Assembly: GCF_964213995.1 (NCBI RefSeq)
Contig: NC_135814.1
Span: forward strand, 14,942,001-15,006,000
DNA length: 64,000 nucleotides
Direction: 5' to 3'
DNA from: Mustelus asterias
Taxonomy: Eukaryota
In this document: in pieces, positions 1-64,000 of the stretch
Position numbering within the stretch: the first letter of the stretch is position 1
Layout of the letters: every line of letters starts with the position of its first letter
Notes under the pieces: model-generated
What the model was told of the DNA's origin: nothing
Seen by the model: the letters and a program-made list of their open reading frames with translations, nothing else
Database searches by the model: none
Position numbers and translations under genes: made by a program

Positions 1-784
1 AACAAGCAAACTCGAAATAGGGAAAAATAATAATCAGAAGCACAAATAGATGGGCAGAATGGCCCATTTCTGTGCTGTAAGTTTTATCTAATTGTGTAAG
101 TTTGAAGTAGTCACATAGCATATACTGATAGAAAGTTAACTTTGATATTTTTCCAACTCCAACTGTTCATTTGGATTCATAGACAGGATGTATAACCTGT
201 TTGATCTATGCAAAGGAAAAAAAAAGATTTGGAATAGATGATAAAGGGTGACTGTAATATTCTCCTCCACTTGAGTCACTGCTGAGATGAACGAACCATT
301 TAGTACATCTGACTGAACTCAAAGAACCAGCAACAGCCCAGACTCAAACAGAAGCAAATTGCACTGCTTTGACCTTGGAAAGATCACATGACATCTGACC
401 ACCACACTCGCCTACACTTTGCGACTGATGTTGTAGGTAGGCCATCACTTTCCTCTAACTGTACTTTCCATCTGATTGGAAACTCCTGCACTCAGGTTCC
501 TCAGCATGTTCCCAAGCTTCCCATCACTTTATCAGAAATCACGACTGATTGTTGACCATTCAACATGTTTATATCACAACTACACAAGAGGTTTGAATTG
601 AAAACTCTTCAAAAACAGTCAGTCAAAAATGTTGATGTACCTGATGAAACATTAAGCGTCACAAGACACGGGTGAAATCATCTCGCCTTGGTCCCCAACA
701 AACGATGGGGTCATTTTAGGTTTGGGAACTCTGTGAGCTGTGCACTTGTGGTTGCATTTTCCCACAGCAAACCTCACAAAATTA

Positions 785-1598
785 CTGCAGAAGGAGGCCA
801 TTTGGCCCATTGTGTCTGTACCGGCTCTCCAAATGACCACTGTGACTTAGTGCCATTCCTCTGCCTTTTCCCAGTACCCCTGCACATTGTTTCTATATAG
901 TAACTAATGGCCTCTTAAATACCTCGAATTGAACCTACCGCCACTACACTTCCAGATAGTGCATTCCAGACCCCAACCACTCGCTGTGAAAAAAGTTTTT
1001 TTTTGCTTCATTTGCTTCTTTTGCAAATCACTTTAAATCTGTGCCCTCTCTCTCGGTCCTTTTACCAACAGGAACAATTTATCCCTATCTACTCTGTCCA
1101 ACCCCTTCATGATTTTGAACATCTCTATTAAATTTCCTCTTAGTCTTCTTCTCGCTAAGGAGAAAAGCCCAACCACTCCAATCTATCCACATAACTGAAA
1201 TTTATCTTCCTGAGACTGTTCTTGTAAACCTTCTCTGCACTCTTTCCCATGCATTCGCACCCTTACTATACCGTGATGCCCATAAATGTACACAATATTA
1301 CAGCTGAGGTCTAATTACTGTCTTGTATAATTTCACCACAACCTCCTTGCTCTTGTACTCTGCGCCCCATTAATAAAGCTCAGAATACCCATATGTTTTA
1401 TTAACTGCTCTCACCACTTGTCCTGCCACCTTCAATGATCTACGCACATGTACATCCAGGTCCTTCTGCTACTGCGCCCCTTTAAGAATTTATCCCTATT
1501 TTATATTGTCTCTCTATGTTTTTTCTACCAAAATGCATCACCTCACACTTCCCCGCACTGAACTTCATCTGCCACCTATATGCCCACTCCACCAACTT
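785..1598 (-). mobile_element. Degenerate CR1 LINE 3' part (continues at about 2185-2300 after a Rex1 insertion)
   Basis: Similarity to other CR1 copies here (aaatgcatcacctcacac, ccaaccactcgctgtg, gaaggaggccatttggccc tail). Confidence 0.8.
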
Positions 1599-1599
1599 T

Positions 1600-2175
1600 T
1601 TGATTTGATTTGAATTGATTTATTATTGTCACATGTATTAGTATACAGTGAAAAGTATTATTTCTTGCATGCTGTACAGAGAAAGCATACCGTTCATAGA
1701 GAAGGAAAGGAGAGAGTCCAGAATGTAGTGTTACAGTCATAGCTAGGGAGGAGAGAAAAATCAACTTAATGCGAGGTAGGCCCATTCAAAAGTCTGATGG
1801 CAGCAGGGAAGAAGCTGTTCTTCAGTCAGTTTGTACGTGACCTCAGACTTTTGTATCTTTTTACCAATGGAAGAAGGGTGCATGGTGTCCTTGATTATGC
1901 TGGCTGCTTTGCCGAGGCAGTGGGAAGTGTAAACAGAGTCAATGCATGGGAGGCTGGTTTGCATGATGGATTGGGCTACATTCACGACCTTTTGTAGTTT
2001 ATTGTGGTCTTGGGCAGAGCAGGAGCCATACCAGACTGTGATACAACCAGAAAGAATGTTTTCTATGGTGCATCTGTAAAAGTTGGTGAGAGTCGTAGCT
2101 GATATGCCAAATTTCCTTAGCCTCCTGAGAAAGTAGAGGCGTTGATGGGCTTTCTTAACTATAGGCGTCGGCATG
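1600..2175 (-). mobile_element. Rex1/Babar-type LINE 3' end
   Basis: ORF 1761-2174 KKAHQRLYFLRRLRKFG...FYRCTIENILSGCITVWYG is typical of the Rex1 C-terminus; (AAATC)n tail. Confidence 0.88.
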
Positions 2176-2467
2176 GGGGCATGTCGACTTGTCTATGTCC
2201 TTTGAAGTTCTACACTGCTCTCTTTCCCATTTACAACACTTTCAAGTTTCATGCAATCTGCCAGCTTTGAAATTGTCCCCTACACCCCAAGATCTGGGAG
2301 GATGGATGGCAGAACTTCTTTAAAGCAATAATGAAGGATTTCTGTTTAGAGAGAGAGACCTCAGTAGGACTCTCATTGGCAGGAGTATGCGCAGTAACTA
2401 TCCAGTGTGAAGACGCTCCCCTCATTTCCCACTACTGGGTTTGTTGATGTCACACTGAGAAGTTTTT

Positions 2468-2800
2468 AAATTTCATTCATAGGACATGACCGTTGCTGGC
2501 TGGCCAGCATTTATTGCCCATCCCTAGTTGCCCAGGTCAACCACATTGCTGTGGCTCTGGAGTCACATGTAAGCCAGACCAGGTAAGGACGACAGATTTC
2601 CTTCCCTGAATTACATTAGTGAACTAGATGGGTTTTTACGACAATTGACAATGGTTTTATGGTCATCAGTAGATTCTTAATTCCAGATAAATATTGAATT
2701 CAAATTCCACCATCTGCGGAGGCAGGATTCGAACTCGAGTCTCCCAACATTAGCTGAGTTTCTGGATTAATAGTCTAGCGATAATACCACTAGGCCAGCC
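2468..2800 (-). mobile_element. tRNA-derived SINE (Meta-SINE-like)
   Basis: tRNA-like head, GGAAGGAAATCTG..CCTTACCTGGTCTGG..TACATGTGACTCCAG core and CAATAAATGCTGGCC tail; multiple copies in the window. Confidence 0.8.
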
Positions 2801-2806
2801 TTCTGC

Positions 2807-3010
2807 ATCGTAGAATCCCTACAATGCAGAAGGAGGCCATTTGGTCCATCAAGTCTGCACTGACTCTCCGACAGAGCATCTTAGCCAGGCCCTAACCCTG
2901 TAACCCCAAATATTTACCCCGCTAATCCCCTTAACCGCCCCCTAACCTACACATCTAGGGACACACGAAGGGGCAATTTGGCATGGCCAATCCACCTAAC
3001 CTGCACACTT
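2807..3010 (-). mobile_element. HE1-type V-SINE, 3' half
   Basis: Matches the 3' half of full copies such as 12021-12363. Confidence 0.8.
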
Positions 3011-3675
3011 GGTCTAATGTCTCCTTGATGTCAAGGGCAGCAATTCTCACCTCACCTCCAGAATTCAACTCCTTTTGTTCATGATTGTACCAAGGCTGTA
3101 ATGAAGTTTGGAACTGAGTGACCCTGAGAACATTCACAGAATCCCTGGCTGCATGTGTCAGTCCCATTTAGCTAGTTCTTTCCTCCAATCAACCCTCTGG
3201 CCCCATTTGTCTGGCCCTGCACTTAGTTATAAATTGTAAAAGCTATTCCCAGTTTTAGGATCAAATTACCTAATAATTCACCCTTCTGCAACATTAATAT
3301 TGATATAAATATTAAATATCCAATCATAATGCCACTCTTTGCCTCCAGACAGGAAAATGTAAAACGAGTTACTGAGTGCCGCTGCTCAGGGAGAGCTCCT
3401 TCTGCGGCTGCGCGTCTAGTTCCACTGTAATAGATAGGGCATATTCTACCGCGCTGTGCATTCTGGGTAGCGATATCTACCATTATCGCTCTGGGTCCTG
3501 GGACACATCCCATTAAAATCAGACTGGGAGAATCGCGTTTGGGACAGGGAATATGAAAGTAAGGTAACAAATAATCAATAAAGTGAGTACGTACTGAAAT
3601 CCCTGGCTCCAACACCACATAAAACCAATGTGTGTGTGTGTGTCGAGTAATAGAGCATAGAGTCACACATTTTTC

Positions 3676-3850
3676 ATAGAATCATAGAATCCCTACAGTG
3701 CAGACGTAAGCCATTTGGCCCATCGAGCCTGCACCGACAACAATCCTACCCAGGCCCTATCCTCGTAACCCCATATATTTACCCCACTAATCCCCCCGAC
3801 ACTAAGGGGAAATTTAGCCTGGCCAATCAACTTAACACCCACATCTTTGG
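3676..3850 (-). mobile_element. HE1-type V-SINE, 3' half
   Basis: catagaatcatagaatccctacagtgcaga tail and V-domain end. Confidence 0.8.
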
Positions 3851-3975
3851 ATATATATCCACACAATATACATATATTTTATATATTGAGTACATATATA
3901 GTGCGTATATAGGATATATAGTATACATACTATGCATATATATTGTATGTATATATATATAGAGAGAGAGAGAGA
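3851..3975. repeat. Imperfect (TA)n/(GA)n microsatellite
   Basis: Direct inspection. Confidence 0.85.
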
Positions 3976-4164
3976 TAATGCAAGCAATGTATGGTACAAT
4001 GACCGGCTGTCCCGTTCCCACTTTGGCAAACCTGTTGTTGGAATAAACTTTTTTTCAGGTAAAAAGCTGTTCCTCACTCGATAAGTCGAATTAATTATCA
4101 CTGTGAGTTCATTAGTTTCGTTGCAGGTCCTTGAAGCAGGAGGAATTAACTCACATAGGCGCCT

Positions 4165-4270
4165 TAGAGTTGACGAAGTTTCATCCAGACTCGAAACGTT
4201 GGCTCTATTCTCTCCCCACAGATGCTGTCAGACCTGCTGCGATTTTCCAGCATTTTCTGTTTTTGTTGCT
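4165..4270 (+). mobile_element. Short Penelope-derived element with degenerate minimal hammerhead motif
   Basis: TTGACGA-agtttcatccagactc-GAAA-CG-TT followed by the family tail ctctccccacagatgctgtcagacctgctg. Confidence 0.65.
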
Positions 4271-4854
4271 GGAAATATTGGGTCAGGAAACAGCTATTTC
4301 GGGAGCTTTAAAGTTAACATTTTGGTCAATAACTTTTCGTTAGAAATTAGATGTTGACTTGTTACTTTTTTTTTAGGCATGGTTTCATGAAATATTAGCA
4401 TGTTTTTTTTACCGAAATGTTAATGAATCTGTCTGCGAAGGTAGAGTTGGAGGAACTGCTCAAGTAAGCTGTCGTCTCCAGTTTGACCTGTTCCTAAAAA
4501 TTTGATCATGGGGGACAACTGATGGAATATTTAATCGCATGACATTTGACAAAGTGGCATTTACCTATTGTTTGCGAATGTATTCAGCTTGGCTGAGTGC
4601 AATGATTCCTCGAAGCATCACGGGTGCGAGTTCAGTAACCATCTAACATAAGGGGCCGAACACCAGGACAATTTCTCCTGAAAGATATGCGAGTGTGCGG
4701 CCGTGTAGGAGGCTTCAATGTACCCGGCAGTGTAACAGGTCAGACAAAAATGAGGAAACATTGGCTGAATGCCAGAATGACAAGCTCCAAATAAAATATC
4801 TACAATTTTATTTTCTACTGAAACGAATAAATCAAACTGAGAACATTCAAGATT

Positions 4855-5040
4855 ACAACAAAATACTGGCGGATGCTGGAATCTGAAACAAAAACAGAAA
4901 ATGTTGGAAAATCTCAGCAGGTCTGACAGCAAATGTGGCGAGAGAGAAGGGTCATCTTGACTCGAAACGTTGCTCTATTCCCTCTCCACAAATGCTATCA
5001 GGCCTGCTGAGCTTTTCCAGCATTTTCTGGGGTTTTTTGA
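4855..5040. mobile_element. Palindromic (inverted dimer) Penelope-derived short element
   Basis: Arm 4885-4947 (cagaaaatgttggaaaatctcagcaggtctgacagc) is the reverse complement of 4982-5029, with a central gggtcatcttgactcgaaacgtt hammerhead remnant. Confidence 0.7.
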
Positions 5041-5574
5041 GAACATTCAAGAACAGGCATTGTAATATTTAAGTCAAAATTCTGTGCGGTTTCTACGTTA
5101 CAAGAAAAACACGAAGCAAATTCCTCCTAGTTGACAAAATTATCATGGGTGTAAGTAACTTCCAAATGAAGCATTTGTACATTTTTTATTTACTTTTGGC
5201 AATAGATGGCAAGCTGTAAAAACAATAAATAAAACAAAACCCAAACCAAAGCGGATTCGCTACACTGATTCCCAGGATTGAAGCCCCGTTTCAGGGAGGT
5301 GAGATTCGGGCCTTAAGACTCCAAACAGAAAGTTCATAAACATAGCTACAGCGAGATTCAAAACATGAACACTTGCCCCATTACCCCCCACCCGCCCCCC
5401 GGTCCGGTTTCTGCTTCCCCACCCCCAGTTTATATTTCTCCCTCTCCCTCCCTGTGTTTGCATGTCTTTCTCAACCTCCTAACCCCCTGTCTGGGTCTCT
5501 CTCCCTCCTCCCATTTCTGTCTCCCACTCTCTCGCCCCTCTCCCCAGCACACCCCCGCCCCCCAACCCCCCACT

Positions 5575-5672
5575 CCACAAAAATCAGCAGAAAATGCCTA
5601 AAGATTTCGGCAGGGCTGACAGCATCCGTGGAGAGAGAATGGAGCTGACGTTTCAAGTCTGGGTGACCCTCG
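5575..5672 (-). mobile_element. Short Penelope-derived element, degenerate
   Basis: cagaaaatgc...ctgacagcatccgtggagagagaatggagctgacgtttcaagtctgggtgaccct matches the family. Confidence 0.6.
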
Positions 5673-6351
5673 AGGCAATGGTTCTCCAGTTTCCTTACAC
5701 CTCACCCCAGCCTCACACGTTTTGTGCTCCTCTCTCCCTCCCGCCGCCTGTGTTGCTTTTTTTGTAACTCGCGGACCGCCTACTCCACTCCCCTTGGTGC
5801 TGAATAGCAGGGGACCAGCAAGGGCCCTGACCAAGAAACTGATCTCAGGCTATCACAGCCAGGACGTTGTGCGTGTGTGTGTGTTTGCAGACCATGCATT
5901 CCAGTTGCATTACTCCCGACTCACCAGCACTCGATAAATCAATCGCCCATTCCAATAGACTGCCGTCGACATTAGGTTTGGGAATCTAATCTCAAGCCTC
6001 GAATTTCTCTTTACGTCCAAAAAAAAACAATAATCATCTCAACTAAAACGTCGGGAGTAATTGCAACCCTCATACGACAGTCCCTAGTTTCTGGTTTTGC
6101 CAGCTGACCCGCTCGCTGGCCAAACTGACTTGTTACCAGGCACTGTTCCAGGGGCTGTTGCATTCAGCAAAACCGAGCCTCTCTGAAGTTCCGCCGCACT
6201 CCCCCTGCCCCCTTCACCCGGCTACCTGTAAAATCGGTGTCTGTGTGTGAACAGATTATTGGAACAGAATTTCACCTGCAGACCAATGTTCCAGGCATGT
6301 GTACACCTTTCTCACCACCGTCATTATGCCAGGATTAAAAAGCATAATGGA

Positions 6352-6733
6352 CTCATCACGCAAACCAGCCTCCCATCCATTGACTCTGTCTACACTTCAC
6401 GCTGCCTCGGCAAAGCAGCCAGTATAATTAAGGACCTCAGGCACCCTGGACATTCTCTCTTCCACCTTCTTCCTTCGGGAAAAAGATACAAAAGTCTGAG
6501 GTCACGTACCAACCGACTCAAGAACAGCTTCTTCCCTGCTGCGATCAGACTTTTGAATGGACTTACCTTGCATTAAGTTGATCTTTCTCTACACCCTAGC
6601 TATGACTGTTACACTACATGCTGCACTCGCTCCTTTCCTTCTCTATGAACGGTATGTTTTGTCTGTATAGCGTGCAAGAAACAATACTTTTCACTATATG
6701 TTAATACATGTGACAATAATAAATCAAATCAAA
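6352..6733 (+). mobile_element. Rex1/Babar LINE 3' end
   Basis: ITQTSLPSIDSVYTSRCLGKAASIIKD...HPGHSLFHLLPSGKRYKSLRSRTNRLKNSFFP; (AAATC)n tail. Confidence 0.9.
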
Positions 6734-8119
6734 AAAACATTCATTGAAATATTATAAAAGAAAAAAGTTGTGGCTGAGAGAGCGAGGAGAACAAATTCTG
6801 GTGTCCTGCTCCATGCTACTCGGAACCAGAACTGCACAAATATCACACACACATTTTATTTATATGCATCAATGCATCATATCTATCAGATGCATATATG
6901 CTGTATAAAAGAGAGCAGCTTTTCTCCATATGTGGGATTGAAAGTGCTGAATGATCACTCTGCGGCAAACCTTTGAAGTCTGGCCAGTTATCTTTTAACT
7001 AGCAAGATCAGAGAAACAGAATGTCAACTGTCATACGTTAACAGAACCACTGATGCCTTGACATCACCATGTCTTAGCCTCCTTCTCCAACTTAACACTC
7101 ATTTTAATTTACACCTTCGACAGTTGGCGCTAAGAAGAAAGGAAGGATTAAAGTCAAAGTGGCAACTCCGAATCCAAATGAGTAATTTGTTGGATGTTTA
7201 TCGTACCATGGTGTTTAGATCTAACTGAAAGTCATTCTGATTTGAGTTTGTCACAGGACGATTTGTTTGCACATTTTGCATTGCTCCAGATTTAGCTTTG
7301 CAGCAACCGGAAATATCCAATCGAACTCGAGTGCAACTTGCGAAGGTTTGGATGTCAACCTTGTAATTTGTGCTTACTTCCTCAGGATTCCGCCATGGAA
7401 AGTGTACAGCGCAATGTGAACTTTAAAGTTCACACGTGGTTCACTATTTTTTTTAAGTTGGCCATCAGCAGTGTTAGCTTTTCAGTGAAAGAAGGACTAT
7501 TTTCACTCTATGTACCTCTAAATCCGGAATCTGGAAATTCCTCTTGCCAACATTAGGTTGTAAATACTTTATGGCTGGGATTTTCTGGTAGTAATGACAG
7601 CAAAACTGACAGCAGCTTCTGGAGTCTGCATATGCGTCGCTGAACAGGGAAATGCAGAAGCTGCTGTCAGTAATTCTGCATTCTCCATAAGGGTGCTATT
7701 GAGGTCCCCTCATCCCATCCTCCAGACATCAAACAACTAGAAATCACTGAGCTGATGAAAATGTTCACTCTGCACTCTTATTCTCAAAACAAAAACCTTG
7801 GAAAAGTACATAATATTGAATGAGGTGCAACTGGGTTTTTAATGTCATATCTTAATAATTACTATGAAATGGACCGGTTGTTACATAAAATGTCATTTAA
7901 GTTAGTTGAATGCCAAGTTTCTCCATTATAGTAATAAAGTCCATATTTTTGGAAAGAGGGAGATTTCATAGTAACTTCATGACAGTGTAAGCCTACTTGT
8001 GACACAAATAAATAAACTTTAAACTCCAAAAGCTTTAAACTTCAAATTCCATATTTTTGATATAATATGTTTTTAAAAGTTACTGATACTTTTGCTAATC
8101 CATGTCACTATCTGTTAAA

Positions 8120-8400
8120 TCCCTTCTAGTTAAATCCCTCAGCCTTCCCTATTTCTGTAACCCACGACAGTCCTACCTACTATCACCTGCAGGCCTCCAA
8201 CTCTGCACCTCACTCTGATGGTCTTGATTAAGGCTCCTCTCAACCTTTTCTTTTTGACCCACCTAGCCTTCAACCATCTAGGGTCTAAACTCTACAGTTT
8301 CCTCCTTAAACCCATCTATTTTGCTGCCTCCCTCTCTGTGCTCTATCTGGACAAGAACATGGCACTGGTTAAGTCACTATGGATGTTTATCTTACAAAGG
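8120..8400 (+). mobile_element. Highly degenerate L2-like LINE 3' remnant
   Basis: ccctatttctgtaacc...gccttcaaccatctagg...ctccttaaa resembles fish/shark L2 3' ends (from recall). Confidence 0.4.
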
Positions 8401-9105
8401 TCACTTCTCCTCATCTACTGTCTCTTTCATTATCACAAAGATTGCTGCCACACCCTCAAATTGTCAGACTGATGCCCATACTTCATCCAGAAATCTATTC
8501 CAATCCTCTATAGCTTCCATCAATACCTCCATGACACTGGCCTCAATTCCATCAAACATCCCAGCAAATATCTCAGGCTGAGTCAAGAGATTGAGAGCCA
8601 TAGCATGCTATTCAACTTCAAGCTCTGCTTCCTTGCCCAGTTCCTCTTCTGTTTTCGGCTTTAATTTTCTCAATAGCCTCTCCATCTCACCATTCCACAC
8701 ATTTTCATCCAAGCATTTGCAGCTCATGCCATATTGATATGGAGCTGCACACTTTTCACCTCTGTCCTCTTTAAGCTCCATTAGTTCCTTATGGCCAGTT
8801 AGTGATTTCCAAATTCTAATTCTTATAAATCTCATAATGACCTCATGCCACATTTGATTTGTGATCACCTCCTCCACATGCATATACTCTGTTCCTCTGC
8901 GAATGCACTTCTCCTCATCCCTCACACACCTTCTGCTCTCCCACTGGAAGCCACAATGCTCCTGTCTCGTGCAACTCTCTCTCTCTTCAGTTCCCTATGT
9001 TTCCATATGGCTCTCCTCCCCCCACCTCCACAAAGACTCTTTCAAAAGCCTCCTCAACAACAATTCTTTCAGTTTCTCTTCCCTATTCCCTCCCTTTTCT
9101 CAAGT

Positions 9106-10445
9106 TCATGATAGAGTCATAGAGAAATAGAGGTTTACAGCATGGAAACAGGCCCTTCAGCCCAACTTGTCCATGCTGCCCTTTTTTAAAAAAACCCTAA
9201 GCTCGTCCCAATTGCCCGCATTTTGCCCATATCCCTCTATACCCATCATACCATGTAACTATCTAAATGCTTTTTAAAAGACAAAATTGTACCTGCCTCT
9301 ACTACTACCTCTGGCAGCTTGTTCCAGACACTCACCACTCTCTGTGTGAAAAAATTGCCCCTCTGGACACTTTTGTATCTCTCCCCTCTCACCTTAAACC
9401 TATGCCCTCTAGTTTTAGACTCCCCTACCTTTGGGAAAAGATATTGACTATCTAGCTGATCTATGCCCCTCATTATTTTATAAACCTCGATAAACCTGGG
9501 TGATTGGAATCGGCTGCCGTCAATGGTGGTGGAGGCAAACACGGTAGGGTCTTTTAAGAGACTTCTGGATGAGTACATGGGACTTAATAGGATTGAGGGT
9601 TATAGGTAAGCCTATATATAGGCCTAGGTAGGTAGGGACATGACCGGCGCAACTTGTGGGCCGAAGGGCCTGTTTGTGCTGTAGTTTTTCTATGTTTCTA
9701 TGTTCTATGTTCTAAGATCACCCCCCAGCCTCCTATACTCCAGAGAACAAAGTCCCAATCTATCCAGCCTCTCCTTATAACCCAATCCATCGAGTCCCAG
9801 TAGCATCCTAGTAAATTTTTTCTGCACTCTTTCTATAATACGGTGACCAGAATTGCACAGAGTATTCCAAGTGTGGCCTTACCAATGTCTTGTACAACTT
9901 CAACAAGACGCCCCAACTCCTGTATTCAATGTTCTGACCGATGAAACCAAGCATGCCAAATGCCTTATTCACCACTCTGTCTACCTGTGACTCCACTTTC
10001 AAGGAGCTATGAACATATACCCCTTGATCTCTTTGTTCTGTAACTCTCCCCAACGCCCTACCATTAACTGAGTAAGTTCTGCCCTGGTTCAATCTACCAA
10101 AATGCATCACCTCGCATTTGTCTAAATTAAACTCCATCAGTCATTCATCAGCCCACTGGCCCACTTGATCAAGATCCCGTTGCAATTGGAGATAACTTTC
10201 TTCACTGTCCACTATGCCACCAATCTTGGTGTCATCTGCAAACTTACTAACCATGCCTCCTGTATTCTCACCCAAATCATTAATATAAATGACAAATAAC
10301 AGTGGACCCAGCACTGGTCCCTGAGCCACACCACTGGTCACAGGCCTCCAGTTTGAAAACCAACTCTCTACAACCACCCTCTGGCTTCTGTGAAGAATCC
10401 AATTTTGTATCCATATAGATACCTCACCCTGGATCCCGTGATATC
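9106..10445 (-). mobile_element. 5'-truncated CR1 LINE containing a nested opposite-strand CR1 3' end (about 9496-9713)
   Basis: ORFs 10141-10488 (GVAQGPVLGP, FADD), 9808-10137 and 9246-9578. The nested piece ends in gggccgaagggcctgtt...(TTCTATG)n. Confidence 0.92.
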
Positions 10446-10842
10446 CTTTTCCTCCTCGTCGTAAAAAGACCAAGTTGTTTTCCTGCATCTTAGGAATTAC
10501 ATTAATAAGGTGATTTCAAGGGTAGTGGGAGGAGGCAGGAGCATAAACAGTAGGGACCATTTGAGCCAAATGGCTCGTTCCATGCAGTAAAATCAATGAG
10601 CAGTGCTCGATGAATAGCAATCATTGCTGTTTTATTAAAAAGGAAATGGTTAATAGCCAAATAATACTGCCACGGAACCCAAGAACTCTGACACCATACT
10701 GTCAGTCATGGAGTAGACCTTCGGGGCACAAGTTGATGAACACAGTGCTGCATGGATGAGAAGCTAGTAGCCTGTGAGCCAAATATGTGCAAGGTACATC
10801 AAGGTACTATAACAAGGCCACATTATATGCATGAAGAAGTGG

Positions 10843-11128
10843 AGTGGCACAGTTACACAGTGGTTATCATTCAGGTTCGATTCTCGGCTTGAGTCACTGT
10901 CTGTGTGGAGTTTGCACGTGCTCCCCATGTCTGCATGGGTTTCCTCCGGGTGCCTCGGTTTCCTCCCACAGTCCAAAAGACAAGCTGGTTAGGTGTAGTG
11001 GCCATGTTAAATTCTTCCTCAGTGTACCCGAATTGGTGCCGGAGTGTGGAGACTCGGGGATTTTTACAGTAATTTCATTGCAGTGTTAATGTAAGCCTAC
11101 TTGTGACACTAATCAAATAAATCTTTAA
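10843..11128 (+). mobile_element. V-SINE with Rex1-like tail (type 2)
   Basis: V-domain (gtggagtttgcacg..ctccccatgtctgcatgggtttcctccggg) plus cagtgttaatgtaagcctacttgtgacactaat tail. Confidence 0.85.
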
Positions 11129-11460
11129 ATAAAAAGTTGAAATGGTGTCAGTTGTAATTCTTAACCTAAGGCGTTTTGGTTTCAATTGTGAGATTAGTAC
11201 AGGTCTCCCACACTTGTTTAGCTTAGTAACACCTCCAAGCTGACTCATAATCAAGTCCTTATCACTCACCACTTAAAAACAAACTTAAAATCTACCGGAA
11301 AAGCAAACTAAGAAGAAGCATGTTAACAGCAATCTAATTTTGTAGTTTTGTTTATATTCTCCTATTTCAGTCAATTTTATTTCTGCTCTCCCCTTTGCAT
11401 TGTCAGATCCTTACTGAAGTGCAGTACCAAACATAACAGATGCAGTATCCATCCTGCATG

Positions 11461-11678
11461 CAAAAGCAAAGTACTGCAGATGATGGAAATAAAACTGAAA
11501 GTGCTGGAAACACTCAGCTGGTTGGGCAGACTCTGCGCAGAGAGAAACAGAGTTAATGTTTCAGGTGGATGACCTTTGGTGCTGATGAAAGGGCATCGAC
11601 CTGAAACATCTCAGTTTCTCTCTCTACAGGTGATGCCTGACCAGCTGGGCATTTCCAATGTTTTCTGTTTTTATTTTA
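11461..11678. mobile_element. Palindromic Penelope-derived element with back-to-back hammerhead motifs
   Basis: Inverted arms around 11580. Plus strand CTGATGA-aagggcatcgacct-GAAA at about 11582-11606; mirror remnant at about 11552-11577. Confidence 0.7.
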
Positions 11679-12020
11679 GATATCCTTCATGTGTGGCATG
11701 AAAAGTGATTGCTGTCAGATTATTTGAGAGTGAGTATCAGAGTCAAGTTCAATCCCTACACATGGATACTTTCAGTAGGGATGGCTAAATATGACCATGA
11801 GTAGGAAATTTACCTTTCCTTCATCTAAAAATGCTCTTTAATCCCTGCAGAAATCATCGGTAAATCCAGAATTGAATCGGAAATCATTCCCCCATTCCAT
11901 CCTGCTGAACTATTCATTGGTTGAGTCAAGAGAGTCTCAATATCCTTTATAAAGAATATTGAAAGAGGCAATAACTTTAAATTTTCTGCTGTGAATGTCT
12001 ATTTTTTCATATCACCCTGC

Positions 12021-12363
12021 CGGTACGGTAGCACAGTGGTTAGCACTGCTGCTTCACAGCTCCAGGGTCCCGGGTTCGATTCCCGGCTCGGGTCACTGTC
12101 TGTGTGGAGTTTGCACATTCTCCTCGTGTCTGCATGGGTTTTCTCCGGGTACTCCGGTTTCCTCCCACAGTCCAAAGATGTGCGGGTTAGGTTGATTGGC
12201 CAGGTTAAAAAAAAAAATTGCTCCTTAGAGTCCTGAGATGTGTAGGTTAGAGCGATTAGTGGGTAAATATGTGGGGATAGGGCCTGGGTGGGATTGTGGT
12301 CGGTGCAGACTCGATGGGCCGAATGGTCTCCTTCTGCACTGTAGGATTTTTATGATTTTATGA
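12021..12363 (+). mobile_element. Full-length HE1-type V-SINE
   Basis: A box (tagcacagtgg), B box (ggttcgattcc), V-domain and CR1-like tail. Confidence 0.92.
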
Positions 12364-12365
12364 TC

Positions 12366-12512
12366 TCCCCACACAACCCCATCACATTGCGCACACATAC
12401 ATGCACACACACAAACACGCAAACACCCCCACACTCCCCCACACACATACACACACACACACACTCAAACACAAACACACATACACACACACACAGATAA
12501 ATAAGCACACAT
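12366..12512. repeat. Imperfect (CA)n microsatellite
   Basis: Direct inspection. Confidence 0.85.
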
Positions 12513-12795
12513 ATTTATGTTGAATTAAGCTATAAGTATTGCTCTCCCTATAACGTTGCATATTCAAGACTCAATTTAACTGTCTCCTACCTGTTGTTCC
12601 ACAGACTTTAAAATCTTCTTTGTCTTTATTTTTGTTGTATATTAAATGCCATTAATAAAAAAATGCTAAAAATTAATGCATACATGAAATATGACCTTGG
12701 ATGAATTGATGAAAGTGTAGTTTGATGATAGCATGTTATTTAAATGACTGGGCTTTTTTTGGAATCTCTTCAGACTTCAGAAACAGTACCAGAAT

Positions 12796-13112
12796 GCAAG
12801 GTGGCACAGTGGTTAGCACTGCTGCCTCACAGCGCCAGGGACCCAGGTTCAATTCTGGCCTCAGGTCACTGTCTGTGTGGAGTTTGCACATTCTCCCCGT
12901 GTCTGTGTGGGTTTCCTCCAGATGCTCCAGTTTCCCCCCCACAATCCAAAGATGTGTGGGTTAGGTTGATTGGCCATGCTAAATTGACCCTAGTGTCAGA
13001 GGGATTAGCAAGGTAAATATGTGGGTTATGAGAGTAGGGCCTGGGTTGGATTGTGGTCGGTGCAGACTTGATGGGCTGAATGGTCTCCTTCTGCACTGTA
13101 GGGATTCAATGA
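12796..13112 (+). mobile_element. Full-length HE1-type V-SINE
   Basis: Same architecture as 12021-12363. Confidence 0.92.
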
Positions 13113-14118
13113 AACATGCTTTTGTGGCACTTCCACCCATTAAATTTGAATGCAATTGAAATAGGTAGGAATAAAATACCGCCACAAAGCTGATAAAATT
13201 GGAGTTTTGCCCAGAATAAAGATTGCCAACTGGAGGAGGTCTCACATTGTCTGGCTTTAGTAGATTCAGGGGTCTTTAATCAGAATCTGACTCTCAAGTT
13301 TGAGTCACGCATTTCCATCAATGTGCACCCAAAAGGGATTTACACAGAAGCAAGCGTGACAGTATAACTACAGTCTATAAGTAACCAACTAACTATTGTA
13401 ATAAATTAAAAAGGAAAGATCCTTCAATCAAGACAATGGAGCAACCCCATAGCTAATTAGATACAGTAGCCTGCAGTTAGTGTTCGTTTTTGTCACATCT
13501 ACTGGATAAAAACATTCAGGAATTTTGATGTGCAACATTTTCCTCGGTGTACCTTCAGCAGATGGTTTGAAAAAACAGGACAATTTAAGTTACGGTGTCA
13601 ATTGATAATTTAGCTTTATGTATCTCTCCTTCCTCTCTCACCCACTTCCCCCACCCCGGCCCCCACCCCCTTACGCGCCTCCACACCGCCAGCCCCCATC
13701 CCCACCCCCGAGCCTTCTCTCCACCTCGCACAGACACAGCACAGACAGAGGTAGAATGTATTTGCTACACCTCAACGCATACACACTTAAGTCTGTCTGT
13801 ATTTAGGGTACCCTTAATCCTAGTGGTTTCACAAGTGAAACCTGAAAATAGGGCTCTCTCACTGACCCACTTTATTGAATGCGGATATCTGAAGATTGGA
13901 CAAGTCGAGTTGAAAAAAAATAATTTCAGTATAGGCCATTGTGAAGTATGAAAACGTTAACTCTTCGCAACGACGTTTGCTTAATACAACGGCATGTGGA
14001 GAGGTGGCCGGTACATCATTGCCTGGCATCTGACTCGGAGCTCACAACACGGCAATGCTTTGCTAAGTAGCTTCCGGGTCCCTGCAGCAACTCCTCGCCA
14101 AAGCATCAACTCTGAGAA

Positions 14119-14135
14119 GGAGCTGTCCGGTGCTG
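14119..14135 (-). promoter_or_regulatory. Non-canonical RE1 (both half-sites, zero spacer)
   Basis: Minus strand CAGCACC-GGACAGCTCC: left and right RE1 half-sites without the 2-nt spacer, 20 bp from the canonical site. Confidence 0.55.
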
Positions 14136-14155
14136 TTCCCGGAGCCTGAACTGCT

Positions 14156-14176
14156 TTCAGCACCACGGACAGAGTC
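14156..14176 (+). promoter_or_regulatory. RE1/NRSE (REST binding site) in intron 1
   Basis: TTCAGCACCACGGACAGAGTC matches the canonical RE1 TTCAGCACCACGGACAGCGCC at 19/21 positions. Confidence 0.9.
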
Positions 14177-14571
14177 ATATTGCACAACGCACAGACAGAA
14201 CAGCGCAAACGGCAGTTCAAGTAGATGGCGGGATTCACCCAATATAAAAACTTAGGCACTCTGGACTTTGTACATGTGGCATCATGGTATAAACATGAGA
14301 ACAAACTCGATCATAAAGTATTTTGCACATACGTCGAATACCGCGGGTGCATTAACACGAACACTACACCAGCGCGAATCTTTAATTGGCATTATTATAC
14401 ACAATATCATCACCACTCTGCAGTACGGTTGATATATTTCCAGGGACGTTACCTCAACATGTCCTTTCTGACATTTGGCTTCATATTGGCTGCGTAACCT
14501 CCACCGATTTGTCTGCAATTCCCTTCTCTCAGCCTCCTTTCCCCAGTAATAAACCGAGAGGGTGTACTTAC

Positions 14572-14662
14572 GGGAATGTGCAGTTGTCAGGAAGATCCAT
14601 AGGCTGATAATGGAGAGGGAAAAGGCGAAGAGGAAGCGTTCTCTGCTAGTGTGTGGGTCCAT
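14572..14662 (-). CDS. First coding exon (signal peptide) of an unidentified, probably neuronal, secreted or type-I membrane protein gene; remaining exons not found in the window
   Basis: Minus strand reads aaaacATGG (strong Kozak), then 30 codons MDPHTSRERFLFAFSLSIISLWIFLTTAHS plus 1 nt, then a GTAAGT donor at 14571-14566. Charged N-region, hydrophobic core and small-residue end (T-A-H-S) fit a signal peptide, and the phase-1 intron is typical of signal-peptide exons. It lies in repeat-free CpG-enriched DNA with an RE1 site downstream. Confidence 0.75.
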
Positions 14663-14950
14663 GTTTTGAAGCAATTGAATCTGGAGACTGGGCGAGCTCA
14701 GTGATCTCTTCCTCCACTCCTGACCATGTCAGCGCACATTCCGCTTTGCCTGGCTCTCTCTCTCTCTCTCTTCCTCTTTAAAAGCAGCTGTTCATTCCAC
14801 TGTCCTGCCACACAACACGTTTCCCTGCGCCAGCTATTTGGTCCCGGGGAATCCGTACGTAAGTGCGGAGGAGCCACGCGGTTCAATATCACTTACAGGA
14901 AATGCCAGAGAGACACCGCAACTCAGCGTCGAAGAGCTGCAGCATAAACT
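14663..14950 (-). promoter_or_regulatory. Putative 5' UTR and core promoter of the minus-strand gene
   Basis: CpG-enriched unique DNA upstream of the ATG. TATA-like TTTTAAA at 14783-14777, a (GA)n tract at about 14770-14754 and an E-box CAGCTG at 14785-14790. The TSS is inferred, not observed. Confidence 0.5.
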
Positions 14951-14954
14951 ATTC

Positions 14955-15333
14955 TCCAGCACTGAGCAACACTCCAGTACTGAACTACATTCAATCCAGT
15001 ACTGAGCTACACTCACTCCAGTACTGAGCTACACACATTCCAGTACTGAGCTACACACATTCCAGGAAAGAGCTACACACACTCCAGTACTGAGCTACAC
15101 ACGTTCCAGTACTGAGCTACACACACTCCAGTTCTGAGATACACACACTCCAGGACTGACCTCCACACACTCCAGTACTGACCTCCACACACTCCAGTGC
15201 TCAGCTACACTCATTCCAGTACTGATCTACACTCACTCCAACACTGGGCTACACTCACTCCAGTGCTGAGCTACACTCACTCCAGTACAGAGTTACACAC
15301 ACTCCAGTATTGACCGACACACACTCCAGTACT
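14955..15333. repeat. 22-bp minisatellite, promoter-proximal block (about 17 units)
   Basis: Tandem CTCCAGTACTGAGCTACACACA units and variants. Confidence 0.95.
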
Positions 15334-16742
15334 AGAACATAGAACATAGAACCATACAGCACAGAACAGGCCCTTCGGCCCACGATGTTGTGCCGAGCTT
15401 TATCTGAAACTAAGATCAAGCTATCCCACTCCCTATCATCCTGGTGTGCTCCATGTGCCTATCCAATAACCGCTTAAATGTTCCTAAAGTGTCTGACTCC
15501 ACTATCACTGCAGGCAGTCCATTCCACACCCCAACCACTCTCTGAGTAAAGAATCTACCTCGGACATCCTTCCTGTATCTCCCACCATGAACCCTATAGT
15601 TATGCCCCCTTGTAATAGCTCCATCCACCCGAGGAAATAGTCTTTGAACGTTCACTCTATCTATCCCCTTCATCATTTTATAAACCTCTATTAAGTCTCC
15701 CCTCAATCTCCTCCGTTCCAGAGAGAACAGCCCTAGCTCCCTCAACCTTTCCTCATAAGACCTACCCTCCAAACCAGGCAGCATCCTGATAAATCTCCTT
15801 TGCACTCTTTCTAGTGCTTCCACATCCTTCTTATAGTGAGGTGACCAGAACTGCACACAATATTCCAAATGTGGTCTCACCAAGGTCCTGTAGAGTTGCA
15901 GCATAACCCCACGGCTCTTAAACTCCAACCCCCTGTTAATAAAAGCTAACACACTATAGGCCTTCTTCACAGCTCTATCCACTTGAGTGGCAACCTTCAG
16001 AGATCTGTGGATATGGACCCCAAGATCTCTGTTCTTCCACAGTCTTCATAACCCTACCTTTGACCCTGTAATCCACATTTAAATTAGTCCTACCAAAATG
16101 AATCACCTCACATTTATCAGGGTTAAACTCCATCTGCCATTTTTCAGGCCAGCTTTGCATCCTATCTATGTCTCTTTGCAGTCTACAACAGCCCTCCACC
16201 TCATCCACTACTCCACCAATCTTGGTGTCATCAGCAAATTTACTGATCCACCCTTCAGCCCCCTCCTCTAAGTCATTAATAAAAATCACAAATAGCAGAG
16301 GACCAAGCACTGATTCCTGTGGCACTCCACTAGCAATCTGCCTCCAGTCCAAAAATTTTCCATCCACCACCACCCTCTGTCTTCGATCAGATAGCCAGTT
16401 ACCTATCCAATCGGCCAACTTTCCCTCTATCCCACACCTCCTTACTTTCATCATTAGCCAACCATGGGGGACCTTATCAAACGCCTTACTAAAATCCATG
16501 TATATGACATCAACTGCCCTACCTTCATCAACACACTCAGTTACCTCCACAAAATATTCTATCAATTTTGTGAGGCACGACTTGCCCTTCACGAATCTGT
16601 GCTGACCATTCCGGATTAATCCGCATCTTTCTAAATGGTCGTAAATCCCATCCCTAAGGACCTTATCCATCAACTTACCAACCACCGAAGTAAGATTAAA
16701 TGGCCTATAATTACCAGGGTCATTTCTATTCCCTTTCTTAAA
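15334..16742 (-). mobile_element. 5'-truncated CR1 (HER1-like) LINE inserted in the minisatellite
   Basis: RT motifs (NYRP, DFSKAFDKV, GVPQESVLGP, FADD) in ORFs 15975-16784 and 15416-15982 with one frameshift. (TTCTATG)n tail at 15334-15352. CAGTACT flanks both ends. Confidence 0.95.
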
Positions 16743-18995
16743 CAGTACTGACCTACAAACACTCCAGTGCATACCTACACTCACTCCAGTACTGAGCTAT
16801 ATTCACGCCAGGACTGAGCTACACACACTCCAGGACTGAGCTACACACACTCCAGGACTGAGCTACACACACTCCAGGACTGAGCGACACACACTCCAGG
16901 ACTGAGCTACACACACTCCAGGACTGAGCAACACACACTCCAGGACTGAGCGACACACACTCCAGGACTGAGCAACACACACTCCAGGACTGAGCAACAC
17001 ACACTCCAGGACTGAGCAACACACACTCCAGGACTGAGCGACACACACTCCAGGACTGAGCAACACACACTCCAGGACTGAGCTACACACGCTCCAGGAC
17101 TGAGCTACACACGCTCCAGGACTGAGCTACACACACTCCAGTACAAAGCTATACAGACTAAGATTACTGAGCTACACCCACTCCAGTACTGAGCTACACA
17201 CACACTCCAGTAATGAGCTACAGTCACTCCAGTACTGAGCTACACGCACTCCAGTACTGAGCTACAGTCACTCCAGTACTGAGCTACACACACTCCAGTA
17301 CTGAGCTACAGTCACTCCAGTACTGAGCTACACACACTCCAGTACTGAGCTACACTCACTCCAGTACTGAGCTACAGTCACTCCAGTACTGAGCTACACA
17401 CACTCCAGTACTGAGCTACACTCACTCCAGTACTGAGCTACAGTCACTCCAGTACTGAGCTACACACACTCCAGTACTGAGCTACACACACTCCAGTACT
17501 GAGCTACAGTCACTCCAGTACTGAGCTACACACACTCCAGTACTGAGCTACAGTCACTCCAGTACTGAGCCACACACACTCCAGTACTGAGCTACACTCA
17601 CTGCAGTACTGAGCTACACTCACTCCAGTACTGAGCTACACACACTCCAGGACTGAGCTACACACACTCCAGGACTGAGCGACACACACTCCAGGACTGA
17701 GCTACACATGCTCCAGGACTGAGCTACACACGCTCCAGGACTGAGCTACACACTCCAGTACTGAGCTACACACACTCCAGTACTGAGCTACAGTCACTCC
17801 AGTACTGAGTTACACACACTCCAGGACTGAGCCACACACACTCCAGTACTGAGCTACAGTCACTGCAGTACTGAGCTACAGTCACTCCAGTACTGAGCCA
17901 CACACACTCCAGTACTGAGCTACACTCACTCCAGTACTGAGCTACACACACTCCAGGACTGAGCCACACACACTCCAGTACTGAGCTACAGTCACTGCAG
18001 TACTGAGCTACAGTCACTGCAGTACTGAGCTACACACACTCCAGTACTGAGCTACAGTCACTCCAGTACTGAGCCACACACACTCCAGTACTGAGCTACA
18101 CTCACTCCAGTACTGAGCTACACTCACTCCAGTACTGAGCTACACACACTCCAGGACTGAGCTACACGCACTCCAGGACTGAGCTACACACACTCCAGGA
18201 CTGAGCGACACACACTCCAGGACTGAGCTACACACGCTCCAGGACTGAGCTACACACGCTCCAGGACTGAGCTACACTCACTCCAGGACTGAGCTACACA
18301 CACTCCAGGACTGAGCTACACATGCTCCAGGACTGAGCTACGCACACTCCAGGACTGAGCTACACACACTCCAGGACTGAGCTACACACACTCCAGGACT
18401 GAGCTACACACACTCCAGGACTGAGCTACGCACACTCCAGGACTGAGCTACACACGCTCCAGGACTGAGCTACACACTCCAGTACAAAGCTATACAGACT
18501 AAGATTACTGAGCTACACTCACTCCAGTACTGAGCTACACACACACTCCAGTACTGAGCTACAGTCACTCCAGTACTGAGCTACACACACTCCAGTACTG
18601 AGCCACACACACTCCAGGACTGAGCTACACACACTCCAGGACTGAGCTACACACACTCCAGTACTGAGCTATAGTCACTCCAATACTGAGCCACACACAC
18701 TCCAGTACTGAGCTATACTCACTCCAGTACTGAGCTACACTCACTCCAGTACTGAGCTACACACACTCCAGGACTGAGCTACACACACTCCAGTACTGAG
18801 CTATACTCACTCCAGTACTGAGCCACACACACTCCAGTACTGAGCTACACTCACTCCAATACTGAGCCACACACACTCCAGTACTGAGCTATACTCACTC
18901 CAGTACTGAGCTACGCACACTCCAGTACTGAGCTACACTCACTCCAGTAATGAGCTACAGTCACTCCAGTACTGAGCTACATAAACTCCAGTATC
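16743..18995. repeat. 22-bp minisatellite, main block (about 100 units)
   Basis: Tandem CTCCAG(T/G)ACTGAGC(T/C/G/A)ACA(CA/GT/CT)CA units. No unique spacers, so not CRISPR-like. Confidence 0.97.
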
Positions 18996-19019
18996 AGGCG
19001 TAGTAGTCCATAAATGAGG

Positions 19020-19570
19020 CAATGACCCACCCTGGTCTATTGTCTGGATAAGTGTGGTTATATTTGGGGGTAAAAACAAAATATCCACATTTGGAAATCT
19101 CTCTGCGAGAGAGTGTGCCAATGTCCAGCTGCATTATCGAGGATTAGTCAGACCTTGAAAGACAGCTTCTTTTCCCTCAGATAAGTCCAGATCCCTGACA
19201 GAAAGCAATTGGCAAACCAGTCTTCAAATACTCCTTCTGTAACCCAGGAATTTCTGTTAGCCTGAGAAAAGTCTGGCAGCTGAGGTTTACTTTTCCTGTT
19301 ATAAACTGGAGGGTTTTCTGACCTAGAAACCAGCATTGGTTTACATTTAAAACCAGCCACATTGGCACACAGTCGAAATATCAATCTGTCCTTTGCTGCT
19401 TTACAACCAAGAGCTGTCTTTTCTTCTTTCGAAACGTGGTTCCTATTTGGCATTTTCTTCCGGAACAGGCCTGTTTCATCTGTGTTGATGACCTGCTCTG
19501 CCTAATAGCCTCTCTCCTCAATGTATTCATACAGTGCCTTGGGGAAACTCTCCTGCAGCTACATGGTCAG
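19020..19570 (-). mobile_element. Tigger/pogo (Tc1-mariner superfamily) transposase fossil
   Basis: Broken frames give DETGLF..MPNR, KAAKDRL..CAN, KPMLV..SENP, ILDNAAGH and FLPPNITTLIQTIDQG, the DDD catalytic motifs of Tigger/TIGD transposases. Confidence 0.88.
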
Positions 19571-19837
19571 CCTTGTTTATTTATTTATTAGTGTCACAAG
19601 TAGGCTTACACTAACACTGCAATGAAGTTACTGTGAAAGTTGTCCAGCAACTTCACATTATTGCAGCCCGAAGCAGCGTTTGAATCATCCTCTGCTGGCA
19701 GAGAATGCTTTGGAGAATACTTTGAAAGTAGAGGCACCTTCTGTACTTCCTTCAACATCACCAGTGACACCAGCAACATGCCTTTGAGTACTTTTTATGT
19801 GTTGATACAATTACTCAAGTGTTTTATTTCAAATGAT

Positions 19838-20005
19838 ACATAGAAACATAGAAAATAGAAACAGGAATAGGCCATTCGGCCTGCTCCACCATCCATTTTG
19901 ATCATGGCTGACCATCAAATTCAATATCCTAATCCTGCCTTCCCCCCATATCCCTTGATCCCTTTAGCCCCAAGAGTTATATCTCATATCTTCTTGAAAT
20001 CACTC
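19838..20005 (-). mobile_element. CR1 LINE 3' UTR fragment
   Basis: catagaaacatagaaaatagaaacaggaataggccattcggcc tail. Confidence 0.75.
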
Positions 20006-20097
20006 AATGATTGGATTCATTAACTGGGATCCTTTATTTTCTCTGTGTGGATCTCTCCTAGATACAAAAGTTAACCTGATGGTACGACTACCAGAAC

Positions 20098-20470
20098 CAT
20101 AAAATCCCTACAGTGCAGAAAGAGACCACCTGGCTCATCAAGTCTGCACTGGCTCTCCAAAAGAGCATCCCACCTAACCGCACCCCCACCCTCCCCCTCC
20201 CCCTCCCCCTCCCCCAACCTTTCCCCATAACCCCATGCATTTACCATGACAAATCCACCTAACCTACAGATCTTTGGACACTAAGGGGTAATTTAGCCTA
20301 GCCAATCCATTTTCTGTGGACCTTGGGAGGAAACTGGAGCACCTGGAGGATGCCCACGCCGACACGGGGAGAACGTGCAAACTCTCCACAGATAGTCACC
20401 TAAGGCCGGAATTGAATGTGGGTCCCTGGCACTGTGAGGCAGCAATGCTAACCATTGTGCCAATATGCCA
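20098..20470 (-). mobile_element. HE1-type V-SINE with internal (CTCCCC)n expansion
   Basis: Head at about 20400-20470, tail at about 20100. Confidence 0.85.
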
Positions 20471-21220
20471 CTCTGACACTAACATAGGCCCTTACTTTCT
20501 CTTCATACTACCTATTCTAGCAGATTGTGAATTAATTGACAGAATATTCCTTTGGCCAACATGGTAGCACTTGCACCGTTTTTCAGTCTATCCACGATTG
20601 TGATGTGTTGTTCAAGCATTATCACTTTCCTTGGGCATTTTTAGTCAAGTGGTGGACTGTACCTGCACTGCAAAATACTGGTTGGAATTTACTGTATTCT
20701 GTAAATCACAGCAAATCACGTGCAATTCGAGACGGCACATGCACATTGCATACTTTCAATGTGGAAAAGACAACATGGAAGCTTTTTGCTATGTTTAGGT
20801 GGGATGTTTCAATTGTTAAATCATGATTGGGTGCAGAAATACTTTTGTGAGGGTAAACAAATTCGCGATGGAGGAGATCATGAATGATGGGAGTTGACTG
20901 TATTTTTAGCTTTAATTGTGGTTAACCTGGTTATGAATTATGTCAAATTTTGCATGGGGTGTAATTTTACAGTGGTCAAATTTTAAATGGAGTGATTGAA
21001 GTGCAGTTGTTCAGAGTACAATTTAAAATTTTTTGGATAAAGCTTGGAATCATTGTGTACTGTGAGAAGAATAATATAGAACTTCAAAAGGACACAGGCA
21101 AGATAAGTAATGGCTGGTGAAATTTAAGATGTGGAGATGCCAGCGTTGGACTGGGGTGAACACAGTAATAAGTCTCACAACACCAGGTTAAAGTCCAACA
21201 GGTTTATTTGGTAGCAAATA

Positions 21221-21257
21221 CCATAAGCTTTCGGAGCACTGCTCCTTCGTCAGATGG
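21221..21257 (-). ncRNA. Minimal type I hammerhead ribozyme (Penelope pLTR)
   Basis: CCAT-CTGACGA-A-GGAGC AGT GCTCC-GAAA-GC-TT-ATGG: intact core, 5-bp stem II, palindromic stem III (AGCT) and 4-bp stem I. Confidence 0.8.
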
Positions 21258-22668
21258 AGTGGAAATCTGCTCTCAAACAGTGCAAACAGACAAAATCAAC
21301 TTGCAGAGTACTGATTAGAATGCGAATCCAACAACCAGCCAGGTCTTAAATGTACAGACAATGTGGGTGGAGGGAACATTAAACACAGGTTAAAGAGATG
21401 TGTATTGTCTCCAGACAGAACAGCTAGTGAAATTCTGCAAGTCCAGGAGGCAAGCTGTGGGGGTTACTGATAATGTGACACAAATCCAACATCCCGGTTT
21501 AGGCCGTCCTCATGTGTGCAGAACTTGGCTATCAGTTTCTGCTCAGCGACTCTGCGCTGTCGTGTGTCGTGAAGGCCGCCTTGGAGAACGCTTACCTGAA
21601 GATCCAAGGCTGAATGCCCGTGACTGCTGAAGTGCTCCCCCACAGGAAGAGAACAATCTTGCCTGGTGATTGTCGAGCGGTGTTCATTCATCCGTTGTCG
21701 TAGCGTCTGCCTGGTTTCCCCAATGTACCATGCCTCGGGACATCCTTTCCTGCAGCGTATCAGGTAGACAATGTTGGCCGAGTTGCAAGAGTAGGTACCG
21801 TGTACCTGGTAGATGGTGTTCTCACGTGAGATGATGGCATCCGTGTCGATGATCCGGCACGTCTTGCAGAGGTTGCTGTGGCAGAGTTGTGTGGTGTCGT
21901 GGTCACCTCAGCACCTCACTGTACCGCAAGCCCACGGATAACCTCATGATGCTCCACTTCTCCAGCTTCCACCCTAAACACGTTAAAGAAGCCATCCCCT
22001 ACGGACAAGCCCTCCGAATACACAGGATCTGCTCGGATGAGGAGGATCGCAACAGACACCCCCAGACGCTGAAAGATGCCCTCATAAGAACAGGATATGG
22101 CGCTCGACTCATCGATCAACAGTTCCAACGCACCACAGCGAAAAACCGCACCGACCTCCTCATAAGACAAACACAGGACACGGTGGACAGAGTACCCTTC
22201 GTCGTCCAGTACTTCCCCGGAGCGGAGAAGCTACGGCATCTCCTCCGGAGCCTTCAACATGTCATTGATGAAGACGAACATCTCGCCAAGGCCATCCCCA
22301 CACCCCCACTTCTTGCCTTCAAACAACCACGCAACCTCAAACAGACCATTGTCCGCAGCAAACTACCCAGCCTTCAGGAGAACAGTGACCACGACACCAC
22401 ACAACCCTGCCACAGCAACCTCTGCAAGACGTGCCGGATCATCGACACGGATGCCATCATCTCACGTGAGAACACCATCTACCAGGTACACGGTACCTAC
22501 TCTTGCAACTCGGCCAACATTGTCTACCTGATATGCTGCAGGAAAGGATGTCCCTCCACCCACATTGTCTGTACATTTAAGACCTGGCTGGTTGTAGGAT
22601 TCGCATTCTAATCAGTATTCTGCAACTTGATTTTGTCTGTTTGCACTGTTTGAGAGCAGATTTCCACT

Positions 22669-22705
22669 CCATCTGACGAAGGAGCAGTGCTCCGAAAGCT
22701 TATGG
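22669..22705 (+). ncRNA. Minimal type I hammerhead ribozyme (Penelope pLTR)
   Basis: Identical motif on the plus strand. Confidence 0.8.
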
Positions 22706-22760
22706 TATTTGCTACCAAATAAACCTGTTGGACTTTAACCTGGTGTTGTGAGACTTCTTA

Positions 22761-23800
22761 CTGGTGAAATTTAATGCAGAGGAATGTGAAGACAATATGA
22801 AATAAAGGATTTGATTCTTAAAGGGGTGCAGGGGGCAGAGGGACCTGGGTATACTTGGGGCAAATGGGGTCAAAGGTTCTGGGGAAAAACAGGGTTAAGC
22901 TATTGAATTAGATGATCAGCTGTGATCATAATGAATGGCGAGCAGGCTGGAAGGGCCAAATGGCCTCTTCCTGCTCCAATCTTCTATGTTTCTATGTATC
23001 AGTCCATTGGTCATTGGCGGTGACAGGACAAGTTGAGACAGTGGTTAATAAAACTTACAGAATCCTAGGACTGGATTTTCCACTCGCCCCCAAGACCGAA
23101 AATTCCCGCCCAGGATCAACAGACTTTTGCATGATCTGCCGAATTTCCTGTCCCGCCCGCTATGAATCCTGTGGTGGGTGGGACAGGAAAAGTCTGTCCC
23201 TAATCTTTTTTAATCAGAGCATAAAGCACAAGAGCTAGGAGGTTATGTTGAACCTGAATAAAACACTGGTTTGGTCTCAACTGGAATATCACGCCCATTC
23301 CACAATTTAGGAAGGATGTGATTAGAGAGTGTAAGAAAAGTTTCATGAGAATGGTTCCAAGGATAAGGAGCTTCAGTTACATCGATGAACTGTAGAAGTT
23401 CAGGCTGTTTGCCATGGAGAAAAGAAGGTTGAGGTTAAATTTGAAAGAGGTATTCAAATTCATGAGATGCCTGGACAGACTAGATAGGGCAAAGCTGTTT
23501 GCACTGGTGGGTGGATCAAGATTGAAAAGGCACAGATTTAAAGTTATTAAAATAAGAAGCAATGGAGACATGACGTAGCACGCAGTGTGTGGCTAAGGTG
23601 TGGAATGCTCTGCCTGAGGGTGTGGCGGAGGCAGAGTTCAATCAGGGCATCGATGAGGGAATTGGAATAATATCTGAAAAGGAAGAATGAACAGGGTTAT
23701 GAGGAGAAGCGGGTGTGTGGCATTAGGTATGCCGCTTGTCGGAGAGTTGGCGCAGGCACCGACAGGTATCTATGCTGTAACAATTCTGTGATTCTGTGAA
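22761..23800 (+). mobile_element. Old degenerate CR1 LINE (host of the Penelope insertion; begins at about 21040) with further small insertions
   Basis: gtgaaatttaatgcagaggaatgtgaa (VKFNAEECE), aaaacactggtttggtctcaactggaatat, CR1-type 3' end. Confidence 0.7.
23068..23201. mobile_element. Short Harbinger-like MITE
   Basis: Imperfect TIRs ggactggattttcc / ggaaaagtctgtccc; related to 30300-30425. Confidence 0.55.
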
Positions 23801-24561
23801 GTGCCATCACAATGCACCCTTCTCAATGACTCTGCTCATTTAAGTCACATAGATTTGAGGAACTAAACTATATACAGACATATATATTTAGTTAGAAGCC
23901 ACTGAAACCTAATAGTTTTCATCCAGCACCAAGCAATATGAAGATATTACATTTTTCAATTTCACAAATATGCAGGTTGTGTATTTCTGCCATTGACCTG
24001 CTCTGATTCTTTTTAGTTTCATTGTCAGGCACGGAGACAGAACCCAATGATAAAGAGCGAAGGTTAAAAAGAACAAATACTCAAATCTCACTTTATTGAA
24101 ATTCCACCTCCATTGTCAAAACTATTCCCCCCTAATGGAATGCAATTTCAATTGGCTTTTTAACTCCTCACATTGGAAAGGCAATTGTGCAAATAGCTGC
24201 TCAAAAGGCTACAGAAGAATGGAATTTTAACTGAATTCTGAATATAACTATTGATATAGAAATCCATGCTTCTAATTTCACTGAGCTGCAGCTATTTTTT
24301 TTGAAACATTATTTTTCGAAATCTTTAACTGAGACTCAGGAATTTGAAATGAGACGGAACAAATTGATTTAAAATACAAGGCCACCATCCATGGTGAAGG
24401 AGGGAAAGGCAGACGGGAATGGCTAAAAGGGAGGCGAGGAGAGATGTTTCAGCTCGCACCAGACATCCAAAGCCCATCTCCTTCTGATGAAGGGACAAGC
24501 AGGTAATGGTCTGCCCCGTTGCCACTGACCTGGAGGATGTGAGAGACACCCCATCCCGTAG

Positions 24562-24915
24562 TGGCATGGTAGCACAGTGGTTAGCACTGCTGCCTCACAG
24601 TGCCAGGGACTTGGGTTCAATAGCGGCCTTGGGTGATTATCTGTGCAGAGCTTGCACGTTCTTCCATGTCTGCGTGGGTTTCCTCTGGGTGCTCCAGTTT
24701 CCTCCCACACTCCAGCATATGTGCAGGTGGATTGGCCATGTTAAATTGCCCCTTAGTGTCCAAAGATATGTATGTTAGGGGGATTAGTGGGGTAAATGTA
24801 CGGGTTTACAGGGATAGAGCGGGGGAATGGGCCTGGGTTAGATGCGTTGTCGGAGAGTCGGTGCAGACTCAATGGGCTAAATGGCCCTCTTCTGCACTGT
24901 AGTGATTCTATGATT
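24562..24915 (+). mobile_element. Full-length HE1-type V-SINE
   Basis: Head, V-domain and tail present. Confidence 0.9.
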
Positions 24916-24929
24916 TGGTGATAAGCCGA

Positions 24930-25345
24930 CACCCTTCTCAGCTAGGCCCAGAAAAGCTATCAGAGTACATCGGCAGTAGCTGGAGCTCCCCAGTTGTGCT
25001 CGTGCATTAAGTACTGGAAAGTTGACCCCTCTGAAAGACTGCATAGAAAGGATAAGTAAAGCAGCTTACATTACAAAAGGAGATCCAATTGAGGGGTGTT
25101 GGCAGCTTCCCTTGATGGGACAGAAACCTCCGCCTTTGTAGCTCTGGCATGTTATGCCAGTGTCAAGTCATGATATTTGGACTCCCCAGTGCCCCAGCGA
25201 CGTTTCAAAGGCCAATGAACCAGGTAGTGGTAAACTTAGCCAATTGCGTAGTGTGCAACAACACCTGGGAAACTCGCTTAGAGCCACTGGAAGCTCTCTT
25301 CCAGAAAATGCAGTCTACTGGCCGAGTGGTCAATTGTGCAAAGAG
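24930..25345 (+). mobile_element. Gypsy-type LTR retrotransposon RT fossil
   Basis: DCIERISKAAYITK..GCWQLPL and VMIFGLPSAPATFQRPMNQV resemble Gypsy RT (MPFGL.NAPATFQRLMN). The YxDD segment appears deleted. Confidence 0.7.
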
Positions 25346-25349
25346 AAAA

Positions 25350-25470
25350 AATAAAAGCAAATTCTGTGGATGCTGGAAATCTAAAAATGCTGGAAAAATG
25401 CAGCAGGTCTGGCAGCATCTATGGAGAGAGAAATAGAGTTAACGTTTCATATCCGTATGACTCTTTTTCA
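25350..25470 (-). mobile_element. Short Penelope-derived element
   Basis: gatgctggaaatc...gcaggtctggcagcatctatggagagagaaatagagttaacgtttc. Confidence 0.6.
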
Positions 25471-25539
25471 GTGCTGCTTCATGGTGTCGACTGGACATGG
25501 AAAATTGCATTGATTTTATCCCTCTCTCACTTTCACATG

Positions 25540-26230
25540 ATCCATCTGCAACACTTCCTTCCCTTCCTTGATTTCTCTGTCTCCATTCCTGGTGATAGAC
25601 TAACTACCACCATTCATCACAAACCCAAAAACTCCCAAAGCTCCCTGAACTATAGCTCCTCACACCTTGCTTCCTGTAAGGATTCTACTGCATTCTCCAT
25701 CGCATCTGTTTCGATGATGTGACCTTCAAAGGAAATTATTCCGATGTTTCTGCCTTTTTCATTAACTGAGAACCCCCCAGCCCTCCACTCCCATATTCGG
25801 TCGTTTAAAGGGCACTCAACCATGTCTGACTCATCCCCCATATCTCTGTCCTCACTCCTTCACCTCCTCCCAGAATCATGTTGGGGTCTCCCTTGTCCTC
25901 ACATTTTACCCCACCAGCCTCCACATGCAAAGGATCATCCTCTGCCATTTTCGCCAACTCCCGCATGATGCAACCATGAGACACATCTCCCCTTCCCTCC
26001 CCCGTCAGCATTCCTGAGGGACCGCTCCCTCTGTGGCACCCTAGTCCACTTCTCCATTATCCCAACCACTCATCCCTTCCCCAAAGCACCTCCCCATGCA
26101 ATCACAAAGGATGCAGGATGCAACACCCGTCCCTTTACCTCCTGCCCCACCGCTCCTCTCCCCCCACCCCACTCATTGGCCAAGGCTTGCCTTTCGGTTG
26201 AAGTAGCATTTCACTTGCATTTTCTTTAAT
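25540..26230 (+). mobile_element. Degenerate Penelope-like RT/GIY-YIG fragment (second family)
   Basis: LPFLDFSVSIPGDRLTTTIHHKPKNSQSSLNYSSSH..CKDS matches the PLE LPFLD...YRKPT region. Confidence 0.75.
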
Positions 26231-26719
26231 TGGCTGAATGGCTTATTCCTGTTGTTATGTGACTTACATCTCAAAAGCAGTGAGTTTTCTTGGTAACTTC
26301 CTGATAAAACGGCCAATATATATTGTTATTAAGCACAACATTGACTTCCCTTTTGGTAGGAATCCAGGACCTTCAGAGTTTAGACTTGCACTTACAGTTA
26401 ATTACTGTTTTAAGCTCTTTATTGGGACAGAAGAATGTTTAACTAAGAGCAATGGCATATTCAATAATCTCATGAAATCAAAGTTTTGCTCTGGCCCTAA
26501 AAGTCTACTAGTATAAAGCACATTCCATCATTCAATATCATCATGGTTAATCGGTACCTCAACTCCATATACCCACTGTTGTTCCATATCCACTGTAGCT
26601 GAAACCAATGGAAATCTAGTGGTCTCAATCTTTAAAATTTCAATCGATCCTCCTCCATCCACTGCTTCAGTTTTTTGGGGAGGAGTGTTCCAGATTTATG
26701 CTATCTTGATGTTATTTTT

Positions 26720-26950
26720 TATTTATTTGTGGGACATGGGCATCGCTGGCTGGTCAGCATTTATTGCCCATCCCTTGTCGCCTGAAGGCAGTTGAGAGTC
26801 AACCACTTTGCTGTGGCTCTGAAGTCACATGTAGGCCAGACCAGGTAATGACGGCAGATTTCCTTCCCTAAAGGATGTTAGTGAACCAAATGGGTTTTTC
26901 CGACAATCGACAATGGTTTCATGGCCATCAGTAGATTCTTAATTCCAGAT
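26720..26950 (-). mobile_element. Meta-SINE-like SINE, 5'-truncated
   Basis: Core and tail match 2468-2800. Confidence 0.8.
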
Positions 26951-27250
26951 AGAGTGAAAAAAAGTATTTTCTGATCACACTCCTAAATGAGTGAACTCTG
27001 ACTTTGAGACTTTGGAACCTTCCTGATCAGATGAAATTTTCACCTTATTGAATCCATTTTCTATTTTAAACACCTCAGTTAAATCATCCATAGACTTTGT
27101 AAACCTTTGAAATATAAGCTAGGTTTATGCAATCAACCATCACAACTTAACCCTTTCAGCGCTGGTACCACTCTGGCAATACTGTGTTGTACTCTTTGCA
27201 ATGTTGATATTAAGAGGTACAATGCCCAAAAGTGAACAATGCACTCAAGG

Positions 27251-27568
27251 TAGAATCATAGAATCCATACAGTGCAGAAGGAGGCCATTCAGCCCATTGA
27301 GTCTGCACCGATCACAATCCCACCTGGGCCCTATCCCCATAACCCCACATATTTACCCTGCTAATCCCCCTGACACGAGGGTCAATTTAGCACGGCCAAT
27401 CAACCTAACCTGCACATCTTTGGATTGTGGGAGAAAACCCGGAGGAAACCCACACAGGCATGGGGAGAGTGTGCAAGCTCCACACAGACAGTGACCTGAG
27501 GCAAGAATTGAACCCAGGTCCCTGGCGCTGTGAGGCAGCTGTGCCAACCACTGTGCCACCATGCCACC
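27251..27568 (-). mobile_element. Full-length HE1-type V-SINE
   Basis: Head, V-domain and tail present. Confidence 0.9.
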
Positions 27569-27959
27569 CAGGCTCTCTACAACTGAAGAACCGCTCCCTC
27601 GCTATTGAATTCTAGGATCCTGGAGATAAAGAACGACATTCCACCAGCCTTTATGATTACTCTTTGAGCAGAATTTTGTACCCCCCCACCCCCGCCTCCC
27701 CTACCAGGAGCAGGTTGGCAGATGAGGGTGAGGGCAGGTGGGGATGAAGGCAGGTGTAGGTTGTGCCTGTCACCTACCCTGTCTCTGTTGGAATTTTAAA
27801 CAGTGGGTGGAAATGTATTGAGTCACCCACCTGCCCTTGCGCCAACTATGACCTACAAGTGGTCAATTAATCGCCATTGCTGATTCAGCATGAGCAACCA
27901 GCCAAGGAGACAACTGCAATCGGGATTAGACTGGCAGGGAGTTGTTTAAATGATGATAG

Positions 27960-28250
27960 ATTAGGAAATGTTGATGTTTAGGGCGGATCTGGATTTCCTT
28001 ATGTGGCAGTCGCTGAAGGCCAGCATGCTGGTACAGTGGACAGTTGGAGGATAAAGTGATTTGTTGATCTTTGTTACAGGAAGACTTGAGTACGGGAATG
28101 GGGATGTCTTATTGCGACTGTGCAGGGCCTTGGTGAGACCACACTGCACCTGGTGTGTTGTGTGCAGTTTTGGGCTCCTTGCCTGGGAAGGGATACATTT
28201 GCCATGGGGTGAGTGCAGCACATGTTCACCTGACTGATTCCTGGGATGGT
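27960..28250 (+). mobile_element. Degenerate CR1 fragment
   Basis: gggatgtcttattgcgactgtgcagggccttggtgagaccacac (DVLLRLCRALVRPH). Confidence 0.65.
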
Positions 28251-28261
28251 GTGATTAGAAG

Positions 28262-28765
28262 CATAGAAACATCGAAAAACTACAGCACAATACAGGCCTT
28301 TCAGCCCACAAAGTTGTGCCGAACATGTCCCTACCTTAGCGATTACTAGGCTTACCTATATCCCTCTATCTTACTAAGTTCCATGTACTTATCTAAAAGT
28401 CTCTTAAAAGACCCTATCGAATCCGCCTCCACCACTGTTGCGGGCAGCCCATTCCACTCACCCACCACCCTCTGAGAGAAAAACTTACCCCTGACATCTC
28501 CTCCGTACCTACTCCCCAGCACCTTAAACCTGTGTCCTCTTGTAGCAACCATTTCAGCCTTGGGAAAAAGCCTCTGACTATCTACTCAATCAATACCTCT
28601 CAACATCTTAGACACCTCTATCAGGTCACCCCTCATCCTTCGTCACTCCAAGGAGAAAAGGCCGAGCTCACTCAACCTATCCTCATAAGGTATGCTCCCC
28701 AACCCAGGCAACATCCTTGTAAATCTCCTCTACACCCTTTCTATGACTTCCACATCCTTCCTGTA
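28262..28765 (-). mobile_element. CR1 LINE 3' end
   Basis: ORF 28352-28552 TRGHRFKV...FFSQRVVGEWNGLP...FKRLLD. Confidence 0.9.
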
Positions 28766-28792
28766 ATTGTCGTATGTGGAGCGATTGAGTAA

Positions 28793-28885
28793 ACTTCAGG
28801 TGAAGAAGGGGCTTAAGGCTCCGAAAGCTTGTGTGGCTTTTGCTACCAAATAAACCTGTTGGGCTTTAACCTGGTGTTGTTAAAC
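28793..28885 (+). mobile_element. Penelope pLTR fragment with degenerate hammerhead
   Basis: gtgaagaaggggcttaaggctccGAAAgctt...gctaccaaataaacctgttgggctttaacctggtgttgt. Confidence 0.65.
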
Positions 28886-28889
28886 TTCA

Positions 28890-29420
28890 AGCTGAGAGAG
28901 ACAGCAGTGTTTTTCCCCCCTCTCTGGAGTTGGCGATTCTGTTGTCTGGGTGGTTGTTTTTGGACGCTGCCAGAGACTGGGTTTACTTCTCTGAAATTTT
29001 GCTGCTTTGAGCATATATCCTTCTTGAAAATGGCTGTCTTGGATTTCTGTCTATAGGCGTAACAAAGTTGAAAATCCAGTATCATGTGAGTATACTTGTC
29101 TTTGTGCTAAGTCTGAAGAAGGGTGTATGTCTGTGGGATGTTGCTTTACCTTGGAACAACAGAGATAGGAGTTAGGAGTTAGGAGTTACACTGCATCATG
29201 TTTAAGTCTTTTAATTGGTCAAAGTAATGCTAATTCTTTTTTATATCCTGACAGTGTTCTTAAATAAACTTTGATAAAAACTTGTGGGTCATTTGAATCA
29301 TATCTGGAGTGAAACACCGTATGCTCACCCCTGCCAAACTGAAATGTAAAACTTAGGGTCTAGGCTAACTTCACAAAACACCTTGAAGTTTATGGCCTGG
29401 ACCATAGCACAAAGCAATCT
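28890..29420 (+). mobile_element. LTR-like repeat (solo LTR remnant)
   Basis: 29285-29390 (ttgaatcatatctggagtgaa...tgtaaaa.ttagggtctagg) matches the reverse complement of 37040-37145. AATAAA at 29262. Confidence 0.5.
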
Positions 29421-30299
29421 GACATCATGCAAAACTTTAAATAAAATGATGGTACTGTGTTGGTGTATCTCCTGTGTTTATATGCAAGGAAGAAGCTCCC
29501 ATAACGGTAATGACTTTGGCAAAGGGAAGGATGCAAGCAAGGAATTATGAGGATGGAATGTTGGGAACTCCCAAAGTGATCATGTATGGTTGTAAGGGGA
29601 GTCATTGTAGGAAATGTGTTGATTGTGTTGGGAGACAATCATTGGGACCAATTGTGTTTCGAACAGCATGTATTATAACTCCAACTCGGAATGGATCAAG
29701 ATTTCAAAAGCTTCCTAGTGTGATTTTTAAGACCCTGAAAATGTCTGAAAAATTGAATGTGTACTTTAAATTATGATATAACACATATATATATGCTGTA
29801 ATTGCAGAGTTAGGTATATATATATGTATACCTAACTCAGCAATTATAACATCAGAAATTACATGCAAGGAAAGAGAATATATTTTCATGACAAAGCTCT
29901 GTTACTCCTGTACTTTGATTTTATTTCAAGGTGTCACTGGCTGTACATCAGAGTCAATTGTTGTATAGTATGATTCTCAAGGTGTTCAATAATGCTTTGG
30001 GATACCAGCAAATCATCACTCCCTCCATTACTTTCCCAAAGGCAATAAGCCATTTGTTGTAAAACTTTTAAGGCCTTCTTTAGAGGGGAATTTCAGTCAA
30101 CTATATCAAGCTGAATTTTCACAGAACTGTGGAAGTGGATCTGGAAGAAGGCATGCCAGGAATTTTGCGTTACCGGTCAGCCAACATGTTCTCACCTCCG
30201 GCGAATTTTGAGGAGGTGGTTTCCAGTGTGGGTGAGACTTACCCAACTGTTAGTGGCAGATAGTCAATTTGGTCAATTAAGGTGCTTATCGAGGCACCT

Positions 30300-30425
30300 T
30301 GGGCAGACTTTTCCCACCCCGCCTGCCACAAGAATTGTAGTGGGCAGGACAATCCATGCAAAAACCTGTTGACCTCAGACAGGATTTTCCAGCCTTGGGG
30401 CGAATGTGGCTGGAAAATCCCACCC
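30300..30425. mobile_element. Short Harbinger-like MITE
   Basis: Imperfect TIRs gggcagacttttcc / ggaaaatcccaccc. Confidence 0.55.
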
Positions 30426-30428
30426 ATT

Positions 30429-31417
30429 GGGTCTGATTTTACCATTGCGTCGCGCCCGTTTTCGGGCATGAAAACGTGGTAAAGTCGGGCATGAGGCCAT
30501 TAACACAATCTGCGCTCGCATCTGCGCAGATGGCCACTTTACCGAGGCCAGGGAATGGCCTCGGTAAATTTACATGCATTTAAATTGAATTAATGAACTG
30601 CCCCCCCAATTTTATCAGCATTTTCCCCTTTACCACCGTGTTCGCCAATCCGGAATCGGGCCGAAATGGACATGCAAAAGAAAAGTCAGTTTCGGGCACT
30701 CCAGCTGCTGAAGAGGTGAGTTCAGAGCTTCCAACAGCTCTCTGACTCAGATCGGTGGGGGGGGGGGGGGGGGGGGAGAAGGGCAGATCATTGTCTGGTT
30801 GAGGGGGGGGGGCGGGGGGTGTGGAGGGAGGCGGGCCAGATCATTCCCTGGTGAGGGGGTGGGGAGGGAGGAGGAGGCGGGTCAGATGTACCTCTGGGGG
30901 GGGAGGGGAGGGCAGAGTGAGGCCAGATCATTCTCTGGTTTGGTGGGGGGGCGAGGAGGGAGGTGGGTAAGATGTATCTCTGGTGGGGGGGAGGGATGGA
31001 GGCTAGATGGATCTCTGGTGGGGGGGATGGAAGGACTGCTGCCACTCTGCAGGCGATCGATGGGGGGGAAGGGGGCAGAGGGTCGCAATGGGTCTGGGTA
31101 GCAAAGGGGTGGGTGGATAAGGGGGACAGTGATGTTTGTGGGGTCCATCGCTCCCACTTTTCACTCCTGGGCCGCTTTCTCCATTTTTTGCGGCCCGGGA
31201 GCGATCTGACACGGGTGCGCTTTTTCAAATTTTTTTCTAACTGCGCATGCGCAGTTCAGAGCTCCGATCATTTCAGGCACGCTAAGCCTCGCCCACGGCG
31301 CGATTCAGACCCGCGATTTCTTTTGAGCTAAGTGCTAATGGGAGCGCCTGATTTCCAAGTCGGATCTGAATTGCGCCCAAATTCAGCCCTTAGAATGAAA
31401 ATGGTAAAATCGGGCCC
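30429..31417. mobile_element. GC/CpG-rich non-autonomous TIR transposon (Harbinger-like)
   Basis: 18-bp TIRs GGGTCTGATTTTACCATT (30429-30446) and AATGGTAAAATCGGGCCC (31400-31417), 16/18 match. G-rich internal subrepeats; no transposase. Confidence 0.75.
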
Positions 31418-31914
31418 TTTGTGTCAGATAGCAGAAGGCAAGAGTTAAATGTTTGTATAAATACAAATCTAACCTCAGGCCATCTGTCTCTTGGTGGTAA
31501 TGAATTATCAAAGACAGTACTGTCCCCTCCAGATTATGTTATTTTGAGTTGCTGGGCACATTGGATGGTGAAATTGTTGCTAACAATAATCCCTTGATGA
31601 AAAATATAAGTTATATTGTTTAATTTCGGACTTGCTGGAGTGCAGTGTGGTTTGAAGATCTAGAACTGCAGATTATAGGACAGATTTAATTATACTGCAG
31701 TTTGGTTCATGGAAAAACAAAGTACCAGCACCTCTTTTAAGGTGTAAATCTGTGAACAAAAGACTATTAACATTAAAACACATATGTGTCCAATATGCCA
31801 CCAAAGTGTTTTTTCGATCTGGCTTACAAAGCGAGGGTATGTATGGCGTATTTGAGAAAAAATATTGTTTTCACGCTTTTCTTTTCCTGCAGATCACCAA
31901 TTATTGTGGGGTGA

Positions 31915-32218
31915 CATGGAGGCATGGTGGTTAGCACTGCTGCCTCACAGCTCCATTCACCTGGATTTAATTCCCAACTTGGATCATTGCTTGTGTGGAG
32001 TCTGCACGTTCTTCTTGTGTCTGCATGGTTTTCTGCTGGGTTCTCCGGTTTCCTCCCACAGTCTGAAAGATGTGCTTGTTAGGTGCATTGGCCATGCTAA
32101 GTTTTCCCTCAGTGTACCCGAACAGGCGCCGAAGTGTGGCGACGAGGGGATTTTCACAGTAACTTCATTGCAGTGTTAATGTAAGCCTACTTGTGACAAT
32201 AATAAATAAACTTTAAAC
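31915..32218 (+). mobile_element. V-SINE with Rex1-like tail (type 2)
   Basis: V-domain plus gcctacttgtgacaataataaataaac tail. Confidence 0.88.
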
Positions 32219-32434
32219 TATATTGAAATCATGACTAGGTTATTCATAAAGGCCTTGACATTAGACTAATCTCTCAGTGGTTCTCACCTTCAAGCAATGT
32301 TTTCTTTTTGTCTGATTATTATTTTTCCTTTTCTATAAAGCTGATAACATGAGTGGAAATGATGGAACTTTAAAAAAAAATATCTTCAGGGATTAGCACC
32401 CCACACCCAAAGGCCACCAGAAAGATTCCATTTT

Positions 32435-32772
32435 TAAATTAATTCATAGGACATGGGTGCCACTGGCTGACTAGCATTTATTGACCATTATGAGCTGAGA
32501 GTCAACCACATTGCAATGGCTCTGGAACCATATGGAGACCACACCAGATAAGGATGGCAGATTTCCTTCCCTAAAGGACATTAGTGAACCAGATAGGTTT
32601 TTCCAACAATGGTTTCATGGTCATCAGTAGATTCTTAATTCCAGATATTCTTTACCATTAAATATGAAGTCCACTATCTGCCGTGGTGGGATTTGAACCC
32701 AGGTCCCCAGCACATTGGCTGAGTTTCTGGATTTATAATCTAACAACAATACCACTAGGCCATCGCCTCCCT
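32435..32772 (-). mobile_element. Meta-SINE-like SINE
   Basis: Full head, core and tail. Confidence 0.82.
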
Positions 32773-33729
32773 GATGTTACATTGAACAATTTGTCAGCTG
32801 TTAGACTCTTAAATGCATCAATGAGGGGTTTAATGCCAGTTTTAGGTCACCTCGCTAATTTTCAGTATTGTAGAGCTGAGAAGGTCACAGGGTTCTTATG
32901 CTGTTGCTAGGCAATTGCCACCTAAAGGTGAATGGTTTTTAATGTGTAACAAAACAAGTGCTGGTGAAGGATAGGAATCGCCCACTCCCTTCCCAATCCC
33001 GCTCCCACTCCATTGTTCTACTCCAGATAGCCAGGGGCTAAAGGATAGAACTGGAGCCTAGCGTTTTACACACTTCTTAGCTTTTATTCACAGATTTGCA
33101 TGTTGCACCTGCGAATCCAACCACCACAGTTTCAGTTTTCTCCTTTATATAGGGGCACAGCCGAATCCCGAAGTGATGCCCACAACCTGGATGCCTTCAG
33201 TTACTATACAATTAACATCCATTGCCCCTCCACGCTTGCTACTTCTTTGCGCCACCAATCTAAAACTAAAGTTATCAAAATGCACTAACTGTCTTTGGCC
33301 ATACCACCTGTACCAGCAGCCCACCCAATTAATGTCAACAGGACCTGAGGCTCAATTTCAGGAAAACCTCGACTCCTAGTCTGGGCACACAGTGAAATGT
33401 CACCATCATGTCCGATGCCAAGTGTCAATGCATTTCTACTTTCCACCTTTCCAACCCTAATGTGCAGAAAAGCACACCTGTGGATCAATGTAAATGCTTC
33501 CATCTCCCCAACAAGCATCCTTATCTTCTCCTCTGTAACATACTAAATTGCCAATTCAGTACCAAATTGTAAGCATGCTGTGCAGAAGATGACAGTGCTC
33601 AAAGTCAATTTTCTTAGAGCCCTTATATCCAGCAGAGACAGAAATAAATGTTATTCATTCTATGTTTGAGAATAGATGATTTTAAAAAACATTTTGTAGG
33701 GGAATATTTTGTTTTTTTTGTATAGAAGT

Positions 33730-35020
33730 GTGTGCGCGGGGGTGGTTCATGTGTATGTGTTTTGATTAAGCTGGAAAAGGTTGATCGAGATTTTTGTCTG
33801 GAAGAGTTGATGGGAAAAGGATAAAGGTGCTAGGTTCATGTATTTGTAAAGAGGCTTTCCTGGTAAAGTGGCTTTTAAGTAAACAGACAAACTTTAGACA
33901 TTTGCTTTGGGAGGGACTGAAAGATTTGTTGTTTGAAGTTTATTTATTAGTGTCACAAGTAGGCTTACATTAACACTGCAATGAAGTTACTGTGAAAATA
34001 CCCCAGTCGCCACACCCCGGCAGCTGTTCGGGTACACTGAGGGAGAATTTAGCATGGCCAAAGCACCTAACTAGCACGTCTCTTGGACTGTGGGAGGAAA
34101 CTAGAGCACCCAGAAGAAATCCAAGCAGACACAGAGAGAACGTGCAGATTCCGCACAGACAGTGACCCAAGCCAGGAATCGAACCAGGGTCCTTGACGCT
34201 GTGAGGCAGTGGTGCTAACCACTGCACCACCGTGCTACCTTGAGCTAATGGGAAAGGGATAAAGATGCTCGGTACATGTTAGGCATTCCTGGTCAAGTGG
34301 TTTGTAAGTAAATAGATTAAGTTTTGAAATTTGCTTTGGGAGATACCTAGAGACTTGTTCTTTTCAGCTGTTGAAGAGAAGTAAAACAAGCTCACAAAGG
34401 TTTAATTGGTAATCAAGGGAAGGTTATTAAATTTTATTTGACCTAAAAGTGGAGGCCATTAGAAAACATGAAAGATTTTTCATATTTTTAAAATGTTAAA
34501 TTCAAAGAAGTGCTGAGGATTAAGGAATCATGTATGAAAGGTAAGGCAGATATTTAAGGAGCAATGTTGAGGGTTGAGGGCTTGGGTTTGTGAGGGAGAC
34601 CTGCTGAAAACAGTAATGGTCTGGGAAAAGAGATTCAGTTTGAATTAGCCATCAGTCATGCCAGAAAAGCCTTGAAAAGCCATTATTACCGGATTTTTAT
34701 AGTTATCCATCTATAAGGGATTGTTGCCAGGATGGTGTTTATTTGTGGTGTTGACCAAGGAGGGATTCTTTTTGGCAGGATGTTTTGTAAGGCTAATTGT
34801 AACCCTGTAACCGTAATCTTGTGTGCCTAAGTTTCGCTTCTTCCTGTTAATAAACCTTCTACTTTTAATTCTAAAATTCTGAAAGTATTCCTGGATTTTG
34901 AGCTGCTGAGTTCAATGCATTTCCTTCTTGCTTTTAGAATAAAAATAAAGGTATTGCCGATGAGTCAATTTTCCCTCTGAGGCTTGGTTTGCTCAAAACT
35001 TAACATCTGCTGTGCTCAAA
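33730..35020 (+). mobile_element. LTR-like repeat interrupted by a type-2 V-SINE
   Basis: Purine/T-rich LTR-like composition, AATAAA at 34849 and an internal ~125-bp direct repeat. Family not identified. Confidence 0.35.
33936..34238 (-). mobile_element. V-SINE with Rex1-like tail (type 2)
   Basis: Full-length copy. Confidence 0.88.
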
Positions 35021-35577
35021 ACATGGGAGTCTGTACTGGATTCAACCCCAAGTACCTAACCTAATAGAATAGCGTCCTAATCCACTGTGCCAATTCCCAC
35101 TGGCATTTGTGATTCCTCTGATACCCTACATCATATCAACAGTTTCCAGTTTGCTGGTCCTCATCCTCTTCACTTACCAGAAGACCAGAAAATCACACCC
35201 AAGACAATCGGACCTTTGCCTGGTCCTGTCCCATCCATTACAATTCCTGTGGTAGGTGGGATGGGAAAATTCCGCCCCTGATGACTTATTTATTGTGAAT
35301 TTAACCAAAAGGTAAAGATTCTCTGACCTCTTTGCAAATGAGATGTTTTCTTAAAATGTGTATTTACAATCTCATTGAAGTTCCTTAGAAAATGTTTTCA
35401 ACATTAAATGTGGTAATTAAACAGAACCTATTCTTGCAGCTGTTACTATTATTTACATTAAAGCCTTCGAAAGTCACTCGCATTGTTCTTTGGTTGCAGT
35501 CGCACCTCAGATTCCCAGATATTGGAACTTCTGGTCATGGAATTGCTTCTGATCCATGACACAAAATGACAACACAA

Positions 35578-35915
35578 GGCGGCATGGTGGCATAATGATT
35601 CACACTGTGTCAGGGACCCGGGTTTAATTCCGGCCTTGGGTGACTCTCTATGTGGTGTCTGCACGTGCTCCCTGTGCCTGCGTGGGTTTCCTCTGGGTGT
35701 TCCAGTTTCCTTCCACAGTCCAAAGATGTGCAAGTTAGGTCGATTGGATGTGCTAAATTACCCCTTAGTGTCAGGGGGAATAAGCATGCGTCGGGGGAGA
35801 AGCATACGTAAATACATGGGGTTACGAGGATAGGGCCTGGGTGAGGTTGTTGTCAGTGCAGACTTGATGGGCTGAATGGCCTATTTCTGTACTGTAGCGA
35901 TTCTATGATGCTATG
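35578..35915 (+). mobile_element. HE1-type V-SINE
   Basis: Head, V-domain and tail; followed by a type-2 tail fragment at about 35930-36045. Confidence 0.85.
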
Positions 35916-36759
35916 AATAAAATAGTAGAGGCATTGGCCACGTTAGGTTTTCCCTCAGCCTACCCTAACAGGCACCGGAGGGGATTCTCACAATAACTTC
36001 ATTGACGTGTTAATGTGATACTTGTGATACTAATAAATAAACTTAAGTTAATTTAAAATCGTTTTTAAAATCATTGAATTTTCTATCCTTGTGCGTTGCG
36101 GGCACTGACTTCATGCTTTGTTAAAAGTCTCCATGTATCGGCTGCTTCATTCAAGTGCCATACTCAGAGCCCCAATTTTGCAAGAGGAACAAAATCTACC
36201 TGGGGAATAGTTGGCGGCGGTGTGGTGCAGGCTGGATGATAGCGGGCTGACTCGTTTAATTCCAAAACGTGAACTCATTCGTATAATTAGCAAAAACTCC
36301 CAGGAGCAGCATAGGTCAAGTGCCGGCAGCTAGAGAAATGGAAGAAGGCAGAGAGAAACATCTAACAAACAGCTATAAATTTAAAGCATTGCTTCTTTTC
36401 AATGCCTGCACATGGGGAAAATATTTCAGCTTTCCTTTTCATCTGACTCTTTAAATATCTGGGATGAGAAGAGGTCATCATGTCTGTCAGTGTCAAGTCC
36501 TGTTCTTTAGCTGCATTTATTACTCGGCGCCATCTCTTCCTTCCCCTGTCTCCCAGAAGAGCCAAAAAGAAACACAGAGAGCAGTAGCCAATTCAAGAAG
36601 CCTCTGTTAAAAATTATAATGAGGAGGAAGGAGAAGGCTGTTTTCTTTTTTCTTGCCGTTCCTAGCTGGAAGGCAGTGAGGCCAATTCGAGTGCCAACCT
36701 GTCAGTGCAACTGAGAGAAACTAACCCAGCCCTATCTGGGGATCCTGTTAAGGATCAGA

Positions 36760-37025
36760 TAGAACAGAGAACAGTACAGCACAGGTATTGTGTCGAATGT
36801 AATGCCAAATTAAACTAATCCCTTCTGCCTGCCCTTGGTCCATATCTCTCCGTTCCTTGCACATTCATGTGCTTATATAAAAGCCCCTTAAACACCCCTA
36901 TCGTATCTGCCTGCACCACCATCCATTGCAGCACGTTCCAGACACTCTGTCTAAAAAACTTGCCCCTCACATCTTCTTTGAACTTTCCCTCTGTCACCTT
37001 AAGTGCACGCCCTCTAATATTAGAC
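36760..37025 (-). mobile_element. CR1 LINE 3' end
   Basis: KFKEDVRGKFF..VWNVL...FKGLL. Confidence 0.8.
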
Positions 37026-37029
37026 AGTT

Positions 37030-37852
37030 AGATCAGGCACTCCAAGGCATTTTATGAAGTGAACCTAGACCCTAACTTTTACATTTAATTTTGGCATGAG
37101 GGGGAACATAAAGCAATTCACTCCAGATATGATTCAAGTGACTCATTAGGAAGCTTTTATCAAAATCACCTTTATTGAAGAACACAGTTGGAATATAACA
37201 AAAAGAATTAGCATAACTTTTACCAACTAAAATACTTAAATATGACAAACTATAATTCTTAACAGCTAGCTATCTCTATTGTTTCAATTTAGCAGTATCC
37301 TGCAAAGACATGAATCCCTTCTTCAGGACCAATTAACACAGAAACCAAAGTTCTTTATGTAGGTACTAGATTTCCAGACTTTTGACAATTCTGGAGAGTG
37401 ATCCAGACAGACACCTGTCTTCTGACTTTCAGGCAACAACTTCCAGAGAAAGCTCAACTCGCAGACAAGAGAATCTCAGAGAAAGAGATTTATTTCCTGA
37501 CAGATTCCAGTCTCCAGACCTCACTGAGAAAGTGACCTCTCTCTAAGGATCCCAAAAGCAGACTGCCTTGAGTTTTCTGTGAAGGCCTAGTCTCACTCGG
37601 TCATATGACCTTACCTGTCAATCAACCTAATCAAGCCCTACTGTACGCTATCCCAGGGGAAAACTCAAAACAACAGAACTCTGCAATAGTTCAGATTAAA
37701 ATAAATATGGTATCAATAAAGATCAATTCTGCTGCTGCTGAAACAATGGGGGATGCTGCTTATAGACAGAATGGCTCTGATCAACAAACTGCTGCAGCAG
37801 ACCCTGCACATAAAATATGGCAAATACATTTCTTAAAGGCACAGTATCATCA
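37030..37852 (-). mobile_element. LTR-like repeat (solo LTR)
   Basis: Begins tgtgatactgtgcctttaag on the minus strand; its 3' part is homologous to 29285-29390. Confidence 0.55.
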
Positions 37853-38609
37853 CAATCTTCATGAACTAGTTCCGTGTCTGACAATAGATTTTCCAATGGA
37901 GGAATGGAAAGAATCGCTACATTTCTTCAATTCTCCGGAATCACCAAAGCAGTCGGTGAACTGCATCGATGAAAATAAAGCCCAACACGGAAAATAGTTA
38001 GTAGGTTACATTCATGTAGCAAGGAACTTCAGCAAATCATGAATAGTTTGGGTGAGTAAAATCAGAGAAAAATCGGTGGAATACCAGAAATGCAAGGTTA
38101 AATTATTTGAGTCTCCACTCTGCTTGGAAATATCATTTTGTGAAATCTGTGGACCCAGCAGCAAGGATCTTGCAAAATGTTCTTTCCAGTGAAGAACACA
38201 CAGAGATCACTTGCAGGCTGCCAATTTGCTTCACTTTGCAGCTGAGCAAATGGGAAAGTTACAGACCTCTGGCAATCAGCAAATTGCATTTCGCTGCCTT
38301 AATCTTCCTCAATTACGAAAATGTGCTTTCAGAAGTGCCTTAATTAGGTGATTGCCAAGCCAACAATAGAGAAAGTTCACAAAGATTTAGGGCAGGCCTG
38401 GCCTTAACAAATCCTTTTCTCAGCTTCGATGGAGGATATTTTTTGTTATGAGTCCAATTCTGGCTCTATTTTGTTGCACTTTTCCATGATCAGCTTATTT
38501 GAATAATTGTCCATAATTGCCCATCTAGCTTTGGTCTCAGTCATGGTGCCAATTTGGAAAATCCAGTCAATTGTTCCATACTAAAAGATTGTGTGCTCAC
38601 AGAGGTATA

Positions 38610-38735
38610 GGCTGGAATTTTACCACCTCACCTGCCCCAGAATTGGGGTGGACGAGGCTCACAGAACAGAATTCTCCGTTGGCCTTAGGCAGGATTTTAT
38701 GAGCCTCGCCCGAGCGAGGTCGTAAAATCCCACCC
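38610..38735. mobile_element. Harbinger-like MITE
   Basis: TIRs ggctggaattttac / gtaaaatcccaccc with a 3-bp ATA on both sides. Confidence 0.7.
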
Positions 38736-38737
38736 AT

Positions 38738-39020
38738 AAAGTTTATTAGTGTTACAAGTAGGATTGCATTAACACTGCAGTGAAGTTTCTGTGAAAAATC
38801 CCCAAGTCGCCACACTCCAGCGCCTGTTTGGGTACACGGAGAGAGAATTTAGCATGGTCAGTGCACCTAACCAGGATTGTGGGAGGAAATCGGAGAACCT
38901 GGAGGAAACCCACACAGACACAGGGAGAACATGCAGACTCTACACACTCAGTGACCCAAGCCGGGGATTGAACCTGGGTCCCTACGCAGTGAGGCAGCAG
39001 TGCTAACCACTGTGCCGATA
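38738..39020 (-). mobile_element. V-SINE with Rex1-like tail (type 2)
   Basis: Head, V-domain and tail. Confidence 0.85.
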
Positions 39021-39257
39021 TGTCGCAACACAGAGATACACATATTGCTTCAACTGATGTCACACTTCAAAATTAATGTTATGTGTTTACAGGCCTTGGG
39101 GAGGTGTGGTGGGGTGGGGTGGATGGGTGGGAGGGGCTGGGTGTTGGGGGTTACTTGCTGGAGAAAAGTGTAAGGAGCGTCAAGCATTCTTATTCTCAGA
39201 TGTAGGTTGCCAGATATTCAACACCCAATTCAGCGAACTGCCAATGAACTAGTATCT

Positions 39258-39477
39258 AAAGATAAACTCGTCATAATCCCAGATGACCATAGGCTGCTCT
39301 CCTCTTTGAGGGGGAGAGCTGACTGCTGGTGGTGTTAACCTGAGGTTCACCACACCTCAGGCAAGGGACAAGTTGAGAAGGCGGCACCTACAGCCGGTAC
39401 AGGAATTGAACCTACATTGTTGGTATCACTTTATATCAAAAACCAGCTGTCCAACCAACTGAGCTAAACTGACCCCC
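39258..39477 (-). mobile_element. tRNA-derived SINE, a further family (single copy here)
   Basis: Minus strand ggggtcagtTTAGCTCAGTTGG (A box) ... GGTTCAATTCC (B box) ... cctgaggtgtggtgaacctcagg hairpin and short tail. Confidence 0.75.
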
Positions 39478-39639
39478 ACTAATATCTACTGCTCATTTCA
39501 TGAGAATAAAGGCCCATGACCCATTTTAAAGATTTATTTCACCCAATTCAAATACAAACTGGCTCAGATAAGTTTCCACCCCATGGCAGCCATTAGAATT
39601 CAGTTGTATAATTTCAGTTCCTGTATGCAGCCATAAAAT

Positions 39640-39820
39640 AGATGTGCAGGTTAGGTTGACTGACCATTTAAATTGCCCATAGCTCCCGGGATGTGTAGGT
39701 TAGAGGAAGTAGCGGGGTAATTAGTGGGATTACGGGGATAGGGCCTGGGGTGGGATTGTTGTCGGTGCAGACTCAATAGGCTGAATGGCCTCCTTCTGCC
39801 CTGTAGGGTTACTATGATTC
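39640..39820 (+). mobile_element. HE1-type V-SINE 3' half
   Basis: Matches the family 3' half. Confidence 0.8.
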
Positions 39821-40184
39821 CGTGATTAGTACGGGTTGGCCTGTCCATCCATGAGGGTTCAGGAAAGGCAATTTTGAAAATCTGAAAGGTTAATGGTTGC
39901 GAATACTTTTGTTATATTGTCACTTTGGGCCAGAATTAGACCATTGATTCTCAAGACAGAAAATATCTCAGCTCCATGTGAACGACACTCACACAAGAGT
40001 TTTGCTCTGGGGGGTTAGTGTGGGATTGAGTCAAGTCCTCCAATTCAAGTAGCAGTTCAGAGATGGGGGGGGTCCCCTGAAGAAGAGGAAGGCAGATAAT
40101 GTCTCAGGCCCGCCTAGGGAAGCGAACTATGGTGTCAAAGCCCACGGACTCTGTGTTTGTGACGCAGATTTATGAAGACTTTTT

Positions 40185-40556
40185 TTAATTGTGGGACATG
40201 GACATTGCCAGCTGGCCAGCATTTATTGCCCATCCCTAGATGCCCTTACTGAGTGGCTTGCTAGGCCATTTCAGGGGATAGTTGAGAGTCAACCACATTG
40301 CTGTGGCTCTGGAGTCACATGTAGGCCAAACCAGGTAAGGACAGCAGATTTCACATTCGTGAACCAGGTGGGGTTTTTCCGACAATCGACAATGCTTTCA
40401 TGGTCATCAGTAGACTCTTCATTCCAGATATTTTATATTGAATTCAAATTCCACCATCTGCCGTGGTGGGATTCGAACCCACCAGGTCCCCAGAACATTA
40501 GCTCAGTTTCTGGATGAATAGTCTAGCGATAATACCTCAAGACCATCGCCTCCCCC
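40185..40556 (-). mobile_element. Meta-SINE-like SINE
   Basis: Full head, core and tail. Confidence 0.82.
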
Positions 40557-40924
40557 AGGGCATCAAGTTACTCATCAGAGGTACTTTCCTTCATTTCGGT
40601 GTTATCATTGAGTGCGATTCCACCATTTAAAAAAAATTCTTCATGTAACACTTTGTTTATCCAACATTCTGTTCTCAATTTGTAATTGGTTACAAATATC
40701 CCTTCTGAATAAAACACCCATATCGATACAATGGGGCAGTCCACTCAAGAGCATGACAGGCTATTCTCTGAAATGCCTAACTTGCTTCTCCCTAACATTA
40801 TTTCAACCCACACAAAGTATGTCCTGTTTATTTTTTGTTTTACACAAACATAATACACCACAACCCCCGCGCTCCCCATCACATTCCCTCCAAGGCACTG
40901 TGGGTGTTCCGACACTACATGGAC

Positions 40925-41450
40925 TGATTTGATTTGATTTATTATTGTCACATGTATTAGCATACAGTGAAAAGTATTGTTTCTTGTGCGCTATACAGAC
41001 AAAGCATACCCGTACATAGGGAAGGAAAGGAGAGTGTGCAGAATGTGGTGTTACAGTCATAGCTAGGGTGTAGAGAAAGATCACCCTTGTGAGAGGTAGG
41101 TCCATTCAAAAGTCTGACAGCAGTAGGGATGAAGCTGTTCTTGAGTCGGTTGGTACGTGACCTCAGACTTTTGTATCTTTTTCGTGAAGGAAGAAGGTGG
41201 AAGAGAGAATGTCTGGGATGCATGGGGTCCTTAATTATGCTGGTTGCTTTGCCGAGGCAGCGGGAAGTGCAGACAGAGTCAATGGATGGGAGGCTGGTTT
41301 GCCTGATGGATTGGGCTACATTCACGACATTTTGTAGTTTCTTGCAGTCTTGGGCAGAGCAGGAGCAGTGATACAACCAGAAAGAATGCTTTCTATGGTG
41401 CATCTGTAAAAGTTGGAGAGAGTTGTAGCGGACATGCCAAATTTCCTTGG
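40925..41450 (-). mobile_element. Rex1/Babar LINE 3' end
   Basis: ORF 40957-41493 CSAQDCKKLQNVV...TNRLKNSF; (AAATC)n tail. Confidence 0.9.
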
Positions 41451-43684
41451 TCTCTTTGGACTGCAGCGGTTCAAGAAGGCAGCTCACCACCACCTACTCA
41501 AAGACAATTAGAGGTGGGCCATAAATACTAGCCTCGGCAGCGAAGCCCACATCCTGTAAAATGAATTTTGAAAATCAAATTACTTCAAAAGAATCATAAA
41601 CAAACTTCCACCCAATGATGTGTTGAGAAGTTATTTGATCATGAGGTCACCTTCATATCAGTTTTAAGCTAATTAATTTTTGCCAGGAACAAAGAACTTG
41701 AACAAATAATTGTGAAATTTTGGTCGGAAGCAGGAAATTCAATGCACAGTATACCTAGTGCAAATGTAATACAAAAAAAAGACATGCAGAGACTTTAAAG
41801 TATCTTATATTGACAAAACAAATCTTAAACAAGAACAGTAAGTGCTCATAAACGACTAAATTACATCTGTATAATGGTTATTCTATCTCAAACTGGAAAT
41901 TTAATAATATAGAATAATTCATTTTAATCCTAGATAATTGCCAATGTTCCTAGATGCCAATTCTTATTTTGCTTCCTTTTTCTCAAGTTGCTGCTTTTGA
42001 TTTATCACAATGGCTTTGACGTGTTTTAAGTGAAGACTTGCTTGCAGGATAAATTTCCCTTCATCCAATTATTCTTATTAAATGAATAACAGCACACATA
42101 CGGGCAACAAATCATTGCTTAAACAAATGATATCAGCTACCTGATCTTCCTGGTTGCTTTCCAAAAGCTCATTTGTCAAATGCACTGTCTAGTGTGGGTT
42201 GAATCACCAGAGAGGTTCCTGTTCTGTCATGTGAAGCATATTCGGGGCATTGCGTTTGGCCGCAACACCCTTGGGCAAGGAAAGTTTGAAAAGGCAGACG
42301 GGGAAAAGGAGAAATGTGGAAAGAGGGTTGTTATATTGTTATATAATTTGTAACGAATTAATTGTTGTGTGAATATATATCGTGGATTGCGGCTGAGGGG
42401 GTTATTTGACACTACTGTCTGCCCCTCTACTGTGGCTGCATTCACTGCCAGGTAGCCTTGGGGAGGGAGCATGTGGTGTCCACCAACACGCTTCAGGCAT
42501 TCCACAACCAGAGAGCGTCGTGGGGACTGGGGTGCAACAACACCCCCTGGAATGACATTTTGATTTAATTTATTAATTTCCTTTTGATGCTCTGTTTTAG
42601 TGACAATGCTTGACCTCCCGTTTGTTTAATTTACTGAATATTGGTTTTATTAAATGAGTTTATCCTGGGCTGCCACATTCACTGTCGCGCTGCAGTCATT
42701 TTTCAAGTAACCATGTATCAATCCAGCAGCCAAATAGAGAGCAGCAAGAAATACAGTCAATGAAGCTCCTGTATTTTGAGCAAAAACTCAAACATTTTAA
42801 ACAACGTTAATAATGAACTAAATTGAAACTGGTGCCAGAATGAGAAATAAAAAACTGAGAAACTTGTATGAAAATGAAACAGTGGTCACAGCAATAATCA
42901 TACAGCTCTAGGACATGGTGAATCGGGAGGCTAATTATTTTAGCTAGTTTATTTATTTGTCACAAGTAGGCTTGCATTAACACTGCAATTAAGTTACTGT
43001 GAAAATCCCCTAGTTGCCACATTCTGGCACTGAGGGAGAATTTAGCATGGCCAATGCAGCTAATGATGTGGAGACATTTGAAAAGTTAAAATAAATAAGT
43101 GTTAATTTCAGTATCTTGCCAAAAGGTCTTAAGAACAAGGGTCACATACATCCTCTTGTGGGAAAGAGGGAAAGGTGAATTTGTCTAAAAGCTGGAACCA
43201 GAGTAAAGAAGACAGCAGAAACCCAGACATTGTTGAAAAACCTCAACATATATATCCAGCCAAAGTCAAATTGTCAGAACATGAATTCATGCGTAATTAG
43301 CTAAAAACTGATGGGCTAACTCTTATTTCATTTTTTACAAGTTATAAACCAATTGGCTATTTCCAACAATTGACTAAGGCGGGTTTTCAACATTTTATTG
43401 GATAAAAAATAGGTCCCTAGAAACCATTTTGGTAGAGAGAGATGTTGTGAGAAAAATGAATTTCAAGACCTGAAGCAGGAATCAGGTGAGCTGTTGACCA
43501 TTGCATAACAAGATTGGAAAACAGCATCCAGAAAATACAAATTTAAGGACGCATTTTTAAAAGTGGCTAAGATCAGCACATTCGGGGCTCTGCACACACT
43601 GAAGTACAAAAAATAATTGGAAAGGAGAAACTAACAACATTTTAGGCTGTACACACTGTCAGGATTTTGCTACCAAAGCCAGTG

Positions 43685-43933
43685 GATTTTGCTACCAAAT
43701 AAACCTGTTGGACTTTAACCTGGTGTTGTGAGACTTCTTACCAGGTCATACAAAGCCATAGCCATTCAGGCCCCACCGCCACTATAAGCAAAGATGGAGA
43801 ATTTGACGCTCAGCCAAATGTCTGTTCACTGTTTCCACTCCATCTGACGAAGGAGCAGCGCTCCGAAAGCTAATGGCATTTGCGACCAAATAAACCTATT
43901 GGACTTTAACCTGATGTTGTTAAAACTCTTACT
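43685..43933 (+). mobile_element. Two tandem Penelope pLTR fragments
   Basis: gctaccaaataaacctgttggactttaacctggtgttgtgagacttcttac at about 43691-43741, and a variant at 43832-43933. Confidence 0.75.
43840..43876 (+). ncRNA. Minimal hammerhead ribozyme
   Basis: CCAT-CTGACGA-A-GGAGC AGC GCTCC-GAAA-GC-TA-ATGG; intact core with a CUA cleavage triplet. Confidence 0.78.
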
Positions 43934-44455
43934 GCAGTGGGACCAGAGAACTGGCATGAATGACTGGAGAATCCAGCCCATGAGTAGATGGATGAAAATA
44001 TTTGACTACCAAACATCTAGTTTTCAGTTAAGTCAAGAGAGAGGCAGCAGTGTTGAAATAGCAACAAAAAAATGCACACTCTCAGAAACTTAATTTAATT
44101 GAAGTAAGATTTATGGGATTCACTTGTTTGCAAAAGACACCAATTATAAATCACACCAGGTTCTAGAGACTCAACTATATAACAAAAAAGAACACTTTAA
44201 ATGGTGAATTCAGAAAGTTTATTAGCTATTAAAAAGGTAACGAATCAGAAAGATCAAAAGCAAAGCATCAATTAACAGTAATTAGCAGTAATTTTCTATA
44301 ATTCACAGCAAGAGGAGAAAGACTTTAACAATTGAACAGATTTTTTACCACCCTTCTCAGAGTAGGACGTGAAGTGACAGATTTGAAAACATGCGTAGCA
44401 TGAAAAACCAACAGCTCTGAACACCTCTCCAAACATCGCTCATCTACCCACATCT

Positions 44456-45948
44456 GGCTCTGATCTTCAGGTCGTCGTTGGCCTCTGGTATAGTACCAGA
44501 AGATTGGAGGTTAGCGAATGTTGTCCCATTGTTTAAGAAGGGGAACAGAGACTTCCCCGGGAATTATAGACCGGTGAGTCTCACTTCTGTTGTCGGCAAG
44601 ATGTTGGAAAAAATTATAAGGGATAGGATTTATAGTTATTTGGAGAGTAATGAATTGATAGGTGATAGTCAGCATGGTTTTGTGGCAGGTAGGTCGTGCC
44701 TTACTAACCTTATTGAGTTTTTTGAGAAAGTGACCAAGGAGGTGGATGGGGGCAAGGCAGTGGACGTGGTATATATGGATTTTAGTAAGGCGTTTGATAA
44801 GGTTCACCATGGTAGGCTTCTGCAGAAAATGCAGATGTATGGGATTGGGGGTGATCTAGGAAATTGGATCAGGAATTGGCTAGCGGATAGGAAACAGAGG
44901 GTGGTGGTTGATAGTAAATATTCATCATGGAGTGCGGTTACAAGTGGTGTACCTCAGGGATCTGTTTTGGGGCCACTGCTGTTTGTAATATTTATTAATG
45001 ATCTGGATGAGGGTATAGTTGGGTGGATTAGCAAATTTGCTGATGACACCAAAGTCGGTGGTGTGGTAGACAGTGAGGAAGGGTGTCGTAGTTTGCAGGA
45101 AGACTTAGACAGGTTGCAAAGTTGGGCCGAGAGGTGGCGGATGGAGTTTAATGCGGAGAAGTGTGAGGTAATTCACTTTGGTAGGAATAACAGACGTGTT
45201 GAGTATAGGGCTAACGGGAGGACTTTGAATAGTGTGGAGGAGCAGAGGGATCTAGGTGTATGTGTGCATAGATCCCTGAAAGTTGGGAATCAAGTAGATA
45301 AGGTTGTTAAGAAGGCATATGGTGTCTTGGCGTTTATTGGTAGGGGGATTGAATTTAGGAGTCGTAGCGTTATGTTGCAACTGTACACAACTCTGGTGCG
45401 GCCGCACTTGGAGTACTGTGTGCAGTTCTGGTCCCCACATTACAGGAAGGATGTGGAGGCTTTGGAGAGGGTGCAGAGGAGGTTTACCAGGATGTTGCCT
45501 GGTATGGAGGGGAGATCCTATGAGGAGAGGCTGAGGGATTTGGGATTGTTTTCGCTGGAAAGGCGGCGGCTAAGAGGGGATCTTATTGAAACATATAAGA
45601 TGATTAGAGGTTTAGATAGGGTGGATAGTGATAGCCTTTTTCCTCTGATGGAGAAATCCAGCACGAGGGGGCATGGCTTTAAATTGAGGGGGGGTAGTTA
45701 TAGAACCGATGTCAGGGGTAGGTTCTTTACCCAGAGGGTGGTGAGGGATTGGAATGCCCTGCCAGCATCAGTAGTAAATGCGCCTAGTTTGGGGGCGTTT
45801 AAGAGATCCGTAGATAGGTTCATGGACGAAAAGAAATTGGTTTAGGTTGGAGGGTCACAGTTTTTTTTTTAACTGGTCGGTGCAACATCGTGGGCCGAAG
45901 GGCCTGTTCTGCGCTGTAATGTTCTATGTTCTATGTTCTATGTTCTAT
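44456..45948 (+). mobile_element. Young 5'-truncated CR1 LINE with uninterrupted RT frame
   Basis: ORF 44478-45845 (455 aa, no stops) with all RT motifs (NYRPVSLT, QHGF, DFSKAFD, GVPQGSVLGP, FADD). 3' UTR and (TTCTATG)n tail present; endonuclease absent. Confidence 0.97.
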
Positions 45949-46116
45949 CTTTCTCCCTACATCTCTCTCAACATCTCTCTCGACCAAAATGGTTTCTAGG
46001 GACCTATTTTTTATCCAATAAAATGTTGAAAGCTTGCCTCAGTCAATTGTTAGAAATAGCCAATTGGTTTATAACTTGTAAAAAATGAAATAAGTTTTTA
46101 GCTAATTACGCATGTT

Positions 46117-47253
46117 GGGGGCTACTCTCCCAAAAGTGCTGAATTGGCGGGAACACTGTTCTAGATCGCGACACTTCTGACAATTCAGCTTTTCAACTGA
46201 ATCTCTGCACTCTGTGCACTGAAGAGGTCCCAGTTGTGAATATCATTAAAAACCCAGAGGGGCGGGGCCTATTCGCACTGGAGTTTGACAGTTCTGGAAC
46301 TCTGCGCATGCGCAGTGGCCCCAAACTGTCAAACCCCCGTTTGCTGGCCAGTTCGATCGTTGGCCAGCCTGGGACCCTCGCAGTGCTGCCCTTTCAGCTC
46401 CCCGCGGCCCAATCGCGGCCCCTACAACAATTCCCAGGCCAGCCCTGACACCCCCATCCCAGAGCGCCCCGATGTCCAGGCCCCACCCCCCAGCAGTGGT
46501 GATCCCCCCACCCTCCTTACCCCAGCAGGACCCTCCCACGCTGACCCCTCCCAAGCTCAGAACCCCCCCAGACCCCACTGCAGGCACGCCCCCAGCAGAC
46601 CAACCCCCCCCCCCCCCCCCCACCCCCCCACCCCCAGCCTGCCCTAATCACTGCCCTCCCTCCATCCCAGACCGATCACAATGCAGAGTGGCAGCGGGAC
46701 CCCCCACCCCCACCACTTGCACCTAGGCTCTGCCCACAATAGGCCCCCCCCCCATTTGGCACTGCCCAATGCCCGATGGTCAGTGTCAAGGTGACCCCTG
46801 GACATGGGCACTTTGCTTCTTGGGCAGTGCCAGGGGGCACAAGCTGGCACTGCCAGGGTGCCCATGCCCGGTGGCACTACCCCTCCACCGCCTGACCCCC
46901 TGCGGTGCCTGATTGCCCCCCCTTCATTCCGGCGGGGTCTCCTGCTAGTTCCCCGAATGTGGGGAGCTAGTCTAAACCCCGCCAGAATGAAATACTCCTG
47001 GCTGGGTGGGAGATTCGATTGGGACCTGAAAGGTCCTGATAATTAGCAAATCTACTTATTTAAAGTAGATTTAAAAAATATTTAAATTACTTACCTGCCT
47101 TCCCGCCGGTTTCCAGAGTGGTTTGACCGGCGACTGCTCGCCGGCTCTGGGAGATGTGCATGCGTTCCCTGCGCATGCGCATATTCCCGTTCAAGGCCGC
47201 AGACGTGCGTCTCCCGGCCGGACCCGACAGAAAAGTAGTGGGAGAATCACGGC
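46117..47253. mobile_element. GC/CpG-rich non-autonomous TIR element (Harbinger-like)
   Basis: Imperfect TIRs ggctactctccca / tgggagaatcacggcc. Internal tgcgcatgcgca palindromes and C-rich tracts as in 30429-31417. Confidence 0.6.
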
Positions 47254-47489
47254 CGTTGTCTCAGCTTTAAGCCAATGCTTCTCCTTAAACATATATCTTG
47301 TGTTGAATAAGTCAGAGTGTCAACCAATAACTGGTTAACATAGATGTCCGTCATTTATAGCTGAGATGTCTTGCACAGGAGTCTACTCATTCCCTCCCGT
47401 TAAGATTAACAAGTCATGTTAATTTTTTTGTTGGCCAGAGAAGGGCACATCTTATAATTCCCACACAATGCTTAATGCTGGAATTAAAA

Positions 47490-49340
47490 CCCAATAAGTC
47501 CCCAGAGCTTGATGCTCTGCATCCCAGAGTACTCAAGGAAGTGGCCCTCATTCATTGGTGATCATTTTCCAGTATTCTATAGACTCTGGAAGAGTTCTAG
47601 TGGATTGGAGGGTAGCTAATGTAACCCCACTTTTTAACAAAGGAGGGAGAGAGAAAACAGGGAATTATAGACTGGTTAGCCTGACATTGGTGGTGGGGAA
47701 AATGCTGGAGTCAGTTATTAAGGATGTAATAACTGAGCATTTGGAAAGTGGTGACAGGATCGGTCCAAGTCAGCGTGGATTCACTAAAGGGAAATCGTGC
47801 TTGGGAAATCTTCTGGAATTTTTTGAGGCTGTGAGCAGTCGAGTGGACAAGGGTGAACCAGTGGATGTTGTGTATCTGGACTTTCAGAAAGCTTTTGACA
47901 AGGTCCCACGCAGGAGATTAGTGAGCAAAATTAAAGCTCATGGTATTGGGGGTAATGTATTGGTGTGGATAGAGAACTGGTTGGCAGACAGGAAGCAGAG
48001 AGTGGGAATGAACAGGTCCTTTTCAGAGTGACAGGCAGTGACTAGTGGGGCACTGCAAGGTTCAGTGCTGGAGCCCCCAACTATTCACAATATACATTAA
48101 TGATTTGGACAAAGGAATTGAATGCAATATCTCCAAATTTGCAGATGATATTAAGCTTTGTGGCAGTGTGTGCTGTGAGGAGGATGCTAAGATGCTGCAG
48201 GGTGACTTGGACAGGTTGGCTGAGTGGGCAAATAGTTCACAAATGCAATATAATGTGGATAAATGTGAGGTTATCCACTTTAGTGGCAAAAACAGGAAGG
48301 AAGATTATTATCTGAATGGTGGCAGTTTAGGAAAAGGGGAAGTGCAACATGACCTGGGTGTCACGGTGGAACAGTCGCTGAAGGTTGACATGCAGGTACA
48401 GCAGACGGTGAGGAAAGCTAATGGCATGTTGGCCTTCATAGCAAGAGGGTTTTAATATAGGAGTAAGGATGTCTTACTGCAGTTATACAGAGCCTTGGTG
48501 AAGCCACACCTTGAGTATTGTGTGCAGGTTTGGTCTCCTCGTCTGAGGAAGGACATTCTTACTATTGAGTGAGTCCAGCAAAAGTTCACCAGACTGGTTC
48601 CCAGAACGGCAGGACTAACATATGAAGAAAGACTGGATCGACTTGGCTTGTACTCACTGGAATTTAGAAGAATGATCTCACAGAAACATATAAAATCCTG
48701 ATGGGACTGGACAGGCTAGATGCAGAAAGAATGTTCCCAATGTTGGGTAAGTGCAGAACTAGGGGTCACAGCCTAAGAATAAGGGGTAAGCCATTTAGGA
48801 CTGGAGTGGCACGGTCGCACAGTGGTTAGCACTGCTGCTTCACAGCTCCAGGGACCTGGGTTCGAATCCCGGCTCGGGTCGCTGTCTGTGTGGAGTTTGC
48901 ACATTCTCCTTGTGTCTGCATGGGTTTCCTCCGGGTGCTCTGGTTTCCTCCCACAGTACAAAGATGTGTGGGGTATGTTGAATGGCCATTCTAACTTGCC
49001 CCTTAGTGTCCCGGGATGTATAGGTTAGGGGGGTTAGTGGGTAAATATGTAGGGATATGTGGATAGGGCTTGGGTGGGATTGTGGTTGGTGCAGACTCGA
49101 TGGGCCGAATGGCCTCTTTCTGCACTGTAGGATTCTATGATTCTATGAGGAAGAACTTCTTCACTCAAAGAGTTGTGAAGCTATAGAATTCTCTATCGCA
49201 GAATGCTGTTGGGGCCAGTTTGTTAGATGTGTTCAAGAGGGAGCTGGATGTGGCCCTTGTGGGATCAAGGGGTATGGAGTTCAGTTTAGGCAACCTGGTC
49301 AGCATGGACAAGTTGGGCTGAAGGGCATGTTTCCATGCTG
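47490..49340 (+). mobile_element. Degenerate CR1 LINE with nested HE1 SINE
   Basis: ORFs 47555-48031 and 48045-48455 carry RT motifs with stops and frameshifts. Confidence 0.9.
48805..49146 (+). mobile_element. HE1-type V-SINE nested in CR1
   Basis: Splits the host sequence tttaggactg|atgaggaagaacttc. Confidence 0.9.
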
Positions 49341-50557
49341 TGTATCTCTATGACTCCATGACTCTACAGCCCCTCGCAGCCTTCTTCTAGCTGTCTGGCC
49401 TCCTTTTATGTTCCCCCCCGGATCACTGGTCAACTCTGTTCCCGCCAAGCTCCTACCTCCGCCGTTGGCACAGGGTGTACGCTTGGCCACAATTCATGCT
49501 GACCATTCAGCCACGTTCTCCTGGTGCTCATGGGTGGAAACAGACACCCCAGAGGCTTCCATCCCACCACTCGCTGACCAAAAGATTCTGGCCCCTATTA
49601 TCACCAGAATAACCATAATCAAAACACTGCAGGAAAAGCTTCTTGGGATGACACAGGAATGCCACAAGAGAATGGAGAAGTGCAAACTCAGAGGTAGACC
49701 AACTATGTTCCTGATAGGCATCTAATGAATGGCGGCGACATGCAGTTTATGGTAGAATTACAGAAATTCACAGCAGAAAGAGGAGATGATTGCTAATGAA
49801 GCACCACTCTGACCCTGTGGCACATCTGAGGCAAAGAAAACAAGTCATAATAGACTTTAGGTTTCATTATAAAAGTCGATTGGTAATTTTATTTCGTTTA
49901 GGAAAATAGTTACTGATTGGAGGGTTTTTAGTGATTAAAGAGGCATTATATAATACATATTGTTTATGAATATATATCCTGGGGTGCCACATTCACTGCT
50001 GCAATGCAGTCGCATGCTGAGTAACAACATAATATCTGGAAGATCTGACATTGATTGGGTGTTTATCAAAATTCGGAAGCCATCACAGCTGATCTGCTTT
50101 CAAATGGTGTAATTTGGAATGATAACTAAAGCACTCAAAAGCACAATCCTGTCCGACAGGATTCATTAAAAGCACTCAAAAACTCTTGAAACCTATCACA
50201 GTTTTCAAGGCTGCGGAAGCAATCTTCTGCATTCATAAACGACTATTAGTAACTGGAAGCAAATTTCCAAGTACGGGCTGTGTGGGACGTAGTTAATTTT
50301 CAACAACATTCTCACTGAGTGCTTAAACAGGCCAAGCACTTGCTGTGAGCGCACTTTGAAGCTAGCTGATCACTGATTCACGAGGGTTTAATACCAATGT
50401 TGTCAGGTGAACGGTTGCTATTTGTAATTGATATGGTTTCCACACTTGCAAGCAAATCAATGTTCACAATTGACGTAGTTTCAGGTGCTCGATTAAGTTC
50501 CCTTATCAAATTATGACTTAAAAATCACTTTCAAATGTAGGGTTTCGCAACTGAGTG

Positions 50558-50910
50558 CATAGAATCATAGAATCATAGAAACCCTACAGGGCAGAAAGAG
50601 GCCATTCGGCCCATCAAGTCTGCACCGACCGCAATCCATCCAGGCCCTATCCCCGTATCCCTACATATTTACCCACTAATCCCTCTAACCTACGCATCCC
50701 AAGACACTAAGGGGCAATTTAACATGGCCAATCAACCTAAACCGCACATCTTTGGAGTGTGGGAGGAAACCGGAGCATCCGGAGGAAATCCACGCAGACA
50801 CAGGGAGAGTGTGCAAACTCCACACAGACAGTGACCCAAGCCGGGAATCAAACCCAGGTCCCTGGAACAGTGAAGCAGCAGTGCTAACCATTGTGCCACT
50901 GCGCCGCCCC
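50558..50910 (-). mobile_element. Full-length HE1-type V-SINE
   Basis: Head, V-domain and tail. Confidence 0.92.
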
Positions 50911-50911
50911 A

Positions 50912-51045
50912 CCTGCAAAATACTGCAGATGCTGGAAATCTGAGATAAAAACAGACAACACAGGGAACACTCGACAGGTCTCGCAGCATCTGTGGAGAGA
51001 GGAACACCTTTAACATTTCAGGTCAATAATATTTCATCAGAACTG
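50912..51045 (-). mobile_element. Short Penelope-derived element
   Basis: aaatactgcagatgctggaaatctgag...cagcatctgtggagagagg..ttaacatttcaggtc..tttcatcag. Confidence 0.6.
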
Positions 51046-51467
51046 GGAGAGGTTAGAAATATAATCGGTTTTAAGCAGGTGAAATGGAAAAATAACAAAA
51101 GGGAAGGACTTTAATTAGGCAGAAGACAGCAGACATTATGCGATAAAGGATTCAGTCGTGAAGAGTCAACAGCAGTTGAAATGGGACAAGTGAAGAAACA
51201 AACAATAGGTCTGATTTTATCACTTTGATTCTAAGTGCTGAATCTGGGAGTGTTTCAGATCCGACTTTTAGACCCGTTCTCCGGCGCCCCCATATGCACT
51301 CTGCCTGAAAAAATAGCACCGATTCTGAATTGTGCTGCAGAAGCCTGTGGGTGGGGCTAGTTAACGCCGTTGCGTGCAGAATTTAGTCTAAGTTTTCAAG
51401 TAGAGTACCAGTAACATCGAGAGCACTAAGAAATACACTCAATGAAGTTCTAACATTTCGAAATAAA

Positions 51468-52062
51468 ACTAAAATACTGCAGATGCTGGAATCTGAAACA
51501 AAAGCTGCCTGGTTTGGACGGTAGGTCTTATGAGGACGGTAGGTCTTATGAGGAAAGGTTGAGGGAATTTGGGCTTTTCTCTTTGGAGCGGAGGAGGTTG
51601 AGAGGAGACTTGATAGAGGTTTATAAGATGATGAGGGGGATAGATAGAGTGAACGTTCAAAGACTATTTCCTCGGGTGAATGGAGCGGTAACTAGGGGGC
51701 ATAACTATAGGGTTCATGGTGGGAGATATAGGAAGGATGTCCGAGGTAGGTTTTTTACTCAGAGAGTGGTTGGGGTGTGGAATGGACTGCCTGCAGGGAT
51801 AGTGGAGTCAGAAACTTTCGGAACATTTAAGAAGCTATTGGATAGGCACATGGAGCACTTCGGGATGATAGGGAGGAAATAGCTTGATCTGGGTTTCAGA
51901 CAAAGCTCGGCACAACATCGTGGGCCGAAGGGCCTGTTCTGTGCTGTACTGTTCTATGTTCTATGTTCTAAAAACTGAACATGCTGGAAAATCTCAGCAG
52001 GTCTGACAGCATCTGTGGGGAGAGAATAGAGCCAATGTTTCGAGTCTGGATGACCCTTCGGC
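51468..52062 (-). mobile_element. Short Penelope-derived element split by a CR1 3' end
   Basis: Host halves at 51468-51504 and 51970-52062 join seamlessly. Confidence 0.7.
51505..51969 (+). mobile_element. CR1 LINE 3' end (close relative of 15334-16742)
   Basis: ORF 51514-51882 closely matches the end of ORF 15416-15982; (TTCTATG)n tail. Confidence 0.93.
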
Positions 52063-52080
52063 AACTATACAAAGTTACAC

Positions 52081-52962
52081 AGGGGAGGCGATGGCCTAGT
52101 GGTGTTATCGTCAGACTATTAATCCAGAAACTTAGCTAATGTTCCGGGGCCCTGGGTTCAAATCCTGTCACGGCAGAAGGTGAGATGTGGGGTTACCGGC
52201 ATTGGACTGCAGTGGGTACAGTAAGTAATCTCAGGGCGGCACGGTAGCACAGTGGTTAGCACTGCTGCTTCACAGCTCTAGGGACCTGAGTTCGATTCCC
52301 GGCTTGGGTCACTGTCTGTGTGGAGTTTGCACATTCTCCTCGTGTCTGCGTGGTTTCCTCCGGGTGTTCCAGTTTCCTCCCACAGTCCAAAGATGTGCGG
52401 GTTAGGTTGATTGGCCATGCTAAAATTGCCCCTTAGTGTCCTGAGATGCATAGGTTAGAGGGATTAGTGGGTAAATGTGTAGGGATATGGGGGTAGGGCC
52501 TGGGTGGGATTGTGGTCAGTGCAGACTCGATGGGCCAGATGGCCTCTTTCTGCACTGTAGGGTTTCTATGATTTCTTTCTACAACATCAGGTTAAAGTCC
52601 AACAGGCTTATTTGGTAGCACAAACTTTCGGAAAGCTCCATGCTACCAAATAAACCTGTTGGACTTTAACCTGGTGTTGTGAGGCTACTTACCATGCAGA
52701 TGGTGGAATTTAAATTCAATAAAAAATACCTGTAATTAAGAATCTACTGATGACCATGAAACCATTGTCGATTTTTGGAAAAACCCATCTGGTTCACTAA
52801 TGTCCTTTAGGGAACGAAATCTGCCATTTTTACTCAGTCTGGCCTACATGTGACTCCAGCGCCACAGAAATGTGGTTGACTCTCAACTGCCCTCAGGCAA
52901 CTATCGATGGACAATAAATGCTGGCCAGCCAGGGACGCCCATGGCCCACAATTGAATAGAAA
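52081..52962 (+). mobile_element. Meta-SINE-like SINE hosting a palindromic Penelope pLTR element, which hosts an HE1 SINE
   Basis: SINE head 52081-52181, body resumes at about 52693. PLE pieces at about 52183-52232 and 52581-52692. HE1 at 52234-52578. Confidence 0.85.
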
Positions 52963-53486
52963 AAAAGCTCTAACTAGGCCACACCTGGAGTACATCAATC
53001 AGGTGTAGGCACAACACCCTAGGGATGATGTTTTAGCTTTAGAATTACTAGAATTATAGCTGGACTCCAAGGATAAAGTTACATGGAGAGATGGCACAAA
53101 CTAAGGTTGCACTTCCTGGAATTTAGAAAGTTAAGAGCTAACTTGATCAAAGTTTTCAAGATGTTAAGGGTGGACAGAGGTAGACTATCTTTGCTAGTTG
53201 GTGAGTCTCTGAACATGGGGGCACAATCTAAAAATGAAAGCCAAACCATTCAGGAATGAAATTAGGAAATGCTTCTCGACACAAACGGTGGTAGGAGGAT
53301 GGAACAGTTTAAAATGGCAATTGATGCGAGATCACCGGCAACTTTAAGTTTGAGATATGTTTTTGATAACCAAAGGAATTAAGGGATATGGAGCCAAAGT
53401 AGTAGGTTGCAGATCTGCCATCATTCCATTGAATTGCAGAACAGAAATGAGGAGATAAATAGCCTATCTTGTGCCTATGTTCGTAT

Positions 53487-53752
53487 GGGCAGCATGGTGG
53501 CACAGTGGTTAGCACTGCTGCATCACAACGCCAAGGACCTGGGTTTGATTCACTGTGCAGAGTCTGCACGTTGTCCTGTATCTGCGTGGGTTTCCTCTAG
53601 GTGCTCCGGTTTCCTTCCGCAGTCCGAAAGACGTGCTGGTTAAGTGCATTGGCCATGCTAAATTCTCCTTCAGTGCATCCAAACAGGTGCCGGAATGTGG
53701 CACCTGTTACTTTATGTAAGCCTACTTGTGATACTAATAAGTAAACTATAAA
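53487..53752 (+). mobile_element. V-SINE with Rex1-like tail (type 2), internally deleted
   Basis: Head, V-domain and gcctacttgtgatactaataag tail. Confidence 0.8.
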
Positions 53753-53785
53753 ACTTAAGCATGAAAAGAAAGAGATGTCAAACAA

Positions 53786-54127
53786 GTATGGTGGCAAAGT
53801 GGTTAGAACTGTTACCTCACAGCTCCAGGGACCTGGGTTCAATTCCGGCCTTGGGTGACTGTCTGTGTAGAGTTTGCACATTCTCGCCGTGCCTGCGTGG
53901 GTTTCCTCTGGGTGCTCCAGTTTCCTCCCACAATCCAAAGATGTGCGGGTTCGGTGGATTGGCCATGCTAAATTGCCCCTTAGTGTAGGTTAGATGGATT
54001 AGCCACAGTATATGTGTGGGGTTACAGGGATAGGGTAGGGGAGAGGGCCTGGGTCAGATACTCAGTCAGAGAGTCGGTGCAAACTCAATAGGCCTCTTCT
54101 GCGCTCTGGGGATTGTCTGATTCTATG
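53786..54127 (+). mobile_element. HE1-type V-SINE
   Basis: Head, V-domain and tail. Confidence 0.85.
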
Positions 54128-54199
54128 AAGATTGAAAGTAGACTTGCATATATGACAACAAATGGTTGTGAGAAAGGAGAAAACTGCACGATGGCCAAC

Positions 54200-54630
54200 T
54201 TAAACTGGAACTACAAAAGGTCATGAATGTAGCCCAATCCATCACGTAAACCAGCCTCCCATCCATTGACTCTGTCTACACTTCCTGCTGCCTCAGCAAA
54301 GCAGCCAGCATAATTAAGGACCCCACGCACCCCGGACATTCTCTCTTCCACCTTCTTCCTTCAGGAAAAAGATACAAAAATCTGGGGTCACATACCAACC
54401 AATTCAAGAACAGCTTCTTCCCTGCTGTTGTCAGACTTTTGACTGGACCGACCTTGCAGTAAGTTGATCTTTCTCTACACCCTAGCTATGACTGTAACAC
54501 TACATTCTGCACTCTCTCGTTTCCTTCTCTATGAACGGTATGTTTTGTCTGTATAGCGTGCAAGCAACAATACTTTTCACTGTATGTTACTACATGTGAC
54601 AATAATAAATCAAATCAAATCAAATCAAAC
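54200..54630 (+). mobile_element. Rex1/Babar LINE 3' end
   Basis: Near-identical to 6352-6733. Confidence 0.9.
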
Positions 54631-54739
54631 CAAAACGTGGAATTCCAACTCGGTCTGGCATACAAGCTAATCAAATCCACCTTCAACATCAATTTGCTCC
54701 TTGTGTACCTTTGGAACATTTAACTTCAGAAACATATAT

Positions 54740-55157
54740 ATGAGAGAGAAAGAGACACAGAGAGAGAGAGAGAGAGACAGTGAGATAGAGACAGAAGCCC
54801 TGATTTTACCGGCACGCCCACCCCGAAATCTCAATTGGTCTCGGGCACGATGTTACGAGATTCAGGTGGGCGTGCCGGTAAAATTCCAGCCAGGGAGATA
54901 GAAACAGACAGAGAGAGACAGAGACAGACAGAGAGAGACAGACAGACAGAGAGAGAGAAATAGTGAGAGAGAAACAGAGAGAGAGGGTGAGAGAGAGAGA
55001 CAGATAGAGAGATAGAGAGAGAAAGAGAGGCATGGGGAGGGAGACATGGAGAAAGAAAAAGACAGAGATAGAAAGAATGAGACAGACAGGGACAGAGAGA
55101 GAGGGAAAGAGAGACAGCGAGTGGGGCAGAGAGAGACGCACACACGCACACACACAT
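54740..55157. repeat. Imperfect (GA)n/(GACA)n tract containing a palindromic MITE
   Basis: Direct inspection. Confidence 0.85.
54797..54893. mobile_element. Palindromic Harbinger-like MITE
   Basis: Inverted repeat tttaccggcacgcccacc / ggtgggcgtgccggtaaa. Confidence 0.7.
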
Positions 55158-55845
55158 TAATAAAAGTGATAAACATGAGATAGGATTTTGCTGGTGAGGC
55201 ACTTGGAAGGACTTTAGAAATGTTTCTAGTTGCTAAATTCCAACATTGACTCCTCTGAACAGCAGGTTTCCACGGCTGCAGCCTGCTTGAAGCTTAACAT
55301 CTCAAACCGCTTTCAACTGACTGGAAGTTGCTCCTGACATCACAAAATGGTGTTCCGATTGGACAGGAATGACGTGACTTTTATAAATTATTTTTATGGC
55401 ACACTATTTGTACTTGACAGTTGTGAAATTTAACGTCTTCATTCTTGTCTCTTGCAGTTAACACCATCTGCTCAAAGGAATGAATGTTTTACTGAATTGT
55501 TTTCCAGTTTGAATGAACTAATAGCTTTGTGTGAAGCCTATTAAGAAAGAATTAGAAGCAACTAATTGCTAATTCACACTCTTCACCCTTGAGCACATTT
55601 GAGAAAAAATGATGATCGGAAACAATCCTTGCTACTGTTCAAATCTAAATAGTGCAAGTAGACTTATTTCAGACAACATAAAAATTTAATCTCCAGTGGA
55701 TGTAATTAATTGCTTTGCAGTTGGATGCAGCAGCAGAAAAATAGATGAACTCAAAGAATGAATGGAACTTTTCCCAGAAATTAAAGTTATGCAGATGTTT
55801 GAAAGGAGTGCAGCCATAATATTCAGCTCCAAGCTGCGAATTGTT

Positions 55846-56272
55846 GCTGAGTTGAGGAGGAACTTCTTCAGCCAAAGGGTTGTGAACCTGCGGAATTCCC
55901 TGCCTATTGAAGCAGTTGAGGCTACCTCATTGAATAGGCTCATAGGGCTTTGACAAAGGGTCATCTGGACTCAAAACGTCAGCTCTTTTCTCTCCTTCCA
56001 GATGCTGCCAGACCTACTGATATTTTCCAGCATTTTCTCTTTTTGTTTCAGATTCCAGCATCCACAGTAACTTGCTTTTCCCTTGTTGAATGTTTTTAAG
56101 GCAAGAATAGATACATTTTTGAACAGGAAAGGAATTAAGGGTTATGGTGAGCGGGCAGGTAAGTGGAGCTGAGTCCACGAAAAGATCAGCCATGATCTTA
56201 TTGAATGGCGGAGCAGGCTCGAGGGGCCAGATGGCCTACTCCTGCTCCTAGATCTTATGTTCTTATGTTCTT
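55846..56272 (+). mobile_element. CR1 3' end split by a hammerhead-type short element (about 55936-56080)
   Basis: LRRNFFSQRVVNLRNSLP and (TTCTTATG)n tail. Insert flanked by cctcattgaat / ccttgttgaat. Confidence 0.82.
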
Positions 56273-56530
56273 AACACATACAAACATGAAAGTATGGAAC
56301 ACAATGTAGCAAGAGAAAAGTAACCAAGATGTCAGGGACTGCCATTTCCTTCGGCTGCCTTTGTAATGTGAGGCAATCCATTGGAAGTTACTCCACTTTA
56401 AAATGCCAACATAAGCAGACAGGTTGCCTTCACTATAACCTGTGAATGCTGTGTGGTGCAGGCAATAAACAGATGAGGCAGGGGGAAAAAGTACTAAGTA
56501 ACAGCTTTTATTGCAGTACTATGCTCCTGT

Positions 56531-57257
56531 GGGCAGCACAATGTCACAGTAGTTAGCACTGCTGCTTCCCAGTGCCAGGGACCCGGGTTCAACTCCGGCC
56601 TCGGGTCTCTGTCTGTGCAGAGTTTACACGCTAACCCCGTGTCTGCGTAGGTTTCTTCTGGGTGCTCCGGTTTCCTCCCATAGTCCAAAGGCGTGCAGGT
56701 TAGATTGATTGGCTATGTTTAGCAGGATAAGTATATGGGGTTACGGGGAAAGGGCCTGGGTTGGATTGTGGTTGGTCCAGACTCAATGGGCCGAATGGCC
56801 TCCTTCTGTACTGTCGGGATTCTATGACTCTATAATGATTCTATGATTCTTCTCATACGTTGGTAGAGGGACATTGGATACAGGTAGATTGGCCATGTTA
56901 AATTTTCCTTTCGTATCCCAAGCATGGTGGCACAGTGGTTAGTACTGCTGCGTCACAGCTCCAGGGACCTGGGTGCCATTCCCGGCTTGGGTTTGCTGCC
57001 TGTGTGGAGTTTGCATGTTCTCCCCGTGTCAGCGTGGGTTTCCTCCGGATGCTGAGATTTCCTCCCACACTCCAAAGATGTGAGGGTTAGGTGCATTGGC
57101 CACGCTAAGTTTCTCCTTAATGTTCCGGGATGCATTGATTAGAGGGGTTAGTGGGATAAGTATGTGGGGTTACAGGGATAGGGTCCAGGTGGGATTGTTG
57201 ATGGTGCAGCCTCCATGGGTCGAATGGCCTCATTCTGAACTGTAGGGTTTCTATGAT
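56531..57257 (+). mobile_element. Two tandem HE1-type V-SINEs (56531-56850, 56921-57257) with a fragment between
   Basis: Two heads, two V-domains and two tails. Confidence 0.88.
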
Positions 57258-57905
57258 ATCATCCTGCAAGTAGTGATGACAGGTATACAATCCATGCACG
57301 ACATAAACCTGGGATTCTTCAGGGCTGGGTATTGGAATATACTTGTATACAGTTCTCTGATGCTTATTTACCAAATCATCTTTTGGAGAATTATAAGTCA
57401 TTGGATAAGGTTATGGCTGAAGTGGAAGTTTGAAGAATCCCATTTATTAAAGTTGTAAAATGAATCATTGATTCGGTTGATTATCAATAGTAATTTATTG
57501 CCGTTTCAGCATTTGTGACCAGGGGCTCAGGTGCCAGTTTTAGGTGCCATGGTTCTCCACCTGAGTTAAAAGTAATGGCACCCACTGTCACTTTATTCTG
57601 GGTGATGTCCTCTTCAGGATGCTGAGATTGTTCCCTGTGTCAGGACCAGGAGCAACAGAAGAATGGAATCAACCAGCAGCCAGACTGCTTGACTTGCTAG
57701 GGCTGCCTCAGCAGCGACTACAAATGGACATAAAATTGTGAATTGAGGTCGGGAATGCCCTGATAGCACTGCAGGAAAGAGTTTTTCATGGACTGTTGTG
57801 TGCCGTGGACCTTTTAATGGACCAGCAAACTTTAGGTCAATGGGATCTAAAGAGACAAACTTTAGATCATTGGAATTCATGAACAATGAGGGCTGCCAAA
57901 ATTAT

Positions 57906-58032
57906 GGTCGGAATTTTACCGTCCCGCCTGCCACGGGAATCGGAGTGGGCGAGGGGCGGACCATGGAAAGGTCCATTGGCCTGGGGCGGGATTTTACGGT
58001 TCCGGGACGAGTGAGGCCGTAAAATCCCGCCT
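57906..58032. mobile_element. Harbinger-like MITE
   Basis: TIRs ggtcggaattttac / gtaaaatcccgcc; same family as 38610-38735. Confidence 0.7.
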
Positions 58033-58099
58033 AATGTCTGGAAGGAAACCAAGCTGGTATCTCCAAGCTAGCAAACTATCAGGTAGGTTAGCAGCATTG

Positions 58100-58235
58100 C
58101 GGATGTATCTACACCTCAGGGACTGCAGCGGTTCAAGAACGCAGCTCACCATCGCCTTCTCAAGGGCAGCTCAGGATGGACAATAAATGCTGGTCTAGCC
58201 AGTGACGCCCACATCCCATAAATTAATTTAGAAAA
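58100..58235 (+). mobile_element. 3' end of a CR1/L2-group LINE sharing its tail with the Meta-SINE-like family
   Basis: ggactgcagcggttcaagaa..cagctcacca...caataaatgctgg..tagccag..gacgcccacatccca; another copy at about 41458-41570. Confidence 0.7.
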
Positions 58236-58804
58236 AGTAAATCTGGCATTGAGGATGCCATCAAGTGAATGGAATGGTACAGTGTTCTGCACTGGTTGCA
58301 TAATGTTTACAAATGTGATGATGGTAAGATGTTACTTAACTAGTATTAGCCTGGTACAGCTATTCATAAACGTTAAGTTCAAACTGATCCTGAGAACAGG
58401 TGACACAACGATTACAAATATGTAACTCGTTCAGTGCAGAAGAGATACCATGTATGTTGTGAATGGCCAGAAACTGCTGGATGGCACATACCCCTCTACA
58501 ATCAGCCTCATACTGTCAACCTCCCTGTGAGCTTTAAGAAATGACTGCATTTTCACATTATTTACCAATTCATCTCACTGTGGAAAGTTAGGGCTGGTAC
58601 TTAACAGGCTAAGGATCCTTTTTATGAGAAAATTTATTGTCCCTTTCAACTACCTTAAGGCCGAGAAAGTGAACATCTGAAACTCTAGAGTTCCACTCCT
58701 ACAGGCAGGAGAAGGGGAGATTTTTCAAATGTTATACTTTACGGTTTGTATCTATCACTTTATTCTTCTTTCATTCCTAATACAATCCATCGAACCACAG
58801 ACCT

Positions 58805-59106
58805 TAGAATCCCTACAATGCAGAAGAAGGTCATTCGGCCCATTGAGTCTGCACCGAGTCTCCGAAAGAGCATCTTATCCAGGCCCACCCCCCAACCTAC
58901 CCTATCCTCATAACCCCATACATTTACCATGGCTAATCCCCCTGACCTGCACATCTTTGAAGTGAGGGAGGGAACTGTAGCACCCAGAGGAAACCCACTC
59001 AGGCACGGGGAGAACATGCAAGCTCCACACAGACATTCACCCAAGGCCAGAATTGAACCTGGGTCCCTGGCATGGTGAGGCAGCAGTGCTAACCACCATG
59101 CCACCC
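58805..59106 (-). mobile_element. HE1-type V-SINE
   Basis: Full-length. Confidence 0.88.
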
Positions 59107-59205
59107 TCTCTTTATTTCTCTGTCTATATATGATTTGAATCTAATTTACAGCCACCTTCGCTATTGTTCTCCCGTTTCTTTCTCAATTCTTAAATCTCAG
59201 TTAAG

Positions 59206-59533
59206 ACGGCATGGTAGCACAGTGGTTAGCACTATTGCTTCACAGCGCCGGGGACACAGGTTCGATTCCTGGCTTGGGTCACTGTCTGTGTGAAGTTTGC
59301 ACATTCTCCCTGTGTTTGCGTGGATGTCCTCCAGGTGCTCCGGTTTCCTCCCACGGTCCAAGGATGTGCGGGTGAGTTGGATTGGCCATGCTAAATTGTC
59401 CCTCAGTGTCAGGGGGACTAGCTAGGGTAAGTGCATGGGGTTATGGGGATAGGGACTGTGTGGGATTGTGGTCGGTGCAGACTCGATGGGCCAAATGGCC
59501 TCCTTCTGCCCTGTAGGCTTCTATGCTTTTATG
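59206..59533 (+). mobile_element. HE1-type V-SINE
   Basis: Full-length. Confidence 0.88.
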
Positions 59534-60299
59534 ACCATTGGTCCAATGTTCTTCAAGGTCCAAAATGCCTCATTATTCTTGCTGTGCTGTTGTCAATCCT
59601 GACTTCCAGCAAACTGGTCTAAAGCATGAGGGAAATGTTTAACTAACAGGGCCTGCTGTAAAACACTTCACTCCACAGCAACCTGGGCCACGAAACAGAG
59701 AATCTCATGATAGCAATTGTTTAATCTGAATAAAGTCTTCTTTCTTTGTTTGGCAGCTTCTGCCCTGAGGCTCAGACACAATCTTTTGATGCTTCTTCCT
59801 TCAAAGAGTTTGGAAGTTCTCCAGCTGGATGTTTAGCTCTATTTATTCACATTTGTTTATTGCAAAGTTCTGTCAACCTAGACAGTTACATCTGCTGCTT
59901 CTGAGAGTCGGCATATTGGCCATTTTTATGGCACCAGTTGCACAAAGGGGACAAACCTTGCATCCAAAAACTGAAAGCCGCAGGGTTGCAGGAATTTGCT
60001 AGGTCTTATGCTTGATCTGAAATCCTGATCTGAAGCACCCGACTCCACTCAGAGCACCCTAATTACTGGCAAGAATCCCTAAATAGATGTTGGGCATCTT
60101 ATTGACGGATGGACAAAGCCAAGCACCTTTTTAGTTCCGATGCCATTGCTATTCTGAACAAAATTTCCTAACTCGAGCTTGACAGCCCCCTCTGTGTCCC
60201 CTGACAGCCTTCAAGGAGCCCCCTCTGCTGCTTTTGAATCCCACAAGAGGTCGACGTTGGACCCGGCACCCGATAAGCTCCTGCCCTCACCCAATGTTT

Positions 60300-60590
60300 G
60301 AGGACTCTGGGTCTGCACTCGAGTGAGTTTAGAAGGATGAGGGGGGGAATCTCACTGAAACTTACACAAAGGCATGGACAGAGTGGACTTGAAGAAGATG
60401 TCTCCATTATTAGGAGAGACCAGGATCCCAGGGCACAGCCTTGAAGTAAGGAGATGATGCTTTAGAACTGAGATGAGGAACAAGTTCTTCAGCCAGAGAG
60501 TGGTGCGTCTGTGGAATTCATTACCACAGAAGGCTGTGGAGGCCAGGTCATTGAGTGCATTTAAGACAGAGATAGATAGATTCCTAATTG
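60300..60590 (+). mobile_element. CR1 3' region (host; resumes at 62452-62590)
   Basis: MRNKFFSQRVVRLWNSLP...FKTEIDRFL. Confidence 0.82.
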
Positions 60591-62450
60591 AACATAAGAA
60601 CTTAAGAATTAGGAGCAGGAGTAGGCTATCTGGCCCCTCGAGCCTGCTCTGTCATCCAATAAGATCATGGCTGATCTTTTCGTGAACTCAGCTCCACTTA
60701 CCCACCCACTCACCATAACCCTTAATTCCTTTACTGTTCAAAAATCCTTGCCTTAAAAACATTCAAGAGGTAGCCTCAACTGCTTCACTGGGCAGGGAAT
60801 TCCACAGATTCACAACCCTTTCTGTGAAGAAGTTCATCCTCAACTCAGTCCAAAATCTGCTCCCCCTTATTTTGAGGCTTTTCCCCCTCGTTCTAGTTTC
60901 ACCCGCCAGTGGAAACAACTTCCCTGCTTCTATCTTATCTATTCCCTTCATAATCTTATATGTTTCTATAAGATCTCTCCTCATTCTTCTGAATTCCAAT
61001 GAGTCTAGTCCAGTCTACTCAGTCTCTCCTCATAAGCCAACCCTCTCAACTCCGAAATCAACCTAGTGAATCTCTTCTGCACCCCCTCCAGTGCCAGTAT
61101 ATTCTTTCTCAAGTAAGAAGACCAAAACTGCACACAGTACTGCAGGTGTACCTTATACAGCTGCAACATAACCTCACTGTTTTTAAACTCCACCCCTCTA
61201 GCAATGAAGGACAAAATTCCATTTGCCTTCTTAATTACCTGCTGCACCTGCAAACTACCTCCTTGTGATTCTTGCGCATGGACACCCAGGTCCCTCTGCA
61301 CAACAGCATGCTGCAATATTTTACCATTTAAATAATAGCGCATTTTGCTGTTATTCCTACCAAAATGGATAAGCTCACATTTACCAACATTGTACTCCAA
61401 CTGCCAGACCCTCGCCCACTCACTTAGACTATCTATATCCGTTTGCAGACTTTCAGCGTCCTCTGCACACTTTGCTCTGCTACTCATCTTAGTGTCATCT
61501 GCGAATTTTGACACACTACACTTGGTCCCTAACTCCAAATCATCGATGTAAATCATAAACAATTGCAGTCCCAACACTGATCCCTGAGGCACACCACTAG
61601 TCACTGATCGCCAACCAGAAAAACGCCCATTTACCCCTACTTTTTGCTTGCTGTTAGTTAACCAATCCTCTATCCATCCATTACCCGCAACACCATGCAC
61701 CTTTATCTTATGCAGCAGTCTTTGGTGGGACACCTTGTCAGATGCCTTCTGGAAATCCAGATACACCACATTCGCAGGTTCCCCATTGTCCACTGTGCAT
61801 GTAATATTCTCGATGAATTCCACCAGATTAGTCAAACATGACCTGCCCTTCATGAACCCATGCTTACCAATGGGACAATTTATAACCAGATGTCTCGCTA
61901 TTTCTCCCTTGATGATAGATTCAAGCATTTTCCCTACTACAGAAGTTAAGCTAACCGGCCTATAGTTACTTCTGTCTACCTCCTTTTTTAAACAGTGGCG
62001 TCACATTTGCTGTTTTCCAATCTGAGGGAACCACCCCAGAGTCCAGCGAATTTTGGTAAATTACCACTAGTGCATTTGCTATTTCCCCGGCCATCTCTTT
62101 TCGTACCCTGGAATGCATTCCATCAGGGCCAGGAGACTTGTCTACCTTTAGCTCCATTAGTTTGCCCAACACTACCTTTTTTGTGATACTGATAGTTTCT
62201 AGGTCCTCACCTGTCAATAGCCTTCTTGTCATCAATTTTTGGCATGTTATTTGTGTCTTCCACTGTGAAGACCGACACAAGATACTTGTTCAATGCCTCA
62301 GCCATTTTCTCATTTCCAGTTATTATTATTCCTTCTCATCCTCTAAAGGACCAATGTTTACTTTAGCCACTCATTTTTGTTTTATATATTTGTAGAAACT
62401 TTTACTATCTGTTTTTATATTCTGAGCTAGTTTACTCTCCTAATCCATCC
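60591..62450 (-). mobile_element. 5'-truncated CR1 LINE nested in an opposite-strand CR1
   Basis: ORFs 61966-62280, 61005-61928 (FADD) and 60763-60999. Flanked by cctaattg / cctcattg. Confidence 0.93.
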
Positions 62451-63029
62451 CTCATTGGTAAGGAGATCAAAGGTAATGCGGAAAAGGCCGGAGAATGGGG
62501 TTGAGAAACCTATCTGCCATGTTTGAGTGATGGAGTAGACTCGATGGGCCAAATGGCCTAATTCTGCTCCTATATCTTATGGTCTTATAACCCTTCTGAC
62601 CAGTAAAAAGAGACATTTCACACTGGATGGCCCTTAATTGCCTTAAACATTAAAAATGCGATTACATCCGTTAACGGATTCTACATCCACTTCCAAGCCC
62701 GCCGACCCAAGCAAGTGCAAAATTCAAGCCATAGTCTTTTTTTAAAAGCTTAAAAAATCTTTCCAAATTGTTTGAGTTTCCAGAATTGTAGATTCTTGCA
62801 GTTACCAACCAGCTTTATGGGCTAAAGTTATATTGCTGGATCAAGAGACGTGTTGTCAAAGTATTTGCATTTGTCAACAGGACAAATGCAAGAATTCCAA
62901 ATTTCAAACAATCACTGCAGTTTATACTACAGGAGAAAAGGGTTAGCAGGTCTAGTTTGATTGGCCAGTTTCATAAAATGTGCAAGGCTTGAACATGTTC
63001 CTTTTGTTTGCAGTGAACGAATCCCTGTG

Positions 63030-63542
63030 AATGAATGTATGTCGTGGGATATCGGCATTACAAGTTGGGCCAGCATTTATTGCCCATCCCTAATTACTCT
63101 TGAACTGAGTGGCTTGCGAGGTGACTTTAGATGGCTGTTCAGAGTCAACTACAATGTGTCAAATTATAAGCTCAACTAATCATAAATGGGTTTTTAAAAA
63201 TTCATTCGTGGGACATGGGCATCGCTGGCTGGCCAACATTTATTGCCCATCCCTAGTTGCCCAAGGGCAGTTCAAAGTCAACCACATTGCTGTGGCCCTG
63301 GAGTCACATGTAGGCCAGACTGGGTAAAAATGGCAGATTTCCTTCTCTAAAGGACATTAATGAACCAGATGGGTTTTTTCGACAATGGTTTCATGGTCAT
63401 CAGTAGATTCTTAGTTCCAGTTTTTTTTATTGAATTCAAATTCCACCATCAGCCGTGGCAGGATTTGAACCTGCTCCCCAGAACATTAGCTGAGTTTCTG
63501 GATTATTAATCTAGTGATAATACCACGAGGCCATCGCCTCCC
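63030..63542 (-). mobile_element. Meta-SINE-like SINEs (partial 63030-63160; full 63195-63542)
   Basis: Core and tail motifs. Confidence 0.82.
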
Positions 63543-63869
63543 ATAGCTGTTTACACACTCAGGATTGCTCTGCAAGTGCTGACCAAATGCAGAATCACAC
63601 TCAACAGTAGCTGTTTCATTTTGGGGTTTGCAAGCGTGAACTGTTTGAGTACGGTCTCAACTCTGCCTATTCCGAACAACCAAAGAAACATGTTGTTTGA
63701 TGTGATCAACCTGGCATTGCGCATGCACTGTAATTCTTTTACAACATTGCTGAACTGTGTGGTCGCGGAACTTCTTTTTGGATTGGCATCAGTATCCTAT
63801 AAATGGAAAATACTACTTATGTACCTATCCATCCCTCTCTCTCTGTCTGATTCAGATTATTCATAATTT

Positions 63870-64000
63870 CAGTGCCATATTTTGACCTAGCGAGTTCCTG
63901 ACCAAACATTTGCACTAAGTTAAGACGCCTATTCTCAGCTCTGTAACATTGCTCAACTCCACACCCGTCTCAACTCACCTGCTGCTTAAACCCTCATCCA
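63870..64000 (+). mobile_element. L2 LINE fragment running off the window
   Basis: atatttgacc...taacattgc...aaccctcatcca resembles L2 ORF2 (LRNI...ETLIHA). Confidence 0.5.

What the first reader, a model, noticed from the sequence alone, without database searches (positions are those of the whole stretch)
14119..14176. Inverted pair of RE1 elements that can fold into an RE1 hairpin in intron 1
Seen: a near-consensus RE1 (14156-14176) is preceded 20 bp away by its own reverse complement lacking the 2-nt spacer (14119-14135). CTGTCC-GGTGCTG can therefore pair with CAGCACC-ac-GGACAG, giving 13 bp with a 2-nt bulge. Established: REST binds canonical and variable-spacer half-site arrangements, and a small double-stranded NRSE RNA has been reported to modulate REST. 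Inference: this could be a cooperative double REST site, a cruciform, or an intronic RNA hairpin that displays a double-stranded RE1 as a decoy when the gene is transcribed.
Basis: partly seen in the sequence, partly recalled or inferred. Interest (0 to 1): 0.7.

Follow-up and report, generated by a model that had tools for sequence, protein, structure and literature searches.

The report
REST silencer pair in shark CNTNAP5
A standard binding motif for the neuronal-gene repressor REST sits in the first intron of a shark contactin-associated-protein-5-like gene, next to a shortened, reversed copy that is likely a weak second REST site; the proposed RNA hairpin is predicted not to form in the gene's own transcript, so this is likely ordinary gene regulation.

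Summary
The sequence observation is right. A canonical RE1 (14156-14176, +) lies 20 bp from an inverted 13-nt core lacking the 2-nt spacer (14123-14135). Both are about 400 nt inside the 79.7-kb first coding intron of a CNTNAP5-like gene on the minus strand; human CNTNAP5 has a promoter REST peak in 12 cell types. The pairing is not background. The second element is the only 0-1-spacer site in the 3.68-Gb genome with a full right-half tail, and 6 of 71 other canonical sites also have a second RE1-like element nearby. The hairpin reading fails on the transcribed strand: stem probability is 0-0.17 in contexts of 100 nt or more (z 0.04, -1.04), against z about -5 for a true inverted RE1 pair elsewhere in this genome. 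Zero-spacer 13-mers are not enriched genome-wide (60 seen, about 70 expected). The left half is mutated in 2 of 3 relatives covering it. Best reading: a DNA silencer with a weak auxiliary REST site, probably bound through its right half; the stem is a by-product of one motif in opposite orientations. A decoy from an antisense transcript is not excluded (about 3%).

The parts
14156..14176 (+). Canonical RE1/NRSE (left half, 2-nt spacer, right half); the likely functional silencer
   Evidence: 0 core mismatches, 2 tail mismatches to the recalled consensus; no difference listed in organisms B, D, E (list complete only for B)
14119..14128 (-). Right half-site of the second element, 9/10 to the recalled consensus; likely auxiliary REST contact
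   Evidence: best right half in the window; no difference listed in B, D, E, but 10 bp has little power (P of no change 0.55)
14129..14137 (-). Left-half-like segment of the second element (7/9), abutting the right half with no spacer; equally readable as a second right-half-like 10-mer (14129-14138 is 8/10 to the right half)
   Evidence: position 14135 differs in organisms D and E
14136..14157 (.). 22-nt loop between the two complementary cores; not conserved
   Evidence: differences at 14142 and 14154
14572..14662 (-). First coding exon of a CNTNAP5-like gene (30-aa signal peptide, phase-1 donor at 14571)
   Evidence: matches the N-termini of shark and ray 'contactin-associated protein-like 5' (P0005, P0007, P0017); exon 2 at C14:14876867 and exon 3 at C14:14870484
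1..14571 (-). 5' part of the 79.7-kb first coding intron, which holds the RE1 pair

Best explanation
This is likely a DNA silencer: REST likely binds the canonical RE1 about 400 bp inside intron 1 of a CNTNAP5-like gene and would repress it outside neurons, and the inverted, spacer-less copy 20 bp away is likely a weak auxiliary site for a second REST molecule, held mainly through its right half. Shown: the two motifs, the gene, the orientation, the non-random pairing and the change in two relatives. Inferred: REST occupancy (from the motif and from human CNTNAP5 ChIP data), right-half binding by zinc fingers 3-5 (from human EMSA work), and an origin either by loss of 2 bp from an older second RE1 (slippage in the CACCAC tract) or by a 10-bp tandem duplication of a right-half-like unit. 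The 13-bp stem is a by-product: any two copies of one motif in opposite orientation are complementary. My odds: about 0.85 that the canonical site is functional, about 0.5 that the second element binds REST measurably.
For: Gene identity. Human CNTNAP5 promoter REST peak in 12 cell types (PMC4055426 Table S2). A paralog on the same contig has an 8-bp-gap RE1 in its intron 1. Spacer-2 cores are in excess genome-wide, 407 against 183-184 for spacers 3 and 8. RE1s cluster: 6 of 71 canonical loci have a second element within 200 bp, 2 of them inverted; 27 human pairs lie within 100 bp, and KCNN4 has a strong site plus a weak lineage-variable one (PMC1557810). Right-half-only sites bind REST in EMSA, and tandem sites each take one REST (PMC8096226). 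The second element is the only 0-1-spacer core with a C[G/T]CC tail in the genome. Identity between the copies is confined to the motif cores, which fits selection on each or old decay better than a recent inverted duplication. Two human REST-peak oligos without a canonical motif carry the exact zero-spacer core at the peak centre, one with the same tail (PMC9903721 supplement file 8).
Against: No binding or reporter data exist for this shark. Conservation is not demonstrated: the relatives are too close (P of no change in 21 bp 0.29), and 15 private differences in D and E were not listed. Single half-sites and spacers other than 8-9 gave no significant repression in MPRAduo, so the second element may add nothing. 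All 27 close human pairs were head-to-tail, so an inverted pair is less ordinary than this reading implies. On the non-transcribed strand the stem is stable (P 0.39-1.0).
Confidence: 0.62

Rival explanations
1. Only the canonical RE1 works; the inverted copy is a non-binding relic (a decayed second RE1 or a lucky 10-bp duplication) that is drifting.
For: Zero spacer is outside the reported gaps. There is no genome-wide excess (60 vs about 70), and 49 other zero-spacer loci have random tails (mean 0.76 of 4, about 1.0 without 16 repeat-family copies, against 1.92 at canonical sites). The head is AA instead of TT, and a core C is changed in D and E.
Against: Its right half is 9/10 and shows no listed change in three relatives; it is unique among compressed sites; human zero-spacer sites occur at REST peak centres.
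Confidence: 0.25
2. REST binds the zero-spacer element as a whole 'compressed' RE1 (both halves), and the head-to-head geometry lets two REST molecules bind cooperatively.
For: Two exact zero-spacer cores at human REST peak centres, which my rough estimate puts above half-site chance (0.1 or fewer expected). Older ChIP work accepted a site one base shorter than canonical (PMC2687797).
Against: Finger 6 would have no room (model in PMC8096226; the extension to gap 0 is my inference). Both human examples have a full TT head, which this site lacks. The left half is mutated in D and E. Variable distances in known pairs argue against REST-REST contacts.
Confidence: 0.08
3. An RNA hairpin displays a double-stranded RE1 as a REST decoy or switch (NRSE dsRNA-like); if so, it would most plausibly come from an antisense (+ strand) transcript.
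For: The stem persists on the + strand in all ten contexts (P 0.39-1.0 at 37 C). The D/E change would leave a G.U wobble on the sense strand. An NRSE dsRNA is reported (news piece PMC2249939).
Against: On the sense strand the stem is not the MFE in 76- or 141-nt contexts; P is 0-0.17 for 100 nt or more and at most 0.36 with both competing helices blocked. 15% of 239 GC-matched 58-mers of the window fold as well. + strand z is only -0.7 to -1.8, against -3.5 to -5.3 for the inverted pair L151. The duplex would carry a bulge instead of the paired spacer and lack both flanks. The D change is uncompensated (no C>T anywhere in X12) and gives an A.C mismatch on the + strand. No Rfam match.
Confidence: 0.03
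4. The inverted repeat extrudes as a DNA cruciform that modulates REST access.
For: A single-strand DNA hairpin of about -12 kcal/mol is predicted; the site is near a promoter, where negative supercoiling arises (general knowledge).
Against: Loop of 22 nt, 62% GC, bulged 13-bp arms; z -0.8 to -2.0, MFE frequency at most 0.05. Cruciforms favour perfect arms with short AT-rich loops (recalled).
Confidence: 0.02

Closest known systems
Canonical RE1/NRSE silencer bound by REST/NRSF (JASPAR MA0138, as described in PMC9903721)
   Same: 21-bp left half + 2 bp + right half, in intron 1 of a neuronal gene whose human relative has a REST peak
   Different: The human CNTNAP5 main peak is at the promoter; here the site is about 400 bp into the intron. 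Positional orthology was not tested.
Tandem or clustered RE1s (SNAP25, L1CAM, KCNN4, CELSR3, PCDH-gamma; PMC1557810, PMC8096226)
   Same: A strong site with a second, weaker, lineage-variable site within 100 bp
   Different: The 27 reported human pairs are all head-to-tail; this pair is head-to-head and the second site has no spacer
Non-canonical (7-9 bp gap) and half-site-only RE1 classes
   Same: The second element has both core halves in the right order and a 9/10 right half
   Different: Gap 0 is not among the classes reported in the passages read; it is one base shorter than the '0-insertion' class of PMC2687797, which is defined on 10-bp halves
NRSE dsRNA (Kuwabara et al. 2004; seen only through the news piece PMC2249939)
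   Same: A duplex containing RE1 sequence is formally possible
   Different: No RNA is known here; the duplex would be bulged and truncated, and is predicted not to form in the sense transcript

Membership tests
Canonical RE1/NRSE (site 14156-14176) | Left and right half cores with a 2-bp spacer | tested here: met
   0 core mismatches, 19 of 21 overall (consensus recalled)
Canonical RE1/NRSE (site 14156-14176) | Association with a neuronal REST target gene | tested here: met
   CNTNAP5-like gene; human CNTNAP5 REST peaks; one-to-one orthology among three shark paralogs not resolved
Canonical RE1/NRSE (site 14156-14176) | Conservation above flanking DNA | tested here: inconclusive
   0 listed changes in three relatives, but P=0.29 by chance and lists incomplete for D and E
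Canonical RE1/NRSE (site 14156-14176) | REST binding and repression | not testable with these tools
   needs EMSA, ChIP or reporter
Full (canonical or non-canonical) RE1 (second element) | Gap of 2 or 7-9 bp between the halves | tested here: not met
   gap 0; allowed gaps from PMC8096226 and PMC9903721
Full (canonical or non-canonical) RE1 (second element) | Class enriched genome-wide with consensus flanks | tested here: not met
   60 vs about 70 expected; random tails at 49 loci
Right-half-only RE1 (second element) | Near-consensus 10-bp right half | tested here: met
   9/10
Right-half-only RE1 (second element) | REST occupancy | not testable with these tools
   only indirect human parallels
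NRSE dsRNA / structured RNA decoy | Stem forms in the transcribed RNA | tested here: not met
NRSE dsRNA / structured RNA decoy | Compensatory covariation | tested here: inconclusive
   one stem change, uncompensated in D, wobble-compatible on the sense strand; too few species
NRSE dsRNA / structured RNA decoy | An RNA exists over the site | not testable with these tools
   no RNA run was available to lay

The most novel reading that the evidence does not exclude
An antisense transcript from intron 1 folds the two inverted RE1 cores into a duplex that binds REST and relieves or converts repression of the CNTNAP5-like gene. That would be a genomic source for the still unexplained NRSE dsRNA; inverted RE1 pairs in sharks (this one and the far stronger L151 pair on contig C9) would be its templates.
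Probability: 0.03. Interest if true: 0.8.

Novelty: new member of a known kind. Interest (0 to 1): 0.22.

Why it matters
As best explained it is modest. It suggests that REST control of the CNTNAP5 family reaches back to cartilaginous fishes, and it gives a natural test case for whether REST uses a zero-gap or half site next to a strong site. It would matter much more if an inverted RE1 pair produced a REST-binding duplex RNA, since where such an RNA comes from is, to my recollection, unresolved; for that question locus L151 is a better substrate than this one.

Tried and rejected
Signal-peptide homology search with a 40-aa reference found nothing; the gene was identified through the discoidin exon instead. 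Reading ORF lists by eye did not reveal exons. The run search listed no RNA holder; this says nothing about expression. The backward-pattern control of the genome search (13 for spacer 0) was rejected as a baseline because it is 8-15 for every spacer; spacers 3 and 8 with a CpG correction were used instead. Spacer 1 gave 272 matches, several in repeat clusters, and was not used as baseline. A recent inverted duplication was rejected because identity stops at the 13-nt cores. Exon 1 of the paralog at C14:11.16 Mb was not found in 185 kb upstream of its exon 2. The other paralog aligns only over exon 1 and has no RE1 near it, so the paralogs give no evidence on the pair. Rfam: 0 matches at E up to 1. 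Earlier scan findings: none in three look-ups. MPRAduo activity of the two human zero-spacer oligos could not be found in the readable supplements (three files too large, others cut), and I could not see whether spacer 0 is plotted in its Fig. 3D. No host gene was found for L151 among the 145 nearest of 685 candidate ORFs. Literature searches for RE1 hairpins or inverted pairs (2 unrelated papers), compressed sites (0) and CNTNAP with RE1 (listings only, not read) found no description of this arrangement.

Full report
1. Observation. The window shows a canonical RE1 at 14156-14176 (+) and, 20 nt to its left, the two RE1 cores without spacer on the minus strand (14123-14135; tail to 14119). These are the only exact left+right core matches in the window (spacers 0-16) and in 264 kb around it (spacers 0-12). 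The RE1 consensus used is recalled; its layout (9 + 2 + 10) is stated in PMC9903721. The 13-bp stem with a 2-nt bulge and 22-nt loop is the MFE of exactly 14119-14176 on either strand. Only the cores are complementary; heads and tails differ. The pairing is beyond background: expectation 0.0007 for a zero-spacer core within 50 bp of any of 407 canonical cores, about 0.025 for any spacer 0-12. The head-to-head pattern has one match in the 3.68-Gb genome, this one.

2. The gene. An exon on the minus strand (14662-14572) encodes a 30-aa signal peptide ending in a phase-1 donor. A Pfam F5/8 type C exon lies 86 kb downstream on the same strand, and exon 2 was found at C14:14876867, so intron 1 is 79.7 kb. 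The best full-length hits of exon 3 are shark and ray 'contactin-associated protein-like 5' (up to 97%), whose N-termini match exon 1. Two more paralogs lie on the same contig. One carries an 8-bp-gap RE1 in its intron 1 but nothing like this pair near exon 1; exon 1 of the other was not found. Human CNTNAP5 has a promoter REST peak in 12 cell types and further intronic peaks (PMC4055426 Table S2, 29 rows, file cut when stored). The gene therefore belongs to a REST-target family; REST binding in the shark is inferred.

3. Is the zero-spacer form a class? Exact core counts in the genome: spacer 0 = 60, 1 = 272, 2 = 407, 3 = 183, 8 = 184. Spacer 0 creates a CpG; with CpG o/e 0.38 (664 kb) about 70 are expected, so there is no excess. 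I fetched all 49 other distinct zero-spacer loci (60 matches less this one and 10 extra array copies). Their tails match the consensus tail at 0.76 of 4 (about 1.0 after dropping 16 copies of two repeat families, my arithmetic) against 1.92 at 71 canonical loci; 1 of 49 reaches 3 of 4. Two are satellite arrays whose unit is one substitution from the core. Against a pure-chance reading, this element is the only 0-1-spacer core with a C[G/T]CC tail in the genome. Its right half is 9/10, and its 'left half' is 7/9 to the left consensus and 8/10 to the right one, so it also reads as a 10-bp tandem of right-half-like units.

4. Clustering. I examined 71 canonical loci, taken in listing order (contigs C1-C15) from the 189 matches, leaving out this site and four second members of listed clusters. 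Of these, 6 have a second left+right element within 200 bp (at most 1 core and 4 total mismatches): 4 head-to-tail and 2 inverted, L151 (two canonical-gap sites, tail-to-tail) and L152 (3-bp gap, head-to-head). In human, 27 pairs within 100 bp were all head-to-tail, and KCNN4 has a strong site plus a weak lineage-variable one (PMC1557810, passages). Clusters are therefore ordinary; inverted ones are less so.

5. Relatives. Contigs of four runs were laid at 80% or more identity; three cover the site. Organism B (20 differences, all listed) keeps both elements. Organisms D and E differ at 14135, the first C of the second element's left core. D has no C>T change anywhere, so the partner base 14158 is unchanged. 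For E one C>T is unlisted, and 15 private differences in D and E were not shown. No change is listed in the canonical site or the second right half, but this has little power (P 0.29 and 0.55). On the sense RNA the change would give a G.U wobble, so it counts against an intact second full site, not against the sense-strand stem. Its direction is unknown without an outgroup.

6. Folding. On the transcribed (minus) strand the stem probability falls from 0.95-0.99 (58 nt) to about 0.5 (76 nt) and 0-0.17 in all eight contexts of 100 nt or more at 37 C, and is lower at 20 C. z-scores are 0.04 and -1.04. Forcing the stem costs 8 kcal/mol in a 201-nt context, and blocking both competing helices (which differ in relatives) raises it to at most 0.36. 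15% of 239 GC-matched 58-mers fold as well. On the + strand the stem persists (0.39-1.0), with z -0.7 to -1.8. As a positive control, L151 gives an 18-bp stem with z -3.5 to -5.3 on both strands. The DNA hairpin is about -12 kcal/mol, z -0.8 to -2.0. There is no Rfam match.

7. What REST accepts. ChIP-nexus gaps are 2 or 7-9 bp; fingers 3-5 read the right half, 7-8 the left, and finger 6 spans the gap; right-half-only sites bind in EMSA; tandem sites each take one REST (PMC8096226, passages and section 22). In MPRAduo only 8-9-bp atypical gaps repressed, and convergent, divergent, flipped and single half sites did not (PMC9903721, section 11; I could not see whether gap 0 was plotted). An older definition accepted a site one base shorter than canonical (PMC2687797, passages); this element is two shorter. 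In favour of some binding, two human REST-peak oligos lacking a canonical motif have the exact zero-spacer core at nt 96-110 of 200, i.e. the peak centre, one with the same tail; two 1-spacer oligos without a canonical motif share that right half (supplement file 8, cut when stored). Their activities were not readable. The NRSE dsRNA was seen only through a news piece (PMC2249939, whole text); the original paper was not read.

8. Mechanism. Most likely (0.62): REST binds the canonical site and represses the gene outside neurons, and the second element is a weak auxiliary site, used through its right half. It arose by loss of a spacer from an older RE1 or by a 10-bp duplication. Alternatives: non-binding relic (0.25), true compressed cooperative site (0.08), RNA decoy from an antisense transcript (0.03), cruciform (0.02). 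Sequence, gene, counts, folds and the variant are shown; all binding and function steps are inferred.

9. Verdict. It is a new member of a known kind (a clustered RE1 silencer in a neuronal gene) with a small twist in orientation and spacing. Searches found no description of this arrangement. Interest 0.22.

Noticed in passing
L151 (G000:C9:81208308-81208357): Two canonical-gap RE1s in tail-to-tail inverted orientation, 18-bp near-perfect stem, RNA fold z -3.5 to -5.3 on both strands; the only match of its pattern in the genome. A much better candidate for an RE1 hairpin than the given locus. No host exon found among 145 nearby ORFs.
   Followed up: partly
L152:148-221 (G000:C9, near 90634151): Canonical RE1 with a head-to-head partner that has a 3-bp gap, about 32 bp away: a second case of an inverted partner with an atypical spacing.
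   Followed up: partly
L051-L059 region, G000:C14:13230092 (-): 8-bp-gap non-canonical RE1 about 28 kb into intron 1 of a second CNTNAP5-like paralog (exon 1 near C14:13258674); a third paralog lies near C14:11.16 Mb (+), with a canonical RE1 core at C14:11570957.
   Followed up: partly
L071 and L087: Satellite arrays of about 19-20-bp units that repeatedly generate zero-spacer RE1-like words by one substitution; L071 units reach near-perfect RE1 halves without a spacer.
   Followed up: partly
window 14969-15333: 22-bp tandem repeat, 16.6 copies, about 300 bp upstream of the start codon.
   Followed up: no
window 14156-14185: In organism B a 49-nt contig (depth 4) shares these 30 bases but has different sequence upstream, exactly at the start of the canonical RE1; it could be a chimeric read, an insertion allele or another locus.
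   Followed up: no
window 14087-14124 and 14113-14116: A G.U-rich 16-bp hairpin on the sense strand competes with the RE1 stem; organisms B, D and E all have 3 more bases inside it, so the window's lineage likely lost them.
   Followed up: partly
window 21464-22611: Two overlapping, oppositely oriented copies of a retroelement-like ORF (resembling a Penelope-type endonuclease; label recalled), besides many CR1-like reverse-transcriptase fragments across the window.
   Followed up: no
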